Of a stretch of 64,000 nt of DNA, positions 1 to 64,000 are shown in pieces. The position numbers and the translations under genes were made by a program. Below the pieces are notes generated by a model, which saw nothing but the letters and a program-made list of their open reading frames with translations, ran no database searches and was not told the origin of the DNA. This stretch comes from a virus. Every line of letters starts with the position of its first letter. The stretch's first letter is position 1. The DNA lies in IMG/VR virus record IMGVR_UViG_3300034782_000041, positions 74,407 to 138,406 of that record; one strand, written 5' to 3'.

Positions 1-1
1 G

Positions 2-169
2 TCGAACTTCTACAACTTCGCGATCCCAAACGATCCGAAGACCATCCGTTTCGTTGAAGAGACTACGGACAAAGCAGCAGAGCGCGCGATGAAGTCTGGT
101 GCAGGTGACCTGACCTATCCGCGATCCTTCCTGCAATGGCTGACGAAGGCTGAGAAACGCTGCCGGTAG
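2..169 (+). CDS. partial CDS (C-terminal end of unknown protein, enters from window edge)
   Basis: Open frame from position 2 to TAG at 167-169 (…DPKTIRFVEETTDKAAERAMKSGAGDLTYPRSFLQWLTKAEKRCR*); no recognisable domain. Confidence 0.3.
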   Translation, partial: SNFYNFAIPNDPKTIRFVEETTDKAAERAMKSGAGDLTYPRSFLQWLTKAEKRCR

Positions 170-179
170 AGGCTGACGT

Positions 180-473
180 ATGTTGACATTGCAGCAAGCG
201 GGCACGGTTACATCAGCACTCTCGCCGACCCCTACCGCATACACGGCGAACCGTATCGTCGCGCCAGTCATCCCCGAGGACGTGCCACTCCAATGCCGGT
301 ACAACCCTGACGACCAAGCCTGGCATTGTAGCTACGCTCGCTGGTTTCGGCAGCCAGCGACCACTACCATCCTTTTGATGGGTGTGATGGGGCTCGCGAT
401 GGGTTTCCTCATCGCAGCGTTTCCACCAGTCCGCGAGGCCCTCAAGACCGCGAAGTCGGTCAGCCCTGTCTAG
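180..473 (+). CDS. hypothetical small protein with C-terminal hydrophobic helix
   Basis: 97-aa ORF; C-terminal ILLMGVMGLAMGFLIAAF transmembrane-like stretch. Confidence 0.3.
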   Translation: MLTLQQAGTVTSALSPTPTAYTANRIVAPVIPEDVPLQCRYNPDDQAWHCSYARWFRQPATTTILLMGVMGLAMGFLIAAFPPVREALKTAKSVSPV

Positions 474-970
474 CGACGGCGGCGGCCGCTGAGATCCAGC
501 TTGCGTGGGCATGCCTCACGCATTGCATACCTGTAGCAGGGCCACGTGCCCTCGGTATCAAACCCGCCTGGCGTGTGTCGTAGCCGCCTTCCAGGTCGAT
601 CTCCCAGATAGCAATGCGCACGACCCTTCGTTGTCTGCTTCGCCCAGAAGCCTTCAGAAGCCACGGTCCTTGCCGTATCAGATGCGAGCGGTATGCCGTT
701 CTCACAAGCAAGTTGTAGCGCACGTTCGTAGAGCTTCGTTCCGATACCGCATCGGGGCGTCAGCACCTTCGCGTACTCTACGCCCAGGATAGGGCGGCCT
801 TCGAGTTCCTGTGTAGACAGATCCATACTGCCGACAGTACTGCCACCCATGAACGCAGTCAGCTCGTAGTCGCGTCCGCCTTCGTACTCATCTACGAGGT
901 ACGTGCGGATTTCGACGCGACTGCACTTCGGGTAGCTGGGCATTACTTGTTCCTGTCCTCGACGATGCAA
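470..970 (-). CDS. GNAT-family N-acetyltransferase-like protein
   Basis: ILGVEYAKVLTPRCGIGTKLYERALQLACENG resembles GNAT motif A (R-x-x-G-x-G/A), followed by GFWAKQ; likely true start at internal MPSYPK. Confidence 0.4.
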   Translation of the reverse strand: MHRRGQEQVMPSYPKCSRVEIRTYLVDEYEGGRDYELTAFMGGSTVGSMDLSTQELEGRPILGVEYAKVLTPRCGIGTKLYERALQLACENGIPLASDTARTVASEGFWAKQTTKGRAHCYLGDRPGRRLRHTPGGFDTEGTWPCYRYAMREACPRKLDLSGRRRR

Positions 971-1115
971 CTACTTGCAGCTGTCAGATCCTTTGCACCG
1001 TCGCAAACCACGCGGCCCCCTTTGCGAACGGTCCACTTCGAGCCTTGCTTCTCAGCCGTGTACGTGCGGTGCCGCCAGAGGCCCTTACGGACGCGCCGGA
1101 ATTTGAGTCGGTCGC

Positions 1116-1478
1116 TCACAACTCTACGATACCGGAAACGAAGGCAGCTGAGCAGCTCAAAATTGCCAGTTCTGGATTGCCGTCCTCACCCTCGGGAATG
1201 ATGACCGCATCAACACCTTCTTCTTGCAGCTCCTCTAAGGCTTCCTCGTCGTACCTAGTGAGTGTGCTGACCGTAGCGTACTCCGTAAGACGTACAACGA
1301 AAACGATTGGCTCGCCGTCGTCGATAGCGGCCCGACTTTCCGCAAAGTACTGAGCATGCCGAGGTGAGGCCGTTGCCCAAACGAATGCCTCATGAGTAGC
1401 GTAAGCGGGATCGAGAAAGTCTCCAACGGCTAGATCTGCTGCGGTTGATGTCCCATGGTACCAACGCATATACTTCAT
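1116..1478 (-). CDS. hypothetical protein
   Basis: 120-aa minus-strand ORF, protein-like composition, no recognisable motif. Confidence 0.45.
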   Translation of the reverse strand: MKYMRWYHGTSTAADLAVGDFLDPAYATHEAFVWATASPRHAQYFAESRAAIDDGEPIVFVVRLTEYATVSTLTRYDEEALEELQEEGVDAVIIPEGEDGNPELAILSCSAAFVSGIVEL

Positions 1479-1553
1479 GTTACCGGCTTGCGTAGTCGTG
1501 TTGGTGGTGCCGTCTTTTTGACGCTCACCGCGGGTTACGGCCCATGGAATGTA

Positions 1554-1770
1554 TCAGCGTCGCAGCCGACGTGCGCGCTGTGCGTCGTTCTCGACTTGAA
1601 GAATGCCTCTGCGCTTGTAGACACGCTTGCCGACGTCCTTGGTGAGCACACGGCCGATGAAGTCTTCGGTCGGCCACCATTTGCCGAAGGCACAGATCCG
1701 CGCCTTTCCGATGTCGCCTCGGCGCAGTGTGTAGAAGGGATCGCTCGGTCGGCCGCAGCTCTTTCGCATG
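1554..1770 (-). CDS. hypothetical protein
   Basis: Start MRKSCGRP… preceded by GGAGG RBS (plus 1771-1780 reads catgattacctcc). Confidence 0.4.
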
Positions 1771-2353
1771 ATTACCTCCGAAGCCAAGATATCACAGGTT
1801 CCGCAATCACGCGTGTAGCCGTTCAGGCGCTGCACAGCTAATAGCTGCCTCGGCTAGCGACGACGCGGACAGGCGATACGCTTCCACGGCAGCTTGCGGG
1901 TCGCGTAACGTGACGGCATGCCGTTCTGCGGCTCGAACTCGACGTCGGAGCCGAACTCTTTTTCGACCGCGCGCTAGGAGACGCGGTGGCATTCGATCGC
2001 GTCGCGGTGCGTACTAGGCAGCGAACGATCTCGGGTCTTGCGATACCAGCCGTTCTCGTCGAAGGCGAAGCTCACCTCAACCGCCTGGCCCTGATCAACT
2101 GGTGCAACGAGCCATTTCATTCCTAGTCTCCTTCCTCCGATCATGTCTCAACGTACCACGGCGCCACACTCGGGTGCTAACCTCACGTTGTAGCGGCGTG
2201 CTTGTTGAAACTTTTCGAGGCTTTCATGGCGCTCCCTATGCTGCGAGCTTCAGCCAGATCCAGCCGCCGACCTCCCAGCCAAGCCGGATGATGATCGCGG
2301 CGACGAAGTAGCGCGCCGCGGAGTAGGCTTCTGTCTTCGCGTCCGTGCCCATG

Positions 2354-2566
2354 CTAGCAGCCGCGTTTTCGCTTGAGATACTGGTAGTACATGCGCGCTC
2401 GCGAGCCTGGCGCGTTCTTGCTCTTGTGGTAGCGAGCTGCCTTCGCGGCGTCAAGGATCTTGCAGACGTCGTCATTGCGAAGCTGATGGAAGTCTTGTCG
2501 GAAATCGATGCCCTCGGCAATCAACCGGCGTTTGGCATCACAGGCGGTAATCTTTCGCTTCGCCAT
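2354..2566 (-). CDS. hypothetical basic protein
   Basis: 70-aa ORF MAKRKITACDAKRRLIAEG…. Confidence 0.35.
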   Translation of the reverse strand: MAKRKITACDAKRRLIAEGIDFRQDFHQLRNDDVCKILDAAKAARYHKSKNAPGSRARMYYQYLKRKRGC

Positions 2567-2569
2567 CGG

Positions 2570-2968
2570 TTATCTTCTCGGGTTGTGGTCGCAGCGCGCC
2601 TTGCGGATGAGTCTACGCGCGACTTTGCACTTGCCCTCCCAGGCTGCCTTGATGGCTGAGTGCAGTGCATCCACGTTCTCGCAATGCATCGCAGCACTCG
2701 TGCGGTATGCCTTTGCGAGCGCGTCAGCCATGTCGTATTCACGGCTGCAACCCGGCGCTTGCGGGTGACGATGTTGAAAGGCCTCGACCTGCTCCTCCCA
2801 CGGGGACAGGTACTCTTCCTCGTCGTCGTAGTCGTAGTCTTCTTCCCAGGCGCCGACAGTGCCGCCCTTCCGACCACGGACCGCTAGTGCGGTCGCTGTA
2901 CCAGCTCCGATTAGCAACATCGTACCGCCGGCCCACCAGACCCATACGGGAATTTTCGAGATCGACAT
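2570..2968 (-). CDS. hypothetical membrane-anchored protein (N-terminal TM helix, acidic tail)
   Basis: IPVWVWWAGGTMLLIGAGTATALAV hydrophobic segment then DYDYDDEEEY. Confidence 0.45.
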   Translation of the reverse strand: MSISKIPVWVWWAGGTMLLIGAGTATALAVRGRKGGTVGAWEEDYDYDDEEEYLSPWEEQVEAFQHRHPQAPGCSREYDMADALAKAYRTSAAMHCENVDALHSAIKAAWEGKCKVARRLIRKARCDHNPRR

Positions 2969-3022
2969 GGCTTCTACGCTACCATAGGATTGCTAAGTCT
3001 GCGCGAGCCCAGTGTCAGCCGG

Positions 3023-3238
3023 TCACGGGAAGATAGCTTTTTCCAAAGCGAAAAACAGATTTTCCATCGCCATCTTTTCGGACGTAACACGATCCTCACC
3101 CCATCCTTTGCCACAGTAGACGGGCATACCAGGTGCTGCCCGATAGCACATCCGCGTGTAGCACTTGCTGACGCCGTCCTCGGTTTGTTTACCGTTCCGG
3201 CAGAAGGCGTCGAGCTTGAGGTGATTCGTCTTGCGCAT
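3023..3238 (-). CDS. hypothetical Cys-containing small protein
   Basis: 71-aa ORF. Confidence 0.35.
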   Translation of the reverse strand: MRKTNHLKLDAFCRNGKQTEDGVSKCYTRMCYRAAPGMPVYCGKGWGEDRVTSEKMAMENLFFALEKAIFP

Positions 3239-3240
3239 GG

Positions 3241-3642
3241 CTACGCTTGAGCTTTGCGCCTACGGACGAAGTAGATGGTCGCGCCGATGCCTGCTGCTGC
3301 AACGATGGTGATGACGACGGGCCAGAACCACTTGCGTTTGGTCAGGCCTCCACTCTTCTCGACGTCTTCACGCTTCACCGGGCAACCCTTGGAGGAAGTG
3401 AGCTGGCCGTTTGGTGCGACGACGATTGCGCTGACAACTTTGCCGCCGCTGATCTCTTCCCGATCGAATTGGCCCTTCGCATCGGTTTCTTCTTCGTAGC
3501 TCTCCACGGCGTAGTAGAGCTTGTTGTCTTTGATGACCTGCGAGCGGACCTCGTACTTCCCGGTGCCCGTCGTTGGAATGCCCATGTGGGTGATGAAATC
3601 TTGGAGTACCTCAGGTGGGCACGACTCTGACGTAGCTAGCAT
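3241..3642 (-). CDS. hypothetical tail-anchored membrane protein
   Basis: C-terminal WFWPVVITIVAAAGIGATIYFVRRRK TM segment. Confidence 0.5.
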   Translation of the reverse strand: MLATSESCPPEVLQDFITHMGIPTTGTGKYEVRSQVIKDNKLYYAVESYEEETDAKGQFDREEISGGKVVSAIVVAPNGQLTSSKGCPVKREDVEKSGGLTKRKWFWPVVITIVAAAGIGATIYFVRRRKAQA

Positions 3643-3651
3643 GACTCTCTC

Positions 3652-3984
3652 CTATTCAGGCTTTTTTGGTTCGGGAGGCAGCTCCGGGGCGGCTAGCGTT
3701 GGCGCTGGAGCTGAGATAGGGGCCGCGAGTGGCTTGGGTTTGCGCGGACGCGGCGCCCGCGGTTTGCGGCTTAGTTGCCGCACGCCGTTGATGTAGCAAA
3801 CGCCCGTCGCCTCACCCAGCGTTCCAAACCCACGCTCGCCCTTCTTGATGCATACCTGGCGCCCGGTGTTGTCCGGCTTGGAGAGCATCCCCGCCATCTC
3901 CTCGACGATCTTCTTCGGACCGCGCGGAGTGGCCGCGACGCCTGTCTCGTAGACGCCCCAGTACTGGTAGCTCTTTTTCGGCAT
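3652..3984 (-). CDS. hypothetical protein with Pro/Lys-rich tail
   Basis: 110-aa ORF, C-terminal PRAPRPRKPKPLAAP… low complexity. Confidence 0.45.
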   Translation of the reverse strand: MPKKSYQYWGVYETGVAATPRGPKKIVEEMAGMLSKPDNTGRQVCIKKGERGFGTLGEATGVCYINGVRQLSRKPRAPRPRKPKPLAAPISAPAPTLAAPELPPEPKKPE

Positions 3985-4046
3985 GAAACTACCCTATCAT
4001 GATCGCTCACGCGATCAAAATAGGGTTCTGTGCGGGGGTAGACAGT

Positions 4047-4388
4047 CTAGGCGAGTCGATCGCGGGCCTGACTGATGATCCAGTCAGCAAGGACGTTGGA
4101 GTACAGGTCCGAGAACCCGTTTCTGCCGGCCGCGCTCTCCTCGATGAACGCCTCAGCCTCACGCTTGCCTTCCTCGCTCGCGGCCCAGCCAATTTCCATG
4201 CTGGCAGCGGTCTGCTGCGCGACTTGTTGAACGCGCTCAACAACCTCCCTGCGAGCTTCCTCGAACTTCGACAGAGCATTGGCGGCTACGGCGGCGGCTT
4301 CCTGGATTCGAGGATCAGCAGCAGCAAACATGGTCGTGCTCCAGCAGCAAATGATTTGGTTGGCAAAGGCGGGATCAGGAGAGTTCAC
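4047..4388 (-). CDS. hypothetical protein
   Basis: 113-aa ORF. Confidence 0.45.
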   Translation of the reverse strand: MNSPDPAFANQIICCWSTTMFAAADPRIQEAAAVAANALSKFEEARREVVERVQQVAQQTAASMEIGWAASEEGKREAEAFIEESAAGRNGFSDLYSNVLADWIISQARDRLA

Positions 4389-4454
4389 GTCTATGCCATA
4401 ACACAGAGGTGTGACAGCCCCACTAGTGTTGTCTGCGTAGGCAAGCTGCGTGTA

Positions 4455-6809
4455 TCAACAACGCGAGAAGCCGCACAGCGCGCACTTGGCGCAGCCCTCG
4501 GCGTAGTACAGCGCGACCTGGTGGCAATCTGGGCAGATGTCGCCGAAGGCAACGTGTTTGTGGCCGTTGCCGTTACCGTTGCCATTCCCATTCCCGTTGC
4601 CGTTTCCATGGCCATTTCCGTGCCCGTGCCCATTGCCGTGCCCGTTGCCGTGGCTATCCCCCTTAGGTGCCCCTGGAGGCTCTACGACGGCCTCTGCTGG
4701 CGAGGCCTGCGTAGACGCTCGGCGGCTTTCGAGCGCGTCAGCGAGCGAACGGAGGGCCTTGGCGACCCCATCTGGGAGTGACAGGACCCGTTCTTGCCCA
4801 AATCCCACCGAATCCCCCCCGCCGATGCCCGAGAGCTGGTCCGCGATGAGCTGGAGGCGCCGCTCGGGGCTGATCGGGCTGTCCAGCCGGAGCACCAGGG
4901 ATCCCAGCCGGGCAATGGCCTCACAGTCGGCGCTGACTGCTGTGCCAGCACGGCTGACAGCGAGCCAGGTTTCAAACGGCCGGTCGTTGATGTCCAACCC
5001 GACCTTGACGCTGAGCTTGCCTGTGGGCGTCTTGATCATCTCGCCGAGGAGATCATATGTACCCGTCGGGATGGGGTGCAGCTCGGGGCGCTTGCCGGTA
5101 CCAAGCGTCAGGGTTTGATTCGCACGGCACTGATCGCGATAGACCGTGATGCCCTTGCAACCTTCTTCCCAGGCGAGCTTGTAGGCGCGTTCTACGTCAG
5201 CAACGGTCGCGTCTTTGGGCATGTTGATCGTTTTGGACACCGCGCACTCGACGTGCTGCTGAAATGCGGCTTGCATCTGCACATGCGCAGCTGGATCGAT
5301 TTCGTTGGCGACCGCGAAGACACGTTGCCATCGTGTGGGCACGTCGGGATCGTCTCGAACGGTGCCGTTCTCTTTGACGCGTTCCATGAGCGCATCACTG
5401 TAGAAGCCTTCCCGCTTCGCGATCTCGACGAAGTCTGGGTTGACGTCTACCATCTCCATGTCGGCTTGCCTGCGCGTCTGGACGATGGCAAACAACGGCT
5501 CTATGCCGCTAGAACATCCCGCGATGATCGAGATGGATCCGGTTGGCGCAATCGTGGTCACCGTCCCGTTGCGACGGTGTTTGCGCCCCGCCGTGAAGTG
5601 TTTTGAACGCTCGAATGCTGGAAACGGTCCACGAAGCGCTGCTAGCTCCTCGCTGGCTTCGATTGCCTGCGTGTTGATGAACTTCATCACGTTGCCGGCG
5701 AGGTCGCGCGCTTGCTGTGACGCGTAGGGAACACCCATCTTGATCAGGAGGTCCGCCCAGCCCATGACGCCGAGGCCAACACGGCGATTTTCCCGTGTGC
5801 GTTCTGCCAACTGAGGAATCGGGTACTGGTTGACGTCGTGGATGTCATCGAGGAAGCGCACAGCGAGCTGCGTCGTAGCTTCGAGTCGCTTGAAGTCCAA
5901 TTCTCGATTTGCTACGTCGTAGAAGTTGACGAGATTGATCGATCCCAGATCGCAAGCGTCATACGGGTGAAGTGGCTGCTCGCCGCATGGATTTGGGGCT
6001 TCAATCGGATCGTCGGCCGTCGTCAACGGATCGAGTTCATTCACACGATCTAGGAAGAAGAGCCCTGGCTCACCTGTGGCATGTGCGTTGCGAACGACCC
6101 GATCGAAAACCATTCGAGCTGCTAGCTCGCTCACAACCTCATTCGTGCGTGGGTTGACCAGCGCGTACATTGCGTCTGCTGCCAACGCGTCCATGAAGGC
6201 GTTCGTGATCCCGACACTGATGTTGAAGTTCTGTAGCTCGCTCGGATCTTTCTTGCAGTCGATGAAGTCGAGAATATCCGGGTGGTCGCAACGCAAGACG
6301 CTTATGTTCGCCCCGCGCCGAACGCCGCTTTGCTTCACGCACTCCGTAACGTTGTTGTATGCCTTCATGAAGCTGATCGGACCACTCGCAAGTCCGGTAG
6401 TGGATCGCACGAAGTCGTCTTTGGGGCGCAGCCGCGAAAAACTGAACCCCGTCCCAGCGCCCTGTTGGTGGCTCAATGCCATGTCGCGCAGTGTTCCGAA
6501 GATGCTCGGCATCGAGTCCTCGATGGGCAACACGATGCAGGCGGACAGGAGCCCGGCGGACAGTCCCGCATTTACCAAGCAGGGCGTGTTTGGCATGAAA
6601 TCTCGGGCGGCCATCATGCGATAGAAGGAGGGCCACACCGTCTCCGGATCGACGCCGTGATTGCGTTCTGCTCGTGCGACATGCTTGGCTACTGCAACGA
6701 AGCGGTCGCGTGGCGTCTCGATGACTTCCCCTTTCTCGTTCCGCTTCAGATACCGTTTCGCTAGGACACTCTCCCCAATAGTGGTCAGATTCGGTTGCAG
6801 CAGTTCCAC
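4455..6809 (-). CDS. nrdJ: ribonucleoside-triphosphate/diphosphate reductase, class II (adenosylcobalamin-dependent), with C-terminal His/Asn/Gly-rich linker and Cys4 zinc ribbon
   Basis: 784-aa product with class II RNR hallmarks (NTPCLVNAG…, PNPCGEQPL, DACDLGSINL, TIAPTGSISIIAG); C-terminus HGNGHGNGHGHGNG(NG)n then CPDCHQV…CAKCALCG. Confidence 0.93.
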   Translation of the reverse strand: MELLQPNLTTIGESVLAKRYLKRNEKGEVIETPRDRFVAVAKHVARAERNHGVDPETVWPSFYRMMAARDFMPNTPCLVNAGLSAGLLSACIVLPIEDSMPSIFGTLRDMALSHQQGAGTGFSFSRLRPKDDFVRSTTGLASGPISFMKAYNNVTECVKQSGVRRGANISVLRCDHPDILDFIDCKKDPSELQNFNISVGITNAFMDALAADAMYALVNPRTNEVVSELAARMVFDRVVRNAHATGEPGLFFLDRVNELDPLTTADDPIEAPNPCGEQPLHPYDACDLGSINLVNFYDVANRELDFKRLEATTQLAVRFLDDIHDVNQYPIPQLAERTRENRRVGLGVMGWADLLIKMGVPYASQQARDLAGNVMKFINTQAIEASEELAALRGPFPAFERSKHFTAGRKHRRNGTVTTIAPTGSISIIAGCSSGIEPLFAIVQTRRQADMEMVDVNPDFVEIAKREGFYSDALMERVKENGTVRDDPDVPTRWQRVFAVANEIDPAAHVQMQAAFQQHVECAVSKTINMPKDATVADVERAYKLAWEEGCKGITVYRDQCRANQTLTLGTGKRPELHPIPTGTYDLLGEMIKTPTGKLSVKVGLDINDRPFETWLAVSRAGTAVSADCEAIARLGSLVLRLDSPISPERRLQLIADQLSGIGGGDSVGFGQERVLSLPDGVAKALRSLADALESRRASTQASPAEAVVEPPGAPKGDSHGNGHGNGHGHGNGHGNGNGNGNGNGNGNGHKHVAFGDICPDCHQVALYYAEGCAKCALCGFSRC

Positions 6810-7035
6810 GAGTCTCCGTCCTCGGTTGTGTAGGGCTCAAACGTCGGGCGCCTCGGTGCCGCCCCGACGCAGGCCATACTAGCATCGCGGCCTGACAAGA
6901 AACTGTCCGTTGTCATACGCGACGAAGAAATCGCGGCCGCGATCAGCTAACCGCGCGACACGTGGTGGAACCTATTGTTTGTCCGTGAGTGAGGAGAAGA
7001 AACGCAGAAGTCAGGCGTGAAGCCTTGACAACGGT

Positions 7036-7680
7036 CTAGTGACCGCTGCGCCTCACGGCGATAACTGCGATGATCGTTCCGAGGAGTGCAACTCCGCCGA
7101 TGACTCCGGCGATGGCAAGTACTGGAGTCTTCTTGGGCGTGGGTGTCATTGATGTCATCGCAGCTGCTGCTGATTGCGTTGGCGTCGTCGCCTGTGTTGA
7201 TGGCGCAGACGTCGTGGCTTGTGCAGCAGGCGTGGTCATGGGAGAGGCCCCGGACTGTGCCGGTGCAGTCGTTGTCGGGGTGAGTACAGTAGGTGACGGT
7301 TGAGACGTGGAAGGTGTCGCGACGGGGCGAGGCACCAGGAGGGCCTTCAACTGAGTAGTCAACTCAGTTGCAGTCTTGGCTGCGACTTCCTTGCTAAAGG
7401 CTCCCCGAGCTTGCCCGAGCGCACCGGTTGCGGCAGGTACCCGTGCGGCGATCTCCCGGATGAGCGTTACGGTGTTGACACCGATGAGTCCATCGACAGC
7501 GATGGGCGCCAACCCGAAGAGTGCGGCGACCTGGTTGGCAGCCTGTTGCAGATCCTGAAACAGCCTATGCGTGTTCGTGGCCCCATCGACTCCGTAACAG
7601 AGCTTCGCGCCGCATTTGTAGTTCGTGCCCTCGATGAGCACCGCGCCGAGGCCTTGTGAGTTGTGTGCGTAGAAGAGCAT
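7036..7680 (-). CDS. membrane-anchored protein with Thr/Pro/Ala-rich linker and C-terminal TM helix
   Basis: PIAVDGLIGVNTVTLIREIA segment resembles a peptidoglycan-binding domain; long T/P/A/S linker; C-terminal VLAIAGVIGGVALLGTIIAVIAV. Confidence 0.5.
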   Translation of the reverse strand: MLFYAHNSQGLGAVLIEGTNYKCGAKLCYGVDGATNTHRLFQDLQQAANQVAALFGLAPIAVDGLIGVNTVTLIREIAARVPAATGALGQARGAFSKEVAAKTATELTTQLKALLVPRPVATPSTSQPSPTVLTPTTTAPAQSGASPMTTPAAQATTSAPSTQATTPTQSAAAAMTSMTPTPKKTPVLAIAGVIGGVALLGTIIAVIAVRRSGH

Positions 7681-7730
7681 AAAGCCACACTATCACGAGA
7701 TCCTGTCCGCGATCATCTGTTAGACTGCAC

Positions 7731-8015
7731 GTGGTGCCTTACGGCCGAAATAGCGTACGTATTGACCTCGGCGACGGTCACGCGCTCTACGTAGTGCGTG
7801 AAAACGGCAATCAGGAGGTCATCATCGCTATCGTCCAGCCAGTCACCAAGAAGTGGACGGAGCGCCGCAAGCTAAGTTTGACGATTCCACAAGCCATGCG
7901 ACTGTCACGTGCACTCGCCAGCGTCGCGACGCTTGATGAGCCCTTGAAACTGCCTGGCCTGACGGTGATCAACAAACCCAAGCCACCAAGCGATGGTAAT
8001 GGAGATGCTGACTAG
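7731..8015 (+). CDS. hypothetical protein (one of few plus-strand genes)
   Basis: 94-aa ORF after a divergent intergenic gap at 7681-7730. Confidence 0.4.
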   Translation: MVPYGRNSVRIDLGDGHALYVVRENGNQEVIIAIVQPVTKKWTERRKLSLTIPQAMRLSRALASVATLDEPLKLPGLTVINKPKPPSDGNGDAD

Positions 8016-8034
8016 TTTGTGGGCGCCAGCAGGG

Positions 8035-8481
<447 letters not shown>

Positions 8482-8508
8482 GATGGTACTGCATTGACTG
8501 CTCGGCTT

Positions 8509-8856
8509 CTAGCTAGACGTTCGACCTAGCACCTCCCTGAAGACCCACTTTCGGAAGTCGTACTCTTCCTCCCAAAGATTCCGAGCAGCTCTTGCCTGCG
8601 ACCGCCGAAACTGTTTCTTGAAGTCCACACCTATCGAATAGCCGAGTATCCACTCGCCATCCCAGTTGATGGTAGCCCAGGCTGCGCCCTTCTTGCCGTT
8701 CTTGGGCCACCAGGAAGGGCGCCGTGCGGGCTTGACGAGAAGTACGATCTCCCAATTCGGGTTCGGCGCACCACAGCGCACACAAGCAGCACGTTTACAT
8801 CCGTGCTCGGTGAAACGGTGCCGTTTGTAGCTACCGCAAGCCATTGCTACTGCCAC
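8509..8856 (-). CDS. hypothetical Cys/His-containing protein
   Basis: 115-aa ORF. Confidence 0.4.
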   Translation of the reverse strand: MAVAMACGSYKRHRFTEHGCKRAACVRCGAPNPNWEIVLLVKPARRPSWWPKNGKKGAAWATINWDGEWILGYSIGVDFKKQFRRSQARAARNLWEEEYDFRKWVFREVLGRTSS

Positions 8857-9095
8857 TCAGAGGCACACTCGTCACAGAGCTGCATATTGGTTCCGGCGTG
8901 AAGCACTGAGCAGGTGGCAAGCGCGGTCCCGCAGATGATGCACACATCAGCCTTCGCTTCCTCTACGATCTGTTGGGCGACGTCATAGCGGCCTATGTCG
9001 ATTGCTGACCTGAGCGCTTGCTGCACAACAGTCAGATCATATTCGGGAGTGGGTCTGTTTTGTTTCGGGGATCTCACCCAACGTATGTTCATCAT
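8847..9095 (-). CDS. hypothetical zinc-ribbon-like protein
   Basis: CIICGTALATCS…CDEC Cys pairs. Confidence 0.4.
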   Translation of the reverse strand: MMNIRWVRSPKQNRPTPEYDLTVVQQALRSAIDIGRYDVAQQIVEEAKADVCIICGTALATCSVLHAGTNMQLCDECASEWQ

Positions 9096-9708
9096 CGTGC
9101 ACCAGAGCAGATAGGGCGATGTCGCGCGCGATATCCCAGTGTCCTATCTCGCAAGCGGCCAAGCAAGCATAGCCGACGTCAACATCATGTATTTGGCTGC
9201 CTCGACCGTTGGTGAGATCGTTGAGGCGGTACTGAAGGTGGACCTCGGTGAGGTCTTTTTCGGGAATCGTGAGTCGTTGATATAGTTGGTCCGCGATTCG
9301 CGCACCGTAAGCGTCTGGACCTGTTAATAGGTGAGCCCAGAAAACGTCTTTCAGTTCGCTGACCATTTCTACACTTTCAGGTCGGGGACGACTATTTCTC
9401 ATATTGGACAACCGCATAGCGTTATCCGCTGCGCGAGCATGTGCATTGCGGAGGAACTTCATCACAGAACGTATCGTTTTTACATGCCTCGATCGTATGC
9501 CCACGCCGCGCCATCGGCGACTCTTGCTCGGTCTACGCCCGAATCGGTCCAACTTTGCGAGTTCGCGATCTACGAGTTCGTACGCGAAACGCATCACGTA
9601 GTGGGTGTTACGCCACCCCAACCACAACCAGAGGTGAGGCTCGTCGTACGCGGGCACATAGGTCATGCAATACACACTACGCTTTACTTGCCGTAGCTCT
9701 AGCGGCAT
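9037..9708 (-). CDS. hypothetical protein
   Basis: 223-aa ORF. Confidence 0.45.
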   Translation of the reverse strand: MPLELRQVKRSVYCMTYVPAYDEPHLWLWLGWRNTHYVMRFAYELVDRELAKLDRFGRRPSKSRRWRGVGIRSRHVKTIRSVMKFLRNAHARAADNAMRLSNMRNSRPRPESVEMVSELKDVFWAHLLTGPDAYGARIADQLYQRLTIPEKDLTEVHLQYRLNDLTNGRGSQIHDVDVGYACLAACEIGHWDIARDIALSALVHDDEHTLGEIPETKQTHSRI

Positions 9709-10052
9709 CCTTTCATTCCCTCACCGCGAATCGCGAGCAGCTCTTGCAACGCATCGTGAATCGTCGTGAGCGCCATGAACAAATCGGGCACTTCCATCAA
9801 TCAGCTTGTTCATGCTGCGAACCAGATGCCGTTCGACCGCTTCTTGCAGCTCTGCGTCCGAACGTGGCTCTCCTGTCATGTCTTTGAATTCGGGATCAGC
9901 CATCGTTCTTCACCTCAGCTGGATCGGTTGTTTCCGCTAGCTCACCTTCTAGCCATCGTTCGTGGCACGCATTGCAAAGCACGCCGACGCTCGGGACGTC
10001 CGCCCAGTATAGTTCTTTGTTCACCACGATCCGACCATGGCATCGTGCGCAC

Positions 10053-10268
10053 TCAACTGTCTCCATGCTCACCTCGCATGTGCAATTGCGCGGGCCGATA
10101 GCAGATCGCGCAATTCCCTGTTCGTAGTTGCCCGTTGTGCGAATAGCGAATCGCTCGAAAGGAGTGATCGGTTACCGTATCCTCGGAGTGAACGTTCCGA
10201 AGATGGCGCCGCAGTCCGCCCGCCGTCTCGAATCCCGCTCCGCAAATGCAGCACCAGTGCCTATTCAT
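10053..10268 (-). CDS. small C2H2-like zinc-finger protein
   Basis: MNRHWCCICGAGFETAGGLRRHLRNVH (C-x2-C…H-x4-H) plus second CAICY…H; the 5' extension in the ORF track overlaps the next gene and is probably not translated. Confidence 0.4.
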   Translation of the reverse strand: MNRHWCCICGAGFETAGGLRRHLRNVHSEDTVTDHSFRAIRYSHNGQLRTGNCAICYRPAQLHMRGEHGDS

Positions 10269-10566
10269 CGCGCGAATCTGAAACCATCTGGAGTGGTAAT
10301 GACGGTCGGGTCTTTTACTGGGGCACCTGAAAACGCCGGTTGAGTTCCTGTAGCATGGTTTCAGTAGGCAACGACATGAGCCGGTCAAATTCTGGGATTT
10401 CGATTCGGCGGTCGAGGAGATGGCAGAACAGCACGAGATGTGCAGTGCAGAGATCCCACTTGAGCGCGGGCCGGTTGCAGAGCGGAGCGTCACACATTGT
10501 GCTGTTTTCTGTAGGTATCGAGCTGTTTGCGCAGTTGCCGTACTTCGTGTTCTTGCCTCATCGCGC

Positions 10567-11031
10567 TCACGGCGCCTCCTTGTCGGCAGTTTCAGCCAGC
10601 AACGCGCTTGTTTCTTGCTCCAGTTGCGCATCACGATCCTCGGGCACCAGTAACCACTGGTAGAGCATTCCGCGCAATTTGGCGACATGCTTGCGGTAGC
10701 GGTCGCGCTCGGCCTTCGTTCGCAACGTCACCATGAGCTTGTCTTTGCCATCGAGTAAGAGGTAGGAGGCGACGGTCTCAACAACCTTGCGGGCCTGGAG
10801 CCGATACTCATCGCGTTCATGCTCTTGCAGTTCGTCATCGCGAGTGTCCCGAGGGGCGTCGGTCTTCCAGTGTCGCTGCGGCTTGCCGAAGACGTTCTCG
10901 AACTCTTCAGGGCAGATTCCACCAGCATGCCGATAGATGACTTCAGCGATCTGCTCTATCAGGTCTTCATTCGGTGAGGTCACGGGGCTCCTTCCAACGG
11001 TAGTAATAGTAACCTTGGCCTGCGAGAGCAC
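10567..11031 (-). CDS. hypothetical protein
   Basis: 154-aa ORF, acidic/charged, protein-like. Confidence 0.5.
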   Translation of the reverse strand: MLSQAKVTITTVGRSPVTSPNEDLIEQIAEVIYRHAGGICPEEFENVFGKPQRHWKTDAPRDTRDDELQEHERDEYRLQARKVVETVASYLLLDGKDKLMVTLRTKAERDRYRKHVAKLRGMLYQWLLVPEDRDAQLEQETSALLAETADKEAP

Positions 11032-11371
11032 GGCGCGTAACGTTGGTGATCTCCTGGGACCAGTCCTTGTCAGGGTTCTCGTAGATGTCCATCAGGAGGC
11101 GGAACATGCAGGGAGCTGCGGCGGCAAGCTTCGCTCGGGTGTGGGCTGAGACCTCTGGAGGAGTTGACCCGTCGAGGCGTCCCTGTGGATCTGGGATCGC
11201 CCTGAGCCAAAGCCTTCCAACGCCGCCCGCTCGAACCAGGAGCCCACGATTCCACTTCCAGGGGTTGTTAGGGTCCTTCATGTAGTCGGTCACAGGCTGA
11301 TCGAGGCGCCCGCAGACGGCCCATTCCTCTGTGTAGACCATGGGGTCAGTGAAGCTTTCGGGCATCGTCAT
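10967..11371 (-). CDS. hypothetical protein
   Basis: Start MTMPESF at 11371 forms ATGA overlap with the stop of the upstream gene; the ORF-track 5' extension is low-complexity. Confidence 0.45.
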   Translation of the reverse strand: MTMPESFTDPMVYTEEWAVCGRLDQPVTDYMKDPNNPWKWNRGLLVRAGGVGRLWLRAIPDPQGRLDGSTPPEVSAHTRAKLAAAAPCMFRLLMDIYENPDKDWSQEITNVTRRALAGQGYYYYRWKEPRDLTE

Positions 11372-11910
11372 CCCTCTATCCGTCCAGTGGTCGCCGCGGC
11401 ACGTGTTTTCTTTCGCGGCTGCTTCCGTGCCTGCTTCTGCCACGCTTGCCACTGCTTCTTCGGTGCGTTGATGTGTTTTGCGCAGAGGTGGTGAAAACGA
11501 GGTCCCTTGCTTTGTGCGTTGCATCCTGGCTTGATGCAACGACGCGGGCCCCGGCGCGGGCCACGACGTGAGCCTTGCGGTTTCTGCTTCTCTTCGGGCT
11601 TGCACGCACGTGCGTGAATAGAAGCAGCTCGCTGGGTCTTGAATGTCGTGCCGCAGTGAACACACGCCCAACCGTTTGGTGTCTCTACGATGCCTCGTAT
11701 CGAAGTGATGGCTGCTGTGGCATTGACGTCAGTGACTATCTTCTGAGCTTGCTTCGGCGTGATCGGCCCGGCATCTACTTTGACCGTGTAGGCGAGAGCG
11801 TTGACGACTTCGGTGCGTACGAGGTGATGGAGTTGCGGCCGCAAACGTTCGATCAGCTGCTCGACGCGACGATCAACTTCGGCATCCAGTGTTTGCATGA
11901 GCTTCTTCAT
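11368..11910 (-). CDS. hypothetical protein with Cys/His zinc-finger-like segment and basic tail
   Basis: WACVHCGTTF…HARAC and CIKPGCN…HHLCAKH. Confidence 0.5.
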   Translation of the reverse strand: MKKLMQTLDAEVDRRVEQLIERLRPQLHHLVRTEVVNALAYTVKVDAGPITPKQAQKIVTDVNATAAITSIRGIVETPNGWACVHCGTTFKTQRAASIHARACKPEEKQKPQGSRRGPRRGPRRCIKPGCNAQSKGPRFHHLCAKHINAPKKQWQAWQKQARKQPRKKTRAAATTGRIEG

Positions 11911-11925
11911 AGTACTACTTTCTGG

Positions 11926-12495
11926 CTAGGCCGCCTTGCGTTTACGTGCGCGTCCTGTACGCAGTTTGTGCTTGAGCTGCGCGTTCTCCGTCTCCAACGC
12001 GCGAATACGTTCTTTGAGTTTGCGAACCAACTCGATGTGGCTCGGGCGCCGTTTGGCGGGCTCGATCTTGTTGAGCACCAGAGACACGGTCGTTGGGCAC
12101 GGTGGTCGATCCTCTTTCCGCATGATCTTGTCCAGCTCACGCAGCGCACGCGTCCGCTTGCGTTGATTGCTCGTGCGATTGTGGATGCGGACGAGCACCG
12201 CGCGGCCGTAGCGTCGGAAGGCTTTCTCCCCGAAGGTATCCAGCACAGCCAACGTGTTGCGGACCTCTCTGGGGTTCTCGTAGAGACGGTGACGAAGTAT
12301 GTCGTGAAAGCTGTACTCAGCCAGCTCGTCGTACGCAGCCTGCGACGCGTACCGTTTGCGATCCGTCCACGGCGCCATGTCTCGCAGCTGCCGTAGAATG
12401 AGTGCGCGTTCCAACGCGACCGTATCGCGGCGTGTTCGCATGCCGTGCCAGGCACTCTCGATACGAGACCAGGACAGTCCACGTAGTTTGATCAT
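11926..12495 (-). CDS. hypothetical basic DNA-binding-like protein with C-terminal coiled coil
   Basis: ELVRKLKERIRALETENAQLKHKLR coiled-coil; function unknown. Confidence 0.45.
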   Translation of the reverse strand: MIKLRGLSWSRIESAWHGMRTRRDTVALERALILRQLRDMAPWTDRKRYASQAAYDELAEYSFHDILRHRLYENPREVRNTLAVLDTFGEKAFRRYGRAVLVRIHNRTSNQRKRTRALRELDKIMRKEDRPPCPTTVSLVLNKIEPAKRRPSHIELVRKLKERIRALETENAQLKHKLRTGRARKRKAA

Positions 12496-12509
12496 CGTAC
12501 GCTCCTTTC

Positions 12510-13124
12510 TCAGTCTTCGTAGAGAATGCCGCGAAGAAGTTCTAGAGCTTCGCTCTCAGAGGTAATAGCACCCATCGCGATTCCATCGAACACCCAGCGT
12601 GCTTTCTGGATGGCAGTCTGCGCGCGCTTCGGTGCCATCCGCGTGGCAGGGTCTGACTTCGACGTTTGCGCTTTGGGTCCGTTGTTCGTGCGCTTGTAGT
12701 TTTCGCAGGCGTCAGCCGAGTAGAGATAACGCCTCGGGTGGCCGTCCATGTTGACGGTAGGAATGCGCCCCTGCTTAGCAGCCCAGTTCACACCGCCTTT
12801 GGTCAGGCCTGTGATCCGCGCAGCTTCAGCCACGTCAACCCACCGGTCTGTGTCAATGGCACCATTCGATCCAGGCTTGCCGGCGGCACCGTTCGATCCA
12901 GGCTTGCGTGACCTCTTGCGTGGCTTCTTGCGTGGCTTTCGCTGAGCGGCGAACTTCGCAACATCAGCTTTGGAGTAAGCGTTGCGGTTCGGCCCGAGCC
13001 GTTTGCTGCGGATACGCTTTGAGCGCCCCAACTTCGCGATGTAGTCAGGGGTTACGTCGAGCAGCTTTGCAGCATCATGAGCTGACAGCCACGCCGCGGT
13101 GGACTTCACGGGAGGAACTGGCAT
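12510..13124 (-). CDS. putative DNA-binding protein with two helix-turn-helix-like segments
   Basis: AAKLLDVTPDYIAKL and VAEAARITGLTKGGVNWAAKQGRI resemble MerR/excisionase-type HTH; basic linker. Confidence 0.5.
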   Translation of the reverse strand: MPVPPVKSTAAWLSAHDAAKLLDVTPDYIAKLGRSKRIRSKRLGPNRNAYSKADVAKFAAQRKPRKKPRKRSRKPGSNGAAGKPGSNGAIDTDRWVDVAEAARITGLTKGGVNWAAKQGRIPTVNMDGHPRRYLYSADACENYKRTNNGPKAQTSKSDPATRMAPKRAQTAIQKARWVFDGIAMGAITSESEALELLRGILYED

Positions 13125-13300
13125 TCGTTCTCGTCTTTCGGTTTGCTCCCCACGCGTCGAGGAGTTGAGAGCAGTAGTACAGGGACGCGTCCTACCTCGT
13201 TTTTACCTAGAATTGATGCTGCGTGCAAGCTTCACGTCGATGATCGCGGACGCGATTTTAGCGTGCCATACCACCATCGTGAAGTACCCAAAAAAACGCG

Positions 13301-13540
13301 CTATGAATTCGTCGATGCAGGACCAAAAAATCCAGCGATCACATCGGCCAGGCTGCGCAGCTCCTGTTCAGCAAACCTGGCGTCTGCTTCGTCAATGCCA
13401 GAAGGAACAATAGCTACAAGGCGGCGACCGCTCGGTAGCTCAATCGCCATGACACTGTAGGTATCCCGAGGCATGTCGAGCCCGAGTGTTTCCCACCGTG
13501 CCTTCTTCACACGCACCACGATCGGATCGTCGCTGTCCAC
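13301..13540 (-). CDS. hypothetical protein
   Basis: 79-aa ORF immediately upstream (in coordinates) of the repeat array. Confidence 0.4.
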   Translation of the reverse strand: MDSDDPIVVRVKKARWETLGLDMPRDTYSVMAIELPSGRRLVAIVPSGIDEADARFAEQELRSLADVIAGFFGPASTNS

Positions 13541-13583
13541 GTCACTAAACTCCTCTTTCTTGTTTTCTGCCGGACCCGGACAC

Positions 13584-14145
13584 GTCTAGCCATCGAGCCA
13601 GCATTCTGGGACCACCTGGTGTTGATCTACGGCGTCTCGATTGGGTAGCCATCGAGCTAGCATTCCGGGACACCCGTCCTCGCGTTCTCTGTCACAGTTA
13701 TCGCACGCAGTGTAGTCTGGTTCGTTGTTGTAGCCGCACTCGACACATTTCCAAATGAGTCCAGCACGGATCATGGCTGATTCAATTGCATCGGATTCAT
13801 CATCTTCGAGCTAGCATTCCGGGTCGCGACTTTGAGACCGCGCGCCAGGTTGTCGCTCGCGTCTCGATTGGGTAGCCATCGAGCTAGCATTCTGGGTTCG
13901 ATCTCGACGCGTCGAAAGACGAGCTAGGCTGTCTCGATTGGGTAGCCTCGATCCCAAATCCGACGTCTCGATTGAGTAGTCATCGAGCTAGCATTCCGGG
14001 TCTTCGTTGGTTGCGGGGCCGAGGTCTCGATTGAATAGTCATCGAGCTAGCATGGTTGTCGTCGCCCTTGGTGCTCAAGTCTCGATTGAATAGCCATCGA
14101 GCTAGCATGATTGTCGTCGCCCTTGGTGCTCAAGTCTCGATTGAA
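13584..14145 (-). CRISPR. degenerate distal block of CRISPR array (truncated and variant copies of the 36-bp repeat; includes a 55-bp tandem duplication)
   Basis: Full copies at 13634-13669, 13861-13896, 13965-14000; truncated copies at 13584-13610, 13808-13823, 13931-13947, 14024-14053, 14079-14108, 14134-14145; intervening segments 23-37 bp plus one 138-bp segment; units 14024-14078 and 14079-14133 are a tandem duplicate. Confidence 0.55.
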
Positions 14146-14185
14146 AAGGGATGCTCCCCTGACCGACAAGGAAGCATTCAAGCTG

Positions 14186-14518
14186 CTACATGCCAGTCGC
14201 CTCGACGACCTTCTTGATGATCTTTTCGAGTTTGGCGTACTTCTTCGTGAAGGCGGCTTCGTACCCGGAATGGTAGATACCGACGTCCGGCGTCAGGTAC
14301 GCCTGTAGCACGCTTTTGAGTACGATCTCGGTGTTCGGATTGGCGTACTGCAACTCGTAAATAGCCTCCCGAGCCACATTGATCACCACCTCCGCCTTTT
14401 CCCGCTCATATGGTTGTAGGAGGTCTTCCAGAGTCTCGATCAATCGGTCGGCGGCAGACACCAACGTTTCACGGACCTGTGGATCCGTTCTTTTCTTCGG
14501 TCTCGGTTTCATTCCCAT
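14186..14518 (-). CDS. hypothetical 110-aa protein encoded inside the CRISPR array (between the two repeat blocks)
   Basis: ORF with GGAGGA RBS 6 nt upstream of ATG (minus strand …acggaggactgaaATG); flanked on both sides by array repeats. Confidence 0.5.
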   Translation of the reverse strand: MGMKPRPKKRTDPQVRETLVSAADRLIETLEDLLQPYEREKAEVVINVAREAIYELQYANPNTEIVLKSVLQAYLTPDVGIYHSGYEAAFTKKYAKLEKIIKKVVEATGM

Positions 14519-14550
14519 TTCAGTCCTCCGTGTCTACATCCTGGCGTGGC

Positions 14551-14951
14551 GTCTTGATTGAATAGCCATCGAGCTAGCATTCCGGGGGGCCGGCCACGGA
14601 AAAACACCGCTGGCCCCGTTTTGTAGTCTCGATTGGGTAGCCATCGAGCTAGCATTCCGGGTCTGGGGCGCGAACGCCTTCGGGCTCGGCTCGATACGGT
14701 CTCGATTGAGTAGCCATCGAGCTAGCATTCCGGGGAGCACCCCGAGGAGCGAACTGGCTTCCGCTACGCGTCTCGATTGAGTAGCCATCGAGCTAGCATT
14801 TCGGGTGGCAGAAAGCTTTGGCCGCGGCAATTGCACGCGAGCTGTCTCGATTGAGTAGTCATCGAGCTGGCATTCCGGGGCGGCTGCGCCAGTGGTTTGA
14901 AACGCACACCCGACTGTCTCGATTGAGTAGCCATCGAGCTAGCATTCCGGG
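14551..14951 (-). CRISPR. CRISPR array, six 36-bp direct repeats (consensus plus-strand GTCTCGATTGAGTAGCCATCGAGCTAGCATTCCGGG) with five unique 35-39 bp spacers
   Basis: Repeats at 14551, 14626, 14699, 14770, 14844, 14916; spacers 39/37/35/38/36 bp; each repeat contains inverted repeat CTCGAT…ATCGAG (6-bp stem, 9-nt loop); variation among copies is confined to the loop. Confidence 0.8.
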
Positions 14952-16522
14952 GGCACCTCGTTTTTCTTGTGCCGTTTCGCGAACCTGGAGGTCGTTTTTC
15001 GAGCGGTAGGTTTTTTCCATTTGCCGGCTTGGTAGAGGGCCCACATGTTTCGGGTGCTTATGTCGTCGCAGTCTCGTTGCGTACCACACCCCTCGCAACG
15101 AAGCATGCGTTGTCCGTTCACGGGAGTGATTGTGCCACAATCGGGGCAACGCGCACTCGTGTGCTTCGCTTCTACGATCCGCATTCCATCGGCGCCAAAC
15201 ACTTCCCGTAGCACCTCCACTGTTTCTCCTGGTGCCGCATGTTGTCCTTGCCGTTGAGCCTTCTGAGGCAGCCCGTGTTCCTCCTTGATCTTCTTGTGCC
15301 CTGTATTCTTGACGATGACAGCCGCGTATTGACAGCGTAGCTCACGCACCCATTCACGCAGCGCTGCGCGACGTCCGGTTCGGCTACGCCGCCAGCAACC
15401 GCACTCATACCGCCAGAGATGCATTTCGCGTGCAACCCACGCGTCTTGATCCGCGGTGAGTACTCCTAGACTACGTAGTCTTCGTACAGCCTTTTGGCAG
15501 GATTTCGTCTTACCGACTACAGGCCAGCACGCCCGTACTTCGTTGAGGCGCTTGTCACGGTGTGAGTGGATCTTCTCCGCACGGTCAGCGCGTGCCGTCC
15601 AACTGACTGGCATGCGTAGCTCACTCACGTGACCGGCCGCATCACGCGCGTAGCCCAATCGCCAGGAGCCGTCAGGCATCTTGCGCCAGCTGACGTCTAC
15701 CGCAACGACGCCTTCCTCGGCCGCGTCCGTCCTTGGGTCAGCATCCTTGCAAGTGAACGCGACCGACCAAACCTGCTGATCGGCATTGTAACGCCGCCGC
15801 ACATGGACATGTGTGATTTGTCCAGACAGCTCGCGGTGCTTTTCTATGCGGATCGGGGTGCAGAAAATGGGTGTAGCCCCATTGCTGCCGATCCTAATTT
15901 CTACCGTGTGCCGTCCAAGTCCGTTACGTGTACGTCTTCCTGTCCGTGCGTCTGGCGCTTTGTGAGTCTGTACGTACCGATGAGGATCTCTTCCGGGTTG
16001 AATTTGGACGGCCGCGACGTCTCCTTTGCGCCACGACCGGAATTTCACCGGGCGGAGCAGAGACGTGTGTTGCCAGGCTGCCGAGAAGGCCTGTTCGATC
16101 ACGTTGTAGGTTCCCCAGTAGAGTCCTTTCGCCGCCCATGTAGTTCGTAATGGACGAACGTCGAGTAGCGGTATAGCACGGGTAGCTGCCCACACTGCAT
16201 TCCAGTGCGCGCGGCAAGCCGCACACTTACAGTTGTCGTGCTCTGCCGGGTGCGCCTCGCGGTGCTTTTCGCACTCAGCGCAGTCGCAGTCGTACTTCTC
16301 GTGGGGAGGCGACGTCTTCGCCCATGCATCTTGGCACTTCTCGCACTGACATCTACCTCGGTGCGGTGGTGGTGGCGGAGATTCGCCGCCCCATCCGATT
16401 TGGCGCCGCTTGTTCTCCGCTTCAACGAGCGCGTTGTAGTACTGACGGCCTAGCCTCATCTGCCTGAGCAAGTTCGGATCTTGGCTAGGGCGGGCTCCAT
16501 ACTTGTAAACGCGTGCTGGCAT
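14939..16522 (-). CDS. cas12: TnpB/Cas12-family RuvC nuclease-like protein, candidate single-effector of a type V CRISPR-Cas system
   Basis: N-terminus VYKYGARPSQDPNLLRQMRLGRQYYNAL matches the TnpB/Cas12 WED start; GVVAVDVSW (RuvC-I-like); GMRIVEAKHTSARCPDCG…RCEGCGTQRDCDDISTRNM (zinc finger plus RuvC-III RD motif); probable start 16522 with AAGGAG RBS; 3' end overlaps the first array repeat. Confidence 0.8.
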   Translation of the reverse strand: MPARVYKYGARPSQDPNLLRQMRLGRQYYNALVEAENKRRQIGWGGESPPPPPHRGRCQCEKCQDAWAKTSPPHEKYDCDCAECEKHREAHPAEHDNCKCAACRAHWNAVWAATRAIPLLDVRPLRTTWAAKGLYWGTYNVIEQAFSAAWQHTSLLRPVKFRSWRKGDVAAVQIQPGRDPHRYVQTHKAPDARTGRRTRNGLGRHTVEIRIGSNGATPIFCTPIRIEKHRELSGQITHVHVRRRYNADQQVWSVAFTCKDADPRTDAAEEGVVAVDVSWRKMPDGSWRLGYARDAAGHVSELRMPVSWTARADRAEKIHSHRDKRLNEVRACWPVVGKTKSCQKAVRRLRSLGVLTADQDAWVAREMHLWRYECGCWRRSRTGRRAALREWVRELRCQYAAVIVKNTGHKKIKEEHGLPQKAQRQGQHAAPGETVEVLREVFGADGMRIVEAKHTSARCPDCGTITPVNGQRMLRCEGCGTQRDCDDISTRNMWALYQAGKWKKPTARKTTSRFAKRHKKNEVPPEC

Positions 16523-16556
16523 ACATGCTCCTTTGCTTGGCTCCTCGGAGCCCCAT

Positions 16557-16886
16557 TCAACCAACGTTGCAAGCAGCTAGAGCTGCAATGATCTTCTCCG
16601 ACATGCCTTGTAGGCCTTTACCGTATTCGCGGATTCCACGCACCGTGAGTAGAATATCGCGGAGTTGATCCTGGTCATCGCTGACACGCTGAATGAGGTC
16701 AGCTACCAGGTCGAGAAGGCCAGCTTGCTCTTCTGGCGACAGCGGTTGCAGGATGCCCTCACGAAGCTGTGTGGCCACGATACGGGCCATCTCAGGGCGC
16801 ATTGTCGAGAGGGCTGCCGCAGCACCGCCAGGAACCGTGTATTCGTGTGCGGGATCATCTGTCATCAGCGTTTTCCTCCTCCTCAT
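16557..16886 (-). CDS. hypothetical protein
   Basis: 109-aa ORF directly upstream of the cas12-like gene; no Cas1/Cas2 features. Confidence 0.45.
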   Translation of the reverse strand: MRRRKTLMTDDPAHEYTVPGGAAAALSTMRPEMARIVATQLREGILQPLSPEEQAGLLDLVADLIQRVSDDQDQLRDILLTVRGIREYGKGLQGMSEKIIAALAACNVG

Positions 16887-16910
16887 CGATAGCGTCTTCG
16901 CTATCTCTCC

Positions 16911-17735
16911 TCAAGTCAGGTTGGACGTTTCCGACGCTGATTGAACGATCTCCACTGCGTTGGCCTCGCTCAGATCGAATTCGTCCTTGAGCTTCTTGAT
17001 CAAGCCGGCACGGAACAACGCAGTACGTTCGACGTTCGCCTCCCTGTACTTACCGATGACCTGCAACACAGGCGCCCAGTCTTGGATGAGACCGTCCAGC
17101 GCTTGCGTAACACGGTCAGCGGACGCGATTTTGCGCAGCTCGGCAACGTTGTCACAGACATCGTTGATCACGTCAGCGATTTGTTTTGGCGCGTTGGCGT
17201 CGAGTACGCTGTGGACGATGGCAGTACTGGCCAGCTTTCCTATGCTCGGTACCTCGGCGCTGCTCTGCGCAGCTCCTGCACTGTATATGTTGCGGATACG
17301 TTTGAGCCGATCAATACGGGCCGCGAGATCGCTGAGCCCTGTAGAGGCTGCATCTGCGGTACCAGCTTCAGCTTCAGCTTCAGCTTCAGCTTCAGCTTCA
17401 GCTTCAGCTTCAGCTTCATCTGTGTCATCCTCGTCCGTAATCTCACGAACCGCGAGCATCACGTCACCAAAACGAACCGTGTCGCCGACTTTGACGGCTG
17501 CTTTGTTGATCTGCTTCTCGTTGATGAACGTACCTTGCACGCTACCCAGATCGACTAGGTGGACAATGCCTCCAGGCTCGCACTCGAACACCGCGTGCAT
17601 CCGACTGACTGAAGGATGGTTGAGCTTCAACCCCGAGCGTTTCATTTTTCCAATCTTGATCACACTGCCGCGGCAGGTGTGCACCTCACCTTGCGTGCCG
17701 TCACTGTTGATCTCAGCCAATACGATTGCCCTCAT
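16911..17735 (-). CDS. FHA (forkhead-associated) domain protein with (EA)7 repeat
   Basis: N-terminal GSVIKIG…SRMHAVFE…LVDLGSVQGTFINEKQI…GDTVRFG fits the FHA fold; (GCTTCA)n encodes EAEAEAEAEAEAEA. Confidence 0.7.
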   Translation of the reverse strand: MRAIVLAEINSDGTQGEVHTCRGSVIKIGKMKRSGLKLNHPSVSRMHAVFECEPGGIVHLVDLGSVQGTFINEKQINKAAVKVGDTVRFGDVMLAVREITDEDDTDEAEAEAEAEAEAEAEAEAGTADAASTGLSDLAARIDRLKRIRNIYSAGAAQSSAEVPSIGKLASTAIVHSVLDANAPKQIADVINDVCDNVAELRKIASADRVTQALDGLIQDWAPVLQVIGKYREANVERTALFRAGLIKKLKDEFDLSEANAVEIVQSASETSNLT

Positions 17736-18079
17736 GTTCTCTCCTTCTTCACGAATCGATATTCGGTCGGTTGTCCTGATCGGGGGGCCGCCTCGATTAC
17801 TTTTTCACGTAGCCACTCTTCAAGGGCATTTCGCGCACACACCCGAACCTTTGCGTACCACCAAGCGCCTTCACGGTCATCGGGGCCGAGCCGTTGCGCT
17901 ACCGCTAAGGCGACCGAGCGAGCAGTGAATGTGTTAGCAAATCCCCACCTGGAAGCGGCGTGAGCGTCCTCGACAGTTGGTCTCAGCTTGTTGTTGTTCA
18001 TAATGCGCTGCTCCTCGGAGCCTTCGCTATCCATCGAAATCAGTTCAGTTGCGTCCTCTGCGATGTTGTAGCCCCGCAC
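17732..18079 (-). CDS. hypothetical protein
   Basis: 115-aa ORF. Confidence 0.45.
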   Translation of the reverse strand: MRGYNIAEDATELISMDSEGSEEQRIMNNNKLRPTVEDAHAASRWGFANTFTARSVALAVAQRLGPDDREGAWWYAKVRVCARNALEEWLREKVIEAAPRSGQPTEYRFVKKERT

Positions 18080-18701
18080 GGAGTACCGCAGCCCAGCTTC
18101 CGGGCTGCACTGGCGCTTGTACGAGGTCTATCACTTCGATGGGGCCTGCTGCGGACAGCGCAGGAAGCTCAGACCTCGTTGTCAGGACCGGGACCGGTAC
18201 GGGACCTTGCGGAGTGATTGCCTCGGGGCCGCGCGCACAGTTTTGGCACCGGTCATGGATTGCCAGCGGAGCACACATATCGCAGTAGATTGCGTGACCG
18301 ACACGCAGGCCAACCAGTGCGTCGTCGTCGTCGAGCAACGCCGTATCGTGTACATCGTAGACGTCACAGAGCGTGATGTCGTCTTCCGTGCACCACACTA
18401 CGGGACGGCCACAAGCATCACAAGGCAGCTCAGCGCCGAACATGGTGAGCCGACAGTCGTAGCACCAACCGCAGCTGGATAGCAATGCGCGCGCCTCGGC
18501 AAGCGTTGGGACGCTGCCTACGGTGCAGTGATCTTCGCAGCAGACGATCCAGCGGTGTTTGGGTGCTTGTCCCCTCCAGCGGGCTAGTTGTTGGGCATCC
18601 AGCTCGTCGGCGTCGTAGATCGAAACGGTCGTTCCTGTCGTCCTCGATACGCGTCGTTCACGCAGCCCTGGTTCTTCGCTCTCGCCTCGTTTGTAGCGCA
18701 T
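18045..18701 (-). CDS. hypothetical Cys-rich protein
   Basis: 218-aa ORF with multiple CxxC/CxC pairs. Confidence 0.45.
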   Translation of the reverse strand: MRYKRGESEEPGLRERRVSRTTGTTVSIYDADELDAQQLARWRGQAPKHRWIVCCEDHCTVGSVPTLAEARALLSSCGWCYDCRLTMFGAELPCDACGRPVVWCTEDDITLCDVYDVHDTALLDDDDALVGLRVGHAIYCDMCAPLAIHDRCQNCARGPEAITPQGPVPVPVLTTRSELPALSAAGPIEVIDLVQAPVQPGSWAAVLRAGLQHRRGRN

Positions 18702-18796
18702 AGATTTTGCCTCGTCGAGCTGGTAGTTTCTGTGGCCTCCGGCCCGAGTGGACGCCTACTATAGCAGGCGCGTGTGACAGATGCCAACATGGGTTC

Positions 18797-19108
18797 TCAG
18801 ACGCCTTCCACCTTGAATTTGAAGGCCAACGCTCGCACGGTCGTGATGTCGTCCTTGACCATCTTACGGAAAGCGTCGCGGTGGGCGCTGTGTGTTGAGC
18901 CCCAGGGAGATCCCCGAGCGCTGCGACACAACATGCCTGGCGTAGATCCACAATTCGGGCACGCAACGAGCAGCGCGCAAGCCTCGGTGCGCATCCAAAG
19001 CCACTGCCGGCGATTGTTGGGGTTCGTGCAGAACGGTACGAACGCGACCCAATGACTCGGGTGCTCGTCTACATGGAGAAGGTAAGCAGTGGTCGGTGGT
19101 CGGCTCAT
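18797..19108 (-). CDS. hypothetical protein
   Basis: 103-aa ORF with CPNCG motif. Confidence 0.35.
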   Translation of the reverse strand: MSRPPTTAYLLHVDEHPSHWVAFVPFCTNPNNRRQWLWMRTEACALLVACPNCGSTPGMLCRSARGSPWGSTHSAHRDAFRKMVKDDITTVRALAFKFKVEGV

Positions 19109-20426
19109 GGCTTCGGCAGTTGGTTGCGGAGCGCTGCGACGATCTTGGACCAGATGTTCTCGATGGTCGCCACGTGTGATTTCTCGCCGTCACTGCCAGC
19201 ACGGTGGGCGACCTCATGCACGAGGATTTCGAGCGTCAGATCACGGTCTGCGAGGTCCCGCTTTGCGATAGCGAAGCGACCGTCCTTGTATTGACCTTGC
19301 AGGGTCTCAGAGCGGAAGTCCACGACGTCCACATCCGCGAGGGCGCACTCAGTTGCGGCTGCTACCAACTCGATGGCAGCGGTCAGGTGCGCGCGCTCAG
19401 TGGCGTCCAGCTCATGCCACGAGTATTTCCTGACGACCTCTTTTGCCAGCGCAGCCTTCACCGTCTCCACGGATCCGATCTTGTGCGCGACGATTGCGCG
19501 CAGTGATTCGGGCGCGATGACGCCCATTCGACCGAGATGTTCCAGGTCCTGACACTCGCCAAGGTTTTCGCAGGGGACGGCTTTCTCGCCGTGTTGCGCG
19601 ATGAACGCCTCGGCAACGCCGTCGAGGGCAGCGTCCTGCATATACGGGACGCTGTACTGAGTTACGCCATCGAGGTCGCGTGCGCCTGCGGTAAGAAGAT
19701 CGTAGTAGGTACGGAATAGGTCCGGGCGGCGCGCAACAGCCTCTTCCCAGATGTGGCGGTTGTTGCTCCGCTTATCGAAATCTTCCACCATGCGCCGGTC
19801 GCGGTCATAGTCCGCGTTGCGATAGTTGTAGCCGTGAGTCAACGTATCGTCGTGCTGGACGAAGATGCCCTTGATGAACAGATCGCCGCGATAGCGTGAA
19901 GCGAGCAACAGGTCGCCGTAGTCCGTCTCGATGATCTCGTTTGGCCTCGGCCGGGCCAGGAAGAGGAAACGCGAGCGGATGGTCGCCCACTCCGCTTTGT
20001 CCACGCCGCGGATCTCGACGCACACACGGTCGCGGTGCTTGCGTTTGAGGATCTCGAAAACCAGTACGCGGGCGCCATCGAACTTGTTCGACTCCTCGAC
20101 GCGCGGAATCCAGACCTCAGCGCCGGTGCGGATGCGGACCTCGTAGCCTGCACGGACGAGCGCGAGGCAGCCGACAGGCAGGCCCTCGCCCCACTTGCCG
20201 ATCATATCGGCGCGGCTGCGCTTCGAGGTGCGGCCCATCAGGATAGCGCTCTTGTCGAGCGTAGCGCCGTTGTTCTCGACGCGCAGCACGTTGTTTCTCC
20301 AACGCACAACGAGCTTGGCGCCGAATTCGGTCTCGGCGTCTTTGCCGTTCTGGACGATCTCGCGGATGCCTTCGATGGCGCCCCAATGATCGACGTACGG
20401 CTCCTCGATAGTGGTCTCGATCCTCA
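19105..20426 (-). CDS. GHKL/HATPase_c-type ATPase-like protein with C-terminal HExxH motif
   Basis: IEGIREIVQNGKDAE resembles the Bergerat-fold N-box (E-x-x-x-N-x-x-D-A); GKWGEGLPVGCLAL is G-box-like; C-terminal ILVHEVAHRAG; likely start MRIETT at 20426 with GGAGGA RBS. Confidence 0.6.
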
Positions 20427-20442
20427 TTTTGGTCCTCCGTTC

Positions 20443-20454
20443 GCCCCTCGGGGC
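20443..20454 (-). promoter_or_regulatory. GCCCCTCGGGGC start-associated palindromic motif
   Basis: Minus strand reads GCCCCGAGGGGC-gaac-GGAGGA-ccaaa-ATG (GHKL ATPase gene). Confidence 0.5.
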
Positions 20455-20468
20455 CATGCTGACTGACG

Positions 20469-20861
20469 TCAGCGACTCCAATTGATCCGCACTTTGCGTG
20501 CCCGTGCCTCGCGCGCGGCGATTACGGGGCTCACATACTTTTTGCAGCAGGCATCACAACAACCTACTGTTGCCCCGTTCACAGGCCCCCACCAGTCACA
20601 CAAGCGGCGGTCGCAGGGATACCCATTTAGGAGGGTCCCCTGGCTCCCCAGACGCTTCGCAGCCAACAATAGTGCGCGCTGGTGAAGCGCAGATAGACGC
20701 CTCGCAACGAGAGACCGGGGAGAGTGAGAGTGCTTCTTCTTTGTCAGCTCACACGCTAGCCCCTCGGCGCAGCAAAGCGCCATGAAACCAGCAACTATTG
20801 CCCAGACGTCTGTCCAGTAGGTCGTAGCGTCGTCTACGCGTTGTGGTTTGGTGGGGCTCAT
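20469..20861 (-). CDS. hypothetical Cys-rich protein
   Basis: 130-aa ORF. Confidence 0.4.
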   Translation of the reverse strand: MSPTKPQRVDDATTYWTDVWAIVAGFMALCCAEGLACELTKKKHSHSPRSLVARRLSALHQRALLLAAKRLGSQGTLLNGYPCDRRLCDWWGPVNGATVGCCDACCKKYVSPVIAAREARARKVRINWSR

Positions 20862-20891
20862 GGTCTACCTAACGGCTACGAAGCCGTGAAC

Positions 20892-21116
20892 CTAGAGCCC
20901 CAGCTCGGCGCAGACTTCGGGAGCCGGGTTACAGCACGCGCAGTCCGCACAGTGCCGCAGGTAGAGCACCTGCTTGGAGTCGCAGTCCTCGACCACGACG
21001 CAGTAGGTGCCCTGGTGAGTGCGGGCGTAGGCCAGAGCGTCGGCCCAGCTGTCGGTAGTTATGCCGTGCTGGAAGTGGGCGCTCGCGGCCACAGTCTTGA
21101 ATCGCTCAGTCGTCAT
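20892..21116 (-). CDS. hypothetical small Cys-rich protein
   Basis: 74-aa ORF; GCCCCTCGGGGC motif and GGAGA RBS upstream. Confidence 0.4.
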   Translation of the reverse strand: MTTERFKTVAASAHFQHGITTDSWADALAYARTHQGTYCVVVEDCDSKQVLYLRHCADCACCNPAPEVCAELGL

Positions 21117-21134
21117 TGTCTTCTTGTCTCCGTT

Positions 21135-21146
21135 TGCCCCTCGGGG
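21135..21146 (-). promoter_or_regulatory. GCCCCTCGGGGC start-associated palindromic motif
   Basis: Followed on minus strand by aaac-GGAGA…ATG of 20892-21116. Confidence 0.5.
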
Positions 21147-21235
21147 CCGTCCTCATAAAGTCAGACGTGTGGACGTGCCAGATATTCGCAGCTGCGATCA
21201 AAAATAAACCCGTGCTGTTTTGAGTAGTTAGACTG

Positions 21236-21790
21236 TTAGACTGCAAGTAGGTTCATGATCACGTGGTTTGGGGCGTGGCCGATTCGCAGCGCTGCCAGCA
21301 ACGCATCCTGGCGATCTCGGTCCGAGACGGCCAACCGCAGCATTCGTCGGCGCTCGTCGATGGGTGCCGGCTGCTGTGCGATTCGCTCCGCCCATGCCAG
21401 CACCCATTGCTCGGGGCAGCCGACGTAGTGATAGTCAGCCGGATACTCGTCAGGGTCGTCCGGGTACACACCGCGGCTGACCGCATGAGTGCATGCTACG
21501 CGTGCCAACCCGAGCTGTCGCGGTAGCTGCCAGCGAGACTCCTGCCGAACGTAGCCAGCTGCAAGCAGTGTCTCAGCACGTGCCTCGATACGTAGACGCT
21601 CGAACGCGTAATGGAGTACCTTGTCGCCGCGTGCAACATGCTCTTCGAGATGTGTGATCATCTCAGCGGCGGTCGCCGCACAGAAATCATCGAAATCTGC
21701 TACCAGGCCGCAGTTACAACATTCGAGCCTGTTATCAAGCGTGCCGAACACGTACACGTCAGAGTGCGCTCCCCAGCGACAGTAGCTCAT
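21236..21790 (-). CDS. hypothetical protein
   Basis: 184-aa ORF; its start lies in copy 1 of a triplicated 28-bp unit. Confidence 0.5.
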   Translation of the reverse strand: MSYCRWGAHSDVYVFGTLDNRLECCNCGLVADFDDFCAATAAEMITHLEEHVARGDKVLHYAFERLRIEARAETLLAAGYVRQESRWQLPRQLGLARVACTHAVSRGVYPDDPDEYPADYHYVGCPEQWVLAWAERIAQQPAPIDERRRMLRLAVSDRDRQDALLAALRIGHAPNHVIMNLLAV

Positions 21791-21865
21791 CGGCCTTTCC
21801 TGCGCTTCCGTAGCTCATCGGCCTTTCCTGCGCTTCCGTAGCTCATCGGCCTTTCCTGCGCTTCC
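21782..21865. repeat. perfect 3 x 28-bp tandem repeat (GTAGCTCATCGGCCTTTCCTGCGCTTCC) spanning a gene junction
   Basis: Three identical units at 21782-21809, 21810-21837, 21838-21865; each carries RBS-like AGGAAAGG plus an ATGA start/stop overlap. Confidence 0.85.
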
Positions 21866-22127
21866 AGTCCGCGAGCCAGTACTCGACCTCGGCATTGCAG
21901 CGGTACGTCTCCGCCGCGTTATGGTCAAACAACACGCGGCCGGTCGCGTCGTCGTGAATGATAATGCGATTGCCGTAGCGCCCTTTTCCCGGTACGCGCA
22001 GCCGGCCGATCTTGCGGTCAGTGTCGCAGTAACCTTGCACGATCTTGGCTGTGATCCCCGAGCAGTGCTCGTTGATCTCGCGGGCGATGGTTGCCAACCG
22101 TCGGCTCATTCTACACCACACCACCAC
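21843..22127 (-). CDS. hypothetical protein
   Basis: 94-aa ORF ending in copy 3 of the triplicated junction. Confidence 0.4.
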   Translation of the reverse strand: MVVWCRMSRRLATIAREINEHCSGITAKIVQGYCDTDRKIGRLRVPGKGRYGNRIIIHDDATGRVLFDHNAAETYRCNAEVEYWLADWKRRKGR

Positions 22128-22336
22128 TTCGCGGCTGTTTCGATGGCGTCGCCCAGCGTGTCAGCAAAGAGCCGATGTGCAGGCTGTGGATCGTACGGCG
22201 AGACGCGCCAGCGATGACCGTACTTCTTGCCAGCCCGCCGACACGTTCCGACGATCTGACCTGAGTGAAGATGGAGTACCCAAATCGGCGAGTTGTCGCG
22301 CTTGACCGCGTAGCCTTGTTTGTAGACGCGTTTCAT
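22106..22336 (-). CDS. hypothetical protein
   Basis: 76-aa ORF. Confidence 0.4.
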   Translation of the reverse strand: MKRVYKQGYAVKRDNSPIWVLHLHSGQIVGTCRRAGKKYGHRWRVSPYDPQPAHRLFADTLGDAIETAAKWWCGVE

Positions 22337-22572
22337 AGTGCTCTAAACCGTGCAGCTAGCAGGTCGCCGACGCGTTCCAGGAGCCGTTTCACGTCTACGT
22401 ATTCCGGGTCGCCGACGTCCAACATCGAGTACCGTATCATCAAGGCATCCCATACGAGCCCTAGCTCGTCATACGATAGAAGTAGCAGAGTTGCATCGTC
22501 TACTTGCACGGCACATAAGTGCGATTGAAGACCGAGATCGGTATACGCTCGCGCTCGCGCTCGCGCTCGCAT
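22333..22572 (-). CDS. hypothetical protein (downstream frame at a hexamer-repeat junction)
   Basis: 79-aa ORF starting within (GCGCTC)4 at 22545-22570. Confidence 0.35.
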   Translation of the reverse strand: MRARARARAYTDLGLQSHLCAVQVDDATLLLLSYDELGLVWDALMIRYSMLDVGDPEYVDVKRLLERVGDLLAARFRAL

Positions 22573-22856
22573 TCGTGTTCGCTTGTGAGCAAATGGATCT
22601 CCACGTGCGGATCATCGACGAGTAACACTTCCGCCAGCTCACCGGTAACCGTGTTCTCGAACACTGGGTTGAAGTGTCCAACGTCGGAGTAGGGGTGGTG
22701 GGAATAGCCAGAGTAGGGATGGCGGGAATGGTCGGTGGGTCGTACTACTACTACGAACGCTCGGCAGGCGTGCTGAAGTAGGCGAGACGCTTCTCGGTTC
22801 GCCTCTTCCCAGGAGAGCCCAGAGCGGTACACGAAGCTGTTCACGAGCACGTCCAT
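22500..22856 (-). CDS. hypothetical protein (upstream frame at a hexamer-repeat junction)
   Basis: 118-aa ORF; C-terminal ERERERER encoded by the same (GCGCTC)4. Confidence 0.4.
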   Translation of the reverse strand: MDVLVNSFVYRSGLSWEEANREASRLLQHACRAFVVVVRPTDHSRHPYSGYSHHPYSDVGHFNPVFENTVTGELAEVLLVDDPHVEIHLLTSEHECERERERERIPISVFNRTYVPCK

Positions 22857-23319
22857 TGCATCCCCCCTGACGCGGTATTACGCAGCAGATCCGTCGTCGT
22901 CGCCGTTGTCGTCTGCGCAAGCTGCCTTGTCGTTTGCGCGGCGGAGCTTGCGTGCGCCTGTTTTTGCTTTGTGGCGGGTGGTGCGGCGGCTACCGCCGGT
23001 TCCGGTCATTTCGGTTTTGATGCGTGCGCGTGCCATGATCATTTCCTTTAGCAAAGTGAAGAAGAGCGACCAGCGCCGGACTAACGTTTCGGGGAATCGA
23101 ACCCGTCCTCGCCTGTAGGAAACTCACAAGCTACAGGCTCACGAATGACCAATCCGTGGCGTTCCAGGCACCCCGGTGTGGTCAGCACCGTTCCTCCCTT
23201 CCCGCAGCCGCCAGGCGGTTGAACACTACTGGTCGCTCCTCTCCAGAAATCCTCAAAGCCCCTCGGGGCACACAGGTAAAGACGGCTTGACTGCACGTGT
23301 ATTCAAGTCCTTTTGCGAT

Positions 23320-23871
23320 TTACCCCTCGGGGTGGTGGTCAGCGCAGCGGCCCTGACCCATGGCGCACCCTAGCAGATAGAGCGTCTCACCACCAGCATC
23401 TTCGGGATCAGCGCACGCGCCTGCGAGCTGTGCCTCGACTTGATCGTAGAAGTCCCGCGCGTTGACGCTGAAACCACGTCCACTGCGGATCTCGTTGAGC
23501 TGGTAGCTTGCCGCAGGCCCCGCACCGAGCACCTCAACGATGAAGTCAAAAATCGCGTCTGCGATTCTTCGGTTGAGTGTCCAGTACTCGAACACCGTGT
23601 AGCCTCGGTGGCTCCGGGCACGGATCCAGCCTTTCTTCATCGCGGCGACCAGCACTCGCTCGCGGCGGTCCTCAGCGCTCTCACCACGCTTCATCCTGAC
23701 CTGGATTTCGGACAAGCCATACGTTGACGGATCTTCGAGGATCGCGTCCAGGTGCTCGTAGACGGGCTCCCAGCGCCCGCTCCGCGAATGAATCCAGAAG
23801 CCTTCTCCCATCGGCATCTCAGACCTCCTCAAGTCGATTGCGTAGCTCCGCCTCGCCAAACTCTGGCTCAT
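23320..23871 (-). CDS. hypothetical protein
   Basis: 183-aa ORF. Confidence 0.45.
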   Translation of the reverse strand: MSQSLARRSYAIDLRRSEMPMGEGFWIHSRSGRWEPVYEHLDAILEDPSTYGLSEIQVRMKRGESAEDRRERVLVAAMKKGWIRARSHRGYTVFEYWTLNRRIADAIFDFIVEVLGAGPAASYQLNEIRSGRGFSVNARDFYDQVEAQLAGACADPEDAGGETLYLLGCAMGQGRCADHHPEG

Positions 23872-24142
23872 ACCAGTAGAGAAGCAGCGCCTCCCAATTC
23901 AGATCGACAAACTCCAGCGCCCGGCGGAGTGCGGCGCCGCGGATCGTCGCGCTGCCCACGACTTTGGCGTAGTCCTCGTCGTGAGTTGGGATCGCGATAA
24001 TCGTTGCGTGTCCCTCGTGGGGCCTCCCCGGGAACGCCTTGACCCGCGGCGCGTGCCTGGCGCGGTGCTCGACGTCTTTGAGCGCGTGCAGAATGACCGG
24101 GACTCCTGTGTGCTCCGGTCGCAGGTTTGCCATTCCGAACAT
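23819..24142 (-). CDS. DUF4160-like small protein (paralogue 1)
   Basis: MANLRPEHTG…RARHAPRVKAFPG…IRGAALRRALEFVDLNWEAL; paralogous to 24708-25142. Confidence 0.5.
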   Translation of the reverse strand: MFGMANLRPEHTGVPVILHALKDVEHRARHAPRVKAFPGRPHEGHATIIAIPTHDEDYAKVVGSATIRGAALRRALEFVDLNWEALLLYWYEPEFGEAELRNRLEEV

Positions 24143-24184
24143 TGCGTGTCTCCGTGTTTGGCCCGCTGCGCGTCGCCCTTCCGC

Positions 24185-24463
24185 TCACCTACGCCGCCGG
24201 CTCGTAATCGTGCAGTTTCGCAGGAGTCCCTCGATACCCAGCTCATAGCCAAGGTCAGGCCACCGAAGCCCGATTCCGGGCCGAATTACACGCACCCGGC
24301 GGCGTGCACGCTCCGGCGCGAGCTTGATTCCAGGATAAGGGTCGAGTGGGCAGACGGCTGTCGTTCCGTTGTCTAGCGAAATCTCCAACGTCGTGCCAAT
24401 GACCTTAGCGCTGCGGGCGAAAGGCGGCGGCTTGCGTCTACCGAGCTTGCGTTTGGATGGCAT
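24185..24463 (-). CDS. DUF2442-like small protein
   Basis: Start MPSKRKLG at 24463 (GGAG upstream); DUF2442 is the usual partner of DUF4160. Confidence 0.4.
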   Translation of the reverse strand: MPSKRKLGRRKPPPFARSAKVIGTTLEISLDNGTTAVCPLDPYPGIKLAPERARRRVRVIRPGIGLRWPDLGYELGIEGLLRNCTITSRRRR

Positions 24464-24689
24464 TCCATTGCTCCATGAAGAAGGTGTGCAGCTCGGCAAT
24501 CCGCTGGAGAATCCAGCGCAGTTCGCTGCGATTGAACCCCCGGTTCCAACACAGGCTGACGGGATCGAGCCACACTTTCGCAGCCCCATCACCTCGAACG
24601 ACGTGTACGTGCGGAGGTTCACTCCCCTCATTGAAGAACACTTGGAACGAGAAGTTCCGCTCGCGATATACCTGTGGTGAGCCCAGCAT
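24438..24689 (-). CDS. DUF4160 family protein
   Basis: FSFQVFFNEGSEPPHVHVVRGDGAAKVWL matches the DUF4160 signature (…N-E-H-x-P-P-H-x-H-V…). Confidence 0.55.
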   Translation of the reverse strand: MLGSPQVYRERNFSFQVFFNEGSEPPHVHVVRGDGAAKVWLDPVSLCWNRGFNRSELRWILQRIAELHTFFMEQWNAIQTQAR

Positions 24690-24707
24690 CCTCTACCTAC
24701 TTTACCC

Positions 24708-25142
24708 CTATTCGTCCACAGCCATCAGCTCGTCGATCAGCTCGTCGGTGCCCATGTCAGGATCTACCCAGTACTGTGTCAGTGCCTCACGATTCAGCTC
24801 GGCGAACTCCAGAGCCCGTCGCAGCACAGCCTGCGACACTGTGATGCTGCCCAACACGTACGGATCGGCATGGTGAGGGATCGCAATTGTGGTAGCGTCG
24901 CCTGCGCCCGGACTACCCGGGTACACCTTGATCCGCGGGCAGTGTCGGGCTCGCTGATCGAGATTCTGATAGACGTGGACGTATGCGCCTATGCCAGTGA
25001 CACTCGGTCGCAGGTTCGCCATGTCTAGCGTCACCTGCCTTTCCGTTGCGTCCAACCTCATCCCTCCATACGCAAACGCAAGATCCGACACATACGCGCC
25101 ATCTGACGAAGAAACGGTAGGTCGCGTCCCTCCGCCTCGCAC
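24708..25142 (-). CDS. DUF4160-like small protein (paralogue 2)
   Basis: MANLRPSVTG…RARHCPRIKVYPG…LRRALEFAELNREAL. Confidence 0.5.
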   Translation of the reverse strand: MRGGGTRPTVSSSDGAYVSDLAFAYGGMRLDATERQVTLDMANLRPSVTGIGAYVHVYQNLDQRARHCPRIKVYPGSPGAGDATTIAIPHHADPYVLGSITVSQAVLRRALEFAELNREALTQYWVDPDMGTDELIDELMAVDE

Positions 25143-25288
25143 TGCTCGACAAATTGGCGCACAAGCACGAACGTCACACCGCCGTCCTCACCAGAGAACA
25201 CACCGACAAGCTCCGTCAAATCCTCATTCAGTGTCGTCATCGCACGGCTCTTTGCTTGTGACTTGCCAGGTGCGCTCTCGCAGAATCC

Positions 25289-25636
25289 TCATCGTCTCGC
25301 CTTTCGCTTGCGCGGTTTGGCCTCAGCACTCTCTGTACAGGTTGTAGCTGCTCGACCGGCGTCGGTCAGTTCCCAGTAGAGATCCACCCAGTGCACGACC
25401 CGGTGTCCACGTTGTCCATACTGCAACACGTGGCGGCCAGGGTCAGTGCGGACGACCTTGACGAGCCCGCGGCGCTTGAGCGCATTGAGCGTTCGGTGCG
25501 TGATGTCTACGCCGGCCGCGTATGCGGGCGTGCGGTCACTTGCGCGCCCACTGTAGGCCGAGATCACTGGTCCGCGGGCGTTGTTGATCGCGCAGAGCGC
25601 GCGCTTCATAGTGGGTGTGAGTGGTCGCATCAGCAC
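25289..25636 (-). CDS. hypothetical protein
   Basis: 115-aa ORF. Confidence 0.4.
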   Translation of the reverse strand: MLMRPLTPTMKRALCAINNARGPVISAYSGRASDRTPAYAAGVDITHRTLNALKRRGLVKVVRTDPGRHVLQYGQRGHRVVHWVDLYWELTDAGRAATTCTESAEAKPRKRKARR

Positions 25637-25643
25637 TCTCCAT

Positions 25644-26141
25644 CTAGTCGGGGACGATGCCGTGGGTTTGCAGCGTCACGCCGTTGCGCTGGATCTCCAG
25701 GATCACCTCTTCCTGCTTCAGTTGCTCGGCGAGGTCCGCGGCGAGGTCGGCCATCTGCTGCTCGAACTCAGCCTCGGAGAGGTCCTCCATGTTGATGATG
25801 AGAATCTGCGCGCCGTCCTCGACTACGATCCCCTTTCGCGGATCCCGGTGCTGGTAGATGCCCCGCTGCGCGAGGAAGCTTGCGTTGGGCGCCGCGCCTT
25901 GCGCGAGGCGGATCTCCTGGACGATGGGGATCAGATCGTCGATGTCCCAGGTCGGCGTATCCCCGACGCTGAAGCCGACGATGATGCGCGCTGACAGCGT
26001 GCTCCTGCTCGACCAGGCGTAGCCGTCGAGGAAGCCCGCGAGGGCGCCGTCATCAATCTTGTGAATGGGGCCGGCCGGGCGGAAACAGCCACCGTGGGGT
26101 CCTGCCCAGTGATGCGGGCCTGGGTTACATGGAATTCTCAT
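25644..26141 (-). CDS. hypothetical protein
   Basis: 165-aa ORF. Confidence 0.45.
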   Translation of the reverse strand: MRIPCNPGPHHWAGPHGGCFRPAGPIHKIDDGALAGFLDGYAWSSRSTLSARIIVGFSVGDTPTWDIDDLIPIVQEIRLAQGAAPNASFLAQRGIYQHRDPRKGIVVEDGAQILIINMEDLSEAEFEQQMADLAADLAEQLKQEEVILEIQRNGVTLQTHGIVPD

Positions 26142-26380
26142 TTGATCTCCTCAAGCCACGCGTAGTGGAGGTTCATGCGGGCTGGCCGCTCCTCGATAGG
26201 CTCGCCGATCAGAAGCTCCTCAGTACAGACGATGACTCCGTCAGGGCGTCGCCGTTCAGCAATGCATGGATCACCCTCTTTGGTCGTGCGCTTGTAGCGA
26301 CCCTGTCTTAGCTTGATCGCCCAATACCAACGGGGACGTTTACCCACAGGCTGAAACTTGATGCGCACGTACTGTCTCAT
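26138..26380 (-). CDS. hypothetical protein
   Basis: 80-aa ORF. Confidence 0.35.
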   Translation of the reverse strand: MRQYVRIKFQPVGKRPRWYWAIKLRQGRYKRTTKEGDPCIAERRRPDGVIVCTEELLIGEPIEERPARMNLHYAWLEEIK

Positions 26381-26393
26381 CTTCCTTCCCAGT

Positions 26394-27128
26394 CTACTCT
26401 AGATCGAGGGTGAGCTGTCGGGGTAGCGGTAGATGTTCCTCCGCGTAGTTCTTCGCGAATGCTAGCAGCGCCCTCGGCGCGGCAGCTAGCGCTTCTACTG
26501 CCTGGCGGAACTCCGAATCGCGGCCGATCCGTTTTAGGAGCGCACGCTTGTGTTTGTAGGGCACGGACGTGGGCAGTTCGAGGATCGTCCGGGCCAGCGG
26601 CTCGATCCACAATGTACGTTTGCATTCACTCTTGCATGGGATGGTGACGACGTTGTAGTCGAGCGCTGCATCTCGTACGGCAGCGAGCTGTTGGAGGTGA
26701 GACGCTTGTACGAGACCGCGAGCCTCCAACGCATCCTCCTCGCGGAGAGCCTGATGGTACGCGCACACGTCTTGGCCGCTACGAAACGTGTCGCGCGTAC
26801 CATAGCCGTAGGAGGGGTAAGCGTGGTCTTTATGATACTCACCACACGTCTCACACCGTGTCGCGTCGAAGTCGTACACGACAGTAAGCTGAGCCGTTCC
26901 ATAACCACCTATTAGCTGGCACAGCTGTTCCGCGTGGCGCAGTGTGGTGAGCGAGGGTAGGCGGTCGTCGTGGAGAACTTCGACGTGCGCATGGCCTCGT
27001 CGCCATGCGATGGCCATTTGGTAGCTGTAGAAGTATTGACCGTCGGTCGAGTAGCGACCTTTCGCGCTCTTGTACGTGCGCGCCTCGCCTTTGAGAAATT
27101 CCTCTACGGTCCTGGTGAATGGCTGCAT
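26394..27128 (-). CDS. hypothetical protein
   Basis: 244-aa ORF; GCCCCTCGGGGC plus GAGGAGA upstream of ATG. Confidence 0.5.
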   Translation of the reverse strand: MQPFTRTVEEFLKGEARTYKSAKGRYSTDGQYFYSYQMAIAWRRGHAHVEVLHDDRLPSLTTLRHAEQLCQLIGGYGTAQLTVVYDFDATRCETCGEYHKDHAYPSYGYGTRDTFRSGQDVCAYHQALREEDALEARGLVQASHLQQLAAVRDAALDYNVVTIPCKSECKRTLWIEPLARTILELPTSVPYKHKRALLKRIGRDSEFRQAVEALAAAPRALLAFAKNYAEEHLPLPRQLTLDLE

Positions 27129-27141
27129 CGATGTTCTCCTC

Positions 27142-27153
27142 GCCCCTCGGGGC
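27142..27153 (-). promoter_or_regulatory. GCCCCTCGGGGC start-associated palindromic motif
   Basis: Minus strand GCCCCGAGGGGC-GAGGAGA-acatcg-ATG (26394-27128). Confidence 0.5.
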
Positions 27154-27187
27154 CGTCGGTCGTCGGTTCTTGGTCTTGGGCCTTCTC

Positions 27188-27778
27188 TTAGAAGAATAGC
27201 CCGAATTCTAGCGACACGTCCAGGCCCGAGACGGACGAGGACAGGTCCATGTCGGCGTACTCGCCGGACAGTGACATGAAGTTGTACGTGACGCCACCAC
27301 CCACGAGGCCGTGTTTGCCGACTGGAACACGCAGCAGCAGGCCACCACCGACGTCGAATCCAGACATGGTCATGGACTCGCTCTCGTCCACGCCGAGGTT
27401 CTCAACACCAACTGCGAGAATCGGGCCGTAGTAGACTTTGCCGCCGTTGATCAGGTACGCACCGGCAACACGCACACCGAGAGTCGTCTCTGTTGAGGTA
27501 TCGCCGTCGGAGTCTGTGATGTCATGCGATATGAAAGGCGCGACGCCGACATACACGCCGGGTGCCACGAAGTACGCAACCATCGGCGCGACCTCGATCG
27601 AGGTCTTTGTGATCTCTGCCTCCTGACCTGTGGCGTCGAACTCCATCGTGGTCGTCATATGCGACGTGCTGATCGAGCCGCCGACCTCGATGACCCCCTT
27701 CGCGCCGTAATCCGCGGACGCGATTCCTTCCAGACCTGTGATTCCGAGTACGATTGTGATTGCGATTGCGTGTCTCAT
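27188..27778 (-). CDS. outer-membrane beta-barrel protein (signal peptide; alternating Gly/aromatic strands; C-terminal Phe)
   Basis: MRHAIAITIVLGITGLEGIASA signal; beta-strand-like alternation; ends …LEFGLFF (OMP C-terminal signature). Confidence 0.6.
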   Translation of the reverse strand: MRHAIAITIVLGITGLEGIASADYGAKGVIEVGGSISTSHMTTTMEFDATGQEAEITKTSIEVAPMVAYFVAPGVYVGVAPFISHDITDSDGDTSTETTLGVRVAGAYLINGGKVYYGPILAVGVENLGVDESESMTMSGFDVGGGLLLRVPVGKHGLVGGGVTYNFMSLSGEYADMDLSSSVSGLDVSLEFGLFF

Positions 27779-27813
27779 TTCTGCTCCTGTGTTGTAGGTT
27801 ACGGACTAACGGA

Positions 27814-28254
27814 CTAGCTTCCTTGGTAGATGGCGTAAAGCCATCCGTCATCGCGTTTCTCAGTGTAGATCGGGCGCCATCGGACATCGGTGTCCCACGA
27901 CCGGCACCCTAAGTGGCACGGTCCGGGATGATCTCCCGTGCAGCCGCCGCCATGCATTGTTAGGCGCAGCGACGGCAACGTCAGGCCTGCGGGAGCACGG
28001 ATCGCGACGACCGCATAGCTCTCCTCGTCATCGACCTCAGGCTGCCAATTGATGTCCGTGCCACGTGCTCCGCGGCATTCGTAGCTGCCGATGCCGAAAT
28101 CACTCCAACCAACTACGACGCGTGCAGACTCGTAGAGCGCGTCCGTGATGGCGTCAGCGAGCACTTCCTCGGGGAGGTCCGTGCTCCAGAGTGCCTCGAC
28201 GACGCCTATGGCGCGCGAGGAGATCGCTGAGCTGATACGTTGCGCGTTCGTCAT
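27814..28254 (-). CDS. hypothetical protein
   Basis: 146-aa ORF. Confidence 0.45.
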   Translation of the reverse strand: MTNAQRISSAISSRAIGVVEALWSTDLPEEVLADAITDALYESARVVVGWSDFGIGSYECRGARGTDINWQPEVDDEESYAVVAIRAPAGLTLPSLRLTMHGGGCTGDHPGPCHLGCRSWDTDVRWRPIYTEKRDDGWLYAIYQGS

Positions 28255-28261
28255 TGTTGCC

Positions 28262-29155
28262 TCACGGAGCTACAGTAGCAACGTACTGCCAGTCGTTGCG
28301 GCACCCAGGTGGCGTGCCGGGCGGCTGCCCTGCGGGAAAACAAATCGTCCAGCCGATCACACGGGACTCTCCTACGAGCTGTGTGTCCGAGACTTGTTCG
28401 GCTGTGTGTGCAGCAAATCGGATCGTGGATGGAAGCCACGGACACGCGCCATTGGAAAACGGCCGAAGGTACGCTTCCTCGACGTCCCACTCGAACTCCC
28501 ATCCAACAAATAGCTCCGCGTCGAAGTACTTGCTGCTGCTACTACCTGGCTTCGAGAAGACCATATCGATATTCTCGTAACCGTGGTCGATAACGGTCAG
28601 CTCCGTATAGTCACGGAAGTCGAAAATTCCGTTCGCCGGAATCGGGTCTCCCGCGCAGTTGCCAGTGTAAGTCCAGACCACGTCGAAGTGCTCGGGGAGT
28701 GGATTCCAGGGCTCTGGCGGCGGTACGTACGCGTCTGGCAGCGGTACGTACGCGTCTGACGGCGGTACTGCATCTGGAAGCGCAATAGCGTCCGCCGGAG
28801 GAACATACGCATCTGGTGAAGCATATGCATCCGGTGAAGCATACGCATCCGGTGAAGCATACGCATCCGGTAGTGGAGCAGCATCCGGTGGCAGTACTGC
28901 ATCCGGCGGCACGTCGGCATCCGGCGACAACACAGCATCCACTGCTGCGTCTACGATGAATAGTGCGTCTGACAATACGATAGTCGCGTCAACATCCGCG
29001 GTCGCGTCAACATCCGCGTCGTCTGTACTGTCCGCGTCGTCTGTGCCAGCGTCTACAAATGCCGCGTCCACATCCGTAGCAAGTGTGTCCGTACTGCACG
29101 CACAGACAGTGCAAATCGTACTACAGATAGCAAACCGCATATCAAACCTCCGCAT
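28262..29155 (-). CDS. secreted/lipoprotein-like repeat protein with (PDAYAS)n repeats
   Basis: N-terminal hydrophobic signal with Cys cluster; 18-bp repeats at ~28790-28880; Asp/Ala-rich N-region. Confidence 0.5.
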   Translation of the reverse strand: MRRFDMRFAICSTICTVCACSTDTLATDVDAAFVDAGTDDADSTDDADVDATADVDATIVLSDALFIVDAAVDAVLSPDADVPPDAVLPPDAAPLPDAYASPDAYASPDAYASPDAYVPPADAIALPDAVPPSDAYVPLPDAYVPPPEPWNPLPEHFDVVWTYTGNCAGDPIPANGIFDFRDYTELTVIDHGYENIDMVFSKPGSSSSKYFDAELFVGWEFEWDVEEAYLRPFSNGACPWLPSTIRFAAHTAEQVSDTQLVGESRVIGWTICFPAGQPPGTPPGCRNDWQYVATVAP

Positions 29156-29167
29156 CGTTCCGCATCG

Positions 29168-29401
29168 TTAGTCTTTCGGCTTCACTGTAATGAGTACTGA
29201 TTCTTCAGCAAGAGGGCACCAGTCGGGTCGCTGGGAGAATGGCTTGTCCTCTTGGGTCACCTTCTTGTTCTCGTGCTCGAACTTCGGGTGGAGGCAGTAG
29301 AAGGGTTTCGGATGCGTGAACCGCTGCTCGGGAGTGTGGATACGCAGGTAGCTGCACAGACAGTCATCGCAGCAGGTGGTGTAGTCGATGACCGTTTTCA
29401 T
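29168..29401 (-). CDS. hypothetical Cys-rich small protein
   Basis: 77-aa ORF; GCCCCTCGGGGC upstream. Confidence 0.4.
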   Translation of the reverse strand: MKTVIDYTTCCDDCLCSYLRIHTPEQRFTHPKPFYCLHPKFEHENKKVTQEDKPFSQRPDWCPLAEESVLITVKPKD

Positions 29402-29412
29402 AGCTTTCCCAG

Positions 29413-29424
29413 TGCCCCTCGGGG
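29413..29424 (-). promoter_or_regulatory. GCCCCTCGGGGC start-associated palindromic motif
   Basis: Upstream of the ATG of 29168-29401. Confidence 0.5.
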
Positions 29425-29490
29425 CCTTTCGTGTTCGACGCGGTGTGCTGCTGTGTTATTCACCAGCGTAACCCGTTGAATACTTACCGC

Positions 29491-29679
29491 TTAATGGGCT
29501 CGCCCGGAGTGCTCGAATCGCTCAGTCTCCTTGAGGCACGGCAGCTTCTCCAGCTCGGCGTTCCAGAGCCTCACAGCGTCATCGTCGGCGTGTGAGAAGG
29601 GCGGGTTCACAACACGCAGCACCGACCGTTGCACCTTCGCCAGCTCTACGCAGTTCTTGCAGACGCCGCAGCGTTTCAT
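29491..29679 (-). CDS. hypothetical Cys-containing small protein
   Basis: Start MKRCGVCKNC at 29679, ATGA overlap with the upstream stop. Confidence 0.35.
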   Translation of the reverse strand: MKRCGVCKNCVELAKVQRSVLRVVNPPFSHADDDAVRLWNAELEKLPCLKETERFEHSGRAH

Positions 29680-30758
29680 GATTCGTCTTCCTTCGTTGCT
29701 TTGTAGACGCGAGTCCACGCTTCATCGCCGTCAGGACCCCGTAGATAGGGCGCGACGTGGATCAGTTTTCGCAGTTTGCGGCCGGGACCGTGGGGCTGTT
29801 GCTTCCAGTGCCCGCTGACCAACTGTTGCTTTTTCAAGCGCCACCCACTACGGGTACGCGCAGTCAACGCTGCTTCTTTTGCAGCCTCTCGCAACGCGCG
29901 GTCGAGCTTCACAGAGCGTCCGACGATCCATACTGTGGGCCAACCAATCTTGGTTTTCTTCACCTTGCGCTTGTTCAGCTTGGAGGTTGGCGTTCGATGC
30001 TCAGTGCCTCCCGTACTAGTGAACCAGAGCGCGAAGCCACATACGAAGCTGAGGATCGCTTCCATGACTTGCTGCGATTTGCCACCGTTACGCACCTCGA
30101 CCAACTCTGGTGAGTAGCCGTCGCCGTAGGTCTTGAGCAGATCTTTGGCGATGCCGTCGGCCAGGTCTTCTACCCGTTTGTTGATGGCGCAACTAGCAAG
30201 TGTGTGGTCCCCAAAGAACGCCTCGATGTGAAGCCACCGCTCCTCGGGTACGTCATGATCAGGTCCGTAACCTTGTGCTCGCAGGTGGTCGTGCACGAGG
30301 ATGCGTACGGGGCGCTCACGATATGCTGGCAGATCGAGCACCGGTAGATAGCCTGCGGGCACTTCTAGTAGGAACGCCGGAAACGGCCACTCAATGGCGT
30401 CGTAGCCCACGGTCGCGTCCGTGAGCGCGAGCAGTGCAGCAAGGGACTCGCCGACCTGAAACGTCTGGCAGCCGTAGTCTGCCCAACGCTCGTGCGCGTG
30501 GTAGCGCACAGCTGCCTCGCTGACAGCCACGTCCCAACTGTCCATCTCGCTGCCTTTGACAGTGGCGAGCAGCGGGCCGTTCTGGAACCGTTTACCAGCA
30601 TCCAAGATGAGGCGAAGCTTCGCTTGATCCTTGGCGAGATCGTAGAGCCACTCGCGGTGGCTCGCTGACGGTCGCGGACCATGCCGCATGGCACACGCGA
30701 CGAACGAGAGCTTCTGCGCGAAACTTCGGCGGTGCCAATCTGGTGGTAGCTTAGCCAT
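29676..30758 (-). CDS. hypothetical protein
   Basis: ~360-aa product from MAKLPPDW (RBS AGAGGA upstream); the ORF-track 5' extension overlaps the upstream gene. Confidence 0.45.
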   Translation of the reverse strand: MAKLPPDWHRRSFAQKLSFVACAMRHGPRPSASHREWLYDLAKDQAKLRLILDAGKRFQNGPLLATVKGSEMDSWDVAVSEAAVRYHAHERWADYGCQTFQVGESLAALLALTDATVGYDAIEWPFPAFLLEVPAGYLPVLDLPAYRERPVRILVHDHLRAQGYGPDHDVPEERWLHIEAFFGDHTLASCAINKRVEDLADGIAKDLLKTYGDGYSPELVEVRNGGKSQQVMEAILSFVCGFALWFTSTGGTEHRTPTSKLNKRKVKKTKIGWPTVWIVGRSVKLDRALREAAKEAALTARTRSGWRLKKQQLVSGHWKQQPHGPGRKLRKLIHVAPYLRGPDGDEAWTRVYKATKEDES

Positions 30759-30936
30759 GTTTGCCGAAGCGTTCCTCTGCGTCGTCGCGAAGAAACCTGC
30801 CATCGTAGTGCACGACGATGGCCCGGCGGTCGGGGGAGATGGTGGACCTGTACCAATTGGCCAAACGCCGACTACGGAACACCGTGTGGGTAGCAAGGTG
30901 GTACGCGCCGTCGTTTATACAGATCACAAGAAACAT
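30751..30936 (-). CDS. hypothetical small protein
   Basis: 61-aa ORF. Confidence 0.35.
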   Translation of the reverse strand: MFLVICINDGAYHLATHTVFRSRRLANWYRSTISPDRRAIVVHYDGRFLRDDAEERFGKHG

Positions 30937-31157
30937 TAGCTGAGTCCTGCTTCAGTCATCATGCGATCGTAGAGTTCGTCCATCGCTTCCACCGGGACCG
31001 TCTCGCTTGCCTGGCTACGGCACACTTGGAAAGCCCTGGCGGCGATGAGGGCTTCCTGTACCGGCCGGCCGAGGTAGCTCCAACCGTTACCCACCTGCTT
31101 GCGCACGTCTCCCACGAACATCTTGACCTGCTGCTTGTCCCAGTAGTTCTCGCTCAT
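30936..31157 (-). CDS. hypothetical small protein
   Basis: 73-aa ORF. Confidence 0.4.
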   Translation of the reverse strand: MSENYWDKQQVKMFVGDVRKQVGNGWSYLGRPVQEALIAARAFQVCRSQASETVPVEAMDELYDRMMTEAGLS

Positions 31158-31336
31158 CGATTAGGCTCCCTAGCGTTGCGCCCACCTAGTGAGCTGTCGA
31201 AGCCGGTTGCGTACTGCGAGCAGTCGCGCAAGAGTCTCCAGGTCATCGTCCGCGGCCACAGAAAGCAGCGCGATTAGCGCGTTCGCTTCGTGAATATCGA
31301 GGTCCAATGCTACGGATTTCATCGTTGATCCTTTTT

Positions 31337-31348
31337 GCCCCTCGGGGC
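31337..31348 (-). promoter_or_regulatory. GCCCCTCGGGGC motif inside repeated ~55-bp upstream block (copy 1)
   Basis: Block catcgttgatcctttt-g-cccctcggggccgttcgatcacttcggtggacagtt. Confidence 0.5.
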
Positions 31349-31377
31349 CGTTCGATCACTTCGGTGGACAGTTTGTA

Positions 31378-31599
31378 CTACTCCTCGTGGCAGAAGTCGT
31401 AGAGGACAGCCGAGCTATCTGATTTGGTGAGCGGCTCAACGTCGAGGTCTTCACGCTCCAGCTTGCAGTTCGGGTCGTTTGGATCGGGCGCGCTGCGTGC
31501 CAGCGCAACCGCTTCAGCGGGCGACGCTGCGTACACGATAGCAACGCCTGGTAGGTGCGGCGTGCGGTAGGTGACGACGTACAGGATGTTATGTTTCAT
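31378..31599 (-). CDS. hypothetical small protein
   Basis: 73-aa ORF preceded by a conserved ~55-bp upstream block containing GCCCCTCGGGGC. Confidence 0.4.
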   Translation of the reverse strand: MKHNILYVVTYRTPHLPGVAIVYAASPAEAVALARSAPDPNDPNCKLEREDLDVEPLTKSDSSAVLYDFCHEE

Positions 31600-31613
31600 C
31601 GTTGATCCTTTTC

Positions 31614-31625
31614 ACCCCTCGGGGC
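31614..31625 (-). promoter_or_regulatory. ACCCCTCGGGGC motif inside repeated ~55-bp upstream block (copy 2)
   Basis: Near-identical copy of the 31318-31375 block. Confidence 0.5.
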
Positions 31626-31632
31626 CGTTCGA

Positions 31633-31872
31633 TCACTTCGGTGGACAGTTATCTGCTACTTCGCGGTCACGCTTCTCTTTGTACGCGTCGATCAGCGTCT
31701 GGGATTTGGTCAGGTAGTCTACTTGTGTGAGCGTCCACTCACGGATCGCGAGTGTCACAACGAGACGCACCTGTAGCTCGTCACTCACGGACACGTTCTT
31801 GAGCACGTCATGCAGGAGGGTATCGAGTGCTTTGTGCACACGTACTTTGAGCTTGGTTGTGGCGTCGTTCAT
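31633..31872 (-). CDS. hypothetical small protein
   Basis: 79-aa ORF preceded by the second copy of the ~55-bp upstream block. Confidence 0.4.
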   Translation of the reverse strand: MNDATTKLKVRVHKALDTLLHDVLKNVSVSDELQVRLVVTLAIREWTLTQVDYLTKSQTLIDAYKEKRDREVADNCPPK

Positions 31873-32033
31873 AGCAGTTGGGCTCGCAGAAACTCGATCA
31901 GGTACTCCGCGTAGCGCTTGTCAAACGTGTGGCCCTCGAACACCAGGGTATCGCCCTTGGTGGCCTCCACGAGCTTGGCGAAGCGCTCCAGCTTTGTGTG
32001 GGTCCAGTTGATGGTGGGGATTTGCTGTTTCAT
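31869..32033 (-). CDS. hypothetical 54-aa protein (below the ORF-track length cutoff)
   Basis: MKQQIPTINWTHTKLERFAKLVEATKGDTLVFEGHTFDKRYAEYLIEFLRAQLL; ATGA overlap at both ends fills the gap between neighbouring genes. Confidence 0.3.
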   Translation of the reverse strand: MKQQIPTINWTHTKLERFAKLVEATKGDTLVFEGHTFDKRYAEYLIEFLRAQLL

Positions 32034-33196
32034 CGCGCATCCTTTAGTTTGCCGAGCGTGACGAAGAGCTGTACGACGGCTGAGGCTTCTCGATCAGCTG
32101 CACGCTTGTGGGTCTTCAACCGCTCATAGAGACAATCCGCTGCGCGGCAACCGTATGCGTCAACAGTGTCACGTATCAGGGCGGCCAGTTGATCGAGGAT
32201 GATGAATGGGCCCTCGACGCGCGTGTAGTAGCCACGGCCGGCACGGCCCCGCTTCCCGTTGTCGTAGGCCTCGCGCAGCTCGGGGAAGCGCTGACGCCAT
32301 TCACGGGCTGTGTCGTCGAGTCCGAGGGGAGCTTCGATGGGCGACGGGATCGTGAAGGTCACGCGGCCCGGCGTGGTCTCCTTGGCACGCGACTTCGACG
32401 GCGCGGCCTTGATGCGTGTCTCGGTCAGACCGAAGTCAGCAAACACGCCGTCGGCGACAGCCCGGTTGTAGCGTCGGCTCAGCTCGGCGTCGATGTGTGG
32501 TGCTGTTGCTCGGCTACCGCCGCTTTCGCGCTGGTTGCGCTCGCGGGCCGCAGCGCGGATGCCTCCCATGTACTGCTCGCCGAGCAGCTCAGCGCTGGCC
32601 TCGAACAGGACGCCGTAGAAGCGCGACCCGTGCGGCTTGCGCTTGCTGCTTTCCAGGTCGTAGTTGAAATAGGTCTTGCGCTCGTAGCGCTCGAAGTGAG
32701 CGATGTGTGCCAGCTCGTGGACCAGCGTCTCGATGGCGCCACCGACGTCGCTGCCGGCAGTCATCGTGATGCGGCCGCTGAGGTAGTGCGCATGTCCTGG
32801 ACTGAAGGAGCGCGTCTTCGAGTGGCGCAGCTCTAGCTTCGCGTGCTTGACCTCTTTGCGCCAGCACTTGAGCCGCTTCGCGTGCTCGAAGATCAAGTGG
32901 AGCGCGTTTGGCCACTCGCGCATCCTCGCGGCCTCGCGCTCCTGCTGCTTCTGCGCCTTGGTCTTCCGAGCTGCGGTCTTCGCAGCGCGCTTGCGTTCCA
33001 GAGCCGGCGCCACGCGCTCGACCAGGCGACCGCTCGCCTCAGAGCAGGGAAGGCAGTAGCGCACGATGGAATCCTTGGGTGGACGAGTCGAGCCGAGCAC
33101 ACCCGGGTGCTCGCCGTTCGGGCACTCCCACCGCACTCGTTTTGTCTTTGGCTTCATGCGAGATCCTCCGCACGGTTCCAGCGGCTCTTCAGCCAC
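32030..33196 (-). CDS. SprT-like zinc metalloprotease-domain protein
   Basis: …GAIETLVHELAHIAHFERY HExxH in SprT-like context; N-terminal CxxC zinc-ribbon-like CLPC; basic linker. Confidence 0.55.
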   Translation of the reverse strand: MAEEPLEPCGGSRMKPKTKRVRWECPNGEHPGVLGSTRPPKDSIVRYCLPCSEASGRLVERVAPALERKRAAKTAARKTKAQKQQEREAARMREWPNALHLIFEHAKRLKCWRKEVKHAKLELRHSKTRSFSPGHAHYLSGRITMTAGSDVGGAIETLVHELAHIAHFERYERKTYFNYDLESSKRKPHGSRFYGVLFEASAELLGEQYMGGIRAAARERNQRESGGSRATAPHIDAELSRRYNRAVADGVFADFGLTETRIKAAPSKSRAKETTPGRVTFTIPSPIEAPLGLDDTAREWRQRFPELREAYDNGKRGRAGRGYYTRVEGPFIILDQLAALIRDTVDAYGCRAADCLYERLKTHKRAADREASAVVQLFVTLGKLKDAR

Positions 33197-33405
33197 TGCT
33201 GACCGAGCGGCGTGAGGGTAGCCACGTACCCGTTGCCTTTACGGCGTACGTGCACCAGGCCACGGTCTCGGAGGCTCTCAGCCGTCCGGTGCCAGGCGCT
33301 ACAGCGCCGCCCAGCGTCCCGCTGTCCGTCCGCCGGAGGTACGCTTGTCGAGCACGCCTCCAGCACTAACAGGAATCTCTCTTGCGGCTTGCTGAGCTTC
33401 ATCAT
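33154..33405 (-). CDS. hypothetical small protein, possible regulator
   Basis: 83-aa ORF divergent from the RHH gene. Confidence 0.4.
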   Translation of the reverse strand: MMKLSKPQERFLLVLEACSTSVPPADGQRDAGRRCSAWHRTAESLRDRGLVHVRRKGNGYVATLTPLGQQWLKSRWNRAEDLA

Positions 33406-33546
33406 CCTATCCCATTCGACCCCTCGGGGTCCGTAGTGGCGCTCTTAGCGCCTCCACAACTTGGACGCTGGCACCCTCCGAATCTTCAAGAAAATCGCAT
33501 CCGCGATCAATTTTACATAACCCTTGAACATTGCTAGCATATTTTC

Positions 33547-33804
33547 ATGGCGTCACACCACATCAACGTGCTTCTTGACGACGAGCTACACACGTACCTG
33601 GTACAGCATGCGCAGACCCGCGGCATATCCCTGTCTGCTGCGCTCCGCGATCTACTACGCCACGGTCTCGGCATCGTCGCGTCAGGCGAGGACGCAGGAT
33701 GGCGAGAGGGCTACACCGCGGCGTGGGCAGCGGTTCGCCGCGCTGCGCTGGACGCCGTTGAGCAAGTCTCACCCGTCTATCCTGACGATACATTTCACTC
33801 GTAA
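33547..33804 (+). CDS. ribbon-helix-helix (CopG/Arc-like) DNA-binding protein, apparently leaderless
   Basis: INVLLDDELHTYLVQHAQTRGISLSAALRDLL beta-strand plus two helices; ATG directly after a promoter-like TTGAAC…TAGCAT with no SD; paralogue at 62471. Confidence 0.6.
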   Translation: MASHHINVLLDDELHTYLVQHAQTRGISLSAALRDLLRHGLGIVASGEDAGWREGYTAAWAAVRRAALDAVEQVSPVYPDDTFHS

Positions 33805-34898
33805 TCAGCTCGACGCGGCGGCCAAGTTTTTGGCTGCGTGTCATTTGATGCGGCGGCGTTTGCTTCGCCATTCGATGGCTCGACAAGATCGCGAAGCACT
33901 TCGCCGGGTGCTTGTGCTGGCAGTTTGCTCGCTTTGTCGTAGCGCTCTGTTGTCGCCTTTGAGGCATGTAGCATCGCCGCCTGACGATCTTCGATTGAGA
34001 CGCCACGCTGACCTGTAATCGTCGCGAACGAACGCCGAATCGCATGAGGTGTTGCGCGTGTCAGGTCGAGCCCTGCGCGTTCCGCTGATCGCTTCACGGC
34101 GTTCCTGACTGTCGTGGGGCCAACGGCCACGTCGGCGCCTTCGCGTCGCGGGAATATTGGCCCTGCGTCGATACGATTGGCTTGGCACCATTCCGCCAGC
34201 TCGTGCGACAACCAAACTGGAAGTGGCACGATGGCATCCTTGCCACCTTTCGCGTGCACTTGCGCAGCGAAGCCACCAGGGGTGTCGAGGAGCGCATCAC
34301 GACGAAGGCGTGCGATCTCCGCTCGACGCCAACCCGTACCTGCTAGCGTGGCGCAGATAACCCAATCGCGACGTTCTACCCACGGCGCGGTTGACGGCGG
34401 CCGTATTAGGAGACGGCGCATTTCGTCTTCTGCGAGCCAGGGCGTCTTCGGCTCGTGATCCACTTTGATGTTTCGGACCTCGCGCGCGGGGTTTGCGTCT
34501 AGCACCCCAGGCACCTCCGAGAACGCAACTACCAGCGCGGCGTAGGTCGAACGGATCACGGCCAGTGCGCGTGAGCGCGTCGTCTTCGCCCTGCCAGCGT
34601 CCTGCATGCTCACGAGATAGCGCAGAACGTGCAGGGGCAGCGCGTGCAGTGGATGGACCCCTTCGGCGGAGAGCCAAGCCACCCAGCGGCGCCAGTCGTC
34701 ACGGTAGCCGCGTACGCTCTCTGGGGAGTCCAGGGTGCGCCGGAACGCCAGGAGTGCCTCCTCTAGGCGGTCTTGCAGATCGGGGCTCAGAGCAGCGTCT
34801 GAGGGCCTAATTTGCCAGGGTGGGCGCGGGATCAGGTCGGTTCCCTCGGACATGATCTGAGAGCTTGCCCGACAACCGGTATTATCGTCAACTGGCAA
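33795..34898 (-). CDS. int: tyrosine recombinase / phage integrase
   Basis: C-terminal catalytic motifs …RATPHAIRRSFAT… and …LHASKATTERYDK (R…HxxR…Y); N-terminal SAM-like core-binding region. Confidence 0.85.
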   Translation of the reverse strand: MPVDDNTGCRASSQIMSEGTDLIPRPPWQIRPSDAALSPDLQDRLEEALLAFRRTLDSPESVRGYRDDWRRWVAWLSAEGVHPLHALPLHVLRYLVSMQDAGRAKTTRSRALAVIRSTYAALVVAFSEVPGVLDANPAREVRNIKVDHEPKTPWLAEDEMRRLLIRPPSTAPWVERRDWVICATLAGTGWRRAEIARLRRDALLDTPGGFAAQVHAKGGKDAIVPLPVWLSHELAEWCQANRIDAGPIFPRREGADVAVGPTTVRNAVKRSAERAGLDLTRATPHAIRRSFATITGQRGVSIEDRQAAMLHASKATTERYDKASKLPAQAPGEVLRDLVEPSNGEANAAASNDTQPKTWPPRRADYE

Positions 34899-34950
34899 AT
34901 TTACCTATAATATCTTAATATTATCAAGTACTTAGCGCATATCTCGCTCT
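34885..34950. promoter_or_regulatory. AT-rich segment upstream of int with inverted repeat ATAATAT-CTTA-ATATTAT; candidate attP core and/or int promoter
   Basis: ~65 bp mostly A/T (by eye) in an otherwise GC-rich genome, immediately 5' of the integrase start. Confidence 0.35.
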
Positions 34951-35026
34951 GGGCGCCTCAAGGGCTCAGATCTGGCTGGATCTGACCCCGAGCCCAGCCA
35001 CCAGGCCTCAAATCCGGTGCTGACGC

Positions 35027-35959
35027 CTATGCTCCGGTAGATCGCCGTTTTCGCTGGTCATTTACCCACATCTCGACCAGATTTTGCGCGAACTCGCGCC
35101 GGCCTATCGAGATCGCGGCCGCGGCTGCGTCCCGGACGTCCTGCGAGACGCGTTCTCCGCGGCTCCACCGGTCGGTCAGGACAGTGGCCACCAGCTGCGC
35201 CCGGCGTGCGTCGGACACGCCAGAGGCTGTTGCAGCGGCCTCGACGGCGGTCGCATAGCGGCTTGCTTGATTCGTGTGACGCCTACCGTGGATCTTAACT
35301 TGCGTGAGGACATGTACTGCGGCTGCGCTGACAGCACAGGAGAATGCACTTTGCCTACCCGGCTCTGCGATTTTGGTCAAGGCATGGCGCCACTCTACTG
35401 CCTGCACGAACTGTCCGCGAGCGGCTACACGAATCCAACAATGGAGGTCGTAGCCAGGCTCCTGCGCGTCCTGTGGCCAAACTTCAGCAGCCAACAACGC
35501 CGTGTAGCGACGCAGATCTTTGTTGGTCTGCAACGCTGCATGAGTCGCTCCGCCATCCTCCTCACTACCGTCGTATAAATGCGTCGCGCTCCAGCAACCG
35601 TCATGCAAATGCAGCGCGTCCCAACGTATCAGCTCCTGGTCCTGCGGCTGATGGTGCACATGCGGAAAACACGTGTGGCAGAGCGGGTACTCAAGGCCGC
35701 AGCCGAACGGGCAACGCCAGACGATACGTGCGAGTGTGTCGTCATCGATGTCAGCGTCCATCGTCCGGTTACCACAGAACGGGCAACTCCGGCGGAATGT
35801 GTTGGACGCAGCCTTCGTTCGAGCACGCTTCTCATCACGCGTAGGATAGCGCCGTTTTCCGCGGCCCCACGTCTCAGGCGGTCCTTCAGGGCACGCCACT
35901 CGCCACCTCCCTCGCCACGTTCGCCACTTAGCCATCAACGTAGAAGTGTAGGTCCTCAC
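35027..35959 (-). CDS. hypothetical protein with zinc-ribbon-like Cys clusters
   Basis: CPFCGN…CPFGC…CHTC. Confidence 0.45.
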   Translation of the reverse strand: MRTYTSTLMAKWRTWRGRWRVACPEGPPETWGRGKRRYPTRDEKRARTKAASNTFRRSCPFCGNRTMDADIDDDTLARIVWRCPFGCGLEYPLCHTCFPHVHHQPQDQELIRWDALHLHDGCWSATHLYDGSEEDGGATHAALQTNKDLRRYTALLAAEVWPQDAQEPGYDLHCWIRVAARGQFVQAVEWRHALTKIAEPGRQSAFSCAVSAAAVHVLTQVKIHGRRHTNQASRYATAVEAAATASGVSDARRAQLVATVLTDRWSRGERVSQDVRDAAAAAISIGRREFAQNLVEMWVNDQRKRRSTGA

Positions 35960-36527
35960 TCAGCTCGTGTTGCGGCCGCACAGCGAGGAATAGCCCGACA
36001 GCTTCTAGCCAACCATCGTCGTCCGGGCCTCGGTGAACCTCAGGCAAGAAGTAGTGCGCCATCGCGTCGAGAGCTGCTTCCAACTTCGTGATGCGCTTCT
36101 CATGAAAAAGCACCAAAGCGTTGGCTTCGGCAGCTGCCTCTTCCAATCGCCGACAGTCGTCGTTCAACCCACAGTCAGGTGCGCTTCTGCTACCTGGCCG
36201 ATTCCTTTCGCCACCGACTGGTTGATCCCTTTCGCCACCGGCAGGGGAGCCATGCATCTGCACCAAGGCCTCCTCCACGCTTTCTCTTCCCCAGTCGCCC
36301 GACCGCCACCACTCGACGGCCTGCAACAACGGCTGAAGCCGCTTGTGCCATGCCTCAATTTCTATTCGGCAGGTGTCGAGAACGGTCACGTATGCGGCCA
36401 GCAACTCTGCTGCCGTGTGCAGTCCTTCGCGTATGCACACATCGCGCATCTCGCGCACTCCGTAAGAGCACGCGAGTACCTCACCCGGTTCCTTCCGATA
36501 CAGATAGTCGAAGCTGCCTCCACTCAT
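35928..36527 (-). CDS. hypothetical protein
   Basis: 199-aa ORF. Confidence 0.45.
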   Translation of the reverse strand: MSGGSFDYLYRKEPGEVLACSYGVREMRDVCIREGLHTAAELLAAYVTVLDTCRIEIEAWHKRLQPLLQAVEWWRSGDWGRESVEEALVQMHGSPAGGERDQPVGGERNRPGSRSAPDCGLNDDCRRLEEAAAEANALVLFHEKRITKLEAALDAMAHYFLPEVHRGPDDDGWLEAVGLFLAVRPQHELSEDLHFYVDG

Positions 36528-36711
36528 GTCATGAACTCCCTATGTAGGTTACTCGTACAGCCCTTTGCCTTTGATCAGTCGATGGAGGAGAGAGGCTCCG
36601 GCTGTCGAGACCAGGAAGGCCCCGACCCCCGACAGGAAGCCGCTAACCAGGGCAACCTGGATCGATACGAACCAGACCCCAAAGGTGATGAGGCGGTTCT
36701 TCTCCACCATG

Positions 36712-37254
36712 TCACTGATCCCTTTGAATGATTCTTGCTACCGGCAGAACACTGTAGTGAGGATGACGGATACGCCACCAAAGTTGGCGCAGCCACATAC
36801 GCCACCAGAGTCGGCGCAGCCACGTTCTCTGCGGTGCTTGCTTCGTACCCACTTCCGGGTGGTAGGCAATCCTGGTGGCCACTGTCTGGTAATGCTCAGC
36901 TAGCTCCTCCTCTGTCGGTTCTCGCCAACCTATAAGTAGCCAACCCGGATCGCTGCGCGTGAATGGGTTCCTGTAGTTGAGGACATCAACGCGAACAAGT
37001 GGCGCAGCGTTGTCCGCAACCTCAATCAGTTCCGCTTTGCTGTCTCGTTCCACCGGAGGATAAAAACCGGGAGCCACGATGAACAGCTTCTCTCTGCGCT
37101 CGCCGATCTGACGCCGACGTGTCGGGCCACTGTCTTCGATGAGTTTACGCATGACTTCACGTACCGCGTGCGGCGCGGCTTCAACGCCTTCCTCGCTGAT
37201 CCAATCGGGCATTATCGACGACGCCTCCGTCGGGGCTTGTGATCCTCTTCCCAC
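36712..37254 (-). CDS. hypothetical protein
   Basis: 180-aa ORF. Confidence 0.45.
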   Translation of the reverse strand: MGRGSQAPTEASSIMPDWISEEGVEAAPHAVREVMRKLIEDSGPTRRRQIGERREKLFIVAPGFYPPVERDSKAELIEVADNAAPLVRVDVLNYRNPFTRSDPGWLLIGWREPTEEELAEHYQTVATRIAYHPEVGTKQAPQRTWLRRLWWRMWLRQLWWRIRHPHYSVLPVARIIQRDQ

Positions 37255-37469
37255 ACGTCGTGCCAGTCGCCGAGTGCTGCATGTTGTTGGGGGCGTTCCG
37301 TTGAGTGTTGTGCTGCGTTCCGTCGTGCCTTGCGTTGGTCACGGCATGGTTTACACCGCTTTGGTGGTGTGAAACCGCGTTCGGCGAAAAACTGCTGTTC
37401 GCCAGCAGTGAACAGGAAGGCCTTCTTGCAATCCGCACAGACGATCTCTACATCCTCATACTCAGCCAT
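37212..37469 (-). CDS. small zinc-ribbon protein (CxxC…FxFTAGEQ.F…PKRCxxCR type)
   Basis: EIVCADCKKAFLFTAGEQQFFAERGFTPPKRCKPCR matches the widespread probable zinc-ribbon family. Confidence 0.5.
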   Translation of the reverse strand: MAEYEDVEIVCADCKKAFLFTAGEQQFFAERGFTPPKRCKPCRDQRKARRNAAQHSTERPQQHAALGDWHDVWEEDHKPRRRRRR

Positions 37470-37542
37470 TTCTCTCCTTCAACTTTCCATTTCGCAGTCA
37501 CTGGGCAACTCACAGGAGTTGTCGAGTCATCACGGGATCAGC

Positions 37543-38118
37543 TCATCGCACCGGCCCCATCTGTGCCAGCTCAGCAGTGGTTATCTGTTCCAGCTCATCA
37601 GCGGTTTCGCGCGACCAGTCGATGGAGTCGGAGCCCCAGTTTGCAACCACAGTACGGTGATCGGCACGGACCGTTAGCACGGCCTTGAGGATCAGATTGA
37701 TAGTGATCAGCGTAGTCCACTTCCACGGTAGTGTAGTCACCCGGTATACCAGCGGGACGGTTTCGTCGTCGGCAAGGTACTTTGGGGGTTCCAACACGTC
37801 ATTCGGCTGCGCACCCAACGCAATGACAACGGCTGAGATCGCATCAAGGCTATCAGGCGTCGCGTACAACGCTTCAGGTGAGTAGCCTTGCTTTTCTAGG
37901 TAGGCAATAGTTCGACGCGCTAACCGTTTTGCCTCGGCACGGATATCCCGAGCCCAGCTGCCAGGCCGGAAGGCGCTATGCGATTTCGCGTTGGCCGTCA
38001 TCGTCAAGGCTTCCCAAGCGATATACGCCGCGATAAGTTTGCGTGGACGTGTCATCGACGGATCGAAGCCAAGCTTCTCAGCAGCGAGCTGCACCAGCTT
38101 TGTAGTCTCGTTAGACAT
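37543..38118 (-). CDS. hypothetical protein
   Basis: 191-aa ORF. Confidence 0.45.
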   Translation of the reverse strand: MSNETTKLVQLAAEKLGFDPSMTRPRKLIAAYIAWEALTMTANAKSHSAFRPGSWARDIRAEAKRLARRTIAYLEKQGYSPEALYATPDSLDAISAVVIALGAQPNDVLEPPKYLADDETVPLVYRVTTLPWKWTTLITINLILKAVLTVRADHRTVVANWGSDSIDWSRETADELEQITTAELAQMGPVR

Positions 38119-38321
38119 TACGCTGCGCCGCGCTGGCTCTTCGGCACGTAGGGCTGCATCACGCAGCCGTCCGGGAAGTGCTCCTCGAACTGGCAGCTAC
38201 CGCACTTCGGACACTTCTCGACGTGCTGTTCCCAGTAGAGTTCACCGCGATCCGTACTTCGCGCTCGCCACTTGTGGTTGCAGTCCCAGCAACAGTAGCG
38301 GCTTGTCAGCTTCTTGGTCAT
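38118..38321 (-). CDS. small zinc-ribbon protein
   Basis: CCWDCNHKW…CPKCGSC. Confidence 0.4.
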   Translation of the reverse strand: MTKKLTSRYCCWDCNHKWRARSTDRGELYWEQHVEKCPKCGSCQFEEHFPDGCVMQPYVPKSQRGAA

Positions 38322-38922
38322 CTCTTCGGGATCAAGACGTTGGAGGCACCAGACCGGGTCACGCGGTTGGTTGCGTAGTCTACTACCACCGGTCCCGGGT
38401 AGACCGTAACCTTGGTCTCGACATAGACGGGTTCGAGCTGGCCAGACTCACCGAGGCAGAGTACCCAGGTTGCGGCCGTGTTCTTCGAGGCGAAGATGCC
38501 GTTGGGTTCTGGCTGTTCGATGGACGTAAGTGCGCCACTACCATTCTCCTCGCCTTCGTCGTCGATGTCAGTGGCAACCAGCGGATTGGTCAAGCTCGTG
38601 TCGTAGGGAATACCATAACCGTAGGACGGGCAATCGCCCTCAACCATACCGTAGTCTGAGCGCCAGACCGAGTGAGTGTTGGCCTTCTGGTTGCGTACCT
38701 TGTACAGCTCGATCACGAGCTGACGTTCCAACGACCAGTTGAAAACAGGGATGGGCTGCGCTTTGGCGTACTGCGCCTGTTGTCGCGCGACCACTTTTGT
38801 GTCTTCAGACGATGCTGTGTCATCACCACATCCGCCCTCGTCCTCACAACCGCCATCGCTCTTGCAGCCGAAGAGCACCAGCACGGCCAACGCAGCTATC
38901 CAGTCCTGTCGCATCATCCTCA
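38318..38922 (-). CDS. lipoprotein (possible o-spanin-like)
   Basis: Start MRMMRQDW at 38922 with GAGGAGA RBS; signal IAALAVLVLFGC lipobox then Cys cluster GGCEDEGGCGDD. Confidence 0.5.
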
Positions 38923-38933
38923 TCGTCTTCTCC

Positions 38934-39239
38934 TCAGTTCTGTTGAGCCCTCGCAGTGCGAAGGCGAATTCGAGTTGCCCGCGCCTGAGCTTCCAGGTTG
39001 GCGCGGGTTGTCGTATCCAGCTCGGGGTTTTCGAGCTGGGCGTTGATCTCAGCAAGCACCGCCTCGTCATTCGCGATCTGCGCCTTCAAGCCCTCTGAGC
39101 GCTGATAGCTCTCCTCGAAGACCTTCCGCTCGATACGCGTCTCACCCCAAAGCCCGAAGTACCGCGTGCCCAAACCGATGGCAGTCAACAGAACAGCAAT
39201 GACGCCGACTGTAATGATAGCTTTGATTCCGTGAAGCAT
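38934..39239 (-). CDS. single-pass membrane protein with coiled coil (possible i-spanin-like)
   Basis: Start MLHGIK at 39239 with AGGAGA RBS; N-terminal TM AIITVGVIAVLLTAIGL then coiled-coil region; lies immediately upstream of the lipoprotein gene. Confidence 0.4.
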   Translation of the reverse strand: MLHGIKAIITVGVIAVLLTAIGLGTRYFGLWGETRIERKVFEESYQRSEGLKAQIANDEAVLAEINAQLENPELDTTTRANLEAQARATRIRLRTARAQQN

Positions 39240-39468
39240 TGTTGTCTCCTTGAGCCGTAAGACAGGGCCCATGTTCAGTCGAATACCTCGTAGCTTCGCC
39301 GCATCCCGCATCGAGAGCACCTCCAGATGACGTACTCCGCGTGCTCTTCTTTGGATTCTGGTGGATAGTCATGATCGCAATCGTTGCGGCCACCCGAACT
39401 GCGGCCAGTCATAGGATGACAGTAGTCGGGGAGTTCAATTTTACGGCCTAGTCCCTGCCAGTCTCTGG

Positions 39469-40140
39469 TCATTCCTTACTCGCCTCTTCGGCTTGATCGA
39501 TTTGCTCACAGAGTAACTTTGTGGACGCTTTGGGATCACCGGTTGCGGCAGCCGCTGCGAGCGCGTCCTGCAAGTCAGCGTCAGTAAGCGCACGGCGCAT
39601 GAGTGCGCGCTTCCACTTCGTCGGCATTACTTCCTGCACGAATGCTTGGAGTGTTTGGCTGCCGTGCCATATCCTCGCGAGCGCGTTTTTCTGCATCTCA
39701 GCCGCTTTGATATCAGCTCTACACGCCGCAATATGCCGTGCAAGAATTCCGGGCAAAGCGCGCCAGAGCAAGATGAGTTCGTGCGCATTGCCACAGTGGA
39801 CCGCGCCCGTAAGGCCTTCTATATGTGCTCTCTCGTTGGGGTCGGTAGCATAGATTAGACGAGTCTTCCCACCGTACCCAGACGCGTCGCATGTGGCGTG
39901 GCCCCGAATTCCATCCTTCGAGCACTTGACGATCGCTTGGAGTACGACCTCTAGCGCGTCCTTCGCACGGAGAAATTCTAGTTCTACTTCATGCTCCCGC
40001 TTTGTCACCTTGCGAGAAACTTCCAACGCTTCATCGCAAAGGCAGAGCACATCAAAGTCCAAGTCGTGGCCTGCCCCCTCGTCTGCGCCCCAATCCCAAG
40101 TGTTATCACTGGCCATTTCTACCACTATGTGAGACTGCAT
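39469..40140 (-). CDS. hypothetical protein, tandem paralogue A
   Basis: Shares …LWRALPGILARHIAAC…KRALMRRALTDADLQDALAAAAATGDP… with the neighbour (…VWLALPIILDEHIAAC…KRALVKRVFEDAEMQAALGAAISTEDP…). Confidence 0.5.
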   Translation of the reverse strand: MQSHIVVEMASDNTWDWGADEGAGHDLDFDVLCLCDEALEVSRKVTKREHEVELEFLRAKDALEVVLQAIVKCSKDGIRGHATCDASGYGGKTRLIYATDPNERAHIEGLTGAVHCGNAHELILLWRALPGILARHIAACRADIKAAEMQKNALARIWHGSQTLQAFVQEVMPTKWKRALMRRALTDADLQDALAAAAATGDPKASTKLLCEQIDQAEEASKE

Positions 40141-40748
40141 TCTTGCGTCTCTCGCTCGAAGTCGCTGGCAGCGCCGTCGCCGCTGTCGTCCACCTGATCA
40201 TGCATCAGTTTCGCAATCGCATGCGGGTCTTCCGTGCTTATTGCAGCACCGAGTGCGGCCTGCATTTCAGCGTCCTCGAATACGCGCTTGACCAAGGCGC
40301 GCTTGCGTGTCAGCGGTGCGGCTACTTGCAGTAGCGCGCTAACGGCTTCGATACCGTTACTCAACGCATTCGCATTGTCGCATTGAGCAGCAGCCGCAGC
40401 AGAAGCAAACTCACAAGCTGCAATGTGTTCATCAAGTATGATGGGAAGCGCAAGCCAAACCGCCTGCAAATGACTCATCTGTGCGCAGCCTTTCAACTCT
40501 CCTGTATTGGCTACAATTTGCAGGTCCTGGTTGTGCTCGTCGGGGTAGATCACCAAAACACCTCCGACACGTGTAGCCGACGTTCCACGGATGCCTCCTG
40601 CTGCGCCTGCAATGCTACGCAACAGTTGCTCCAACACGGCTTTAGCGCGTACGAAAGCTGCGTGGCGGGCTCTTTCGAGCATTACTGCCTGACGGCCGGC
40701 CGTGAGTGTTTGTTCAATCTTCGCGATGTCGATCGCGGGAATGTCCAT
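40125..40748 (-). CDS. hypothetical protein, tandem paralogue B
   Basis: See paralogue A. Confidence 0.5.
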   Translation of the reverse strand: MDIPAIDIAKIEQTLTAGRQAVMLERARHAAFVRAKAVLEQLLRSIAGAAGGIRGTSATRVGGVLVIYPDEHNQDLQIVANTGELKGCAQMSHLQAVWLALPIILDEHIAACEFASAAAAAQCDNANALSNGIEAVSALLQVAAPLTRKRALVKRVFEDAEMQAALGAAISTEDPHAIAKLMHDQVDDSGDGAASDFERETQECSLT

Positions 40749-41142
40749 GTCGAAATCCTATTACATTGGCCTGACGGTGCTCAGATTGTCTGGTAGCCAA
40801 CTGAGCACGCTGGTAGTCGGGATCGAATTGGCAGCGTAGCCGATCAATTTCACTTTGTAGCCGCTGCATCAACTCAGGTGGTACGCCGGGCGGCGCGTCA
40901 CGCTCCATTGCCTCCAACTTGCGTAGGTGCCGTCGTGCCCTTTGACGCTCCACGAAGTACGTCCACTGGACTTCGAGCCACAGACGTCCGGTCCACCAGG
41001 GCATCGTGAACACAGCCCACCAACTCGTCGGTGTAAGCCCGCGACCATCACGCTGACCCGCGCCGACCCAATACGACCAACACCACAGAATGAGTGCGTA
41101 CCAGAAAATCGCGGCTGCGATTATGACGACACAGACTACCAC
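40714..41142 (-). CDS. hypothetical membrane protein (start uncertain, possibly GTG)
   Basis: Hydrophobic VVVCVVIIAAAIFWYALILWCWSYWV region; the ORF-track 5' extension overlaps the upstream gene. Confidence 0.3.
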   Translation of the reverse strand: MVVCVVIIAAAIFWYALILWCWSYWVGAGQRDGRGLTPTSWWAVFTMPWWTGRLWLEVQWTYFVERQRARRHLRKLEAMERDAPPGVPPELMQRLQSEIDRLRCQFDPDYQRAQLATRQSEHRQANVIGFRHGHSRDRHRED

Positions 41143-41915
41143 CGCGGGCTCTTGGGCGGCTTGCGTGTACGCTGACGAATAGCACGCAGTGCTGCGTTGT
41201 GCATATCCTGGACGAAGCTGAGCGCGCGCTTGTCGCCGTTTTCTAGCAGCTCCAAAAGTCTCGTTGCTGTCACGCTGTGCGCTGCGTTCGCGAGTCCGAA
41301 CCGTTCTTCTGGATCGCCGCGCCGTAGATAGTTGCGCAGCGCCGCAGTCACCATCGCGCAGCCGCGCTCTTCGACGACAGGTTGTGCTTCCGCTGGATAG
41401 TAGGAAGCCGTACGCACGTAGAACGATCCACGCTCGTAGTTGCCCTCCAAAATCAGCTTGACATGCTGACCACACAACGCGTGCTCAACAGCGTCTGTGT
41501 TGTCCGCTTCGTCGCTGAAACCTGCGGGGAACATGAGGAGAAGTGCACGCTCGCCAGCTTCGTTGACACGGGTCAGGTCGCGGAACGTAAGCCCTTTGGG
41601 AAGCACAACCAACCCGTAGGGGAGCTTTTTTTGCTGCGCTGCCCGACGCTCCCCGATCTCCAGCCCTGCGGGCAGAATCGCGCGGACGTCATCGAGCGCC
41701 TGTTTGGTCATGACAGGATCCCATCGCTCGTTGCCCAATGCATCGTGTCCAGTCAGCCGTTCAACAACGGTCGTACCTTCTGCGTCCTCGACGAGTCTGA
41801 GAGCTTCGCCGCGAAGTTCTCCGGTCCAGACAACACTACTCTTGTTGGTGACGGTTTCTATACTCACGTCGCGCATGATACACCCTGGCTGTGACAAGCT
41901 GTGGGGCAGGTTCAT
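41136..41915 (-). CDS. hypothetical protein
   Basis: 259-aa ORF. Confidence 0.5.
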   Translation of the reverse strand: MNLPHSLSQPGCIMRDVSIETVTNKSSVVWTGELRGEALRLVEDAEGTTVVERLTGHDALGNERWDPVMTKQALDDVRAILPAGLEIGERRAAQQKKLPYGLVVLPKGLTFRDLTRVNEAGERALLLMFPAGFSDEADNTDAVEHALCGQHVKLILEGNYERGSFYVRTASYYPAEAQPVVEERGCAMVTAALRNYLRRGDPEERFGLANAAHSVTATRLLELLENGDKRALSFVQDMHNAALRAIRQRTRKPPKSPRW

Positions 41916-41933
41916 CGAGGTGCTTCTCCTCGA

Positions 41934-42233
41934 TCAATCACCGTTTTCGGTCTCCTCTTCTGTGAAGACCTCTCGATGCAGACGAATCTCCGTCCGCGTC
42001 TTTTTCGCGACGAGGGACCCGACTGTATGCTCACCCATCTTGAGGATTACGACGAACGCCTCCTCATCCGTCTTCGTCATCACAGCAGCCGGGATGTAGA
42101 CGACGGATACAGGTAGGTCAACCACAAACAGGCGCTCCATCGAGATGCTACTCGGCCTCATCATCGAGGGTGCGCCGTATCTGGGGTTGTGAAGAAGTGC
42201 AGCAACGCGAGTGAACCGTCGAAGGCTCGACAC
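41934..42233 (-). CDS. hypothetical protein
   Basis: 99-aa ORF. Confidence 0.4.
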   Translation of the reverse strand: MSSLRRFTRVAALLHNPRYGAPSMMRPSSISMERLFVVDLPVSVVYIPAAVMTKTDEEAFVVILKMGEHTVGSLVAKKTRTEIRLHREVFTEEETENGD

Positions 42234-42434
42234 AGTTTTTCGTGTTGCAGCGAGTAACCTTTGTGGAGTCTGCGTTCGTGCTCCAACTGGTTTTTCAGTT
42301 GGGTGACCTCTCCGTTTAGCCGGGAAACCTCACTTATCAGGTTGGCTTTCTCAGTTGCCAGGCTCGTGATCTGTTTGCGTAGATCGGCGTTTGTCGGTCC
42401 TGCCATAGTGTTTCGCTTTCCGCCCTGCTAACTG

Positions 42435-42716
42435 TCAGAGTCCTAACTTGTTGCGGATGTCGTTCTTGGTGTCCTCGATGCCCTTGTTGTAGTACCGCTC
42501 CCTCACGCGACGGATGAGGCAGTGCGCGACTCGCTGCAAGAAGTCCATATCGCCTGTGTCACCGGCCGCGCGGATCTCGTAGACGTAATCCTCAACGGTG
42601 TGGTAGGAGTGAGGCTCAACGTTGTCGCCGAACATCGAGCTGCGGCCGAACACACGTAGGCCGATGGCCTCCTTCGAGTAATGGTCAGAGGTGTTCACAG
42701 GCGTTCTTTTGGCCAC
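42435..42716 (-). CDS. hypothetical protein
   Basis: 93-aa ORF. Confidence 0.4.
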   Translation of the reverse strand: MAKRTPVNTSDHYSKEAIGLRVFGRSSMFGDNVEPHSYHTVEDYVYEIRAAGDTGDMDFLQRVAHCLIRRVRERYYNKGIEDTKNDIRNKLGL

Positions 42717-42889
42717 ACTGCCCGTACGCCTTGGCGTTCGAGGTGCTCTAGGATGCGTGGCTCGATGCTTGAATAGTCGATCGTCAGCAACGCGGAATCA
42801 CAAAACGCTTCACGGAACGCTTCACGGATCTTATGGCCCAGCTCCGTACGGACCGGAATGTTGTGCAACGGTATTCGGCGACGGCCCAT
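42695..42889 (-). CDS. hypothetical small protein
   Basis: Start at internal MGRRRIPL abuts the neighbouring gene without long overlap. Confidence 0.35.
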   Translation of the reverse strand: MGRRRIPLHNIPVRTELGHKIREAFREAFCDSALLTIDYSSIEPRILEHLERQGVRAVWPKERL

Positions 42890-42890
42890 C

Positions 42891-43232
42891 TCAAACACCC
42901 AAGCGGTCGATGACCCAGTCCATGAGGACGTCGAATCCACCCTCGACGTACTCACTCGATGGCGCGTCCCAGCCAACCAAGGTCGAGCACCAGCCCTTGA
43001 CGAGATGGTAGGCGTACAGCCTGTCAGTGTGGCTGTAGCCCTCGAATGCTTCAGTGAGCGGGACCGCGAAGTTGTCCACGCGGTGCAGGAAGATCTTCAC
43101 GCGGCTCTGAAGCGGTGTGTTGTCCTTGGTCCGCTCGTGGATCTGCTGGAGCGTCTCAGCGAGCGGGGGATTCTCACGACGCTCGATATGATCGGCGAGC
43201 CATTTGGCTACATCTTCTTTTGTGTACTGCAT
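42891..43232 (-). CDS. hypothetical protein
   Basis: Start MQYTKEDVAKW at 43232 (TCAT overlap with the upstream stop); the ORF-track N-terminal 124 aa is low-complexity. Confidence 0.45.
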   Translation of the reverse strand: MQYTKEDVAKWLADHIERRENPPLAETLQQIHERTKDNTPLQSRVKIFLHRVDNFAVPLTEAFEGYSHTDRLYAYHLVKGWCSTLVGWDAPSSEYVEGGFDVLMDWVIDRLGV

Positions 43233-43233
43233 T

Positions 43234-44157
43234 TCACTTCTCACTCTTGTGCAGGATTTGGTTGACAGCGCGCCGGACTGCAACTGACACGGTCTCAGCA
43301 GGCTCATCTTCGTAGTAGGTGACGCGTACTCCGGGGTCCTGGTAAATGACCGCGCCGTCGATGTCGTAGATTTCGCCGTCCCACAAAACGTCGCCTGGGA
43401 ACGAACGCAGGAACCGCTCGCCGCCGGGAATTTGGAGGTAGATGTGTAGCGCGAGCATCTCCTCCGCGGCTGGGATATCCCAATCGTGGGTGCAGACCGA
43501 CCGCGAGTCATCCACGTCGTAGAGTACGGTACGTCGCAGGGCCAACTCGTCGTTCGCATGACGGCTCGTGATGAGGTAGCGATGTCCTGTCGTCTGGCCG
43601 ACACTGAGGAAGCGTTGGTAGCGCCGGAAGTCTTCGAGCTGGCCCGCGTCGAGGAACGCGGTCAACACGCGGCGGGCCTGAATTTCAGCGTTCTCGAAGT
43701 CAGGAAATGGACAACCACGCGTCGGTGCGGCAATGCTGGTCGCAGCCTCCGGTTTCCTCGCCGGGATGATCTTGTCTGGTGTTACCGGCTCGCGGTACGG
43801 ACCGCTATTGGCCTCGTCCTTGGGTGACTCGTCCTCGAAGTCTGCGGTGCGAATCTCTTCGATGGTGCCGTCGGAGAACTTGACCGCAGAGATGACCTTA
43901 CGCTCCGGTTTCAGGAAACGTGCAATGACGCCGGCAACCTTGTCGATGGGTGCTCCCACCATCGTCGTGCCCGTCCAGTCCAGCCTCTCCGTCGCAGCAA
44001 GCCAACCCTTCTTCGTAGCTGTCTTCCGCAGCCGGTCCAGCGCTGCCATTTCCTGGACGCTCAGATTCTCTGCGATCACCTTGCAGCTCTCCGGGCCCGT
44101 CGGCTCCACTCGGATGTCCCCGTAGAAGCTCGGGATGTACCACACCGGAATGTGCAT
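43234..44157 (-). CDS. hypothetical protein
   Basis: 307-aa ORF with strong AAGGAGA RBS before ATG at 44157. Confidence 0.5.
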   Translation of the reverse strand: MHIPVWYIPSFYGDIRVEPTGPESCKVIAENLSVQEMAALDRLRKTATKKGWLAATERLDWTGTTMVGAPIDKVAGVIARFLKPERKVISAVKFSDGTIEEIRTADFEDESPKDEANSGPYREPVTPDKIIPARKPEAATSIAAPTRGCPFPDFENAEIQARRVLTAFLDAGQLEDFRRYQRFLSVGQTTGHRYLITSRHANDELALRRTVLYDVDDSRSVCTHDWDIPAAEEMLALHIYLQIPGGERFLRSFPGDVLWDGEIYDIDGAVIYQDPGVRVTYYEDEPAETVSVAVRRAVNQILHKSEK

Positions 44158-44593
44158 GACTGTTCTCCTTCTGTAGATCGGCTGTTAGCTTGGCGATCCG
44201 CTCGTCAATAACTGAGATGTCTTGATCAGCCTCTTCCATCAGTGCACGCAGGTCGAAGAGCTTACGTAGCCGCGTCTCCTGCTCACGCTCCATGTAGAGG
44301 CGGATGACCGGATGAAACGCACCAACGACTTCACGGATTACGTCAGCCTGGTTTGTTGTGTGGTCACCACCACCAAGCACGTAGTTGGCGCCGTCTTCAG
44401 CGTAGTGAACCACACCAGCCTCGTAGTCAATTGCCATTTCGCCGACGCGCATTGCGGTTTGCTGATGCAGCGCATGCGCGAGCTTGGCAATGCGCGTGAT
44501 GCGCTCGAATCGCAGTCGATCAGGGCTGTCGAGCAGGTCGCGAATGATCTCAGCGTAGCCGTCGAGGATGTTGTCAATCAGCTCAGTTTTCAT
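43898..44593 (-). CDS. hypothetical protein (3' end uncertain; frame overlaps downstream gene by ~260 nt)
   Basis: N-terminal ~150 aa protein-like (MKTELIDNILDGYAEIIRDLL…); C-terminal tail low-complexity. Confidence 0.4.
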   Translation of the reverse strand: MKTELIDNILDGYAEIIRDLLDSPDRLRFERITRIAKLAHALHQQTAMRVGEMAIDYEAGVVHYAEDGANYVLGGGDHTTNQADVIREVVGAFHPVIRLYMEREQETRLRKLFDLRALMEEADQDISVIDERIAKLTADLQKENSHAHSGVVHPELLRGHPSGADGPGELQGDRRESERPGNGSAGPAAEDSYEEGLACCDGEAGLDGHDDGGSTHRQGCRRHCTFPETGA

Positions 44594-44792
44594 CTGGCTT
44601 GTCCTGAGTAAACACCTCGATGCCGAGTGCTTCGAGCGCGTTCACGAGCCGGGTGTGTGCACCTATGCCAGAGAGCTGCTCACAGGCTTCTCGCCAGTTC
44701 TCAGCCGGCACGAGGTAGGGAATCTGGGTTTCGTCGTCGCCATCCAGCTCGAATAGCAGCAGCTTGTTGGGCATGTCGTTCTCCTTGGTGGT

Positions 44793-45041
44793 TTATATTT
44801 TCTCTACCCGCTTTTGCCGGTAGTGGCAGATACGCGTGGTGTCAGGTTTTCTTAGCCTAGCTATGTTGACCGCGTGCTGTTTAGCGCGCTCGTAGCTGCC
44901 AGTAAAATGACCACCGACATAGCCAGTAAGGCAATCCAGACCGTTGAATGTGGGACCTGGATGCCACTTGCCGCTACTATCTTGAACTTCTACTGTGTAG
45001 ATGTTTTGTCTCATCGCTAGCCCACGATCGACTTCAGCCAT
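44793..45041 (-). CDS. hypothetical small protein
   Basis: Start at internal MAEVDRG. Confidence 0.35.
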   Translation of the reverse strand: MAEVDRGLAMRQNIYTVEVQDSSGKWHPGPTFNGLDCLTGYVGGHFTGSYERAKQHAVNIARLRKPDTTRICHYRQKRVEKI

Positions 45042-45339
45042 TGAATTCCTGATCCCTGAGGAACTTGCGTTCCATGTAGATGTCACAAGCTGCATGCAGC
45101 GCCTGACGGAATTCGCTGTCGTGCACTGCGCGTCGTAACGCACGGCGAAAAACTCCTGGTAGGTAATCGCCGTGACGGTGACGGCGCAAACGTCGCCAGA
45201 CATCGTCTGCCCAGGGTGCCACGAGGTGAACTACACGTGTTTGATCCTCTGACAAGACCTTCTTCGTGCGAACGCCGTGACGGTGCAGAAAACGAGCTGT
45301 GGCTTTGTCGATCTCGCGCCAGTCACGGGTAGGTCTCAT
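45034..45339 (-). CDS. hypothetical protein
   Basis: 101-aa ORF. Confidence 0.4.
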   Translation of the reverse strand: MRPTRDWREIDKATARFLHRHGVRTKKVLSEDQTRVVHLVAPWADDVWRRLRRHRHGDYLPGVFRRALRRAVHDSEFRQALHAACDIYMERKFLRDQEFNG

Positions 45340-45359
45340 CGCTGGCCGTCTCCTGCCGT

Positions 45360-45623
45360 CTACGGTTGGCTCCGCAATCTGGTGTGGATGGCACGAAGTT
45401 CCGCTTCCGTGCGCGGGCGGTTTTTTCTAATCTCCTCACGGCACTTGCACCGCCATTCCATGCCATGCTCGCTCAGCCAGCGCATAGGACACGCCGAGAT
45501 CTCCGAGTCATTTTGCCTTACCCATGTCCCGCAACACTCGCAGTAGCCCCGAAGATTATCGTCCATGGGGTGGATACGAAGAACGTAATCACCGTCCGAC
45601 ATATTCGGCGTGCTCAGTCTCAC
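45360..45623 (-). CDS. hypothetical Cys-rich small protein
   Basis: CECCGTW…CPMRW…CKC. Confidence 0.4.
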   Translation of the reverse strand: MRLSTPNMSDGDYVLRIHPMDDNLRGYCECCGTWVRQNDSEISACPMRWLSEHGMEWRCKCREEIRKNRPRTEAELRAIHTRLRSQP

Positions 45624-46012
45624 CGTGCCTCCAAGACGTCAAGAATGTTGCGAGCCAGCTCACCATCAGCACTGAACGGATCGTGCTCGCGCGCAAGCTG
45701 TTCGATACGCAAAAGCGCCTCTGCGAGACGTAACGTTTGGCCAGCCGGATCCCACTCTTTGTTTTCGACAACGCGGTGAACAACGCCGAGTAGCGATTGA
45801 CAGTAGTGATCGGTCAGGCAGTCGTTCCACGTCTCGCCACAGTGCGGGCAGGTCTTATGCTGATTGAGAAGCAGCTCGTAGTACGTATCGCGATTCCAAC
45901 CACACACACTGCATTTGGACTCACCGAGTCCAAACACGTGGTAGTTGTGGCCATGACATGGCGGGATCGCGGACCTGACCAGAACGCGTTCCTGTCTCGG
46001 CTTGCTACCCAT
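45620..46012 (-). CDS. hypothetical zinc-ribbon protein
   Basis: CSVCGW…CPHCGETW. Confidence 0.45.
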   Translation of the reverse strand: MGSKPRQERVLVRSAIPPCHGHNYHVFGLGESKCSVCGWNRDTYYELLLNQHKTCPHCGETWNDCLTDHYCQSLLGVVHRVVENKEWDPAGQTLRLAEALLRIEQLAREHDPFSADGELARNILDVLEAR

Positions 46013-46275
46013 TACTTCTCCACCCGCGCTTCAGGAACAACATCGCGTAGGTCGTGACACACACGACACTCACGCAGCGCCAAATAGGCACGCTTGAGCC
46101 GCAACCCGTCTTTGTTGAGCGCCGTATCGGGTTCGAGCGCCAGGTAGTTCAGGTTCGGTCGATAGATCGCTTCGAGCGCGTCGAGAAACTCGCGCACGAC
46201 CGGGCTCTGAATTACTGGCAACCCATCGACGTTTGTCGCAGCTGTGTTGCGTTCCATTATCGCACCGCTGACCAC
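46012..46275 (-). CDS. hypothetical protein
   Basis: 87-aa ORF. Confidence 0.4.
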   Translation of the reverse strand: MVSGAIMERNTAATNVDGLPVIQSPVVREFLDALEAIYRPNLNYLALEPDTALNKDGLRLKRAYLALRECRVCHDLRDVVPEARVEK

Positions 46276-46469
46276 GGAATGCGCGCGCTACACTCCGTGA
46301 TCTCTACAGTAGCTGCGCGAGGAACGGCTTGCAGAATCACACACACTGTTGTCAGTGCGCAGTCCTTGCAGGCGGATGGCTTCTTCCTTCCACAACAGAT
46401 GTGTTCACCCTTAGCGTCATCCCACGTATCGCCGCAAACGGCACACTTGCAAAACGCTGTCATCGCCAC
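46257..46469 (-). CDS. hypothetical zinc-ribbon protein
   Basis: CKCAVCGDTW…CCGRK…CKDC. Confidence 0.4.
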   Translation of the reverse strand: MAMTAFCKCAVCGDTWDDAKGEHICCGRKKPSACKDCALTTVCVILQAVPRAATVEITECSARIPWSAVR

Positions 46470-46487
46470 ATTGTCTCCTTGTTGTAG

Positions 46488-47384
46488 TCAGTAGCCCCTT
46501 TGTGGTTCTCCGTCGAGAAACCAGTGAGCAGTGCCAGGACGTATCTCCGGCCAGTGAGCCGCTTCGTATCTGTCAAGTGAGGGCACATCGACGGGCGGGT
46601 GAAAAACTGGATCGCACACAGACGGTCTACTCGACAGTATCTCGGCTGTAGCGCACGCCAAGTCGCCTTGCGGGTCAGCGCGGATGCCCGCGATCGACTT
46701 TTCGATGCGACGAAGAGCTGCCTTTTGAAGCTCAGGGTCTGGGAGGGCTGGCGCACTGTCAATCGCTGCCTGAATCTTCGTTTTGTCTGTTGAGATGATA
46801 CGACACCGGCGCGCCTTGCCACGCCACATCACTTTGAGGACCCCAGCATCTTCCAGTGCAGCACGGTGCCGCGCGACCGTCAGCTCGACCGTCAGCTCGA
46901 CGCCCATAATCTCGCGGATTCTCCGTACCGCTTCACTAAAGGACGTCCACGCGCCAATTCGTGGACGACGCGGAGGGCGTGGCGTAGGGTCAGGAACCGG
47001 GCGAACCGGACGATAGTAAAGAATACCGTCCTCGATATGTGTGTTGTGAAACGCGGCCGTTAGATTCAGCCCCGACTTAGGCCATTGATTGAGGTTGTAG
47101 ATCTGCGATCGAGTCGCCGCGACAGCGAATACAGTCTTCCAGTCACGAGCGTCTGCGGCTGCGGCGATCTTATCGACCGCTTCCCTGTCATAGATTACCC
47201 CCGACGTGCGTAGCTCCATAATGTTCGGCGGCTTGCGGCACTCTATACAGAACCAGTGATCCCGTGGGAGTTGGCTCTTGGATGCGCTGTGAATGAACAC
47301 GACGGCGTCGGGTGGTATGTCGATACGGCGAATCACTGTAGCTCCGTCACGGCATGTTCGCTGCTCACGCCTCCTCCAACTCAA
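46488..47384 (-). CDS. hypothetical protein (contains 12-bp tandem duplication encoding VELTVELTV)
   Basis: 298-aa ORF; alternative start MELRTSG at 47219. Confidence 0.45.
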   Translation of the reverse strand: MSWRRREQRTCRDGATVIRRIDIPPDAVVFIHSASKSQLPRDHWFCIECRKPPNIMELRTSGVIYDREAVDKIAAAADARDWKTVFAVAATRSQIYNLNQWPKSGLNLTAAFHNTHIEDGILYYRPVRPVPDPTPRPPRRPRIGAWTSFSEAVRRIREIMGVELTVELTVARHRAALEDAGVLKVMWRGKARRCRIISTDKTKIQAAIDSAPALPDPELQKAALRRIEKSIAGIRADPQGDLACATAEILSSRPSVCDPVFHPPVDVPSLDRYEAAHWPEIRPGTAHWFLDGEPQRGY

Positions 47385-47522
47385 GGGAGGCGTAAGGCGC
47401 TCCCATCGTCCCTACGGATGCGCAACTTCGCTTCCGGTCCCGCCTTCGACGTGATCGCAAGCGAGCCCACAAGACATACGGAGGGGATCTCCTAGGTCCA
47501 TGCTTTCGACTCTTGAACCCCA

Positions 47523-47846
47523 TCACTTCCTCCGAACACCTTTGCCAGTCGCCATCCGACAGCCTGTCTGCTTGTTGCACTTGAAAAAGTTGCCATGACC
47601 GTGGGCGCACTCGATGGCGATTGGATCCGGTGAACGGCTAGCCGAGGCTTCCTGCTTCTTGAAGAAGACGGTGCAGGACACGTAACCATCGTCATCACTG
47701 TCTGACGACTGACACTCCACGTCGCTGAACTCACCAGCGTAGTGTTTCTGAGCCCATTCTCGGGCATGGCCAGGAGCATCTCCACTGCCCATCTTGCAAG
47801 ACATCACCAGGGTGAACGTAATCACCCAAAACGCTAGCTTCTTCAT
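47523..47846 (-). CDS. lipoprotein
   Basis: MKKLAFWVITFTLVMSC signal peptide with lipobox. Confidence 0.5.
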   Translation of the reverse strand: MKKLAFWVITFTLVMSCKMGSGDAPGHAREWAQKHYAGEFSDVECQSSDSDDDGYVSCTVFFKKQEASASRSPDPIAIECAHGHGNFFKCNKQTGCRMATGKGVRRK

Positions 47847-47867
47847 TTTCTCCGTCCTTTCCGCCTT

Positions 47868-48572
47868 CTAATCTTTTCTCTGCGCTGAGGCGCGAGCCTT
47901 GAACATGCGCTCACGAACCTGGTCGAGGTTGGTACCGTCGTAGATAACCAGGTTCGGATGCTTGACGTCGGCGTTCCACGGTTGCTTGATCGCGACGACC
48001 AGTCCACGCGGTCGCACTTCGAGCCAGGGCAGGAAGTACGCCGGCCAGTCATCGACGAGCACCTTGCCGTAGACCAGTGACTTTTTCTGCCCGATGGTGA
48101 TGTGTAGATCGGGCGTGTGCTCTTGGCACCACTCTACCTTCTCCATCCACGCGGCCGCGTTGGTGGGCCCCTTGGTCAGCGCGTGGTTCTCGAAGCTCAG
48201 CTCGCGAGCGACTTCCAGGACGTCGAAGCCACGTTTGACAGGTTGAAGGTTGCGCCAGAACCCCGGCTGGGCCTTGATGAGCTTTCGCCGCGCGCTCATC
48301 CACGGTGTAGTAGCGTGCCACCAGGAATCCTTCAGCTCGCCGCTTCTGAGTACTGCAACCTCGGCCTCCGAGCACAAACGCTGCATCTGTTGACCCATCG
48401 CTGCATCGTAGTCCGCGAGCGTGCCGTCGAGATCGAACAAACAAACTGCATCATGCGGTGTTGGATCGGGCTTCCTGATGCTGTGCGGTGGATGATTGAG
48501 ATCCACTCTCCACTCTCTATCAGGCATCACTCTCTCTCTCCAATTCGCGGATGCGCTTCTTGGCCTTCTCAC
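47868..48572 (-). CDS. HAD-superfamily 5'(3')-deoxyribonucleotidase-like hydrolase
   Basis: CLFDLDGTLADYD (DxDGT motif I) and …GKVLVDDW (motif IV-like). Confidence 0.6.
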   Translation of the reverse strand: MRRPRSASANWRERVMPDREWRVDLNHPPHSIRKPDPTPHDAVCLFDLDGTLADYDAAMGQQMQRLCSEAEVAVLRSGELKDSWWHATTPWMSARRKLIKAQPGFWRNLQPVKRGFDVLEVARELSFENHALTKGPTNAAAWMEKVEWCQEHTPDLHITIGQKKSLVYGKVLVDDWPAYFLPWLEVRPRGLVVAIKQPWNADVKHPNLVIYDGTNLDQVRERMFKARASAQRKD

Positions 48573-48816
48573 CCTGATCTGCCACAGCCTGAAGGCGCCT
48601 GATTTCCTCGCGGCGATGCTGCTCCTTTTGACTGCGCGCCTCCGCTTCTACCTTCTTGGCCGCTTGCTTCACCCACACCTCGACCTTGCGAACTCCGTAC
48701 TGCTGAGTGAGCCGCAGGATAGTGTGCTTGGGGGCTTCCTCAGGAGCCTCACGTTCGCGGGGTTCGCCCATACCTAGATCGCGGTACTGCGTTCGGAAGT
48801 CGTCTCCTCCACTCAT
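48520..48816 (-). CDS. hypothetical charged protein
   Basis: 98-aa ORF, Glu/Lys/Arg-rich. Confidence 0.4.
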   Translation of the reverse strand: MSGGDDFRTQYRDLGMGEPREREAPEEAPKHTILRLTQQYGVRKVEVWVKQAAKKVEAEARSQKEQHRREEIRRLQAVADQGEKAKKRIRELERESDA

Positions 48817-49004
48817 GGCCGTTCCTTTCTACCAGTCCTCGATGCGCAAGTAGACGCGACGCAATCCGTCTTCCACGGCTTCGACCTTCAGCACTGGACT
48901 ATCAGCTACTTTGCCAGAGTAGCTAATGCACGTAGTCCACACAGTCATGTCTTCAGCCGCGTTTTCGAGTGCTTTGATTAGCTCTTTTACCGTCATCGGG
49001 TTCA

Positions 49005-49397
49005 TTACGTTTCTTCCCTCAAGCAATCATGCAAACGGTCGCACTCGGCGAGCCATCGATCCTCCTCATCGCCAGTAACTGCGTTGGCGTAATGTAGCTC
49101 GGCTATCGCGATGGCTCGTTCCAGCTTGAGCTTTCTGTTCTCGGCCCGCAGCTGATCGCGCTCGACCAGTAGCTTGTGCCCGCAGTTCGCGCACACAGAT
49201 GTCCGACAGCGTTCGTCCTTTCCGGGAACGGCACACAGGTAGCACGGCAGATCGGCATAGGCCTGGATTTCGTCGAGTTCTGCACGCGCTAGCTCGATGT
49301 CACGTTCGTTGCAGCAGCAAATCTGTTGATCCGGGTGCGAGGGCGTTCCGAATCGATGGAATTCGTCGAGCAACGCAGCTAGTGCCGTAGTTTTCAT
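49005..49397 (-). CDS. hypothetical Cys-rich protein
   Basis: 130-aa ORF with several Cys pairs. Confidence 0.45.
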   Translation of the reverse strand: MKTTALAALLDEFHRFGTPSHPDQQICCCNERDIELARAELDEIQAYADLPCYLCAVPGKDERCRTSVCANCGHKLLVERDQLRAENRKLKLERAIAIAELHYANAVTGDEEDRWLAECDRLHDCLREET

Positions 49398-49602
49398 TTT
49401 GTGTCTCTCGCGCTCTACGACCTCGGTCTTCTGTAGCGCGCCCTAGGGTTATACTGATCTAGGCGCCGCACCACAACCACTATTGTCCCTGTGGATAACC
49501 TGTGTACTGCTCTAATCTCGCTCAGGGAGTGGCTTCTTCTCGCTCCTCCTCGATCCTAAGCGTCCTCTCCAACTCCTCGACGCGGGCGCGAAGCCGCCTC
49601 AC

Positions 49603-49650
49603 GTAACGGTGGCTTCCGCCAGCTTGGTAACGGTGGCTTCCGCCAGCTTC
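49603..49650. repeat. 2 x 23/24-bp direct tandem repeat (GTAACGGTGGCTTCCGCCAGCTT) in a ~260-bp apparently non-coding region
   Basis: Region 49398-49656 has no ORF of 60 aa or more on either strand; the repeat copies are adjacent. Confidence 0.6.
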
Positions 49651-49855
49651 TTCACATCAGTCATCGGCTACCTCGGCGGTGGGCAGTGCGCGAATCCATG
49701 CTGCTGCTGATCGTGCGTCGTCGAGCATGCGTTGGGTAATGCCAAAGTCGAGCAATTCGTCGCGGCTGACAGCACAATCGAGACCGTCAACGACCAACGG
49801 GTGAAGCAGCATTTTGAGCCCGCGCCTCACCTTGGAGGTCATCGTGACCGTGATT

Positions 49856-50248
49856 TTACGCGGCGCGCTCATCGGCTATTGATAGGATGTTGTCGATGTC
49901 CGCCCCAAGTGCGGCTTGCCTGCGCTCGGTGGTAGACATCTTCTCCAGGTCCTCCTTCTCGAAAGGGCCGGACGGAAAGTGCCTTCGGGCACGCTCCAGC
50001 GTCGCAAGCAACAAGGCTTCCCAGTTTCGATCTGACATGCGTGCGTCTTCCATTATGTCTCCTCTTGCCACGCAGAAACTCACCACTTCCCCCCGAGGTT
50101 CCGTCGTCGAAAGCCAACGGGCGACGAACTCTTCGAGTTCTCGTACACGCTGTTCCAGTGAGGGGATGCGCATCGACGCTACGCGTCGGCGCATTTCTTT
50201 ACGGACACGTTGGTCTTCCGGGTCATTGACCATCACATACCTCCCCAC
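49856..50248 (-). CDS. hypothetical protein
   Basis: 130-aa ORF. Confidence 0.4.
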   Translation of the reverse strand: MGRYVMVNDPEDQRVRKEMRRRVASMRIPSLEQRVRELEEFVARWLSTTEPRGEVVSFCVARGDIMEDARMSDRNWEALLLATLERARRHFPSGPFEKEDLEKMSTTERRQAALGADIDNILSIADERAA

Positions 50249-50284
50249 TGCGTGCTTGTCTCCGACCGTGACACAGCCCAGTGA

Positions 50285-50530
50285 TCAGTCCACCTCGTAC
50301 TCGGTCACGACTTTCTTGGCATGCGGTACGACCACTTTACCCTTGATGATGACGAGCTTGCTGCCCCAGTAGTTGGGATCTGACTTCTCCGGCATTTCGG
50401 TGCAAATCTCTACACGCCCGTAGTAGTCCGGGTCCGATACCCGCTCCAACAACTCCTCTTTCGATACCTCCTCGGTGTGGAAGCCATCTTCGCTGCTGTG
50501 GAGAATGAAGTAAGCCATCAGTGTTTCCAA
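50285..50530 (-). CDS. hypothetical protein
   Basis: 81-aa ORF. Confidence 0.4.
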   Translation of the reverse strand: METLMAYFILHSSEDGFHTEEVSKEELLERVSDPDYYGRVEICTEMPEKSDPNYWGSKLVIIKGKVVVPHAKKVVTEYEVD

Positions 50531-50549
50531 CCTTTCACGTGGGAGCGAA

Positions 50550-50702
50550 TCATCGTAGTAGCTCTTCGTTGCTTTGATGAACTACCTGCGGGACCTTCTT
50601 CGACACGGGCTTCTGTTGCGGTTTCTTCTGACGAAGCACGTTGAAGGCCGCGACTGCGAAGGCAACACCAAGCGTTGCGAGAGCGATAATGACCTCGATC
50701 AT
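50550..50702 (-). CDS. hypothetical 50-aa single-TM protein (below the ORF-track cutoff)
   Basis: MIEVIIALATLGVAFAVAAFNVLRQKKPQQKPV…; GGAGAA RBS 7 nt upstream. Confidence 0.3.
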   Translation of the reverse strand: MIEVIIALATLGVAFAVAAFNVLRQKKPQQKPVSKKVPQVVHQSNEELLR

Positions 50703-51097
50703 TTCGGAGTTCTCCTACCGAAATTCCCCTCCGACCCGTCCGTTTTCCAGGAGGGTGCGTAGTAAGGGCGTCTTGGATCTGGGAGAACTTGGCAACGCAC
50801 AGGGCAGCCCTCCGTCAAGTACCCAGGGAAGTCGTCGAAGAACATATCGATCTCCAACTCCTTCAAGAGCACCGCTTTGCACAGTTCACCATGCTCTGTG
50901 TAGTTGGCGTTGTGGACCATACGTGAAGGGATGAAACTGAACCCGTTCTTGCTCAACATGTCCAATGAGTGGACTTTGTCGTGCATGTCAGTGATGACGT
51001 GAACCTCGTGACCAGCTACCAGCAGGGCCAGCATCAATTCGTAGAAAACGTCAGGGTACTTGGAAATGACCCCTCCGATATCGAAAGCGAACTTCAT
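50699..51097 (-). CDS. hypothetical protein
   Basis: Start MKFAFDIGGV…; function unknown. Confidence 0.4.
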   Translation of the reverse strand: MKFAFDIGGVISKYPDVFYELMLALLVAGHEVHVITDMHDKVHSLDMLSKNGFSFIPSRMVHNANYTEHGELCKAVLLKELEIDMFFDDFPGYLTEGCPVRCQVLPDPRRPYYAPSWKTDGSEGNFGRRTPK

Positions 51098-51128
51098 ACG
51101 ATTCTTCCTTGATCGGCCGGAGTGCCAG

Positions 51129-51998
51129 TCAGTCATCCTTCGCGCAACGAAATCCGACGTCGTTGCTGGCTACGCCGGGCTCACGTGACGTGCGTGCCGC
51201 AGTCCGTAGATACGGAGAGGAGGAGGTCGCCGAGCCGCCGCGCACGACGCGCTCTGTACCGGTCACGGGGCCCTTCGGATCGGCATCCGGGGATTCTTCG
51301 TAGTAGGTCGCTGAGTACCAATCGTGGACCCACTCAGCGGCATTCCCCGCCATGTCGTACGCGCCGTACGGACTCACACCATCTGGGTACTGACCGACAG
51401 CGACAGCGTGATCTACCGGCGATTGACAGGAGGTGTAGTTGGCGAAGTCACAGCTGATTGCCCCTGAATCCCAAGGATAGCGTCGTGCGTCTGTTCCTCT
51501 CGCTGCCTTCTCCCACTCTGCTTCTGTGGGTAAACGTTTACCGCGCCATTCACAGTATGTCTGCGCTTGCGCCCACGTAACGCCCCGGACTGGATTCTCT
51601 GGCCCATCCGAGATCAACGGTATCGCACAAACACTGGCCGCTGCACACTCTCCATACGCGGCCTCGGTGACTTCAGTAGCATCGATCAGAAAATCCCCCA
51701 GTGTGACCTCGTGTATAGGCAACTCGTTCGGGTCCGCACACGGGTCGCTGGTGACGTTGCAGCCCATCCAGAAAACGCCTGCGGGAACAGCCACCATGGC
51801 AGTCAGGTCCGCAGCATCTGCCACGGTGCTGTCGATGTTGTCTGCATCTGCCGGCGAACTGTCCACGGCGGGAAGTGCGTCCGCTTCGATCGTTGCGTCG
51901 GCGTGTCGTGCATCCACAGGGTCAGCATCATAATTCGTTGATACTGTTCCACAGGCCGAGGTCGCTACCAATACCAATCCAAAGGTTCGATGACTCAT
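51129..51998 (-). CDS. secreted formylglycine-generating-enzyme (FGE/SUMF1)-domain protein
   Basis: Signal MSHRTFGLVLVATSACG; …VTWAQAQTYCEWRGKRLPTEAEWEKAARG…YDMAGNAAEWV…RVVRGGSA match the FGE-sulfatase fold signature. Confidence 0.65.
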   Translation of the reverse strand: MSHRTFGLVLVATSACGTVSTNYDADPVDARHADATIEADALPAVDSSPADADNIDSTVADAADLTAMVAVPAGVFWMGCNVTSDPCADPNELPIHEVTLGDFLIDATEVTEAAYGECAAASVCAIPLISDGPENPVRGVTWAQAQTYCEWRGKRLPTEAEWEKAARGTDARRYPWDSGAISCDFANYTSCQSPVDHAVAVGQYPDGVSPYGAYDMAGNAAEWVHDWYSATYYEESPDADPKGPVTGTERVVRGGSATSSSPYLRTAARTSREPGVASNDVGFRCAKDD

Positions 51999-52070
51999 CT
52001 TGTGCTCCTTTGTTCCCATAGCCCACAAGCAGTCACAGTGCCTGCCTGTGGGTCATACCACTCTACACGG

Positions 52071-52406
52071 TCAGTCTTCAGAAGGTAGAAACTTGTTCAG
52101 CTCGTCGGTGATCTCTTGCTTCGGCAGTAGGCCTACGAGATGCGCGACCACTTCCTTTTTGCGGAAGATCAACAACGTTGGGACTGCCTGGATTCTGTAG
52201 CGGTCAGTGATCTTCTCGCACTGATCCACATCGACAGCTGCGACCTGGGCTCGCCCTTCGTACTCGCGCGCCAGCTTCTCGATGATGGGTTTGATCTGCT
52301 TGCACGGACCACACCATCGCGCAGTGAAGTCCACGAGTGTGGGCAGCTCTGAATCGAGGAAGGCGTCGAACGTGTCGTCGGTCAGGTTGGTTATCTGTTT
52401 ACTCAT
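52071..52406 (-). CDS. trxA: thioredoxin
   Basis: 111 aa with WCGPCK active site and thioredoxin fold layout. Confidence 0.85.
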   Translation of the reverse strand: MSKQITNLTDDTFDAFLDSELPTLVDFTARWCGPCKQIKPIIEKLAREYEGRAQVAAVDVDQCEKITDRYRIQAVPTLLIFRKKEVVAHLVGLLPKQEITDELNKFLPSED

Positions 52407-52468
52407 AGCTACCCTCTCAAAAAAAAGTTTAGCGGTCCGTTGATCATGCGCTAGCCGCAGGAATTCGG

Positions 52469-53176
52469 CTATGCTTCCAGTTCGGCCTCAGTTTGCGCGA
52501 ACAGCTTATCGATATCGAGCCGCGCTTTTGTCTCAGCCCACAATTTCACACGCTCCCTGATGTAGTCACGGGCGGTGCGGTCGTAGGCATCCCGGATTTC
52601 CGCCCGGGCCTTCACAGCGATCCGTTCGGTAAGGTCTGAGAAGTCTATTGTAGCAAGTGCCTTATCCACTACGGGTGCGGCAACCTTCTCGATGCGCGCC
52701 CGGATCGCCATCATGACAGTGTTGTTCCGATTGCAGCTCTCCAACCGGACACGGTTGAAGCCATCGTCCTGGATACCGAGCACCAAATCGATGATAGCTG
52801 AGAGGCGATTTTTGACGCAGCCCATGACCGTCGCGTCGATAGCACCATCGCTCAGCAACTTCGAGGCAACCAGCACTGCTCGGTCGTTGAGCATCTGTAC
52901 AAGTTGGCCCACGCTTACGGACGGGACCAGCTTGGGCAACTCCGGCTCCAGTTTCTGGCCGTGAGGATTTCGCCTCTCCGGGATGGGATTAAAGTGCGCG
53001 TAGGCAAGCGTCACGATGGCTTGCGAGTCCTTGGTCATCACCGCGGCCGCTACAGCGTCTCGGAAGTCAGGATCGCCATCTATCCGCGAGAGCACGCGCA
53101 ACGCAACGTCCGCGTGTTCAATGCCCGCTTCGAGCACAGCACGTTTCAGGTCTTCGTGTGCGATGTCCTCTCTCAT
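52469..53176 (-). CDS. hypothetical protein
   Basis: 235-aa ORF. Confidence 0.5.
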   Translation of the reverse strand: MREDIAHEDLKRAVLEAGIEHADVALRVLSRIDGDPDFRDAVAAAVMTKDSQAIVTLAYAHFNPIPERRNPHGQKLEPELPKLVPSVSVGQLVQMLNDRAVLVASKLLSDGAIDATVMGCVKNRLSAIIDLVLGIQDDGFNRVRLESCNRNNTVMMAIRARIEKVAAPVVDKALATIDFSDLTERIAVKARAEIRDAYDRTARDYIRERVKLWAETKARLDIDKLFAQTEAELEA

Positions 53177-53180
53177 CAGG

Positions 53181-53849
53181 CTATTCCTCGATGTTTTTCT
53201 CCTCGTGGCCTTCGAGCATCGCGCGGGCCTCGGGGTGGTTCAGTGCGTGAAGGCCGGTCTTGTTGATCGCGTTCTGGATGAACGCCTCGACCTCAGCTTT
53301 TGCGGCTGCAACCACCTTGTCGGTCGCCCGCTGAAACTGCGTAACCGCGAACGGCATGTCGGCCACGATGGCCTGGTGAAGGAGTTGGACCGCCTTCTCG
53401 ACCTCTTCGCAGGTCTTCTTCGAGCTACGTTTGAGGGCCTTCGCGACAACGTCAGTCAGCTTCTTGTAGCGGTCGCTGATCTCCTGGGTGTACTCCTCGA
53501 AACCGTTGTGGACGCGCTCGACCTCCGTCTCGTCATCGGGAGGATCCTCGATACGGTCCGTACCGCGCACGAACCGAATCGTGCACGGCACGCCGTTGCC
53601 GTAGTTCAGTGACGTGAGCATCTCAGCAAACTGAACTGCTGACATCTCGACCTCGATGTACTGGTCAGTCGAGTGGTACCACTCCTTGCTCAGATCGAAG
53701 TGGACCTCGCCCTCGCTGATCGTCAGCCGAACGGTCGCATGGTGGTCTTTGATCGAGCTGCCGAACAGCCGGCCACTACGCCCGTTACAGCGAGCGCACG
53801 AGATCATTCCGTAGGACGGATGCGCGCGGTTGTTGCTTGGTTTCTTCAT
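53181..53849 (-). CDS. hypothetical protein with N-terminal Cys pair
   Basis: 222-aa ORF. Confidence 0.5.
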   Translation of the reverse strand: MKKPSNNRAHPSYGMISCARCNGRSGRLFGSSIKDHHATVRLTISEGEVHFDLSKEWYHSTDQYIEVEMSAVQFAEMLTSLNYGNGVPCTIRFVRGTDRIEDPPDDETEVERVHNGFEEYTQEISDRYKKLTDVVAKALKRSSKKTCEEVEKAVQLLHQAIVADMPFAVTQFQRATDKVVAAAKAEVEAFIQNAINKTGLHALNHPEARAMLEGHEEKNIEE

Positions 53850-53851
53850 AC

Positions 53852-54841
53852 TTAGAACCTGGATTTATTCTTCGGCGCGATTGCAATCGCTATCGCGTAA
53901 GCTGCGTCCATCAGCTCATCTAAGGGTTCGAGCAAGAAATCCACGCCGCTGACAGCACGGTCGAGCCACAGCTTGCGTAAGCCTGTCGTTACGTGATCGA
54001 GACCAACCTCGCTAGTGCGAAGTAGCGGCTGGGGTACACGTCGAAGTAGCGGCTGCAACTCGTTCAGCACCCCCCATTGATGAAAATCCTCGGGGACGTT
54101 TCGCGCGCCGTTGAGTTTCATCCCAGTGAAGTCGGAGTACGCACCAACCGACAGGCGTGAAAGAAAGTCGAAGTCTACGTTGGAGAGGTCTGCATTCGCG
54201 AAGATTGCATTCCCCAGTACTGTGTGGTGCAGCTTGGCGCCACACAGTGAGGCGCCGGTGAAGTCTGCTTCCTTGATTACTGCATGACTCAGGTCTGCGT
54301 TGTCCAAGCACGCACCGGAGAAATCGACTTCGTTCAGCTCCGCGTAACGCAGATCCGCATACTCAAACGACGTGAAGGCGAAACGTGACTTATGCGTGAA
54401 TTTCGCCTTGCGTAGCTTGGCCTTGTCGAATATTGCACCGAACGCGTTGCAGTTAATGAATGTTGCACCACGTAGATCCGCGCTGCTGAAGTCGGTGTCA
54501 GGGAGATTCGTCGTACCCAACTCAGCGGCCTGCATTTTCGCGCTGACGAAAAGCGCGCTGTCGAGATTTGCGTTGTCTAGATTCACGGCACTAAGATTCG
54601 CACCTGCGAAGTCGCACGCGGCCAAGTTTGAGTGTCGTAAGTCGAGTCCCGCTAGCTCGAAGCCAGCGTAGTTACGTCGCTGGAAATTGGCTTGTTGTAG
54701 ATGAACCCGTGCCAAAGCTGCCCAAGACTGACGTGGTGTCAGGTTCTCGAACGTGAGTTTACGTCCATCGACAAGCACGACTTCGGGGTCGTTGGAGTCT
54801 ACGTCACCGGAGTCCGCAGCCAGCTTTGGTGAATCAGTCAT
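53852..54841 (-). CDS. pentapeptide-repeat protein
   Basis: ~35 consecutive A(D/N)LxX pentapeptides (…ANLSAVNLDNANLDSALF…ADLRGATF…ADLRYAELNEVDFSGACLDNADLSHAV…). Confidence 0.75.
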   Translation of the reverse strand: MTDSPKLAADSGDVDSNDPEVVLVDGRKLTFENLTPRQSWAALARVHLQQANFQRRNYAGFELAGLDLRHSNLAACDFAGANLSAVNLDNANLDSALFVSAKMQAAELGTTNLPDTDFSSADLRGATFINCNAFGAIFDKAKLRKAKFTHKSRFAFTSFEYADLRYAELNEVDFSGACLDNADLSHAVIKEADFTGASLCGAKLHHTVLGNAIFANADLSNVDFDFLSRLSVGAYSDFTGMKLNGARNVPEDFHQWGVLNELQPLLRRVPQPLLRTSEVGLDHVTTGLRKLWLDRAVSGVDFLLEPLDELMDAAYAIAIAIAPKNKSRF

Positions 54842-55206
54842 TCCTCGGTAGTACCATGCGAGACTGACAAAAGCGGTTCGGGGGCCAACTCATCGTAGGC
54901 TTGCATCGTTAGCTGCTGTGCTTTGGCCATGGCGACGATAGCCCATCCCGCGCATAACATCTCCTCATCACACAGCTGCTGATAGATCGTGGCGATGTTC
55001 GCGTTACTGGTATTCAACGTCTCCGCTTGCGCTACTTGAGCTGCTAGCTGCATACGCTTTTCGTTCGCAGTAGACCACTTCTGAAGTGCATCCAGCGCTT
55101 CTGCGTGTGCTACCCGTGCCTTCTCACGTGTATCATTCATGGGTGCCGCCAGTGAGAAGTCGCATCGCGTTGATGGCCAGCTCACGAATGCCCGCGTACC
55201 GCTCAC
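54838..55206 (-). CDS. hypothetical protein
   Basis: 122-aa ORF. Confidence 0.4.
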   Translation of the reverse strand: MSGTRAFVSWPSTRCDFSLAAPMNDTREKARVAHAEALDALQKWSTANEKRMQLAAQVAQAETLNTSNANIATIYQQLCDEEMLCAGWAIVAMAKAQQLTMQAYDELAPEPLLSVSHGTTEE

Positions 55207-55741
55207 GGGCCTTGGTCGCGTAGGTAACCGTCCGAGGGCCTACGTCGATCAGCGTCTTGAGGAAGTCGGCCAGGTCTTCGATGACGAAGTCGTCGTCTAC
55301 CGCATCACGTACTTCGAGGTCGAACATGTCACCATGTTCGTCAGTGCGGCAAGCTGCGACCCGAAGTATCCCTTGAGGAGACAGGAAGAGCGCTTCGCTC
55401 ATCGCGTTTTCTCGGTCAGGCCATTTCACGCGGGCGTCTGACTGACCTCGGATACGGGCCCCGTAGAGAGGATCTCGGCTGTGCCCGAGGTTCTTCAGTC
55501 CACGCAACGTGTTGCCGTCGAGCTTTTCTTGCAGTGCTCGTTCAAGAGCGCGTATCGCTCGGATGACATCATCAGCGCTGTCTTGTGAGTGCTCAGCGCT
55601 GCGTGTCGCTGCCGCGATCTCGTCCAAAAGCTCCTCAAGAGTGATCTGTTTGTTCATCGGCTCTCCCCGAGATTTGTAGGCGTTAGTCAACGCCCAGAGG
55701 TTTTGTGTGTGCGCGGCCATCATACTAGATTCCTTTGACAT
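55133..55741 (-). CDS. hypothetical protein
   Basis: 202-aa ORF. Confidence 0.45.
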   Translation of the reverse strand: MSKESSMMAAHTQNLWALTNAYKSRGEPMNKQITLEELLDEIAAATRSAEHSQDSADDVIRAIRALERALQEKLDGNTLRGLKNLGHSRDPLYGARIRGQSDARVKWPDRENAMSEALFLSPQGILRVAACRTDEHGDMFDLEVRDAVDDDFVIEDLADFLKTLIDVGPRTVTYATKARERYAGIRELAINAMRLLTGGTHE

Positions 55742-55747
55742 GTCGAT

Positions 55748-56068
55748 TTACGTAATGACTCGTCGCCGAATCACTTCTTGTTTGATTGGTTCGCTGGCCT
55801 GTGCAGCACCTACGAGGGCATCACACGCCAGGTCCGCATCTACGCCGGCAACCTTTGCGTAGTCTTCGACGATGTAGCGTAGCAGGCTTCGATAAGCCTG
55901 GCGCCGCTGTTCCGGTGATACGTTGTCTGGACAAGCAGTGAACGCCGCGAGAACAGCATCACGGACGTCTTTGGCTGTGACGTCATCGACAGCCTCAGCG
56001 ATCTCGTAGAAGATCGTTGGCCAGTCGTTGTCATTCCAGTTCAGCGCGTCGAAGTCTTTCTCGAACAT
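55748..56068 (-). CDS. hypothetical protein
   Basis: 106-aa ORF. Confidence 0.4.
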   Translation of the reverse strand: MFEKDFDALNWNDNDWPTIFYEIAEAVDDVTAKDVRDAVLAAFTACPDNVSPEQRRQAYRSLLRYIVEDYAKVAGVDADLACDALVGAAQASEPIKQEVIRRRVIT

Positions 56069-56077
56069 GTCAACCTC

Positions 56078-57370
56078 TCAACGGTTGTTTTCGTATTCTT
56101 CCAGGCTGCGTTTCTTCAACGTCTTTTCTACGGCAGCCTTCGCGTGGCCACTGAAGCGTACGACCCAAGCAGCGCCATCAACACCCAGGGCGTCCAAGCG
56201 CTCGATGACAGCGTCGTTGAAGTTCTGTTGCACTGTGAGCGCCCCACGACCGGTCTGCGGAACGTATACTGGAGAGCGCGCGAGGACATACCCATAGTCA
56301 GTCAACCACGCTTGCCAGATCGCAAGCTCGAAACTGCGTTCAAGCTGCGCCACGTCCGGCATCGGACGAGTAGTCATAGGTGCGCCGTCAAACTGCAAAT
56401 GCGTTTGAATGACGACCGCGGGATCGAAGTCCGCGAGCATTCGATGCGCTCGAACCGAACGCCGCCAACTGTCGATGACCTCCTGCACGAACTGCATTTG
56501 ACCGTGCAGCTGACCGGACATGTGCATATACCACTGGAAGGGCTCTGCGGGACCCCCTTCTAGCGACGGCGGCTCACTACCAAGATCGCCCGCGCCTTTC
56601 TTGATGCTGAACTTCACCAGGTCCTTCATGCTGTCCGCGAACGCCACGCGGCCAATCTCTTTGCTGCCACCTTTGAGGAGACTTCCAACCGTGCTACCGC
56701 CAGCACCGGCTAGCAGTGTGAGCGCGGCAAGCAGCAGCGTTTCCGCCAGAGAGTCATCAGGCGGCGTCTCCAACACAGTCTCGAATTGCTTGTACGCCTT
56801 GAAATACGCTGCGCCCTCGGCGGTCAGAATTTCAGCCATGCGATGGAACGCCAGCATAGCGTGTTCTGAGGCGACATGGCATTGATCCTCGAACTGAGCT
56901 AGGTCCATCGTGCAGCTGGCCATGAACTCGTACTCGGTGTCTTCGTCGGTGCCGCTGAACGCAAGCACGGCTTTTGGGGTAACCGTGCCCAGCTTTCCTG
57001 TGGCGCGCAACGCGAAGTGGTACGTGTCACGCGTTCCCTCCCAGGGAGCCATGTGCTCGATGGATTCGAGTACGGGACTCGCACCGACAACGTAAGGCGT
57101 CACGTACATATCACGCCAGTCAGGGCTATCGAGTTGCAGTGTGACGTCCACGAGGTCCCCCTCGCGAAGATTCGAGATGTCTTTGGGCTCGCCGTCCCAG
57201 GATTGCGCTCGAACGGTTGCTTGCGCGATCTCAGGTCGCGGCAGCATTGGTGGTGGAACGTTGCCGTAACGCGCCTGCACGCGCGTACGCTTGCCGGGTG
57301 ATCCGCCACCACGTTGCGGTGTCGCATGGGGTAGTGCCCCTGGCGCGCGGCGGTCTCGTTCGCGGCTCAT
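56078..57370 (-). CDS. hypothetical protein
   Basis: 430-aa ORF. Confidence 0.5.
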   Translation of the reverse strand: MSRERDRRAPGALPHATPQRGGGSPGKRTRVQARYGNVPPPMLPRPEIAQATVRAQSWDGEPKDISNLREGDLVDVTLQLDSPDWRDMYVTPYVVGASPVLESIEHMAPWEGTRDTYHFALRATGKLGTVTPKAVLAFSGTDEDTEYEFMASCTMDLAQFEDQCHVASEHAMLAFHRMAEILTAEGAAYFKAYKQFETVLETPPDDSLAETLLLAALTLLAGAGGSTVGSLLKGGSKEIGRVAFADSMKDLVKFSIKKGAGDLGSEPPSLEGGPAEPFQWYMHMSGQLHGQMQFVQEVIDSWRRSVRAHRMLADFDPAVVIQTHLQFDGAPMTTRPMPDVAQLERSFELAIWQAWLTDYGYVLARSPVYVPQTGRGALTVQQNFNDAVIERLDALGVDGAAWVVRFSGHAKAAVEKTLKKRSLEEYENNR

Positions 57371-57741
57371 GGTGTGCTCCCGTCCACGGCTTGTTGTCTT
57401 GTAGCCAGTTCGGCGAAGTCACAGTTCTGTGTGTGAAACGCGGCCACTTTGAGCGCACGCAGGAGTATCTCGACCTCGTCCGGGTCGTGCTGTTTGCACA
57501 CCCTCTCCACGTCTCCCTTCAAGTCCATCAGCAGGAACTGCACCCCTAGCAGCTGACGCCACGCCAACTCATAGACAGCGTTCGCGTCAGCGCGTTCATG
57601 TGCCTCACTACGCAGCTTCTGTTGGAGCTGGACGTTTTGTTGATACACGAGGACCACCCCGACCGCGCTTACTGATGCGATGGCAATTGTGGTAGCCAAC
57701 GCAGCGATTACCAACTTGCGATCAGTCATGCACGCCTCCAA
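57367..57741 (-). CDS. hypothetical membrane protein
   Basis: N-terminal TM LVIAALATTIAIASVSAVGVVLV. Confidence 0.4.
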   Translation of the reverse strand: MEACMTDRKLVIAALATTIAIASVSAVGVVLVYQQNVQLQQKLRSEAHERADANAVYELAWRQLLGVQFLLMDLKGDVERVCKQHDPDEVEILLRALKVAAFHTQNCDFAELATRQQAVDGSTP

Positions 57742-58451
57742 TGCAGCTTCCGTTGACCGTCTGGCTGCGTACGGATCACAGCGTTCGCAGCTCGCACCGA
57801 GAATCCGCGACTTTGTCGTACGGCTACGACCTCGATTGCGTTCGGCTGTTCGGCGTCCAACACGTCGAGGACAAAAACCCCGTCGATGTTCGCCAAGCCT
57901 CTATCGAAGACCTGGAACAGCCAATCACGGCGGACACAGACTCGTAGGTGGCTGTTCGTGCCTGACCACGTATGCTTGGCGTGCCAGACCTTTTCACTGC
58001 CCCCTTCCGCGCTCACGGTCGGGCCTACAGTCACGTCTATGGCGTGTTCACCGCCGACCCAGCTACTCTGCGCTCGCCTGTACTCCGCGCGGTGTTGGAG
58101 AACATACATCGCAGCAGCGCGTGTTCGACCAACCAACCGTTCGTGGAGAGTCCGCGGTGCGGGCATATACGCGATAGCTTGCCGATCCAGAGCACGCTGA
58201 AACGCCTGCTGACACGGTTGGCGCAATGGGTCAGGCAGCCGACGATAATCTCCTACACGCCAGGCAGCAGCTACCTCACCGCAACGAACCAGGTTGCTAC
58301 CAATCGTTCTGGCAGCCTTCGCTGCGTCGATCAGGGTAGCTACAGACTCCTCGTGATCACACAACGTCAACCGACCAGATTTCTGCAACCGAATGTAGTG
58401 CACCTTGTGCTGGCATCGAACACGGACTTCAACTTCCTCAAATGGCTTCAT
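57726..58451 (-). CDS. hypothetical protein
   Basis: 241-aa ORF; CCCCTCGGGG motif 9 nt upstream of ATG. Confidence 0.45.
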   Translation of the reverse strand: MKPFEEVEVRVRCQHKVHYIRLQKSGRLTLCDHEESVATLIDAAKAARTIGSNLVRCGEVAAAWRVGDYRRLPDPLRQPCQQAFQRALDRQAIAYMPAPRTLHERLVGRTRAAAMYVLQHRAEYRRAQSSWVGGEHAIDVTVGPTVSAEGGSEKVWHAKHTWSGTNSHLRVCVRRDWLFQVFDRGLANIDGVFVLDVLDAEQPNAIEVVAVRQSRGFSVRAANAVIRTQPDGQRKLHWRRA

Positions 58452-58473
58452 GGCACGCTCCCCTCGGGGACGA

Positions 58474-59373
58474 CTAACCTTTCATCGCATCTTGCAACGC
58501 GGCGGCAACCTCATCAGGGCTTACCAGATCGGTGCCGATACTGCCCTCCTCAAACCATGTGATAGCGTTCTCGAACGGTTCGAGATCGACGCGTGCACCT
58601 GCTTCAGCAGGCTCCATACCATCTTTCTCGATGGCTTCGATGATCTCAGCTCGGACATGCGGCACGTGCTGCAACGCGATCTTCACGGCTTCTCCGGCGG
58701 TCCCGACTGCAAGGCGGTCTAGGTTCTTGCAACGTAGCAACGGCGCGTGTAGCGCGTTCTGTTGAATCACCTTGCCGTCGTCATCGAGGACGCGTTTGAC
58801 TTGCCCTGTACGAAACGCTGCAATCACGTCCGAAAGCACGTCACAAATCGTACGCGCTATCTCAGCCGCGACAAGCGGTGTCGCCACATCGATCTTTCCG
58901 GCGATGATCCCGATATGGGCGCGGCGTGCCGAACCTACAGCCTTTGCTGCGGCATTGAGCACACGTTCCTCGCGTTGTAGCTCGGCGATCTCCTTTTCCA
59001 GAGCTTTGAGTGAGACGTCGTCCGCGTACCACCAGTTGAATGCGCTGTGTGCACAGTGCTTTTTGAAAGCGTAGTCCGCCTTCTTTTTCAGCGCGTCGAG
59101 CGCGGCCGCGATCTCGACATGATCCACGGTCTTGACTGTATGCAGCGAGATCTGCACACCCTGGTTCTCGTTGATTCTCAGCTCCTCACCGTACTCGCGG
59201 TCGTAACTGATTCCGCCAGTCACTTTGCTCGTCGAGACCACGAGATACCCGGGCTGGATCTTGATCGGTGGCGCGCCCCGCGAAGGTGCGCGCTCTACGT
59301 GTTGTAGCTTCTTGGCCTTGTTGGCTTTGCCTGCTTTGTTGCCCTTCTTGTTGGTGCGTGCTTTGTAACCCAT
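58474..59373 (-). CDS. hypothetical protein with Lys-rich N-terminus
   Basis: 299-aa ORF; CCCCTCGGGG motif 10 nt upstream of ATG. Confidence 0.5.
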   Translation of the reverse strand: MGYKARTNKKGNKAGKANKAKKLQHVERAPSRGAPPIKIQPGYLVVSTSKVTGGISYDREYGEELRINENQGVQISLHTVKTVDHVEIAAALDALKKKADYAFKKHCAHSAFNWWYADDVSLKALEKEIAELQREERVLNAAAKAVGSARRAHIGIIAGKIDVATPLVAAEIARTICDVLSDVIAAFRTGQVKRVLDDDGKVIQQNALHAPLLRCKNLDRLAVGTAGEAVKIALQHVPHVRAEIIEAIEKDGMEPAEAGARVDLEPFENAITWFEEGSIGTDLVSPDEVAAALQDAMKG

Positions 59374-59397
59374 GTCTATTCTCCCCTCGGGGACGTT

Positions 59398-60630
59398 TCA
59401 GATTTCTATCTCGATGACATCAGCGAACTCAGGAATTTCTTTTCTGCTCGCGTAACCGATCAAGGCGACGGTCAGCTTACGGCAGTTGCGCGGCCGTTCA
59501 GGCCACGTCTCACACGGCATACCGTCTGTCAGATGGATCGCGTAGTCGAACTTCTTGCTGGCGCTCTCGATGGCCGCGTACGCAGGCGTGTATAGCGTTC
59601 CGCCGCGACCGATCAGAGTCTTGGCGAGAGCAGCTCGTCGTGTGCCGGGACGGATCCAGTCGGCGAAGTGCACCTCCGCGTCGTGTGTGACCAGAAATAT
59701 GGCCACACCCGTCGCACGGCTGATTGCTTCCACCTCGCTGAGTGCTTGTTCGAGGTCTTCGTCAGAGACAGAACCGCTGGTGTCTACCGCCACAGCGACG
59801 AGTGCCTTGGACGTGATTCCACCTGGGAGAATGAAGTCGCCCGCGAACGACCGCCGGTTGCGTCGCTGCCAACTAACGTCGTCGTTGCCGCGTTCAGCGA
59901 TTGCACGTGCACATGCGTTGCGTAGCACCGCAGTCCACGCCACTTTGGATGGTGGAACGCGGAGCACGCGTGCAAGCAGATCTCCAGAGCAGTCGCCTGC
60001 CGAGCGCGCGTTCTGCTCAGCGCTGTGAGCAAGCTGCCGCCAGGTCCGTGCTGACTCAGCTGTGGAGGGAAACGCCGCGCCGTCTTCTGGTGCTTCACCC
60101 TCGGCGCCATCGTCATCACCATCGCCATCACCACCCTGAGGTGGAAGCACGCCACAACCACCGGTTGCTCCGGGCATCTTGCCCAGCGAGGCTTGACCGT
60201 CATCGCCTGGCTGTTCTTCCTCGACCTCGTAGAGTTCTTCTGTTGTGTACTCGTTATGCGCCGGGTCGGTGGGAAGTAACCCCATGGGCGGCATTTCCAG
60301 CCCTATTTGCACGAGACCGAAGTTGATTGCGCGATCCGCGGCACGATTCCAGCGGAACGGCTTGCGGTTCATTCGCCGCCCAAAGTGAAACAGCAGCAGA
60401 TGCATGATCTCGTGCGCCAGAACGAAGGTAAGCTGCTTGTCCGAGAGCTGATCGCAGAAACTCGGATTGAGGTACACGCATCCACGTACGTCAGCACAAG
60501 CAGTCTGGATGTGGATGGACACACGCAGGTAGATCTTCGCACCGGGTAGAGCAAAGAATGGGTGTCGCCAACCAAGGCCCAACAAAAGCCCTCGGGCACG
60601 CTGGATGAGCTGTCTGGTCGCTGATGTCAT
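59398..60630 (-). CDS. putative metallopeptidase (HExxH) plus VWA-like domain protein (DUF2201-type partner of MoxR ATPases)
   Basis: N-terminal …LTFVLAHEIMHLLLFHF…; acidic Gly/Asp linker; C-terminal LVAVAVDTSGSVSDEDL VWA/MIDAS-like. Confidence 0.7.
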   Translation of the reverse strand: MTSATRQLIQRARGLLLGLGWRHPFFALPGAKIYLRVSIHIQTACADVRGCVYLNPSFCDQLSDKQLTFVLAHEIMHLLLFHFGRRMNRKPFRWNRAADRAINFGLVQIGLEMPPMGLLPTDPAHNEYTTEELYEVEEEQPGDDGQASLGKMPGATGGCGVLPPQGGDGDGDDDGAEGEAPEDGAAFPSTAESARTWRQLAHSAEQNARSAGDCSGDLLARVLRVPPSKVAWTAVLRNACARAIAERGNDDVSWQRRNRRSFAGDFILPGGITSKALVAVAVDTSGSVSDEDLEQALSEVEAISRATGVAIFLVTHDAEVHFADWIRPGTRRAALAKTLIGRGGTLYTPAYAAIESASKKFDYAIHLTDGMPCETWPERPRNCRKLTVALIGYASRKEIPEFADVIEIEI

Positions 60631-61727
60631 GCTGCCCCACGCTGCACTCTTGCCAGCAGTTGGATTTGGGCTTTGCGCCCGACGGTGGCGAACTTAGAGG
60701 CCTGCGGCACCTTGTTCATTAGGAACCGTCCGCAGGCAGCTCCAATCTCTTTCCGCAGCCGGCCCGCGTAGGTCCACGCGGCCCAGACATCGGTCTGCGC
60801 GACTCGGGCCAGGAGACCCAGGGCAGCGATCTGCTGATCGAGCGATTCGGGCAGCCGTGCCTTGGTTGGGTTGGCCGCGATCTCATCGATGGATGGCAGG
60901 TGCAGACGGAGCTTGCGAATTGCCAGGTACGCGCCAGCAGCGGACGGTCCTACGGCACCTGTCAGGAGCGCGTAGCCAACGTCATCCTCTTTACCGCCAT
61001 GCGCTGCCAGGCAGGAGAGGCCGATCTCCCAGCCGCGAGGGGATGCCCACGGCTCGCCCTGATCAACGCTTGCACGCGGCGGATCATAAACGAGCAGATC
61101 AGTAGCGTGGGAAAGCGTCGCGGCGAAGTCAGCGAACTCCGCAACGCATGCGGCCTGGAAGGCGTCCTCGTCGAGCACTACGGGAGAAGCGTGAACCGCC
61201 TCACCGTTGAAGTAGGACTGCACTTCCGCGAATGAGGGCTGATAGCGAAGCAGCACGATCCGGTTGATGAATGCCGCCGACAGCTCGATGCCGCCCGGTG
61301 CCTGTTCCGGCGGGTTGCACGCGAGTACTACGGGGCTGCCCGGGTGCAACGGCGTGCCGCCTGCGTTGCGTTCCATCGCAACACGTAGCATCGGGCCCTC
61401 GACCGATTTCGGCATCGCGGTCGCCTCGTCGATGAATAAGACACCCGCAGCGTCCACGACGGCCCGAATCTCGGGAAACAGCTCGCGCAGCACCCGACCC
61501 GACTGTAGATCGCGGTATGGCAGCCCCGCGACGTCTGTCGGGTCCATGTTGGACGCGATCAGATCGTGGCAAGGCAACCCAATGGCGGCCGCAGCATCAC
61601 GCACGAGGGCCGTTTTGCCAACGCCTGGCGAACCTAGCAGCAGTGCGGTTCGCCTCGCGCGAAGGGCAGCGGCCACCGCGGCGGCTGCTTGTGTGTAGTT
61701 CAACACGGGAATGAGATACTTGGACAA
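60627..61727 (-). CDS. MoxR-like AAA+ ATPase
   Basis: LLLGSPGVGKT Walker A; VLFIDEA Walker B; TTG start 6 nt after a GGAGGA RBS that follows GCCCCTCGGGGC. Confidence 0.8.
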   Translation of the reverse strand: MSKYLIPVLNYTQAAAAVAAALRARRTALLLGSPGVGKTALVRDAAAAIGLPCHDLIASNMDPTDVAGLPYRDLQSGRVLRELFPEIRAVVDAAGVLFIDEATAMPKSVEGPMLRVAMERNAGGTPLHPGSPVVLACNPPEQAPGGIELSAAFINRIVLLRYQPSFAEVQSYFNGEAVHASPVVLDEDAFQAACVAEFADFAATLSHATDLLVYDPPRASVDQGEPWASPRGWEIGLSCLAAHGGKEDDVGYALLTGAVGPSAAGAYLAIRKLRLHLPSIDEIAANPTKARLPESLDQQIAALGLLARVAQTDVWAAWTYAGRLRKEIGAACGRFLMNKVPQASKFATVGRKAQIQLLARVQRGAA

Positions 61728-61739
61728 GTTTCCTCCATC

Positions 61740-61751
61740 GCCCCTCGGGGC
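61740..61751 (-). promoter_or_regulatory. GCCCCTCGGGGC start-associated palindromic motif
   Basis: Minus strand GCCCCGAGGGGC-gat-GGAGGA-aac-TTG (MoxR gene). Confidence 0.5.
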
Positions 61752-61757
61752 CGCTTG

Positions 61758-61964
61758 TTATCGCACACTGCTCTGACGCTCGAAAATCTCCAGTGCAGCC
61801 GCCTCATCAGCCAGCTCGGCGATGCGCCGGCTCGCGATAGCCTCGACGTAGAAGTCGCCTGGGCCGCTCCGGCCGTCCTTGGGGCGCCGATTGCGGTCAC
61901 GCAGCCAGGCGAAGAAGTGCCTTGCGCAGTGCCAGCAGGTGCTATCGCAGTGTTGCCGTGGCAT
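61758..61964 (-). CDS. hypothetical small protein
   Basis: 68-aa ORF. Confidence 0.3.
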   Translation of the reverse strand: MPRQHCDSTCWHCARHFFAWLRDRNRRPKDGRSGPGDFYVEAIASRRIAELADEAAALEIFERQSSVR

Positions 61965-62146
61965 CGTTTATTATCTTCTTCAGCACCAAACTCTCACGAG
62001 TTCGAGGTTGACCCGTTCGAGCATGGATCTGATTGCCTGTAGCTCCTCTTGGTCGTTGTGACCGAGTTCGTCCTCTGCGGTGTTCTCGATGTACTGAGTG
62101 AGGGCCGTGGACAGTGCCTCCAGCTCGATCCTGTTCCTGGTCTTCA

Positions 62147-62356
62147 TCACTTGTCCTCTTCATCGTCGAGCGCAAGGGAGTCGAGCGCCGCCTTGTTCAG
62201 GTCGTGCGCGGTCTTGTGGACCCACTGGTGCTTCCGGCAGAAACCGTTGGCGACAGCCCTACGCCGACACTGCCTGCCTCCCGTAAACGTTGCGCAGCAA
62301 CGCTGTACGCCCTGCGCCTTCAGCTCCTTCCAGGTCTTCGGCTCGGCTTTGCTCAT
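62147..62356 (-). CDS. hypothetical small Cys/His protein
   Basis: 69-aa ORF; GCCCCTCGGGGC then GAGGAG RBS upstream. Confidence 0.4.
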   Translation of the reverse strand: MSKAEPKTWKELKAQGVQRCCATFTGGRQCRRRAVANGFCRKHQWVHKTAHDLNKAALDSLALDDEEDK

Positions 62357-62371
62357 CTGCCACTCCTCGTC

Positions 62372-62383
62372 GCCCCTCGGGGC
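62372..62383 (-). promoter_or_regulatory. GCCCCTCGGGGC start-associated palindromic motif
   Basis: Minus strand GCCCCGAGGGGC-gac-GAGGAG-tggcag-ATG (62147-62356). Confidence 0.5.
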
Positions 62384-62470
62384 CTCACGTTGTAAGACAC
62401 TCTACGAGGCCTGGATATTCAACACAACGCCATGCTGCAAAGTGCCTGTAATTACTGTATGATAGCGCGA

Positions 62471-62722
62471 ATGTCCGCAGTGAAGGTCCATGTCGTACTC
62501 GACGAAGAGCTGGCCGCGCTGGTCCGCGAGGATGCCCGGCTCCGCGGGATCGGCGCGTCAGCGGCCGTCAGGGACGCGCTGAGGGCCTATTACCAGGTCG
62601 CCGACGTCGGGGACCGGGCCTGGCGAGAGGCCTACACGGCGGCGTGTGAGCACCTCCGCGGGCATTTCCGGGCGGCGTTAGCACTGCTGCCCAGACAGCC
62701 CCCACCGGACTTTGGCCGTTGA
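62471..62722 (+). CDS. ribbon-helix-helix DNA-binding protein (paralogue of 33547-33804), apparently leaderless
   Basis: VHVVLDEELAALVREDARLRGIGASAAVRDAL; TATGAT -10-like hexamer 7 nt upstream of ATG, no SD. Confidence 0.55.
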   Translation: MSAVKVHVVLDEELAALVREDARLRGIGASAAVRDALRAYYQVADVGDRAWREAYTAACEHLRGHFRAALALLPRQPPPDFGR

Positions 62723-63513
62723 GGCGCCGACCCCAAATATCGTGCGTCTGTCCTACCACCGCGTCACGCTGGTGGTGCCTGCCGCTGGCCATCGAGTGCT
62801 GGCAACGCCAGACCTACGCTGACTCTGAGCTGGTAGTGGTGGTAGACGGTCCTCTACTGATCCCACGAGATCCAACGCGTCCTGACGGCGAGCAAGAACA
62901 CGTCTCCAACCTGATCCCTTTCGATGCCAACGGCCGGGTCCGATACCTCTGTTTGGAAGGCACTCGAACGCTCGGCGAGAAATACAACGCGTGCATTGAA
63001 GCGGCACGCTCCGAGTGGGTAGCACTCTGGGCTGACGACGACTGGCATGCACCGACGCGCCTCGAAGCGACCGCCGCGTTGATTACGGACGACGTTGACG
63101 TTGTCGGTGATTGGACCTTCCTGTTGCACATCCTGAGCGACAAGGAACGCTTCACGGGCCAATACCAGCTTCGCTGTGTCACCGATCCGCCCTCCTACTT
63201 GATATCGGGTACGATGTGCTTTCGACGAAAGCTCGGCCTGATGATCGGCTTCCCCGCGAAAGCTCGCGGCAGCGACGACCTATTTGTCTACAAGCTTCTT
63301 ACGCAATACGGTGCGCGGCTTGCGCGGCTTCGTCAGCCGCCGTATCTCTACGTGGCCTTTGCCCACGGACAAAACGTCTCGAATCGAATCTGTAGTCGGG
63401 ACGCTGAACGTGATCCTGTGTGGCGACAGTGGGACGGAGATCTCAGTGAGCTGATGGGTGACGACCTCGCGAAGTACGAAGCCGCCTACTTGCTTCGTGG
63501 TGATGTGGGCTAA
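62719..63513 (+). CDS. GT-A fold (family 2-like) glycosyltransferase
   Basis: …LVVVVDGP…GEKYNACIEAARSEWVALWADDDWH… (DxD-containing GT2-like core). Confidence 0.55.
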   Translation: MRRRPQISCVCPTTASRWWCLPLAIECWQRQTYADSELVVVVDGPLLIPRDPTRPDGEQEHVSNLIPFDANGRVRYLCLEGTRTLGEKYNACIEAARSEWVALWADDDWHAPTRLEATAALITDDVDVVGDWTFLLHILSDKERFTGQYQLRCVTDPPSYLISGTMCFRRKLGLMIGFPAKARGSDDLFVYKLLTQYGARLARLRQPPYLYVAFAHGQNVSNRICSRDAERDPVWRQWDGDLSELMGDDLAKYEAAYLLRGDVG

Positions 63514-63776
63514 GAACCGCTGCGGATCTTGGAGACCAGCCGCGGTGTGAACGGGCGGTTTATTGGGTCGTGAAGGTCACGCCGTTTGGGAAGCACGAAA
63601 TCGAGCTTTCCGCGAGCGCACGACACGTTGAAGTAGACCTCCTTGCCGATGCCGATCGCCCACTGGCGAGCACGTCCCACTTTGTGTAGCTTGCATTGAC
63701 GACGCGCTTCCGCCATTAACTCTTTGTTCGTGTAGAAGTCTCCGTAGCGCAATGTGCGTGTTCTAGCCATCGTCAC
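63510..63776 (-). CDS. hypothetical protein
   Basis: 88-aa ORF. Confidence 0.4.
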   Translation of the reverse strand: MTMARTRTLRYGDFYTNKELMAEARRQCKLHKVGRARQWAIGIGKEVYFNVSCARGKLDFVLPKRRDLHDPINRPFTPRLVSKIRSGS

Positions 63777-64000
63777 TTTCTTCGACGTGAGAACATCGGT
63801 ACCTTGCGAGTCTGGTTGTAGGGCGCTCGACAGATACCGGCGTAGAAGTTGATTGTCTCCCAGGCAGCGTTTGAGGCGCTATTTGCCTGCCTGAACGTCT
63901 CTGAATGCCGCGCGCGAAGTTGCCGATCCTCAACGGCACTCAGCTCCGCTTGTGCACGCTCAGCATAACTAAACGCTCGGCTGGCGATACGAATACCGCC

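Follow-up and report, generated by a model that had tools for sequence, protein, structure and literature searches.

A Phage-Borne CRISPR-Cas Locus of Type V-M with a Compact Cas12m-like Effector and a Lysine at the RuvC-II Position

Introduction

The locus described here raises two questions: what kind of RNA-guided system is encoded where a TnpB/Cas12-like gene runs directly into an array of repeats on a phage-like element, and whether such a system cuts DNA. It lies within a 64,000-nucleotide stretch of a viral record (IMG/VR IMGVR_UViG_3300034782_000041), hereafter the window. An earlier note, made from the sequence alone, had proposed that a phage-like element carries a type V CRISPR-Cas locus with a TnpB/Cas12-like effector. 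The present analysis supports this proposal, the locus being TnpB-derived. In our view, the locus is likely a phage-borne V-M system without an adaptation module, whose effector, a member of a compact clade, binds DNA without cleavage, acting against competitors or for regulation.

The Effector Gene and Its Assignment to Type V-M

The features of the locus are collected in Table 1. The 527-aa minus-strand reading frame is confirmed, with an ATG at 16522 preceded by AAGGAG; a longer version starting from TTG at 16564 is unnecessary because the homologues begin at the methionine of this ATG. The protein motifs quoted in the earlier note have been found again: GVVAVD276VSW, the zinc ribbon cysteines C459/C462/C476/C479, and RDCD486DISTRN. 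That note had missed the residue at the RuvC-II position, which is a lysine (K405) and not glutamate. The AlphaFold model of the effector has a pLDDT of 84.5; confidence is low (53–69) in the segment of residues 45–120, where C100, C103, and H106 are nearly invariant across the clade, and the C-terminal tail, with clade-invariant R508, K509, and H518, is predicted to be disordered.

Table 1. Coordinates of the features at the locus (positions within the window)
Feature	Positions	Strand	Basis or remarks
cas12m-like effector gene, 527 aa, compact D-K-D clade	14939..16522	-	ORF, PADLOC, family profile, Foldseek
Shine-Dalgarno AAGGAG, 5 nt upstream of effector ATG	16528..16533	-	direct sequence reading
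Pro-rich and Cys/His-rich segment, residues 45–120, three CxCxxC units	16163..16390	-	alignment; lies where Cas12m has its REC2 coiled coil
D276 codon, RuvC-I aspartate, VAVDVSWR	15695..15697	-	clade-invariant
K405 codon, lysine at the RuvC-II glutamate position, AVIVK405N	15308..15310	-	39/39 clade members
CCCC zinc ribbon (TNB domain), C459/C462/C476/C479	15086..15148	-	Pfam PF07282; four cysteines clade-invariant
D486 codon, RuvC-III aspartate, D-x-D-x-x-S-T-R-N	15065..15067	-	sequence, clade alignment
Basic C-terminal tail, conserved, KPTARKTTSRFAKRHK...	14942..15025	-	coding DNA occupies the array-leader position
CRISPR array 1: six 36-nt repeats (CCCGGAATGCTAGCTCGATGGCTACTCAATCGAGAC, minus strand), five spacers of 35–39 nt; repeats at 14916-14951, 14844-14879, 14770-14805, 14699-14734, 14626-14661, 14551-14586	14551..14951	-	repeat search
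110-aa ORF between the repeat blocks	14186..14518	-	no family match; not conserved in related loci
Second repeat block, broken up: five full repeats (14079-14114, 14024-14059, 13965-14000, 13861-13896, 13634-13669) and partial copies	13587..14148	-	repeat search
62-aa zinc-ribbon-like ORF, embedded in the second repeat block	13586-13774		ORF list

Four lines of evidence assign the locus to type V-M (Cas12m, formerly V-U1): sequence profiles, the fold predicted for the effector, the sequence of the repeat, and the scaffold of the crRNA. PADLOC matches effector residues 131–495 to Cas12u1 (1.1e-35). A profile built from the close family only finds, over the full length, Cas12m 23vw (7e-45) and UnCas12m4a (6e-14) in the PDB, and with three distant members added it finds Cas12m2 (1e-56) and 8pm4 (9e-47), a Cas12m complex that we take to be GoCas12m. 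The best Foldseek matches of the effector model in the PDB are Cas12m2 (8hhl, 7e-21) and 8pm4 (4e-17); these two proteins fill the top four places, with TnpB, Cas12f, Cas12o, and Cas12p ranking below. An exhaustive search joins the compact clade to a superfamily of Cas12m-like proteins that counts about 1,500 clusters. The earlier suggestion of a novel type V subtype does not hold.

In the profile comparisons, Cas12m aligns over the full length, and TnpB and Cas12f are confined to C-terminal segments. The similarity to TnpB covers profile positions 340–463, i.e., the C-terminal third (3e-4), and that to Cas12f covers the zinc-ribbon and RuvC-III segment (E 0.005–0.009; PF07282 alone in Pfam). 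Identity with Cas12f (V-F), which requires tracrRNA and dimerises, was rejected, the match being partial and the Foldseek score about 1e-10 versus 1e-21 for Cas12m. Cas12f, CasPhi/Cas12j, CasLambda/Cas12l, Cas12o, and Cas12p-TrxA resemble the effector as miniature type V proteins with a RuvC/TNB core, several of them phage-encoded, but their scores are far weaker (Foldseek 1e-10 to 1e-4; profile 0.002–0.009). A Cas12p-like linkage with thioredoxin was also discarded: the thioredoxin gene of the window lies 37 kb from the effector and was not found near its relatives, and in fold the effector resembles Cas12p weakly.

Within the Cas12m lineage, the effector belongs to a distinct compact clade, which is monophyletic and comprises about 40 metagenomic members of 472–531 aa, all on phage-like contigs, with relatives on IMG/VR viral contigs and none among 185,579 reference genomes. 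With the known Cas12m proteins (MmCas12m2, GoCas12m, MsCas12m, PDB 23vw/23vu) the clade has in common, in addition to the full-length profile and fold, the WED-REC1-RuvC-TNB layout with a zinc ribbon, the absence of adaptation genes, carriage on mobile elements, and a tendency to altered RuvC triads; a single crRNA would be a further likeness. It differs in being about 90 aa shorter on average (500 vs 592 aa), in the RuvC-III motif (DRDxxSTRN vs DQDxNAxRN), and in its conserved basic C-terminal tail. Other Cas12m-like proteins are longer by about 60–90 residues in the region of the REC2 coiled coil; in the clade, the region aligning to Cas12m2 residues ~53–120 reads PPxPPH...CxCxxCxxHW, a Pro-rich and CxCxxC-H segment, and the coiled coil is absent. 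The REC2 coiled coil marks Cas12m2 and GoCas12m; treating it as a defining trait of the subtype or not is a question of convention.

The Repeat Arrays and the crRNA Scaffold

The first array is as the earlier note had described it: its six repeats carry 0–2 mismatches, and its spacers, all unique, measure 36, 38, 35, 37, and 39 nt. The overlap of the last 13 nt of the gene with the first repeat is also borne out, the effector stop codon TAG lying inside this repeat. Clade members have no array leader, since their first repeat reaches up to or across the stop codon, in contrast to that of Cas12m, which is located 150–220 nt downstream. Promoter and terminator scans at the locus gave results no better than shuffles, and an Rfam search returned no match. 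The further degenerate block is real as well. Its five full repeats keep intact 3′ handles, its spacers include short ones of 19 and 23 nt, one of them duplicated, and partial copies continue down to 13587. In the whole window there are 11 copies of the repeat's 24-nt 3′ handle, every one at the CRISPR locus (shuffled expectation 0.00). Neither the 110-aa nor the 62-aa ORF has a counterpart in the related loci retrieved or a significant match to a known family. The degeneracy of the distal repeat block suggests that some of the locus may be in decay.

The repeat hairpin noticed earlier is confirmed by covariation and conserved, consistent with a tracr-independent crRNA. Its 6-bp stem is 97% paired across the family, with compensatory changes in four of the six pairs; none of 500 shuffles reaches the observed percentage of pairing or covariation score, and controls with slid partners are all paired to 43% or less, whereas the counts of pairs or of pair types are unremarkable (166/500 and 71/500 shuffles). 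A second 3-bp helix, forming a pseudoknot, is paired in 44 of 48 cells, and the terminal GAC of the repeat is invariant. H229-R230, invariant in the clade, presumably correspond to H269/R270 of Cas12m2, the readers of C(-1), so that the His-Arg pair at the crRNA 3′ end is a further likeness to Cas12m. The same is true of the 36-nt repeat itself, which is homologous to that of MsCas12m and has the same stem, pseudoknot, and terminal GAC; the loop has 9 nt vs 8 nt in Cas12m2, and the closing G·A pair and terminal AC agree with the description of the Cas12m2 crRNA (PMC10442227). The only stretch near the locus that is complementary to the repeat (14 nt, 93%) lies inside the 110-aa ORF at 14263-14276, and no long anti-repeat was found there.

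The repeats could in principle be a minisatellite unrelated to CRISPR, or what is left of an array that has decayed and lost its function, as the state of the distal block, with its duplicated short spacers and inserted ORFs, might suggest, along with one relative (L005) whose spacers measure only 8–14 nt by the 36-nt repeat definition, and with the lack of spacer targets described below. Comparison of related loci makes this very improbable. A relative (L040) combines the repeat of the window with six different gene-proximal spacers and one distal spacer common to both, and two pairs of loci (L002 and L003, L044 and L045) have identical effectors and different arrays, which also answers the earlier note's concern that related genomes might carry identical "spacers". 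A repeat is present at the gene end in 15 of the 15 family loci examined, and a full array in 13 of them; the hairpin covaries across the family; and the ORF is intact and constrained (mean identity 47%, numerous invariant positions). The arrays are genuine CRISPR arrays, given the spacer differences between related arrays and the polarity of spacer gain.

The other possibility that does without a CRISPR system, namely, a TnpB-omegaRNA module of an IS200/IS605-like transposon (e.g., ISDra2), is hardly conceivable. The fold and C-terminal motifs do recall TnpB: the RuvC and zinc-ribbon core is alike, as are the small REC lobe, which has no REC2 coiled coil, and the overlap of the guide-RNA scaffold with the 3′ end of the ORF, and two clade members (L042 and L043) have just one scaffold and one guide. 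Against this, the 36-nt scaffold of the window recurs in an array whose spacers can be exchanged, and multi-spacer arrays in the family turn over from strain to strain; the likeness to Cas12m extends over the full length and that to TnpB over the C-terminal third; RuvC-II bears a lysine; no transposase was detected adjoining the gene and no IS ends at the locus; and the gene is single-copy in the window. The locus may be an evolutionary intermediate, as the earlier note had suggested.

The RuvC Triad and the Question of Cleavage

The triad D276-K405-D486 is found in 39 of the 39 clade members. Among the other Cas12m-like relatives, 118 of 138 (86%) have glutamate at RuvC-II, 106 of these with the full D-E-D. 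K405 aligns to the glutamate of Cas12m 23vw, to that of TnpB, and to the first aspartate of the Cas12m2 "VDD"; its placement in the active site is predicted from four concordant sequence alignments and a predicted strand at 401–406. The published triads of Cas12m clades include HEK/HQK, HDD, DED/NED, and DND (PMC10442227), and D-K-D is absent from them as far as this list goes. The effector has thus probably lost a DNA-cutting residue, the loss of catalysis being suggested by one substitution. The characterised Cas12m proteins, D-E-D variants included, leave dsDNA uncut (PMC11013384), and non-cleaving behaviour has also been described in PMC10442227. Since the RuvC-II glutamate is replaced by an invariant lysine and the characterised Cas12m proteins spare dsDNA, binding and silencing without cleavage is most likely, and the label "nuclease" given to the protein earlier becomes doubtful.

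It is quite unlikely that the effector is an active RNA-guided DNA nuclease, cutting through an altered chemistry of K405 or with a relocated acidic residue. TnpB lineages with relocated catalytic glutamates and rearranged, presumably active RuvC-II sites exist (PMC10691335), and in the clade D276 and D486 are strictly conserved, like the zinc ribbon and the RuvC fold as a whole; E433 (APGE) is 95% conserved. However, a positively charged residue stands in place of the canonical glutamate in every member; no acidic residue is clade-specific, E433 being shared with the D-E-D relatives; the beta-5 position is not conserved; and, besides the dsDNA-sparing D-E-D proteins already mentioned, one relative (L006) tolerates a perfect self-match of its spacer.

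The Phage Context and the Missing Adaptation Genes

The phage-like character of the element, proposed earlier, is supported by the ribonucleotide reductase, integrase, and other PHROG matches in the window, and by the relatives on viral contigs; several clade loci adjoin integrases. The window contains no tRNA genes, and its DNA shows no similarity to GenBank phages. The statement that adaptation genes (cas1, cas2, cas4) are missing is upheld among the ORFs tested: the flanking ORFs match no Cas protein, and neither do the Cas1-sized ORFs of the window; these are all among its 20 largest ORFs, in which no Cas1 was found (Pfam, PADLOC).

Phage- and prophage-encoded V-M systems have already been reported (PMC11656645, PMC12607003, bioRxiv 10.64898/2026.09.14.751636). 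MvCas12m of myxophage MV-1, described in the last of these, is likewise a phage-encoded V-M effector adjoining an array, with cas1, cas2, and cas4 absent and no target found for its spacers. It does without a tracrRNA, as the window effector may too, and at 610 aa, with canonical D-E-D, it has the ordinary length of a Cas12m, unlike the compact 527-aa D-K-D protein of the window.

Proposed Mechanism and Possible Targets

The absence of a gap or leader suggests that gene and array are transcribed as one minus-strand RNA. The 36-nt repeats, as the covariation shows, each fold into the 6-bp hairpin and 3-bp pseudoknot ending in ...GAC; the effector's WED and RuvC domains would hold this scaffold, as the conserved His-Arg pair and the Cas12m2 structure imply, with the downstream spacer serving as the putative guide. 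The complex would then most likely bind PAM-flanked DNA and block transcription or replication without cleavage; it may be speculated that K405 contacts the displaced strand in place of a metal ion. The strength of DNA binding is uncertain: the Cas12m2 REC2 coiled coil and Arg-rich pocket, considered important for tight binding, appear to be absent here. Array comparison shows that new spacers are gained at the gene-proximal end; a host presumably provides the acquisition machinery in trans, and recombination between repeats also reshuffles the arrays.

The system is probably directed at competing phages or plasmids, or at genes under regulation. The search for protospacers advised in the earlier note yielded none: the whole array of the window has no protospacer in phage or plasmid databases, the sole match (27 nt) being at chance level (E 0.1); for none of the five spacers do the repeat-proximal 22 nt have a target in IMG/VR, and neither spacer 1 in JGI metagenomes nor spacer 2 in GTDB genomes has one. 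Imperfect self-matches of these spacers are absent from the window's 64 kb. Among the relatives, the L002 array of 21 repeats and 20 spacers has no target in the phage database, and the self-targeting spacer of L006 has none in IMG/VR.

This last spacer (spacer 2 of L006) matches its own contig in 36 of 36 positions at 11568-11603, in the interval that separates a stop codon at 11546 from the following called start at 11611, and invites the suggestion that the system is a programmable repressor of phage or host genes (lysogeny, timing) rather than a means of defence or competition. Self-targeting would be harmless with a non-cleaving effector, and the loci retaining a single repeat and guide, as well as those next to integrases, fit such a role. 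On the other side, the self-match concerns only one of about 100 distinct family spacers, within flanks of up to 10 kb; its 5′ flank, GGGT, is to our knowledge not among the Cas12m PAMs; the window spacers are unmatched in their own 64 kb; and fast-changing arrays of 20–30 spacers resemble immunity or competition, not fixed regulation. A dedicated repressor is therefore a possibility, fairly unlikely as it stands.

A bolder and similarly doubtful proposal, which we put forward tentatively and think unlikely, regards the compact D-K-D clade as a phage-specific minimal Cas12m near the TnpB-to-Cas12 transition, with the REC2 coiled coil missing, a scaffold that overlaps the 3′ end of the ORF as in omegaRNA, and in some members a single scaffold and guide; it would serve as a heritable, reprogrammable repressor and not as nuclease defence. 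If true, it would imply repression of the phage's own genes, as the L006 self-match suggests, and an effector mRNA that is autoregulated, its stop codon falling within the first processed repeat.

Significance

Returning to the V-M effector that binds without cutting, the main interest of the locus would lie in a naturally small programmable DNA binder. Base and epigenome editing already draw on Cas12m as a nuclease-free platform of compact size; MmCas12m2 has 596 aa and its engineered version 581 aa. The natural proteins of 472–531 aa, with the same simple crRNA, would give a tool about 10–20% smaller, provided that DNA binding is good.

It has been argued that the REC2 coiled coil enabled the adaptive immunity of TnpB descendants. 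A clade that has no REC2 coiled coil yet carries long arrays with spacer turnover makes this argument directly testable. Leaderless, cas1-free arrays also pose the question of the route by which spacers are acquired, and the clade adds a discrete lineage that appears restricted to phages to the view of V-M as a means by which mobile elements compete with one another.

The Effector Gene and Its Repeat Arrays

An effector gene overlapped by a repeat array had been proposed for this stretch in an earlier note, and the locus is real and was well described: the ORF, the repeats, and their overlap of 13 nt are all confirmed, nt 11–13 of repeat 1 serving as the TAG stop of the effector. The consensus of the array 1 repeat on the minus strand is CCCGGAATGCTAGCTCGATGGCTACTCAATCGAGAC, and the spacers of this array are unique, with lengths of 36, 38, 35, 37, and 39 nt. 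The second block holds five further full repeats within 13634–14114, their 3′ halves all intact, and it contains short spacers (19 and 23 nt), including a duplicated one. The 24-nt 3′ handle of the repeat occurs 11 times in the window, every time at this locus (0.00 copies expected), and the base composition of the locus is that of the neighbouring DNA. Neither the 110-aa nor the 62-aa ORF is conserved in related loci. Inside the 110-aa ORF, a 14-nt stretch shows 93% complementarity to the 5′ portion of the repeat (ACCCGGAATGGTAG versus CTAGCATTCCGGGT; chance expectation about 0.03, a rough estimate) and could pair with repeats on the same transcript.

Features of the CRISPR locus and of other genes in the window
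Feature	Position	Strand	Remarks
cas12m-like effector ORF	14939–16522	minus	527 aa; ATG start
AAGGAG, ribosome-binding type	16528–16533	minus	before effector ATG; read from sequence
Array 1	14551–14951	minus	six direct repeats of 36 nt; directly downstream of effector ORF
110-aa ORF	14186–14518	minus	between the two repeat blocks; no family match
Stretch complementary to repeat	14263–14276		inside 110-aa ORF
Second repeat block	13587–14148	minus	broken-up; beyond 110-aa ORF; partial copies reach 13587
62-aa ORF	13586–13774	minus	zinc-ribbon-like, CxxC...CxxC motif; embedded in second block; reads into repeat
FHA-domain gene	16911–17735	minus	(EA)9 dipeptide repeat at 17364–17417
Thioredoxin gene	52071–52487	minus	WCGPC motif
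Pentapeptide-repeat protein gene	53852–54841	minus	329 aa
DUF2201 metallopeptidase/VWA and MoxR-like AAA ATPase genes	59398–61727	minus	adjoining

Assignment of the Effector to Cas12m

The sole part of the effector recognised by Pfam is a C-terminal zinc ribbon. With PADLOC, the protein matches Cas12u1 (V-U1, now type V-M or Cas12m) over most of its length (1.1e-35), and database searching yielded about 39 relatives, all metagenomic. A profile of 22 close relatives matches end to end the structures 23vw (7e-45), deposited as “CRISPR-associated DNA-binding protein Cas12m”, and UnCas12m4a (6e-14), versus TnpB in the C-terminal third only (3e-4). After the addition of three distant members, the profile matches Cas12m2 at 1e-56 and 8pm4, a Cas12m complex presumably of GoCas12m, at 9e-47. 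The same two are the top PDB fold matches (7e-21 and 4e-17, respectively) to the AlphaFold model of the effector (pLDDT 84.5), and TnpB, Cas12f, Fanzor, Cas12o, Cas12p, CasPhi, and CasLambda all rank below them. When 1.8 billion representatives were searched exhaustively with a profile, 1,566 matches fell below 1e-30; among these, the close clade accounts for about 13–16 representatives at 460–800 bits, followed by two intermediates near 310 bits and, at lower scores, by a continuum of Cas12m-like proteins of 550–690 aa. The earlier note had considered a novel type V subtype, but PADLOC, profile, fold, and repeat all point to Cas12m; the effector is a Cas12m relative, and the locus belongs to the known subtype V-M. 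Within it, the locus represents a distinct compact Cas12m variant, apparently phage-restricted.

The Compact Clade: REC2 and the RuvC Triad

The window effector belongs to a compact clade of about 40 metagenomic members of 472–531 aa, with a mean length of 500 aa versus 592 aa for the remaining relatives. The REC2 coiled coil (approximately residues 53–120 of Cas12m2) is absent, and its position is occupied by a PPxPPH...CxCxxCxxHW segment in which C100, C103, and H106 are nearly invariant in the clade; three CxCxxC units are present both in the window protein and in the relative closest to it. This segment resembles a zinc knuckle and may be one; the AlphaFold model is unconfident across it. 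The clade also possesses a conserved basic C-terminal tail, and its RuvC-III motif reads DRDxxSTRN, in contrast to DQDxNAxRN in other Cas12m proteins. In a neighbour-joining tree, which is rough and has no TnpB root, the clade is monophyletic, and its sister is a D-E-R protein of 521 aa.

The RuvC triad of the clade is D-K-D (D276-K405-D486), with lysine K405 (AVIVK405N) in place of glutamate at the RuvC-II position. Four independent HMM alignments place K405 opposite the glutamate of Cas12m 23vw and TnpB proteins and opposite the initial Asp of the “VDD” of Cas12m2; the lysine lies at the end of a predicted strand (401–406). D-K-D is present in 39/39 full-length clade members, and among the 138 other relatives it appears in only three sporadic long proteins, 118 having E at RuvC-II and 106 the full D-E-D. 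The triads described in the literature for Cas12m clades are HEK/HQK, HDD, DED/NED, and DED/DND/NED (PMC10442227). In some TnpB lineages, catalytic glutamates have been relocated (PMC10691335); no acidic residue specific to the compact clade is seen in the alignment as a substitute for the lost Glu.

Repeat and crRNA Scaffold

The repeat of the MsCas12m locus from an Allomeiothermus silvanus plasmid, GTAGCAATGCCTAGCTCAGGGGCTTGAAGACTGAGAC, is visibly homologous to the window repeat. A 6-bp stem has 97% of its cells paired in a set of 12 repeats drawn from the family and from distant relatives, with compensatory changes in four of its six pairs. Both the percentage paired and the covariation score were reached by none of 500 shuffles, the counts of pairs or pair types being unremarkable against the same shuffles (166 and 71 of 500), and pairing falls to 43% or less when the partner is slid to other registers. 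A second helix, of 3 bp, connects the loop with the 5′ segment; 44 of its 48 cells are paired in the stem-anchored register (at most 31 in shifted ones), and four repeats show C-G to G-C swaps in it. A G facing the penultimate A closes the stem, and the last nucleotide of the repeat is an invariant C. The same closing arrangement exists in the Cas12m2 crRNA, where a G·A pair, a 6-bp helix, C(−1), and a flipped-out A upstream have been described (PMC10442227); the window loop is longer by one nucleotide. In Cas12m2, C(−1) is read by the His-Arg pair H269/R270, to which, by our reading of the alignment, the invariant H229-R230 of the effector corresponds. The repeat and the predicted crRNA scaffold are thus of the Cas12m type.

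Array Position and Dynamics across Relatives

In 13 of 15 clade loci, repeat 1 overlaps the 3′ end of the effector ORF by 4–28 nt, and in the other two it begins 7 nt past the stop, unlike MsCas12m and distant viral Cas12m-like loci, where 150–220 nt separate the gene from the array. Since the position of the stop codon in the repeat and the reading frame vary between clade loci, it is the abutment that is conserved, not a peptide. In two related loci (L042, 6130–6230, and L043, 2450–2550), a single repeat over the stop codon is followed by unique sequence and then by the next gene; this “solo guide” layout with no array is omegaRNA-like.

The JGI metagenome contig L040 bears the same repeat as the window and an effector with 62% identity. 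None of its six gene-proximal spacers is like those of the window, while its distal end carries a near-copy of window spacer 2 (differing by a 2-nt indel and a single mismatch), after which comes the same variant repeat, the pattern expected of gain at the gene-proximal end. A non-CRISPR minisatellite, the alternative named in the earlier note, should show identical “spacers” in relatives; those of L040 differ. The identical effector P0014 is found on contigs with 21 and 30 repeats, which differ in the first spacer and an internal block, and contigs with another effector, P0026, have 24 and five repeats, the shorter array being a rearranged subset of the longer. Judging from these sequences, recombination between repeats evidently adds to array change beside acquisition. 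The arrays are living CRISPR arrays.

In the distal array half of L040 (2382–2795), repeats are jumbled, 3–21 nt apart, with one 138-nt stretch containing repeat fragments; this resembles the degenerate distal block of the window, and distal-end decay seems typical of these arrays. In L005 (6913–7185), a clade member beside an integrase is accompanied by six repeats only 8–14 nt apart by the 36-nt repeat definition. Cas12m2 forms a heteroduplex of about 17 bp with its target, and if the same length is needed here, such spacers would be too short for guides. As regards adaptation, no adaptation gene was found: the neighbours have no Cas matches, and no Cas1-sized ORF of the window matches Cas1.

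Phage Context

Almost all window genes are on the minus strand, and they include ribonucleotide reductase, a tyrosine integrase, an excisionase-like protein, the DUF2201/MoxR pair, and many PHROG-only proteins; no structural genes are present in the 64 kb. The clade relatives reside on phage-like contigs of 10–102 kb, four of which are IMG/VR viral genomes, and none of 185,579 reference genomes contains a clade member. About 27 more distant Cas12m-like genes (L013–L039, 22–30% identity) were found in IMG/VR on viral contigs reaching 245 kb in length; for several of these genes, an array lies 150–220 nt downstream. The 329-aa protein of the window belongs to the pentapeptide-repeat proteins, which can mimic DNA, and is a possible anti-defence factor. 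V-M has already been noted on prophages (PMC11656645), V-U1-like effectors in viromes (PMC12607003), and a 610-aa D-E-D Cas12m in a myxophage (2026 preprint, bioRxiv 10.64898/2026.09.14.751636), and therefore phage carriage of V-M is not new in itself; given the genes from IMG/VR, phage-borne Cas12m is much commoner in public data than a recent “first report” suggests.

The FHA-domain protein of the window, whose (EA)9 repeat is encoded by a hexanucleotide microsatellite, is 47% identical to that of the related locus L001, where the gene lies on the opposite side of cas12m; the cas12m–array module is therefore differently placed in related phages. A DUF2201 gene is also found in the phage carrying P0014 (L002, 1751–3016). 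A partnership of the Cas12p–TrxA type was considered and rejected, as 37 kb separate the thioredoxin gene from the CRISPR locus and none was found near any related locus.

Function and Targets

No protospacers of the window spacers were found in phage and plasmid databases, IMG/VR, or the window itself, nor for spacer 1 in JGI metagenomes or spacer 2 in GTDB genomes. In the related locus L006, a spacer (9567–9602) matches its own contig in 36/36 positions about 2 kb downstream (11568–11603), between a stop codon at 11546 and the next called start at 11611, with GGGT as the 5′ flank; of about 100 distinct spacers, no other matches its own contig within the limited flanks covered.

The effector was initially called a nuclease, but it is probably not one. 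Cas12m proteins with D-E-D, H-D-D, or N-D-D triads have been shown experimentally to bind dsDNA without cutting it (PMC11013384). Because of the D-K-D triad of the effector, the non-cutting behaviour of such Cas12m proteins, and the conserved crRNA-handling elements, the most likely mechanism of the locus is crRNA-guided DNA binding that would keep competing elements, and possibly the phage’s own or the host’s genes, from being transcribed or replicated. The effector gene and the array would be co-transcribed, processing of repeat 1 may affect the effector mRNA, and the lysine K405 may contact the displaced strand. The locus would offer a DNA-binding Cas12 that is naturally smaller, and a natural experiment on whether array-based targeting needs REC2.

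Follow-up and report, generated by a model that had tools for sequence, protein, structure and literature searches.

Type V-M CRISPR loci, built around Cas12m (MmCas12m, GoCas12m and Cas12m2), have been described mostly on plasmids and in some prophages. Cas12m works with a single crRNA of ∼50 nt without a tracrRNA, cleaves its own pre-crRNA inside the repeat, and binds DNA without cutting it; the mature crRNA consists of a handle of ∼30 nt and a guide of ∼20 nt (PMC11013384). A phage-encoded Cas12m was first reported in a 2026 preprint: the locus of phage MV-1, a myxophage, combines a 610-aa effector, with an intact D-E-D triad, and an ordinary array of eight spacers, and neither an embedded gene nor a scrambled repeat block is reported there (bioRxiv 10.64898/2026.09.14.751636).

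We analyzed a 64,000-nt stretch of viral DNA (the window), in which we observed, in minus-strand order, a cas12m-like gene, six regular repeats (R1-R6), an open reading frame (ORF) of 110 codons, and a block of scrambled repeats. Like the MV-1 locus, this is a Cas12m with an array on a phage or phage-like element, for which we found no cas1, cas2 or cas4 among the ORFs searched, no tracrRNA, and no protospacer matches (bioRxiv 10.64898/2026.09.14.751636). It shares with type V-M loci a single compact effector, an adjacent array, 36-nt repeats that carry a stem at the 3′ end, and the lack of adaptation genes among the nearby ORFs (PMC11656645); by alignment, its RuvC would be non-canonical as well. 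Unlike described Cas12m loci, it has an effector stop codon inside the first repeat and a mosaic array with short-spacer blocks and an embedded ORF.

The effector

The cas12m-like gene occupies positions 14939..16522 on the minus strand and encodes 527 aa from its ATG; the ORF itself reaches upstream to a TTG at 16564. In PADLOC, the protein matched Cas12u1 (1.3e-35) and Cas12f (4.2e-33). A PDB search with the single sequence returned no match, and the family profile alone succeeded. We used a comparison set of ∼23 homologous effectors from phage-like contigs (the relatives were compared at the DNA level without P0015), and the profile of 23 homologues matched Cas12m (23vw_A, 1.7e-37, profile positions 7-466 of 492) and Cas12m2 (8hio/8hhl, 2e-21), with TnpB and Cas12f far weaker. 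The homology to Cas12m extends across most of the length of the effector, as expected of type V-M. Neither a relative of the effector nor the repeat was found in IMG/VR.

The active site distinguishes these proteins from the Cas12m proteins described so far. By alignment, the RuvC positions are D276, K405 and D484-D486: the Glu of RuvC-II is replaced by Lys, which is invariant (23/23 proteins), and the Asp residues of RuvC-I and RuvC-III are kept. This D-K-D arrangement is not among the characterized Cas12m variants (PMC11013384), which are D-E-D, H-D-D and N-D-D, and the effectors are also shorter, at ∼480-530 aa compared with ∼600 aa. Judged from these residues, the RuvC domain is probably nuclease-dead and the effector non-cutting; by analogy with described Cas12m, its expected mode would be processing of its own pre-crRNA and DNA binding without cleavage.

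The proximal array

The repeat, GTCTCGATTGAGTAGCCATCGAGCTAGCATTCCGGG on the plus strand, occurs in nine copies with at most three mismatches, all located in 13634-14951, and its 28-nt core occurs in 11 copies; the chance expectation is 0 for each. The first-pass annotation had proposed a CRISPR array beside an effector gene, and we confirmed that the array is genuine and that the effector next to it is of type V. The proximal, regular block (14551..14951, minus strand) contains six full 36-nt repeats, R1 to R6 (14916-14951, 14844-14879, 14770-14805, 14699-14734, 14626-14661 and 14551-14586), and five spacers of 36, 38, 35, 37 and 39 nt. Read on the effector strand, the repeat carries at its 3′ end a hairpin, CTCGAT(9 nt)ATCGAG, with AC after it. 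Among 22 repeat variants of the family, five of the six stem pairs have changed on both sides (25 cells; 0/500 shuffles), and the wobble pairs of the stem are G-U on the effector strand. R6 (14551..14586, minus strand), the degenerate terminal repeat of the block and the last one ahead of the 110-aa ORF, has a G>A change, with ATCAAG in place of ATCGAG, that breaks the stem, and this copy is not predicted to form the canonical hairpin.

The adjacent array, the structured 36-nt repeat, and a crRNA on the effector strand without a tracrRNA all correspond to the Cas12m type. Our search for an anti-repeat or tracrRNA found none, the sole repeat-complementary 13-mer (14263-14276) being at chance level. 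This tracrRNA-like 13-mer lies inside the 110-aa ORF and is kept in the related locus L005; we rejected it because 47/2000 codon shuffles and 8/186 control windows score equally. Rfam gave no match across 12400-17000.

The end of the array next to the effector had been taken for its leader-proximal, young end. Comparison of two closely similar sequences supports the youth of this end: strain L002, which is 99.3% identical, differs only by three effector-proximal repeat-spacer units, having only the last two proximal spacers. R2 and R3 of the proximal block are not fresh copies of R1.

The locus departs in several ways from a canonical adaptive array, which has a leader, uniform repeats and spacers, and polarized Cas1-Cas2 acquisition. 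There is no leader, since the effector stop codon (TAG) falls within R1. Across the ∼23 homologous effectors, the stop overlaps or abuts repeat 1 (it lies in or adjoins this repeat in the window, L006-L013, L016 and L019), so that at most a few bases are left for a leader. A check of the ORFs close to the locus and of ∼30 of the window's larger ORFs found no cas1, cas2 or cas4; the element is at least 150 kb long. The distal repeats are truncated, at intervals of 17-136 nt, and spacer 2 and its variant repeat are common to the window and the L006 locus, though the two effectors are just 62% identical. A scan of the minus strand over 13300-17100 found no terminator-like or promoter-like site; a non-sigma-70 promoter could lie inside the array. 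The spacers gave no targets in the window or in 20 relative loci, none in IMG/VR (exact scans), and none in INPHARED, and a search of PLSDB gave one chance-level match.

The distal block and related loci

The distal block (13587..14144, minus strand) consists of five hairpin-bearing repeat copies, three of them full-length (13965-14000, 13861-13896 and 13634-13669) and two without the first 6 nt (14079-14108 and 14024-14053, each repeat positions 7-36), and four shorter fragments: 14134-14144 (positions 26-36), 13931-13947 (20-36), 13806-13823 (1-18) and 13587-13610 (1-24). Starting from the side of the 110-aa ORF, the intervals between them are 25, 25, 23, 17, 34, 37, 136 and 23 nt. The truncated repeats and the irregular intervals of 23, 34 and 37 nt agree with the first-pass annotation, and what it gave as a 138-bp spacer measures 136 bp. 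Nor is the 55-bp tandem duplication (14024-14078 versus 14079-14133) exact, as had been stated: the two copies are 53/55 identical, and the duplication runs to 2.2 copies (14024..14145, minus strand) of a unit made of a 30-nt 3′ repeat part and the 25-nt "spacer" TTGAGCACCAAGGGCGACGACAAYC. The 136-nt interval contains the start of a 62-codon ORF (13586..13774, minus strand), the C-terminal half of which is read through repeat. Its N-terminal 33 aa resemble a CxxC...CxxC zinc ribbon (Pfam Zn_ribbon_RanBP, 6.2e-6, just under the cut-off). We found no ribosome-binding site (RBS) and no homologue for this ORF, which was not called on the JGI contigs, and judged from sequence it is doubtful as a gene.

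Across the effector family we repeatedly found distal blocks made of variant or foreign repeats separated by 8-31-nt spacers; they are present in the window, L005, L006, L007, L010, L012, L013 and L019. In L006, which has the same repeat as the window, a short-spacer block without the 110-aa gene is located mid-array and is followed by the spacer shared with the window. In L019, seven cognate repeats are joined to at least ten repeats with a different stem and 8-36-nt spacers. Genes are found at the repeats of other relatives: in L013 and L014, the repeat at the effector stop is followed by an NT5C gene, a 119-aa gene and four repeats with 14-16-nt spacers, and L016-L018 have a lone repeat and then an HTH gene. 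The gene-between-repeats layout is conserved, and the arrays of the relatives are mosaic. One related array sits on a contig binned to a "Deltaproteobacteria" MAG.

The proposal that an insertion inactivated the older half of one array is too simple for these observations: the last repeat of the proximal block is degenerate in the way typical of terminal repeats, the short-spacer block of L006 lacks the gene, and scrambled blocks recur across the family. Arrays interrupted by IS elements or by repeat-targeting Tn7-like transposons (PMC11837452) likewise have coding DNA between two array parts. Unlike these, the 406-bp insert between the repeat blocks of the window holds only the 110-aa ORF; a transposase and a target-site duplication are absent, and no inverted terminal repeats were found.

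Do the short-spacer and variant repeat units act as RNAs? They might be crRNA-like regulators with truncated guides that serve a binding-only effector, or decoys that titrate the Cas12m of rival phages, in which case the 110-aa gene would lie inside a working RNA operon. We consider this unlikely, on evidence that points both ways. RNA anti-CRISPRs act as decoys for the Cas effector, and the locus resembles viral mini-arrays, single repeat units, and RNA anti-CRISPRs (Racr) in that virus repeats have few, short, or no spacers. The recurrence of distal blocks in the loci named above is consistent with a function, as are L019 and L012, which carry, behind their own repeats, repeat types of other clade members. 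However, Racr elements and mini-arrays mimic host repeats and come without an effector, whereas this element encodes the matching effector; the distal repeats of the window belong to the type of the phage itself, and decoys built from them would sequester the effector that it encodes. The distal copies keep the hairpin through compensatory changes, but such differences can be inherited from donor arrays, and several distal copies are without half of the hairpin. Units with 17-25-nt spacers match the size of the mature Cas12m crRNA (PMC11013384), and one 25-nt guide (TTGAGCACC...) occurs 2-3 times; yet many intervals are too short for guides (8-11 nt in L005 and L006), and no spacer of either length class matches the window or the relative loci. 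Short-spacer blocks with intact hairpins, found in many relatives, fit selection for function as well as they fit neutral scrambling.

The 110-aa ORF between the repeat blocks

The first-pass annotation had described a 110-aa ORF with a GGAGGA RBS between two repeat blocks, a description that we confirmed; the ORF is likely protein-coding. It lies on the minus strand (14186..14518), with its ATG 32 nt from R6 and the RBS (14524..14529) 5 nt ahead of the ATG. The encoded protein has a single relative, P0002, with 82% aa identity, on the 1.2-kb contig L005; these two lineages are the only carriers of the gene. Had related elements carried the gene without flanking repeats, the distal block could have been dismissed as chance similarity, but in this sole relative the gene is again flanked on both sides by the same repeats as in the window. 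The homology begins 17 nt before the ATG, and these 17 nt (AGACACGGAGGACTGAA) are identical in both; the surroundings otherwise differ, and the downstream genes are unrelated. The homologous "cassette" is the RBS and the 110-aa ORF alone. The 3′ flank (14146..14185, minus strand) has a stem-loop and then CUUUUC; a stretch of 26 nt within it lies in the opposite orientation in L005. We rejected this hairpin with CUUUUC as a candidate terminator, since its fold did not surpass that of shuffled sequences (z = -0.85) and the terminator scan did not report it.

Is the ORF a gene at all? The 406-bp interval might instead be non-coding DNA between arrays, such as an old array's leader or remnants of recombination. 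The two copies have a dN/dS of ∼0.86, with 9/17/11 substitutions at the three codon positions and no third-position enrichment, numbers that do not by themselves establish protein-level constraint; in addition, the ORF is an orphan, the model of its product has low confidence, and long spurious ORFs are common in this sequence, which has 58% GC. Against this reading, the strong, correctly spaced RBS is conserved in L005 within a 5′ flank that otherwise is not, the GC content of first, second and third codon positions (0.57/0.33/0.70) is coding-like and resembles that of the neighbor genes, there is no indel across 333 nt despite rearrangement of both flanks, the amino-acid replacements are mostly conservative, and gene callers predicted the ORF on JGI and ENA contigs alike. 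We regard a non-coding interval as highly unlikely, and the ORF as probably a real, orphan gene.

The protein is predicted to be all-helical with a basic N-terminus. Profile searches in Pfam, PHROGs, PADLOC and NCBIfam, which the first-pass annotation had recommended, gave noise only and assigned no family. Among 1.8 billion representatives, exhaustive searching with phmmer detected just P0002 and repetitive coiled-coil noise, and a word-indexed search found two clusters. The AlphaFold2 model, built from a two-sequence alignment, has four helices at low confidence (pLDDT 57.5), and its Foldseek matches in the PDB were generic four-helix bundles with E > 0.1, which we treated as uninformative. 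None of these database, phmmer, and Foldseek searches showed resemblance to a known anti-CRISPR family. The family searches found no DNA-binding domain, and the idea of a regulator that uses repeat-like operators has no support; the ORF may be an accessory or anti-defence cargo gene, a role also raised initially.

A more specific role would be that of a dedicated CRISPR partner, whether an anti-CRISPR against rival Cas12m, a modulator or inhibitor of the phage's own effector, or an accessory protein, with a position that would have been selected because it ties production of the protein to that of Cas12m and crRNA. The two known copies each sit within an array of the same repeat, in differing surroundings; these are, however, only two observations, from closely related arrays, and most members of the clade are without the gene. 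Fast evolution is typical of conflict proteins, and this protein evolves fast, with many conservative replacements, but it matches no known family. The downstream genes bear on the same question. A 79-aa ORF (13301..13540, minus strand), called on L001 and L002, starts 46 nt past the last repeat fragment, has GAGGAG ahead of its start, and has no family match in Pfam, PHROGs, PADLOC or NCBIfam. Next, in the same orientation, comes a gene (12510..13124, minus strand) for a 204-aa protein with two HTH_17 domains (Pfam HTH_17, 8.1e-11, two stretches) that matches a PHROG of excisionase/transcriptional regulators (6.1e-11). In acr-aca operons, small ORFs are followed by an HTH protein, which this arrangement resembles. 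The effector neighbors in relatives include a Pfam-named Tad3 family, a PARP-like protein, and NT5C, but the other embedded genes (NT5C and the 119-aa ORF) are unrelated to the 110-aa gene. Taken together, we judge a dedicated partner to be decidedly improbable.

The position of the gene also recalls CreTA and CrePA, in which a small gene with degenerate repeat units is located near a CRISPR array. By analogy, the degenerate repeats would yield a crRNA-like RNA that represses a small toxic protein, and the element would be addicted to Cas12m. CrePA provides the precedent (bioRxiv 10.1101/2024.01.05.574328), and degenerate repeat units do flank a small gene beside what would be a binding-only effector. 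Unlike in CreTA and CrePA, the locus is of type V-M on a phage-like element, and the partial match between pseudo-spacer and toxin promoter was sought and not found: the 14 spacers and pseudo-spacers gave no match at up to 25% mismatches, and 10-nt seeds occurred in chance number, none of them near the gene, so that neither the upstream region of the gene nor its vicinity shows complementarity beyond chance. The 32 nt between R6 and the ATG leave no room for a separate promoter. Such a module is the most improbable of the readings considered here, and with no spacer matching the locus, a CRISPR-repressed toxin has no support.

Origin of the layout and its implications

How, then, could a gene come to lie between two such different repeat blocks? 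The account that we favor, and hold as a whole to be somewhat probable, is that the locus is the tail of a type V-M (Cas12m-like) CRISPR locus on a phage-like element, read on the minus strand, and that arrays near which no adaptation genes were found have been reshuffled by repeat-mediated recombination, trapping a cargo gene whose transcript would be shared with cas12m and the pre-crRNA. The array would most likely be transcribed as a 3′ extension of the cas12m mRNA. We infer that the arrays change when the repeats of related phages recombine during co-infection, counting as evidence the spacer 2 shared with L006, the non-fresh R2 and R3, the join in L019, and the 26-nt inversion at the 3′ end of the gene. 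Recombination of this kind would join blocks and delete and duplicate units, giving the 55-bp duplication, the 17-25-nt "spacers", and the truncated repeats, and would occasionally trap a gene cassette. The 110-aa gene would be such trapped cargo, fast-evolving, and may have a part in conflict of the phage with its host or with other phages. Its expression would come from read-through of the cas12m/pre-crRNA transcript, and Cas12m cleavage in the flanking repeats would trim this transcript to give a separate mRNA for the gene.

The repeats of the clade could have a still more active part, punctuating a leaderless cas12m operon and serving as its sites of gene capture, with genes repeatedly inserted between them and controlled via Cas12m cleavage or binding, and with the distal blocks of short-spacer or foreign-type repeats acting as decoys or regulators in phage warfare. 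The cases behind this suggestion are the 110-aa gene (in two lineages), the NT5C and 119-aa genes of L013 and L014, and the HTH gene after the lone repeat of L016-L018; we give it a low probability.

The locus and its relatives represent a compact Cas12m subgroup with Lys at the RuvC-II position, whose arrays start within the effector stop codon and can hold protein genes. Under the favored account, these arrays would be recombining mosaics rather than products of ordered acquisition. Cas12a-based release of mRNA from an array transcript is a design already used by engineers; if expression of the 110-aa gene needs Cas12m processing, the locus would be a natural case in which a Cas protein releases a mature mRNA from the transcript of its own array. 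The Cas12m family is under development for base and epigenome editing, and should the 110-aa protein act as a modulator of Cas12m, that family would gain a new tool. If neither reading is true, the locus would still illustrate how arrays decay and are shuffled without adaptation genes present.

Architecture of the array

The effector at this locus is Cas12m-like. Its ORF (527 or 541 aa, from 16522 or 16564 to 14939, minus strand) matches PADLOC Cas12u1 (1.3e-35) and Cas12f (4.2e-33). As a single sequence it had no match in the PDB; a profile built from the window protein and 22 homologues (alignment A2) matched 23vw_A, 'CRISPR-associated DNA-binding protein Cas12m', at 1.7e-37 over nearly its full length, Cas12m2 at 2e-21, and TnpB and Cas12f far more weakly. 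The RuvC-I and RuvC-III Asp residues are kept in all 23 effectors of A2, while an invariant Lys takes the place of the catalytic Glu of RuvC-II (23/23; window K405, ~15308-15310). The resulting D-K-D arrangement is not among the characterised Cas12m types (D-E-D, H-D-D and N-D-D). Cas12m uses a single crRNA of ~50 nt (~30 nt of repeat and ~20 nt of guide) without a tracrRNA, cuts its own pre-crRNA inside the repeat, and silences by binding its target without cleavage (PMC11013384).

The 36-nt repeat GTCTCGATTGAGTAGCCATCGAGCTAGCATTCCGGG (plus strand) is present in nine copies at three mismatches or fewer, all within 13634-14951 (none expected by chance), and its 28-nt core in 11 copies, none of them outside the array across the 64-kb window. 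Past the effector, the minus strand carries six full repeats with spacers of 36, 38, 35, 37 and 39 nt (14951 to 14551), a 32-nt gap containing GGAGGA, a 110-codon ORF (14518 to 14186) with a 41-nt 3' flank, full and truncated distal repeats at intervals of 25, 25, 23, 17, 34, 37, 136 and 23 nt (14144 to 13587), a 79-codon ORF (13540 to 13301), and a gene for a 204-aa HTH_17 protein (13124 to 12510). The first-pass annotation had described this layout, with repeat blocks on either side of a 110-codon ORF preceded by GGAGGA, and it holds with minor exceptions: the 55-bp duplication is a tandem unit, but not an exact one (53/55 identity, 2.2 copies), and the interval given as a 138-bp spacer measures 136 bp. 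A 62-codon zinc-ribbon-like ORF (13586-13774, minus) begins in this interval; no RBS or homologue was found for it, and its frame runs into a repeat. Small CxxC…CxxC zinc-ribbon-like ORFs lie within or just past arrays at two loci, here and on the related contig L015 (~4340-4674).

The last repeat of the proximal block, R6, has a broken stem and has lost its hairpin fold. Terminal repeats of CRISPR arrays are often degenerate. Because the proximal block closes with this stem-broken repeat, a pair of blocks joined at a gene gives a better picture of the locus than one array split by an insertion, which was among the readings proposed earlier and now looks too simple.

Read on the effector strand, the repeat is CCCGGAATGCTAG-CTCGAT-GGCTACTCA-ATCGAG-AC; its 3'-end hairpin adjoins the spacer, the arrangement seen in type V systems. 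Among 22 distinct repeat variants of the family, which were chosen for having the motif so that their 99% pairing (though not their covariation) is partly by construction, five of the six stem pairs are changed on both sides (25 cells; 0/500 shuffles). One-sided changes give G-U on the effector strand, and pairing is lost when the partner column is slid by one.

Junction of effector and array

The first 13 nt of repeat 1 encode the last codons of the effector and its TAG (…PPEC* = CCC CCG GAA TGC TAG, 14939-14951). The stop is inside or directly beside repeat 1 in the window and in all relatives examined (L006-L013, L016 and L019), and in the clade the repeat encodes the C-terminal three to four residues of the effector. 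Since the gap between stop and repeat 1 is a few bases at most, it is too small for a leader. No sigma-70-like promoter or intrinsic terminator was called on the minus strand from the effector to the 79-aa ORF, and we infer a single transcript that runs from cas12m through the array and the 110-aa ORF into the distal block. Lone repeats with an intact hairpin are found upstream of the effector in relatives, at ~1.5 kb on contig L010 (3537-3568) and just upstream on L013/L014 (~30-80 nt on L013, 3889-3920), and are possible cis-regulatory sites; no lone copy lies upstream of the window effector.

The probable gene at the junction

The 110-aa ORF starts with ATG, with GGAGGA 5 nt upstream, is predicted as a gene on both JGI and ENA contigs, and has GC contents of 0.57/0.33/0.70 at codon positions 1/2/3, resembling neighbouring genes; its product is predicted to have a basic N-terminus and four helices. 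Its single homologue, P0002, encoded on a 1.2-kb contig (L005), is 82% identical with no indel over 333 nt, while both flanks are rearranged, and homology starts exactly 17 nt upstream of the ATG. Many replacements are conservative (R/K, E/D, T/S, I/V). The pair nevertheless shows no sign of purifying selection, because dN/dS is 0.86 and the differences are spread 9/17/11 over codon positions 1/2/3. No family, fold or relative past P0002 was found in Pfam, PHROGs, PADLOC, NCBIfam, 1.8 billion representatives, or a Foldseek search against the PDB. Taken together, the ORF is probably a real, fast-evolving orphan gene; a spurious ORF is possible, with low probability.

The protein may be a dedicated CRISPR partner or an anti-CRISPR, as suggested by a gene so far met only within arrays of this kind, by its rapid evolution and by the HTH gene downstream, although these are two related observations and the protein shows no similarity to any family searched.

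Comparison with related loci

Three contigs (L001, L003 and L004) show no difference from the window. A strain at 99.3% identity from another sample (L002) has the same gene and distal block, and its proximal block holds spacers 4 and 5 only. Because L002 lacks only units there, variation is limited to the effector-proximal end, which the first-pass annotation had taken as leader-proximal. This end is indeed the site of change, but fresh acquisition is not what the pattern suggests: the sequences of R2 and R3 are not those of R1, and spacer 2, together with the variant repeat downstream of it (CCCGAAATG…), is also found in L006, a contig with an effector only 62% identical. The L006 array, built on the window's repeat, opens with seven regular repeats; eight units at 9-46-nt intervals follow, and after them the spacer shared with the window. 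The 110-aa gene is absent from this array (950 nt on that contig).

On L005 the gene is preceded by repeats with 18-, 18- and 20-nt spacers and followed by repeats and fragments at intervals of 15, 11, 30 and 8 nt, and then by unrelated small ORFs; a 26-nt segment at its 3' end is inverted relative to the window. Comparison of homologous loci, proposed earlier with a gene lacking flanking repeats as the refuting outcome, found repeats on both sides of the L005 copy. Because the homologue is again repeat-flanked and the next ORFs are unrelated, the gene-between-repeats layout is conserved while its surroundings change.

The wider family, with effectors 36-76% identical, contains a range of arrays. 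One is ordinary (L009, 19 repeats, two duplicated spacers). L007 has short intervals only (24, 31, 17, 11 and 15 nt) leading to an 85-aa gene; L010 has regular units and then short ones, whose stems vary by copy yet pair; in L012 seven regular repeats precede two with wholly different, paired stems (4909-4987); and in L019/L020 seven cognate repeats (stem CCCACC/GGTGGG) precede at least ten of another type (CTCGAY/RTCGAG) with 8-36-nt spacers (L019 2363-3450). In L013/L014 a repeat at the effector stop is followed by an NT5C gene, a 119-aa gene and four repeats with 14-16-nt spacers, and in L016-L018 an HTH gene comes after a single repeat. Arrays of mosaic build, whose distal blocks are short-spacer or foreign-type, are thus common in the clade, and protein genes lie between repeats in at least two independent cases.

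In L012 and L019/L020 the cognate repeat type stands at the front, and behind it lie types that are typical of other clade members; the stems differ entirely between types and are self-complementary, and such multi-type arrays suggest array exchange between phages, or decoy repeats. Recurrence across relatives and hairpin conservation support the alternative of short-spacer units being functional, as regulatory guides or decoys, while the 8-11-nt intervals, the half-repeats and the lack of any spacer match to the window or related loci speak against it. A guard module like CreTA/CrePA (CrePA precedent: bioRxiv 10.1101/2024.01.05.574328) failed its defining test, with no pseudo-spacer matching the promoter.

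Effector neighbours in relatives include a Pfam Tad3-family product (L009 4510-4947), a WGR/PARP-domain protein (L007 2102-3544) and the NT5C nucleotidase (L013 5511-6068), and the effector seems to be located in variable accessory, possibly counter-defence, gene islands. On L015 (JAUYJC010000630.1, a 'Deltaproteobacteria' MAG) the Cas12m homologue (3119-3926) is truncated, aligning only over residues ~5-41 and 312-500, yet five regular repeats still follow. The system on this contig thus seems to be in decay, and the label of the MAG gives a hint of the host lineage.

The surrounding element

All but one of the window ORFs of at least 300 aa lie on a single strand. PHROG matches include ribonucleotide reductase, integrase, HNH endonuclease and ATPase, with most other ORFs lacking a family; none of the window genes was identified as structural, and the window has no nucleotide match in INPHARED or PLSDB. 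It has the appearance of a segment from a large phage or an element of that kind. The presence of a tyrosine integrase-like protein (33795-34898, minus; PHROG integrase, ~1e-27) suggests a temperate or integrative lifestyle. Other features are a formylglycine-generating-enzyme-like protein (51129-52028, minus; FGE-sulfatase, 9e-51), three perfect tandem copies of a 28-bp unit (GTAGCTCATCGGCCTTTCCTGCGCTTCC, 21782-21865) and several imperfect tandem repeats of 18-36 bp (28713-29018). A 274-aa FHA-domain protein (16911-17735, minus; Pfam 3.5e-15) has an internal (Glu-Ala)n run from a perfect CAGCTT x9 at 17363-17418. It is encoded upstream of the effector here and its homologue downstream in L007, so the cas12m-array module has moved relative to the backbone.

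V-M systems are found mainly on plasmids and in some prophages (PMC11656645), and the first phage Cas12m to be reported, in a September 2026 preprint, has a normal array (bioRxiv 10.64898/2026.09.14.751636). In the open-access literature we found no account of an embedded protein gene in a Cas12m array.

Origin and implications

Transposon insertion is ruled out by the size and content of the insert, and adaptation genes were found neither near the locus nor among ~30 other window ORFs tested. The best-supported reading is that these arrays have been reshaped mainly by repeat-repeat recombination between related elements. Such recombination would account for the joining of blocks with different histories, for repeats that are truncated and intervals that are short, for the 55-bp duplication as well as the small inversion, for a spacer common to divergent phages, and for capture of an RBS-plus-ORF cassette. 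The anatomy of the locus is solid and its mechanism inferred. Given the known activity of Cas12m, cleavage at the intact flanking repeats would part the gene's mRNA from the crRNAs; cutting at repeat 1 would clip the 3' end of the effector's own mRNA, so that Cas12m could be autoregulated.

Follow-up and report, generated by a model that had tools for sequence, protein, structure and literature searches.

A minus-strand phage CRISPR array overlapping a miniature Cas12m-type effector gene, with repeats predicted to form a pseudoknot guide scaffold

Positions 14551-14951 of the window, a 64,000-nucleotide stretch of an uncultivated phage record (IMG/VR IMGVR_UViG_3300034782_000041, positions 74,407 to 138,406), hold a real CRISPR array. 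This is very probably the working, gene-proximal part of an array that serves a phage-encoded Cas12m-type effector of 527 residues, through a crRNA whose scaffold would be a pseudoknot. The array and its surroundings comprise the following.

14551..14951, minus strand: intact effector-proximal CRISPR array, six 36-nt repeats and five spacers of 35-39 nt
14916-14951, 14844-14879, 14770-14805, 14699-14734, 14626-14661 and 14551-14586: the six direct repeats, 36 nt each
14551..14586, minus strand: terminal degenerate repeat, the last copy in the sense direction, with no spacer-repeat unit beyond it
14939..16522, minus strand: predicted effector gene, a 527-aa miniature Cas12m-type protein starting at Met15 of ORF 14939-16564
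14186..14518, minus strand: 110-aa ORF with a GGAGGA ribosome-binding site, between the intact and the eroded arrays
14264..14276, plus strand: inverted partial repeat (12 of the first 13 nt) inside the 110-aa ORF, the sole anti-repeat candidate
13587..14148, minus strand: eroded distal continuation of the array, five full-length copies, two of them with a diverged 5' end

The six gene-proximal repeats recur at a regular 71-75-nt period with spacers of full length, and approximately 50 of the relatives' loci that were fetched also have an array 3' of the effector gene and on the same strand. The plus-strand repeat consensus is GTCTCGATTGAGTAGCCATCGAGCTAGCATTCCGGG and the sense (minus-strand) repeat is CCCGGAAUGCUAGCUCGAUGGCUACUCAAUCGAGAC, the latter exactly as quoted in an earlier, sequence-only reading of this DNA. 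That reading described a six base pair stem, CTCGAT-(9 nt)-ATCGAG, at the spacer-proximal end of the repeat on the effector's strand, and the stem is present in the consensus and in each of the six repeats, ending two nucleotides (AC) before the spacer. It also proposed that variation was confined to the hairpin loop, that the stems were intact everywhere, and that this reflected selection on RNA secondary structure. The three loop variants it quoted all exist, but only half of the variation follows the rule: among the six substitutions counted against the consensus across the six intact-array copies, three fall in the loop (14859, 14636, 14562), two in the 5' part of the sense repeat (14869, 14801) and one in the stem (14555). 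As the loop is 25% of the repeat, the binomial P is ~0.17, and the window variants alone therefore do not show selection. The stem change, reported as G to T giving a U-G pair on minus-strand RNA, is in fact C to T on the plus strand, i.e. G to A on the minus strand, yielding U-G on plus-strand RNA and a C-A mismatch on minus-strand (effector-sense) RNA, the opposite of what had been proposed. It is G32 to A of the terminal repeat, a mismatch in the sense-strand helix; this copy also carries C25 to U (14562) within the loop and, in single-sequence folding, loses the hairpin. In silico folding recovers the hairpin from the sense repeat (-6.8 kcal/mol), but with a z-score of -0.46 and 53 of 200 shuffles as good it is not significant, and single-repeat folding was therefore not used as evidence. 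Judged by the relatives' sequences, the qualitative idea of loop-biased variation holds at family scale: 374 repeat copies from 38 related arrays show within-array substitution rates of 3.9% for the 3' part of the loop and 3.3% for the 5' tail, and of 0.8-1.6% at helix positions.

Support for structure comes from these 38 related arrays, because the window's own variants are too few and one had been misread. Covariation over 38 distinct consensus repeats shows the repeat RNA to be under selection for secondary structure, with two covarying helices that are predicted to form an H-type pseudoknot. The short stem-loop placed directly 5' of the guide by the earlier reading is correctly located, but would be one helix of this pseudoknot rather than a free hairpin. 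In the first repeat (14916..14951, minus strand; sense position p = 14952 minus coordinate) the predicted elements are:

p14-19 (14933-14938) with p29-34 (14918-14923), minus strand: helix H2, the hairpin described above, C(-23)-U(-18):A(-8)-G(-3), from covariation
p9-11 GCU (14941-14943) with p20-22 GGC (14930-14932), minus strand: helix H1, G(-28)C(-27)U(-26) with G(-17)G(-16)C(-15), from covariation
p20-28 (14924-14932), minus strand: hairpin loop
G13 and A35, minus strand: candidate non-canonical pair; C36 is nucleotide -1, adjoining the guide

H2 is 96% paired over the 38 consensus repeats, with changes on both sides in six of its six pairs, and is given independently by RNAalifold. The 3-bp core of H1 is 84% paired, against 36-57% when its partner is slid, and across the arrays H1 takes the forms GCC/GGC, GGC/GCC, ACC/GGU, ACCC/GGGU, AAGGC/GCCUU and AGGGU/ACCCU. 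None of 500 shuffles reached the observed covariation score. Within arrays, substitutions at helix positions mostly keep pairing (46 Watson-Crick, 20 G-U, 8 A-C and 13 other resulting pairs), and one array (L002) has divergent repeats whose stems are compensated. The frame of H2 is well conserved, with G at the position equivalent to -24 in 33, A(-2) in 37 and C(-1) in 35 of the 38 repeats. An alternative helix within the repeat, UAGC/GCUA, was rejected; it is broken by the G to A variant of three copies and has no covariation support.

This layout agrees with published Cas12m guides. The H1 and H2 positions are identical to those of the PmCas12m crRNA, in which cryo-EM shows G(-28)-C(-26) paired with G(-15)-C(-17) and C(-23)-C(-20) with G(-3)-G(-6) (bioRxiv 10.64898/2026.03.26.714355), and are one loop nucleotide off with respect to Cas12m2, whose 36-nt scaffold has a G(-23):A(-2) pair, a 6-bp pseudoknot helix and base-specific reading of C(-1) (PMC10442227). 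The G(-24) and A(-2) that frame H2 correspond to the G:A pair, a non-canonical one, of Cas12m2.

The effector belongs with the same proteins. BLASTP aligns it to MsCas12m at 26% identity over 542 columns (E 5e-24), and its family profile matches Cas12m 23vw (1.7e-37, profile positions 7-466 of 492), Cas12m2 (2e-21) and GoCas12m (9e-15) in the PDB, homology to characterised Cas12m extending over most of its length. PADLOC returns Cas12u1 at 1.3e-35, Cas12f models at 4e-33 and Cas12a at E 0.049, the Cas12f match coming from a model that includes V-U1-like sequences as well. An AlphaFold2 model of moderate quality (pLDDT 82, pTM 0.58) has the Cas12m fold (WED, REC1/2, RuvC, TNB) as its predicted closest structural neighbour: the top four Foldseek matches in the PDB are 8hhl, 8hio and 8hhm (Cas12m2, 5e-20 to 2e-18) and 8pm4 (GoCas12m, 8e-17), with TM-scores of only ~0.55, a level to be expected when a multi-domain protein is modelled in the absence of nucleic acid. 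TnpB and Cas12f match at 4e-11 or weaker (Cas12f structures at 1e-10 against 5e-20 for Cas12m2), CasPhi-2 at 2.5e-6 and Cas12i1 at 1.5e-3; none of the 50 matches listed is a Cas12a. The effector ORF is intact and carries a RuvC and zinc-ribbon (TNB) core (Pfam PF07282). The scaffold-contact residues of Cas12m2, R245 and H269/R270 in the WED domain, have R204 and H229/R230 as their aligned counterparts, which do not vary among the 23 close homologues (36-76% identity), and the HR motif is found also in most of the distant relatives. No relative of the effector was confirmed in 185,579 species-representative genomes.

By alignment the RuvC triad is D276-K405-D486, K405 replacing the RuvC-II Glu/Asp in all 23 close homologues, whereas more distant viral relatives keep E at this position. 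Because the RuvC-II glutamate is an invariant lysine in the subclade, the D-K-D effector probably binds target DNA without cutting it. The lysine is consistent with an inactive two-metal RuvC site, and some unexpected activity of the D-K-D site is possible.

Gene and array overlap. The effector stop codon TAG (14939-14941) is nucleotides 11-13 of the first repeat, so the array has no leader, and sense repeat sequence is unavoidably part of the effector mRNA. Of 11 close loci, 9 have the stop codon within the first repeat; in relatives it reaches as deep as repeat nucleotides 24-28, within the hairpin loop. On the effector strand, G-U outnumbers A-C by 9 to 3 in H2 across the consensus repeats and by 20 to 8 within arrays. 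This G-U excess, the conserved G...AC frame and the position of the stop codon bear out the earlier reading of the repeat on the minus strand, and we infer that transcription of the effector gene runs on through the array on that strand. The 14555 change, the sole stem substitution in the window, favours the plus strand at face value. A scan of 13300-16900 found no promoter-like site on either strand and no excess of terminator-like sites over shuffles, and is uninformative on strand.

The overlap also suggests a speculative role, which we consider doubtful, in which effector gene and array are fused such that processing or binding of the first repeat acts as built-in negative feedback on dosage. 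The effector would cleave its own message 5' of the stop codon (the Cas12m pre-crRNA cut is reported after repeat nucleotides 2-3), or would clamp the pseudoknot over the stop. If true, such feedback would tie effector dosage to crRNA production and, with the invariant D-K-D site, would make the subclade a self-limiting, binding-only silencer, aimed by phages at competitors or host genes.

Half of the array region in the window is eroded. Besides its full-length copies, 13587-14148 holds 5' and 3' repeat fragments, fused spacers and short ones of 19-23 nt, and a tandem duplication of 55 bp through which one spacer is present three times; the window array and the related array in locus L025 are alike in being eroded distally and intact proximally. 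The 110-aa ORF matches no family, none of the related loci has a homologue of it, and Cas1, Cas2 and Cas4 are absent from the dozen or so flanking ORFs scanned. None of the spacers tried yielded a protospacer: the whole array had no blastn match in 50,697 phage records, exact 21-22-nt searches with three spacers in IMG/VR gave no match, and all spacers, compared locally with the window and 86 loci, showed no self-target, the sole match being a spacer shared with L025. One spacer is kept in a relative whose effector is 62% identical. Rfam gave no match in the whole window at gathering thresholds, nor did megablast of 13000-17000 against GenBank phages.

These features, read in the light of characterised Cas12m proteins, suggest how the system may work. 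The effector transcript would continue through the array on the minus strand, and each repeat RNA would adopt the H-type pseudoknot fold of the Cas12m guide scaffold, immediately 5' of the guide. By analogy with Cas12m, the effector would hold this scaffold through its WED and RuvC domains, where contact residues are conserved, and the pre-crRNA would be cut near the 5' end of each repeat, self-processing being reported for MsCas12m and PmCas12m. No tracrRNA would be used, and ~17-20 nt of spacer would guide the complex to double-stranded DNA. There it would bind without cutting and keep a competing mobile element or host locus from being transcribed or replicated; blocking by binding has been shown for other Cas12m proteins.

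An improbable alternative for the RNA is a plain 6-bp stem-loop handle as in Cas12i or Cas12j, with H1 not formed in the phage crRNA. Minimum-free-energy folding yields the hairpin alone, and in the window H1 has only three pairs, one of them U-G, and is weakened by G(-16) to A in 3 of 11 full copies, each of which loses one pair; the outer two H1 pairs tested are poorly supported, columns 9-24 being unpaired in 22 of the 38 sequences. However, minimum-free-energy programs cannot predict pseudoknots, the three core pairs of H1 covary across the 38 arrays well above the slid controls, and the PmCas12m structure has equal pairs at equal positions. Very unlikely, in our judgement, is decay of the whole array into a non-functional remnant, its intact stems being due to recent repeat duplication and not to present-day selection. 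The clear erosion of 13587-14148, the ORF that interrupts the array, the spacer targets not found in the searches made and the lack of a significant signal in the window substitutions would all suit such a remnant, but the regularity of the six gene-proximal repeats and their spacers would not, nor would an intact effector ORF with RNA-contact residues invariant across homologues as distant as 36% identity. Compensatory changes across and within related arrays indicate long-term selection on structure, and a spacer is kept in a relative with a 62% identical effector.

Scarcely credible is an array read on the plus strand, or dependent on a separate tracrRNA as in Cas12f with 14264-14276 as the anti-repeat. 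It would accommodate the U-G pair that 14555 gives on plus-strand RNA, the PADLOC matches to Cas12f models and the absence of promoter-like sites on both strands, and for the inverted copy, taken as that exact 13-mer, the chance expectation is only 0.06 occurrences. Yet the 14555 change sits in the terminal repeat, the G-U excess favours the effector strand in both comparisons, the G...AC frame fits Cas12m crRNAs of known polarity, the stop codon inside the first repeat puts sense repeat on the effector mRNA, and the Foldseek E-value of Cas12m structures is nine orders of magnitude better than that of Cas12f. The inverted copy itself was rejected as an anti-repeat: its length of 13 is inside the null (all sub-windows, 11 kb: mean 11.9, maximum 14), it is not conserved, the 110-aa ORF that holds it is missing from every relative, and it spans no more than the 5' tail of the repeat, a part that is disordered in Cas12m2. 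We judge it to be chance or a remnant. The earlier conclusion that no repeat:anti-repeat duplex is evident stands, the best reverse-complement matches at 38 loci being 9-13 nt and within the shuffled-repeat null, with one exception that lies inside an array, in a search blind to any tracrRNA with weak or interrupted pairing. Experiments on other Cas12m members have found that they need no tracrRNA.

On homology and predicted fold the window system is a member of subtype V-M (Cas12m, formerly V-U1), compared here with Cas12m2 (Mycolicibacterium/Thermithiobacillus), GoCas12m, MsCas12m and PmCas12m, and not of Cas12a, Cas12i or Cas12j, to which the repeat hairpin had been likened. It has in common with Cas12m a compact TnpB-like effector with a non-canonical RuvC triad, a 36-nt repeat with a two-helix pseudoknot, G...A frame and C(-1), a scaffold 5' of the guide, no tracrRNA signal, no nearby adaptation genes and carriage by a mobile element, and the MsCas12m repeat, GTAGCAACGCCTAGCTCAGAGGCTTAGAAGCTGAGAC, has the same layout as the window repeat. 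It differs from the characterised members in that the nearest of them, MsCas12m, is only 26% identical, the protein is shorter (527 aa as against 536-614), the hairpin loop is 9 nt and not 8, the stop codon is inside the first repeat where MsCas12m has a gene-array gap of ~150 nt, and the system is carried by uncultivated phages. The D-K-D combination, with its invariant RuvC-II lysine, does not occur among the triads given for the four published clades (HEK/HQK, HDD, DED/NED and DED/DND/NED; PMC10442227). Some D-E-D Cas12m proteins also fail to cut.

Resemblance to Cas12a, Cas12i and Cas12j is limited to guide layout, and on its PADLOC and fold matches the effector belongs to none of these families. 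Cas12a has a repeat-derived handle 5' of the guide, a pseudoknot and no tracrRNA, and processes its own pre-crRNA, but the handle is 19-20 nt long with a 5-bp stem and 4-nt loop, Cas12a cuts DNA, and its REC and Nuc domain architecture is unrelated to that of the window effector, which matches Cas12a in PADLOC only at E 0.049. Cas12j (CasPhi) is phage-encoded, and Cas12j and Cas12i use a single crRNA with a repeat hairpin beside the guide and no tracrRNA, the analogy drawn previously. Both are active nucleases whose repeats lack the two-helix layout found in the window, and their fold matches are far weaker than that of Cas12m2 (2.5e-6 for CasPhi-2 and 1e-3 or worse for Cas12i, against 5e-20). 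Cas12f and TnpB share the RuvC and zinc-ribbon (TNB) core, with fold matches of ~1e-10 to 1e-11. Cas12f, however, is a dimer that depends on a long tracrRNA, and TnpB uses a ~150-nt RNA from a transposon end, whereas the window has a CRISPR array, a ~30-nt scaffold and no anti-repeat; assignment to Cas12f (V-F) was rejected on this last point and on fold score (1e-10 as against 5e-20 for Cas12m2). The Cas12m pseudoknot resembles the triplex-pseudoknot core of the TnpB reRNA. The 'Cas12 hacker' or Cas12p, a phage-encoded miniature Cas12 that uses an sgRNA, is a different family, with a fold match of only 2.8e-7.

The repeat pseudoknot of Cas12m guides is already known, and the window system is an ordinary, cleanly supported member; the comparative data provide independent support, from sequence only, for the two-helix pseudoknot of the cryo-EM structures. 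With strand, guide polarity and RNA scaffold assigned for a very small (527 aa) Cas12m-type system of uncultivated phages, direct guide design becomes possible, as repeat nucleotides -30 to -1 followed by ~20 nt of spacer. The D-K-D subclade and the gene-array overlap are new, if modest, variations that may interest engineers of compact DNA-binding CRISPR tools. A 2026 preprint described a single myxophage Cas12m case as the first; one scan of IMG/VR found 18 loci, showing Cas12m-type systems to be common on viral contigs.

The window carries a Cas12m-type (V-M) locus with the known two-helix repeat pseudoknot, and the system is a divergent, phage-borne new member of the Cas12m type. It departs from that type in two modest respects: RuvC-II carries an invariant lysine, and the effector's stop codon lies within the first repeat. 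The array described in the sequence-only reading is real, as are its CTCGAT-N9-ATCGAG stem-loop and the loop variants quoted there. The repeats recur with a start-to-start period of 71-75 nt and have the plus-strand consensus GTCTCGATTGAGTAGCCATCGAGCTAGCATTCCGGG, which contains this stem-loop; in the minus-strand repeat, CCCGGAAUGCUAGCUCGAUGGCUACUCAAUCGAGAC, two bases (AC) separate the end of the stem-loop from the spacer. The effector start is set at 16522 by the identical 527-aa public-collection protein P0001, and its TAG stop (14939-14941) forms nt 11-13 of the first repeat.

Array and neighbouring elements in the window
14551-14951, minus sense: intact CRISPR array, six 36-nt direct repeats and five spacers of 35-39 nt
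14939-16564, minus: effector ORF, directly upstream of the array on the minus strand
14186-14518, minus: 110-aa ORF with a good ribosome-binding site, separating the intact from the eroded half of the array
13587-14148, minus sense: eroded array continuation, irregular full repeats plus 5' and 3' repeat fragments
13586-13774, minus: 62-aa ORF with an N-terminal RanBP-type zinc ribbon (Pfam E 6e-6)

In Pfam the effector matches the Cas12f1-like TNB zinc ribbon alone, and its best PADLOC model is Cas12u1 (1.3e-35), the old name of subtype V-M. The sole plasmid match is the Cas12m of Allomeiothermus (Meiothermus) silvanus (26% identity, E 5e-24), studied experimentally by Bigelyte et al. (PMC11013384). 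A profile of 23 homologues finds the solved chains of Cas12m 23vw (1.7e-37), Cas12m2 (2e-21) and GoCas12m (9e-15), and the four best PDB matches of an AlphaFold2 effector model (pLDDT 82, pTM 0.58) are Cas12m2 and GoCas12m (5e-20 to 8e-17), with TnpB and Cas12f nine orders of magnitude weaker and CasPhi, Cas12i and CasLambda far lower still. All family members carry a PPH...CxCxxCxxHW motif (window effector residues about 55-110, roughly 16195-16360), in which C100 and C103 are invariant and H54, C98 and H106 nearly so. The motif is a possible zinc-binding site of the REC region. The window effector and protein P0002 share a ~40-aa insertion with two extra CxCxxC units, modelled at low confidence (pLDDT 50-67).

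Close metagenomic homologues of the effector number 23, at 36-100% identity, and scans with the homologue alignment reached 18 viral and 61 metagenomic loci, further context coming from five look-ups of contigs encoding relatives. In about 50 of these loci an array lies directly 3' of the effector gene on the same strand, and the repeats, read in the effector sense, follow a common plan of ~36 nt: a conserved G, a 6-7-nt arm, a ~9-nt loop, the complementary arm and AC. The arms vary by locus (CTCGAT/ATCGAG, CTCGAC/GTCGAG, CTCAAT/ATTGAG, CGCATC/GATGCG, CGCAGT/ACTGCG, CCCAGC/GCTGGG and others). Across an alignment of 38 distinct consensus repeats 96% of main-helix cells are paired, with two-sided changes at all six pairs and a covariation score reached by none of 500 shuffles; pairing falls to 33-44% when the partner is slid by 1-3 columns, and RNAalifold returns the same helix unprompted. 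Within arrays, 374 repeat copies from 38 arrays, each compared with its own array consensus, gave the following rates.

Within-array substitution rates
3' part of loop: 3.9%
5' tail: 3.3%
helix positions: 0.8-1.6%
terminal AC: 1.1%

Double compensating changes occur within copies in the arrays of six relatives (L008, L016, L021, L024, L031 and L067). The array of another, L002 (6514-6845), holds five strongly differing repeats, each with its own matched stem (TGCAAC/GTTGCA, CGCAG/CTGCG, CCCAAC/GTTGGG, CGCAGC/GCTGCG).

Covariation also links the first three bases of the loop to the trinucleotide that immediately precedes the stem on its 5' side (sense positions 9-11 in the window's repeat, columns 10-12 of the alignment), in variants that include GCC/GGC, GGC/GCC, ACC/GGU, ACCC/GGGU, AAGGC/GCCUU, AGGGU/ACCCU, AAAGC/GCUUU and ACGCC/GGCGU. 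This three-pair core is 84% paired against 36-57% in slid controls, at a score reached by none of 500 shuffles, and as the second helix crosses the main one the fold is an H-type pseudoknot. The window's own second helix is GCU/GGC, three pairs of which one is a wobble, and a G-to-A change at loop position 2 costs it one pair in three copies; support for it is therefore weaker in the window's repeat, but strong in the family.

The same fold is seen in known Cas12m guide RNAs, numbered back from the guide. The 36-nt, repeat-derived Cas12m2 scaffold contains the 6-bp helix C(-22..-17):G(-8..-3) and a coaxially stacked stem; its G(-23) and A(-2) form a non-canonical pair, A(-24) is flipped out, and C(-1), adjoining the guide, is read by His269 and Arg270 (PMC10442227). 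In PmCas12m G(-28)-C(-26) pairs with G(-15)-C(-17) and C(-23)-C(-20) with G(-3)-G(-6), and processing occurs after repeat nt 2-3 (bioRxiv 10.64898/2026.03.26.714355). These positions recur in the window's repeat, where G(-28)C(-27)U(-26) faces G(-17)G(-16)C(-15) and C(-23)..U(-18) has A(-8)..G(-3) as its partner; the repeat of M. silvanus, GTAGCAACGCCTAGCTCAGAGGCTTAGAAGCTGAGAC, is organised in the same way. Residues R204 and H229/R230 of the window effector, invariant across the 23 homologues, correspond in the alignment to R245 and H269/R270, which make the contacts in Cas12m2. The structured handle proposed 5' of the guide is thus in place at the positions of known Cas12m guide RNAs, its likening to Cas12a, Cas12i and Cas12j hairpins giving way to the two-helix pseudoknot of a V-M locus.

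Cas12m proteins have been shown to use no tracrRNA, and the expectation that no repeat:anti-repeat duplex is involved held: in 38 loci the longest reverse-complement matches are 9-13 nt (one mismatch), within the shuffled-repeat range, and the match of the single locus above that range lies inside an array. The 110-aa ORF contains, at 14264-14276, an inverted match (12/13) to the first 13 nt of the repeat, which was rejected as an anti-repeat. As a fixed 13-mer it looks unlikely (exact-13-mer expectation 0.06); allowing every sub-window brings it inside the null, and it covers the 5' tail alone, which is disordered in the Cas12m2 structure. The ORF around it is without a match in Pfam, PHROG or PADLOC, and none of the 86 fetched loci has a homologue.

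Reading of the array on the effector strand, as had been proposed, is supported by four lines of evidence. G-U pairs work on one strand only, and in the main helix they outnumber A-C by 9 to 3 across consensus repeats; substitutions at helix positions within arrays give a ratio of 20 to 8. The conserved frame, in which 33 of 38 repeats have G ahead of the stem, 37 have A and 35 have C behind it, reads correctly solely on the effector strand. In nine of 11 close loci (the window, L001, L003, L007, L008, L010, L025, L028 and L031) the effector stop falls inside the first repeat, at position 2, 11, 24 or 26, the repeat encoding the last 1-9 codons plus the stop; the effector mRNA must therefore include part of the repeat in sense orientation, and a leader has no space. 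In the window and L025 the gene-proximal arrays are intact and the far ends eroded. Promoter and terminator scans were uninformative on strand. In MsCas12m, by contrast, about 150 nt separate gene and array. If processing followed repeat nt 2-3 as in PmCas12m, the effector mRNA would be cut upstream of its own stop.

Variation in the window's array is not confined to the loop, as had been claimed; the six copies hold six substitutions relative to the consensus.

Substitutions in the sense repeat (plus-strand positions)
14859, 14636, 14562: 9-nt loop
14555: stem
14869, 14801: 5' part

With the loop making up a quarter of the repeat, three hits out of six give a binomial P of about 0.17, short of significance. 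Nor is the change at 14555 a minus-strand wobble: the plus-strand C-to-T gives U-G on plus RNA and a C-A mismatch on minus RNA. In sense orientation it belongs to the array's final repeat, a place where degenerate copies are common. Folding a single sense repeat in silico recovers the hairpin (-6.8 kcal/mol), but 53 of 200 shuffles fold as well or better, so the window alone, with too few events, shows that the hairpin exists and cannot show selection. The within-array rates and compensated copies of the 38 arrays make the idea of selection on RNA structure right for the family.

The effector retains the RuvC-I (VAVDVSWR) and RuvC-III (RDCDD) aspartates. Its RuvC-II acidic position is a lysine, IVKNT aligning with IVEDF of MsCas12m, IVLEE of 23vw and VLVDD of Cas12m2; all 23 close homologues have this lysine, and glutamate occupies the position in 21 of the 22 relatives, viral and metagenomic, that lie further away. 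D-K-D is missing from the triads listed for published Cas12m clades (PMC10442227). Some Cas12m proteins bind DNA without cutting, and by analogy the effector would most likely act as a binding-only silencer.

In the eroded continuation spacers shrink to 19-23 nt, and a 55-bp tandem duplication (14015-14148) leaves one spacer, TTGAGCACCAAGGGCGACGACAA, present three times; short-period units (about 49-59 nt) also occur in the arrays of L003, L025, L031, L035, L065, L067, L068 and L073. The zinc ribbon match of the 62-aa ORF is slightly under the curated cut-off, and in its C-terminal half the reading frame runs on through a full repeat (13634-13669) and a partial one. The ORF is possibly a small gene caught up in the array's decay. 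The spacer at 14806-14843, second in the window, recurs as the last complete one in L025 (2796-2831; 92% identity, 2-nt indel). The effectors of the two loci are only 62% identical, and spacers are therefore inherited over long periods, with array order rearranged.

The window is phage-like, with ribonucleotide reductase, integrase, HNH endonuclease, ATPase and many small co-directional genes, and relatives lie on IMG/VR contigs, adjoining genes such as PARP and anti-Thoeris Tad3. A Tad3 homologue (L003:4510-4947) and a WGR-PARP protein (L001:2102-3544) neighbour the effector in relatives, and an FHA-domain protein lies near it in both the window (16911-17735) and L001. The neighbourhood of the effector may be one of counter-defence or host takeover. 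A scan of about a dozen flanking ORFs revealed no Cas1, Cas2 or Cas4, no effector relatives were found in 185,579 species-representative genomes, and no target turned up for any spacer tried. Subtype V-M is already known on plasmids and some prophages (PMC11656645), V-U1-like effectors have been noted in a landfill virome, and a 2026 preprint describes a myxophage Cas12m (610 aa, D-E-D) as the first from a phage. One relative, P0012 (L004:6130-6170 and L005), has no detectable array within 5 kb and a solitary repeat, GGATGCCAGCCCGGCGGCCTGAGTCGGGAC, overlapping the gene end, which may, by analogy with TnpB-like or TldR-like systems, provide a fixed single guide.
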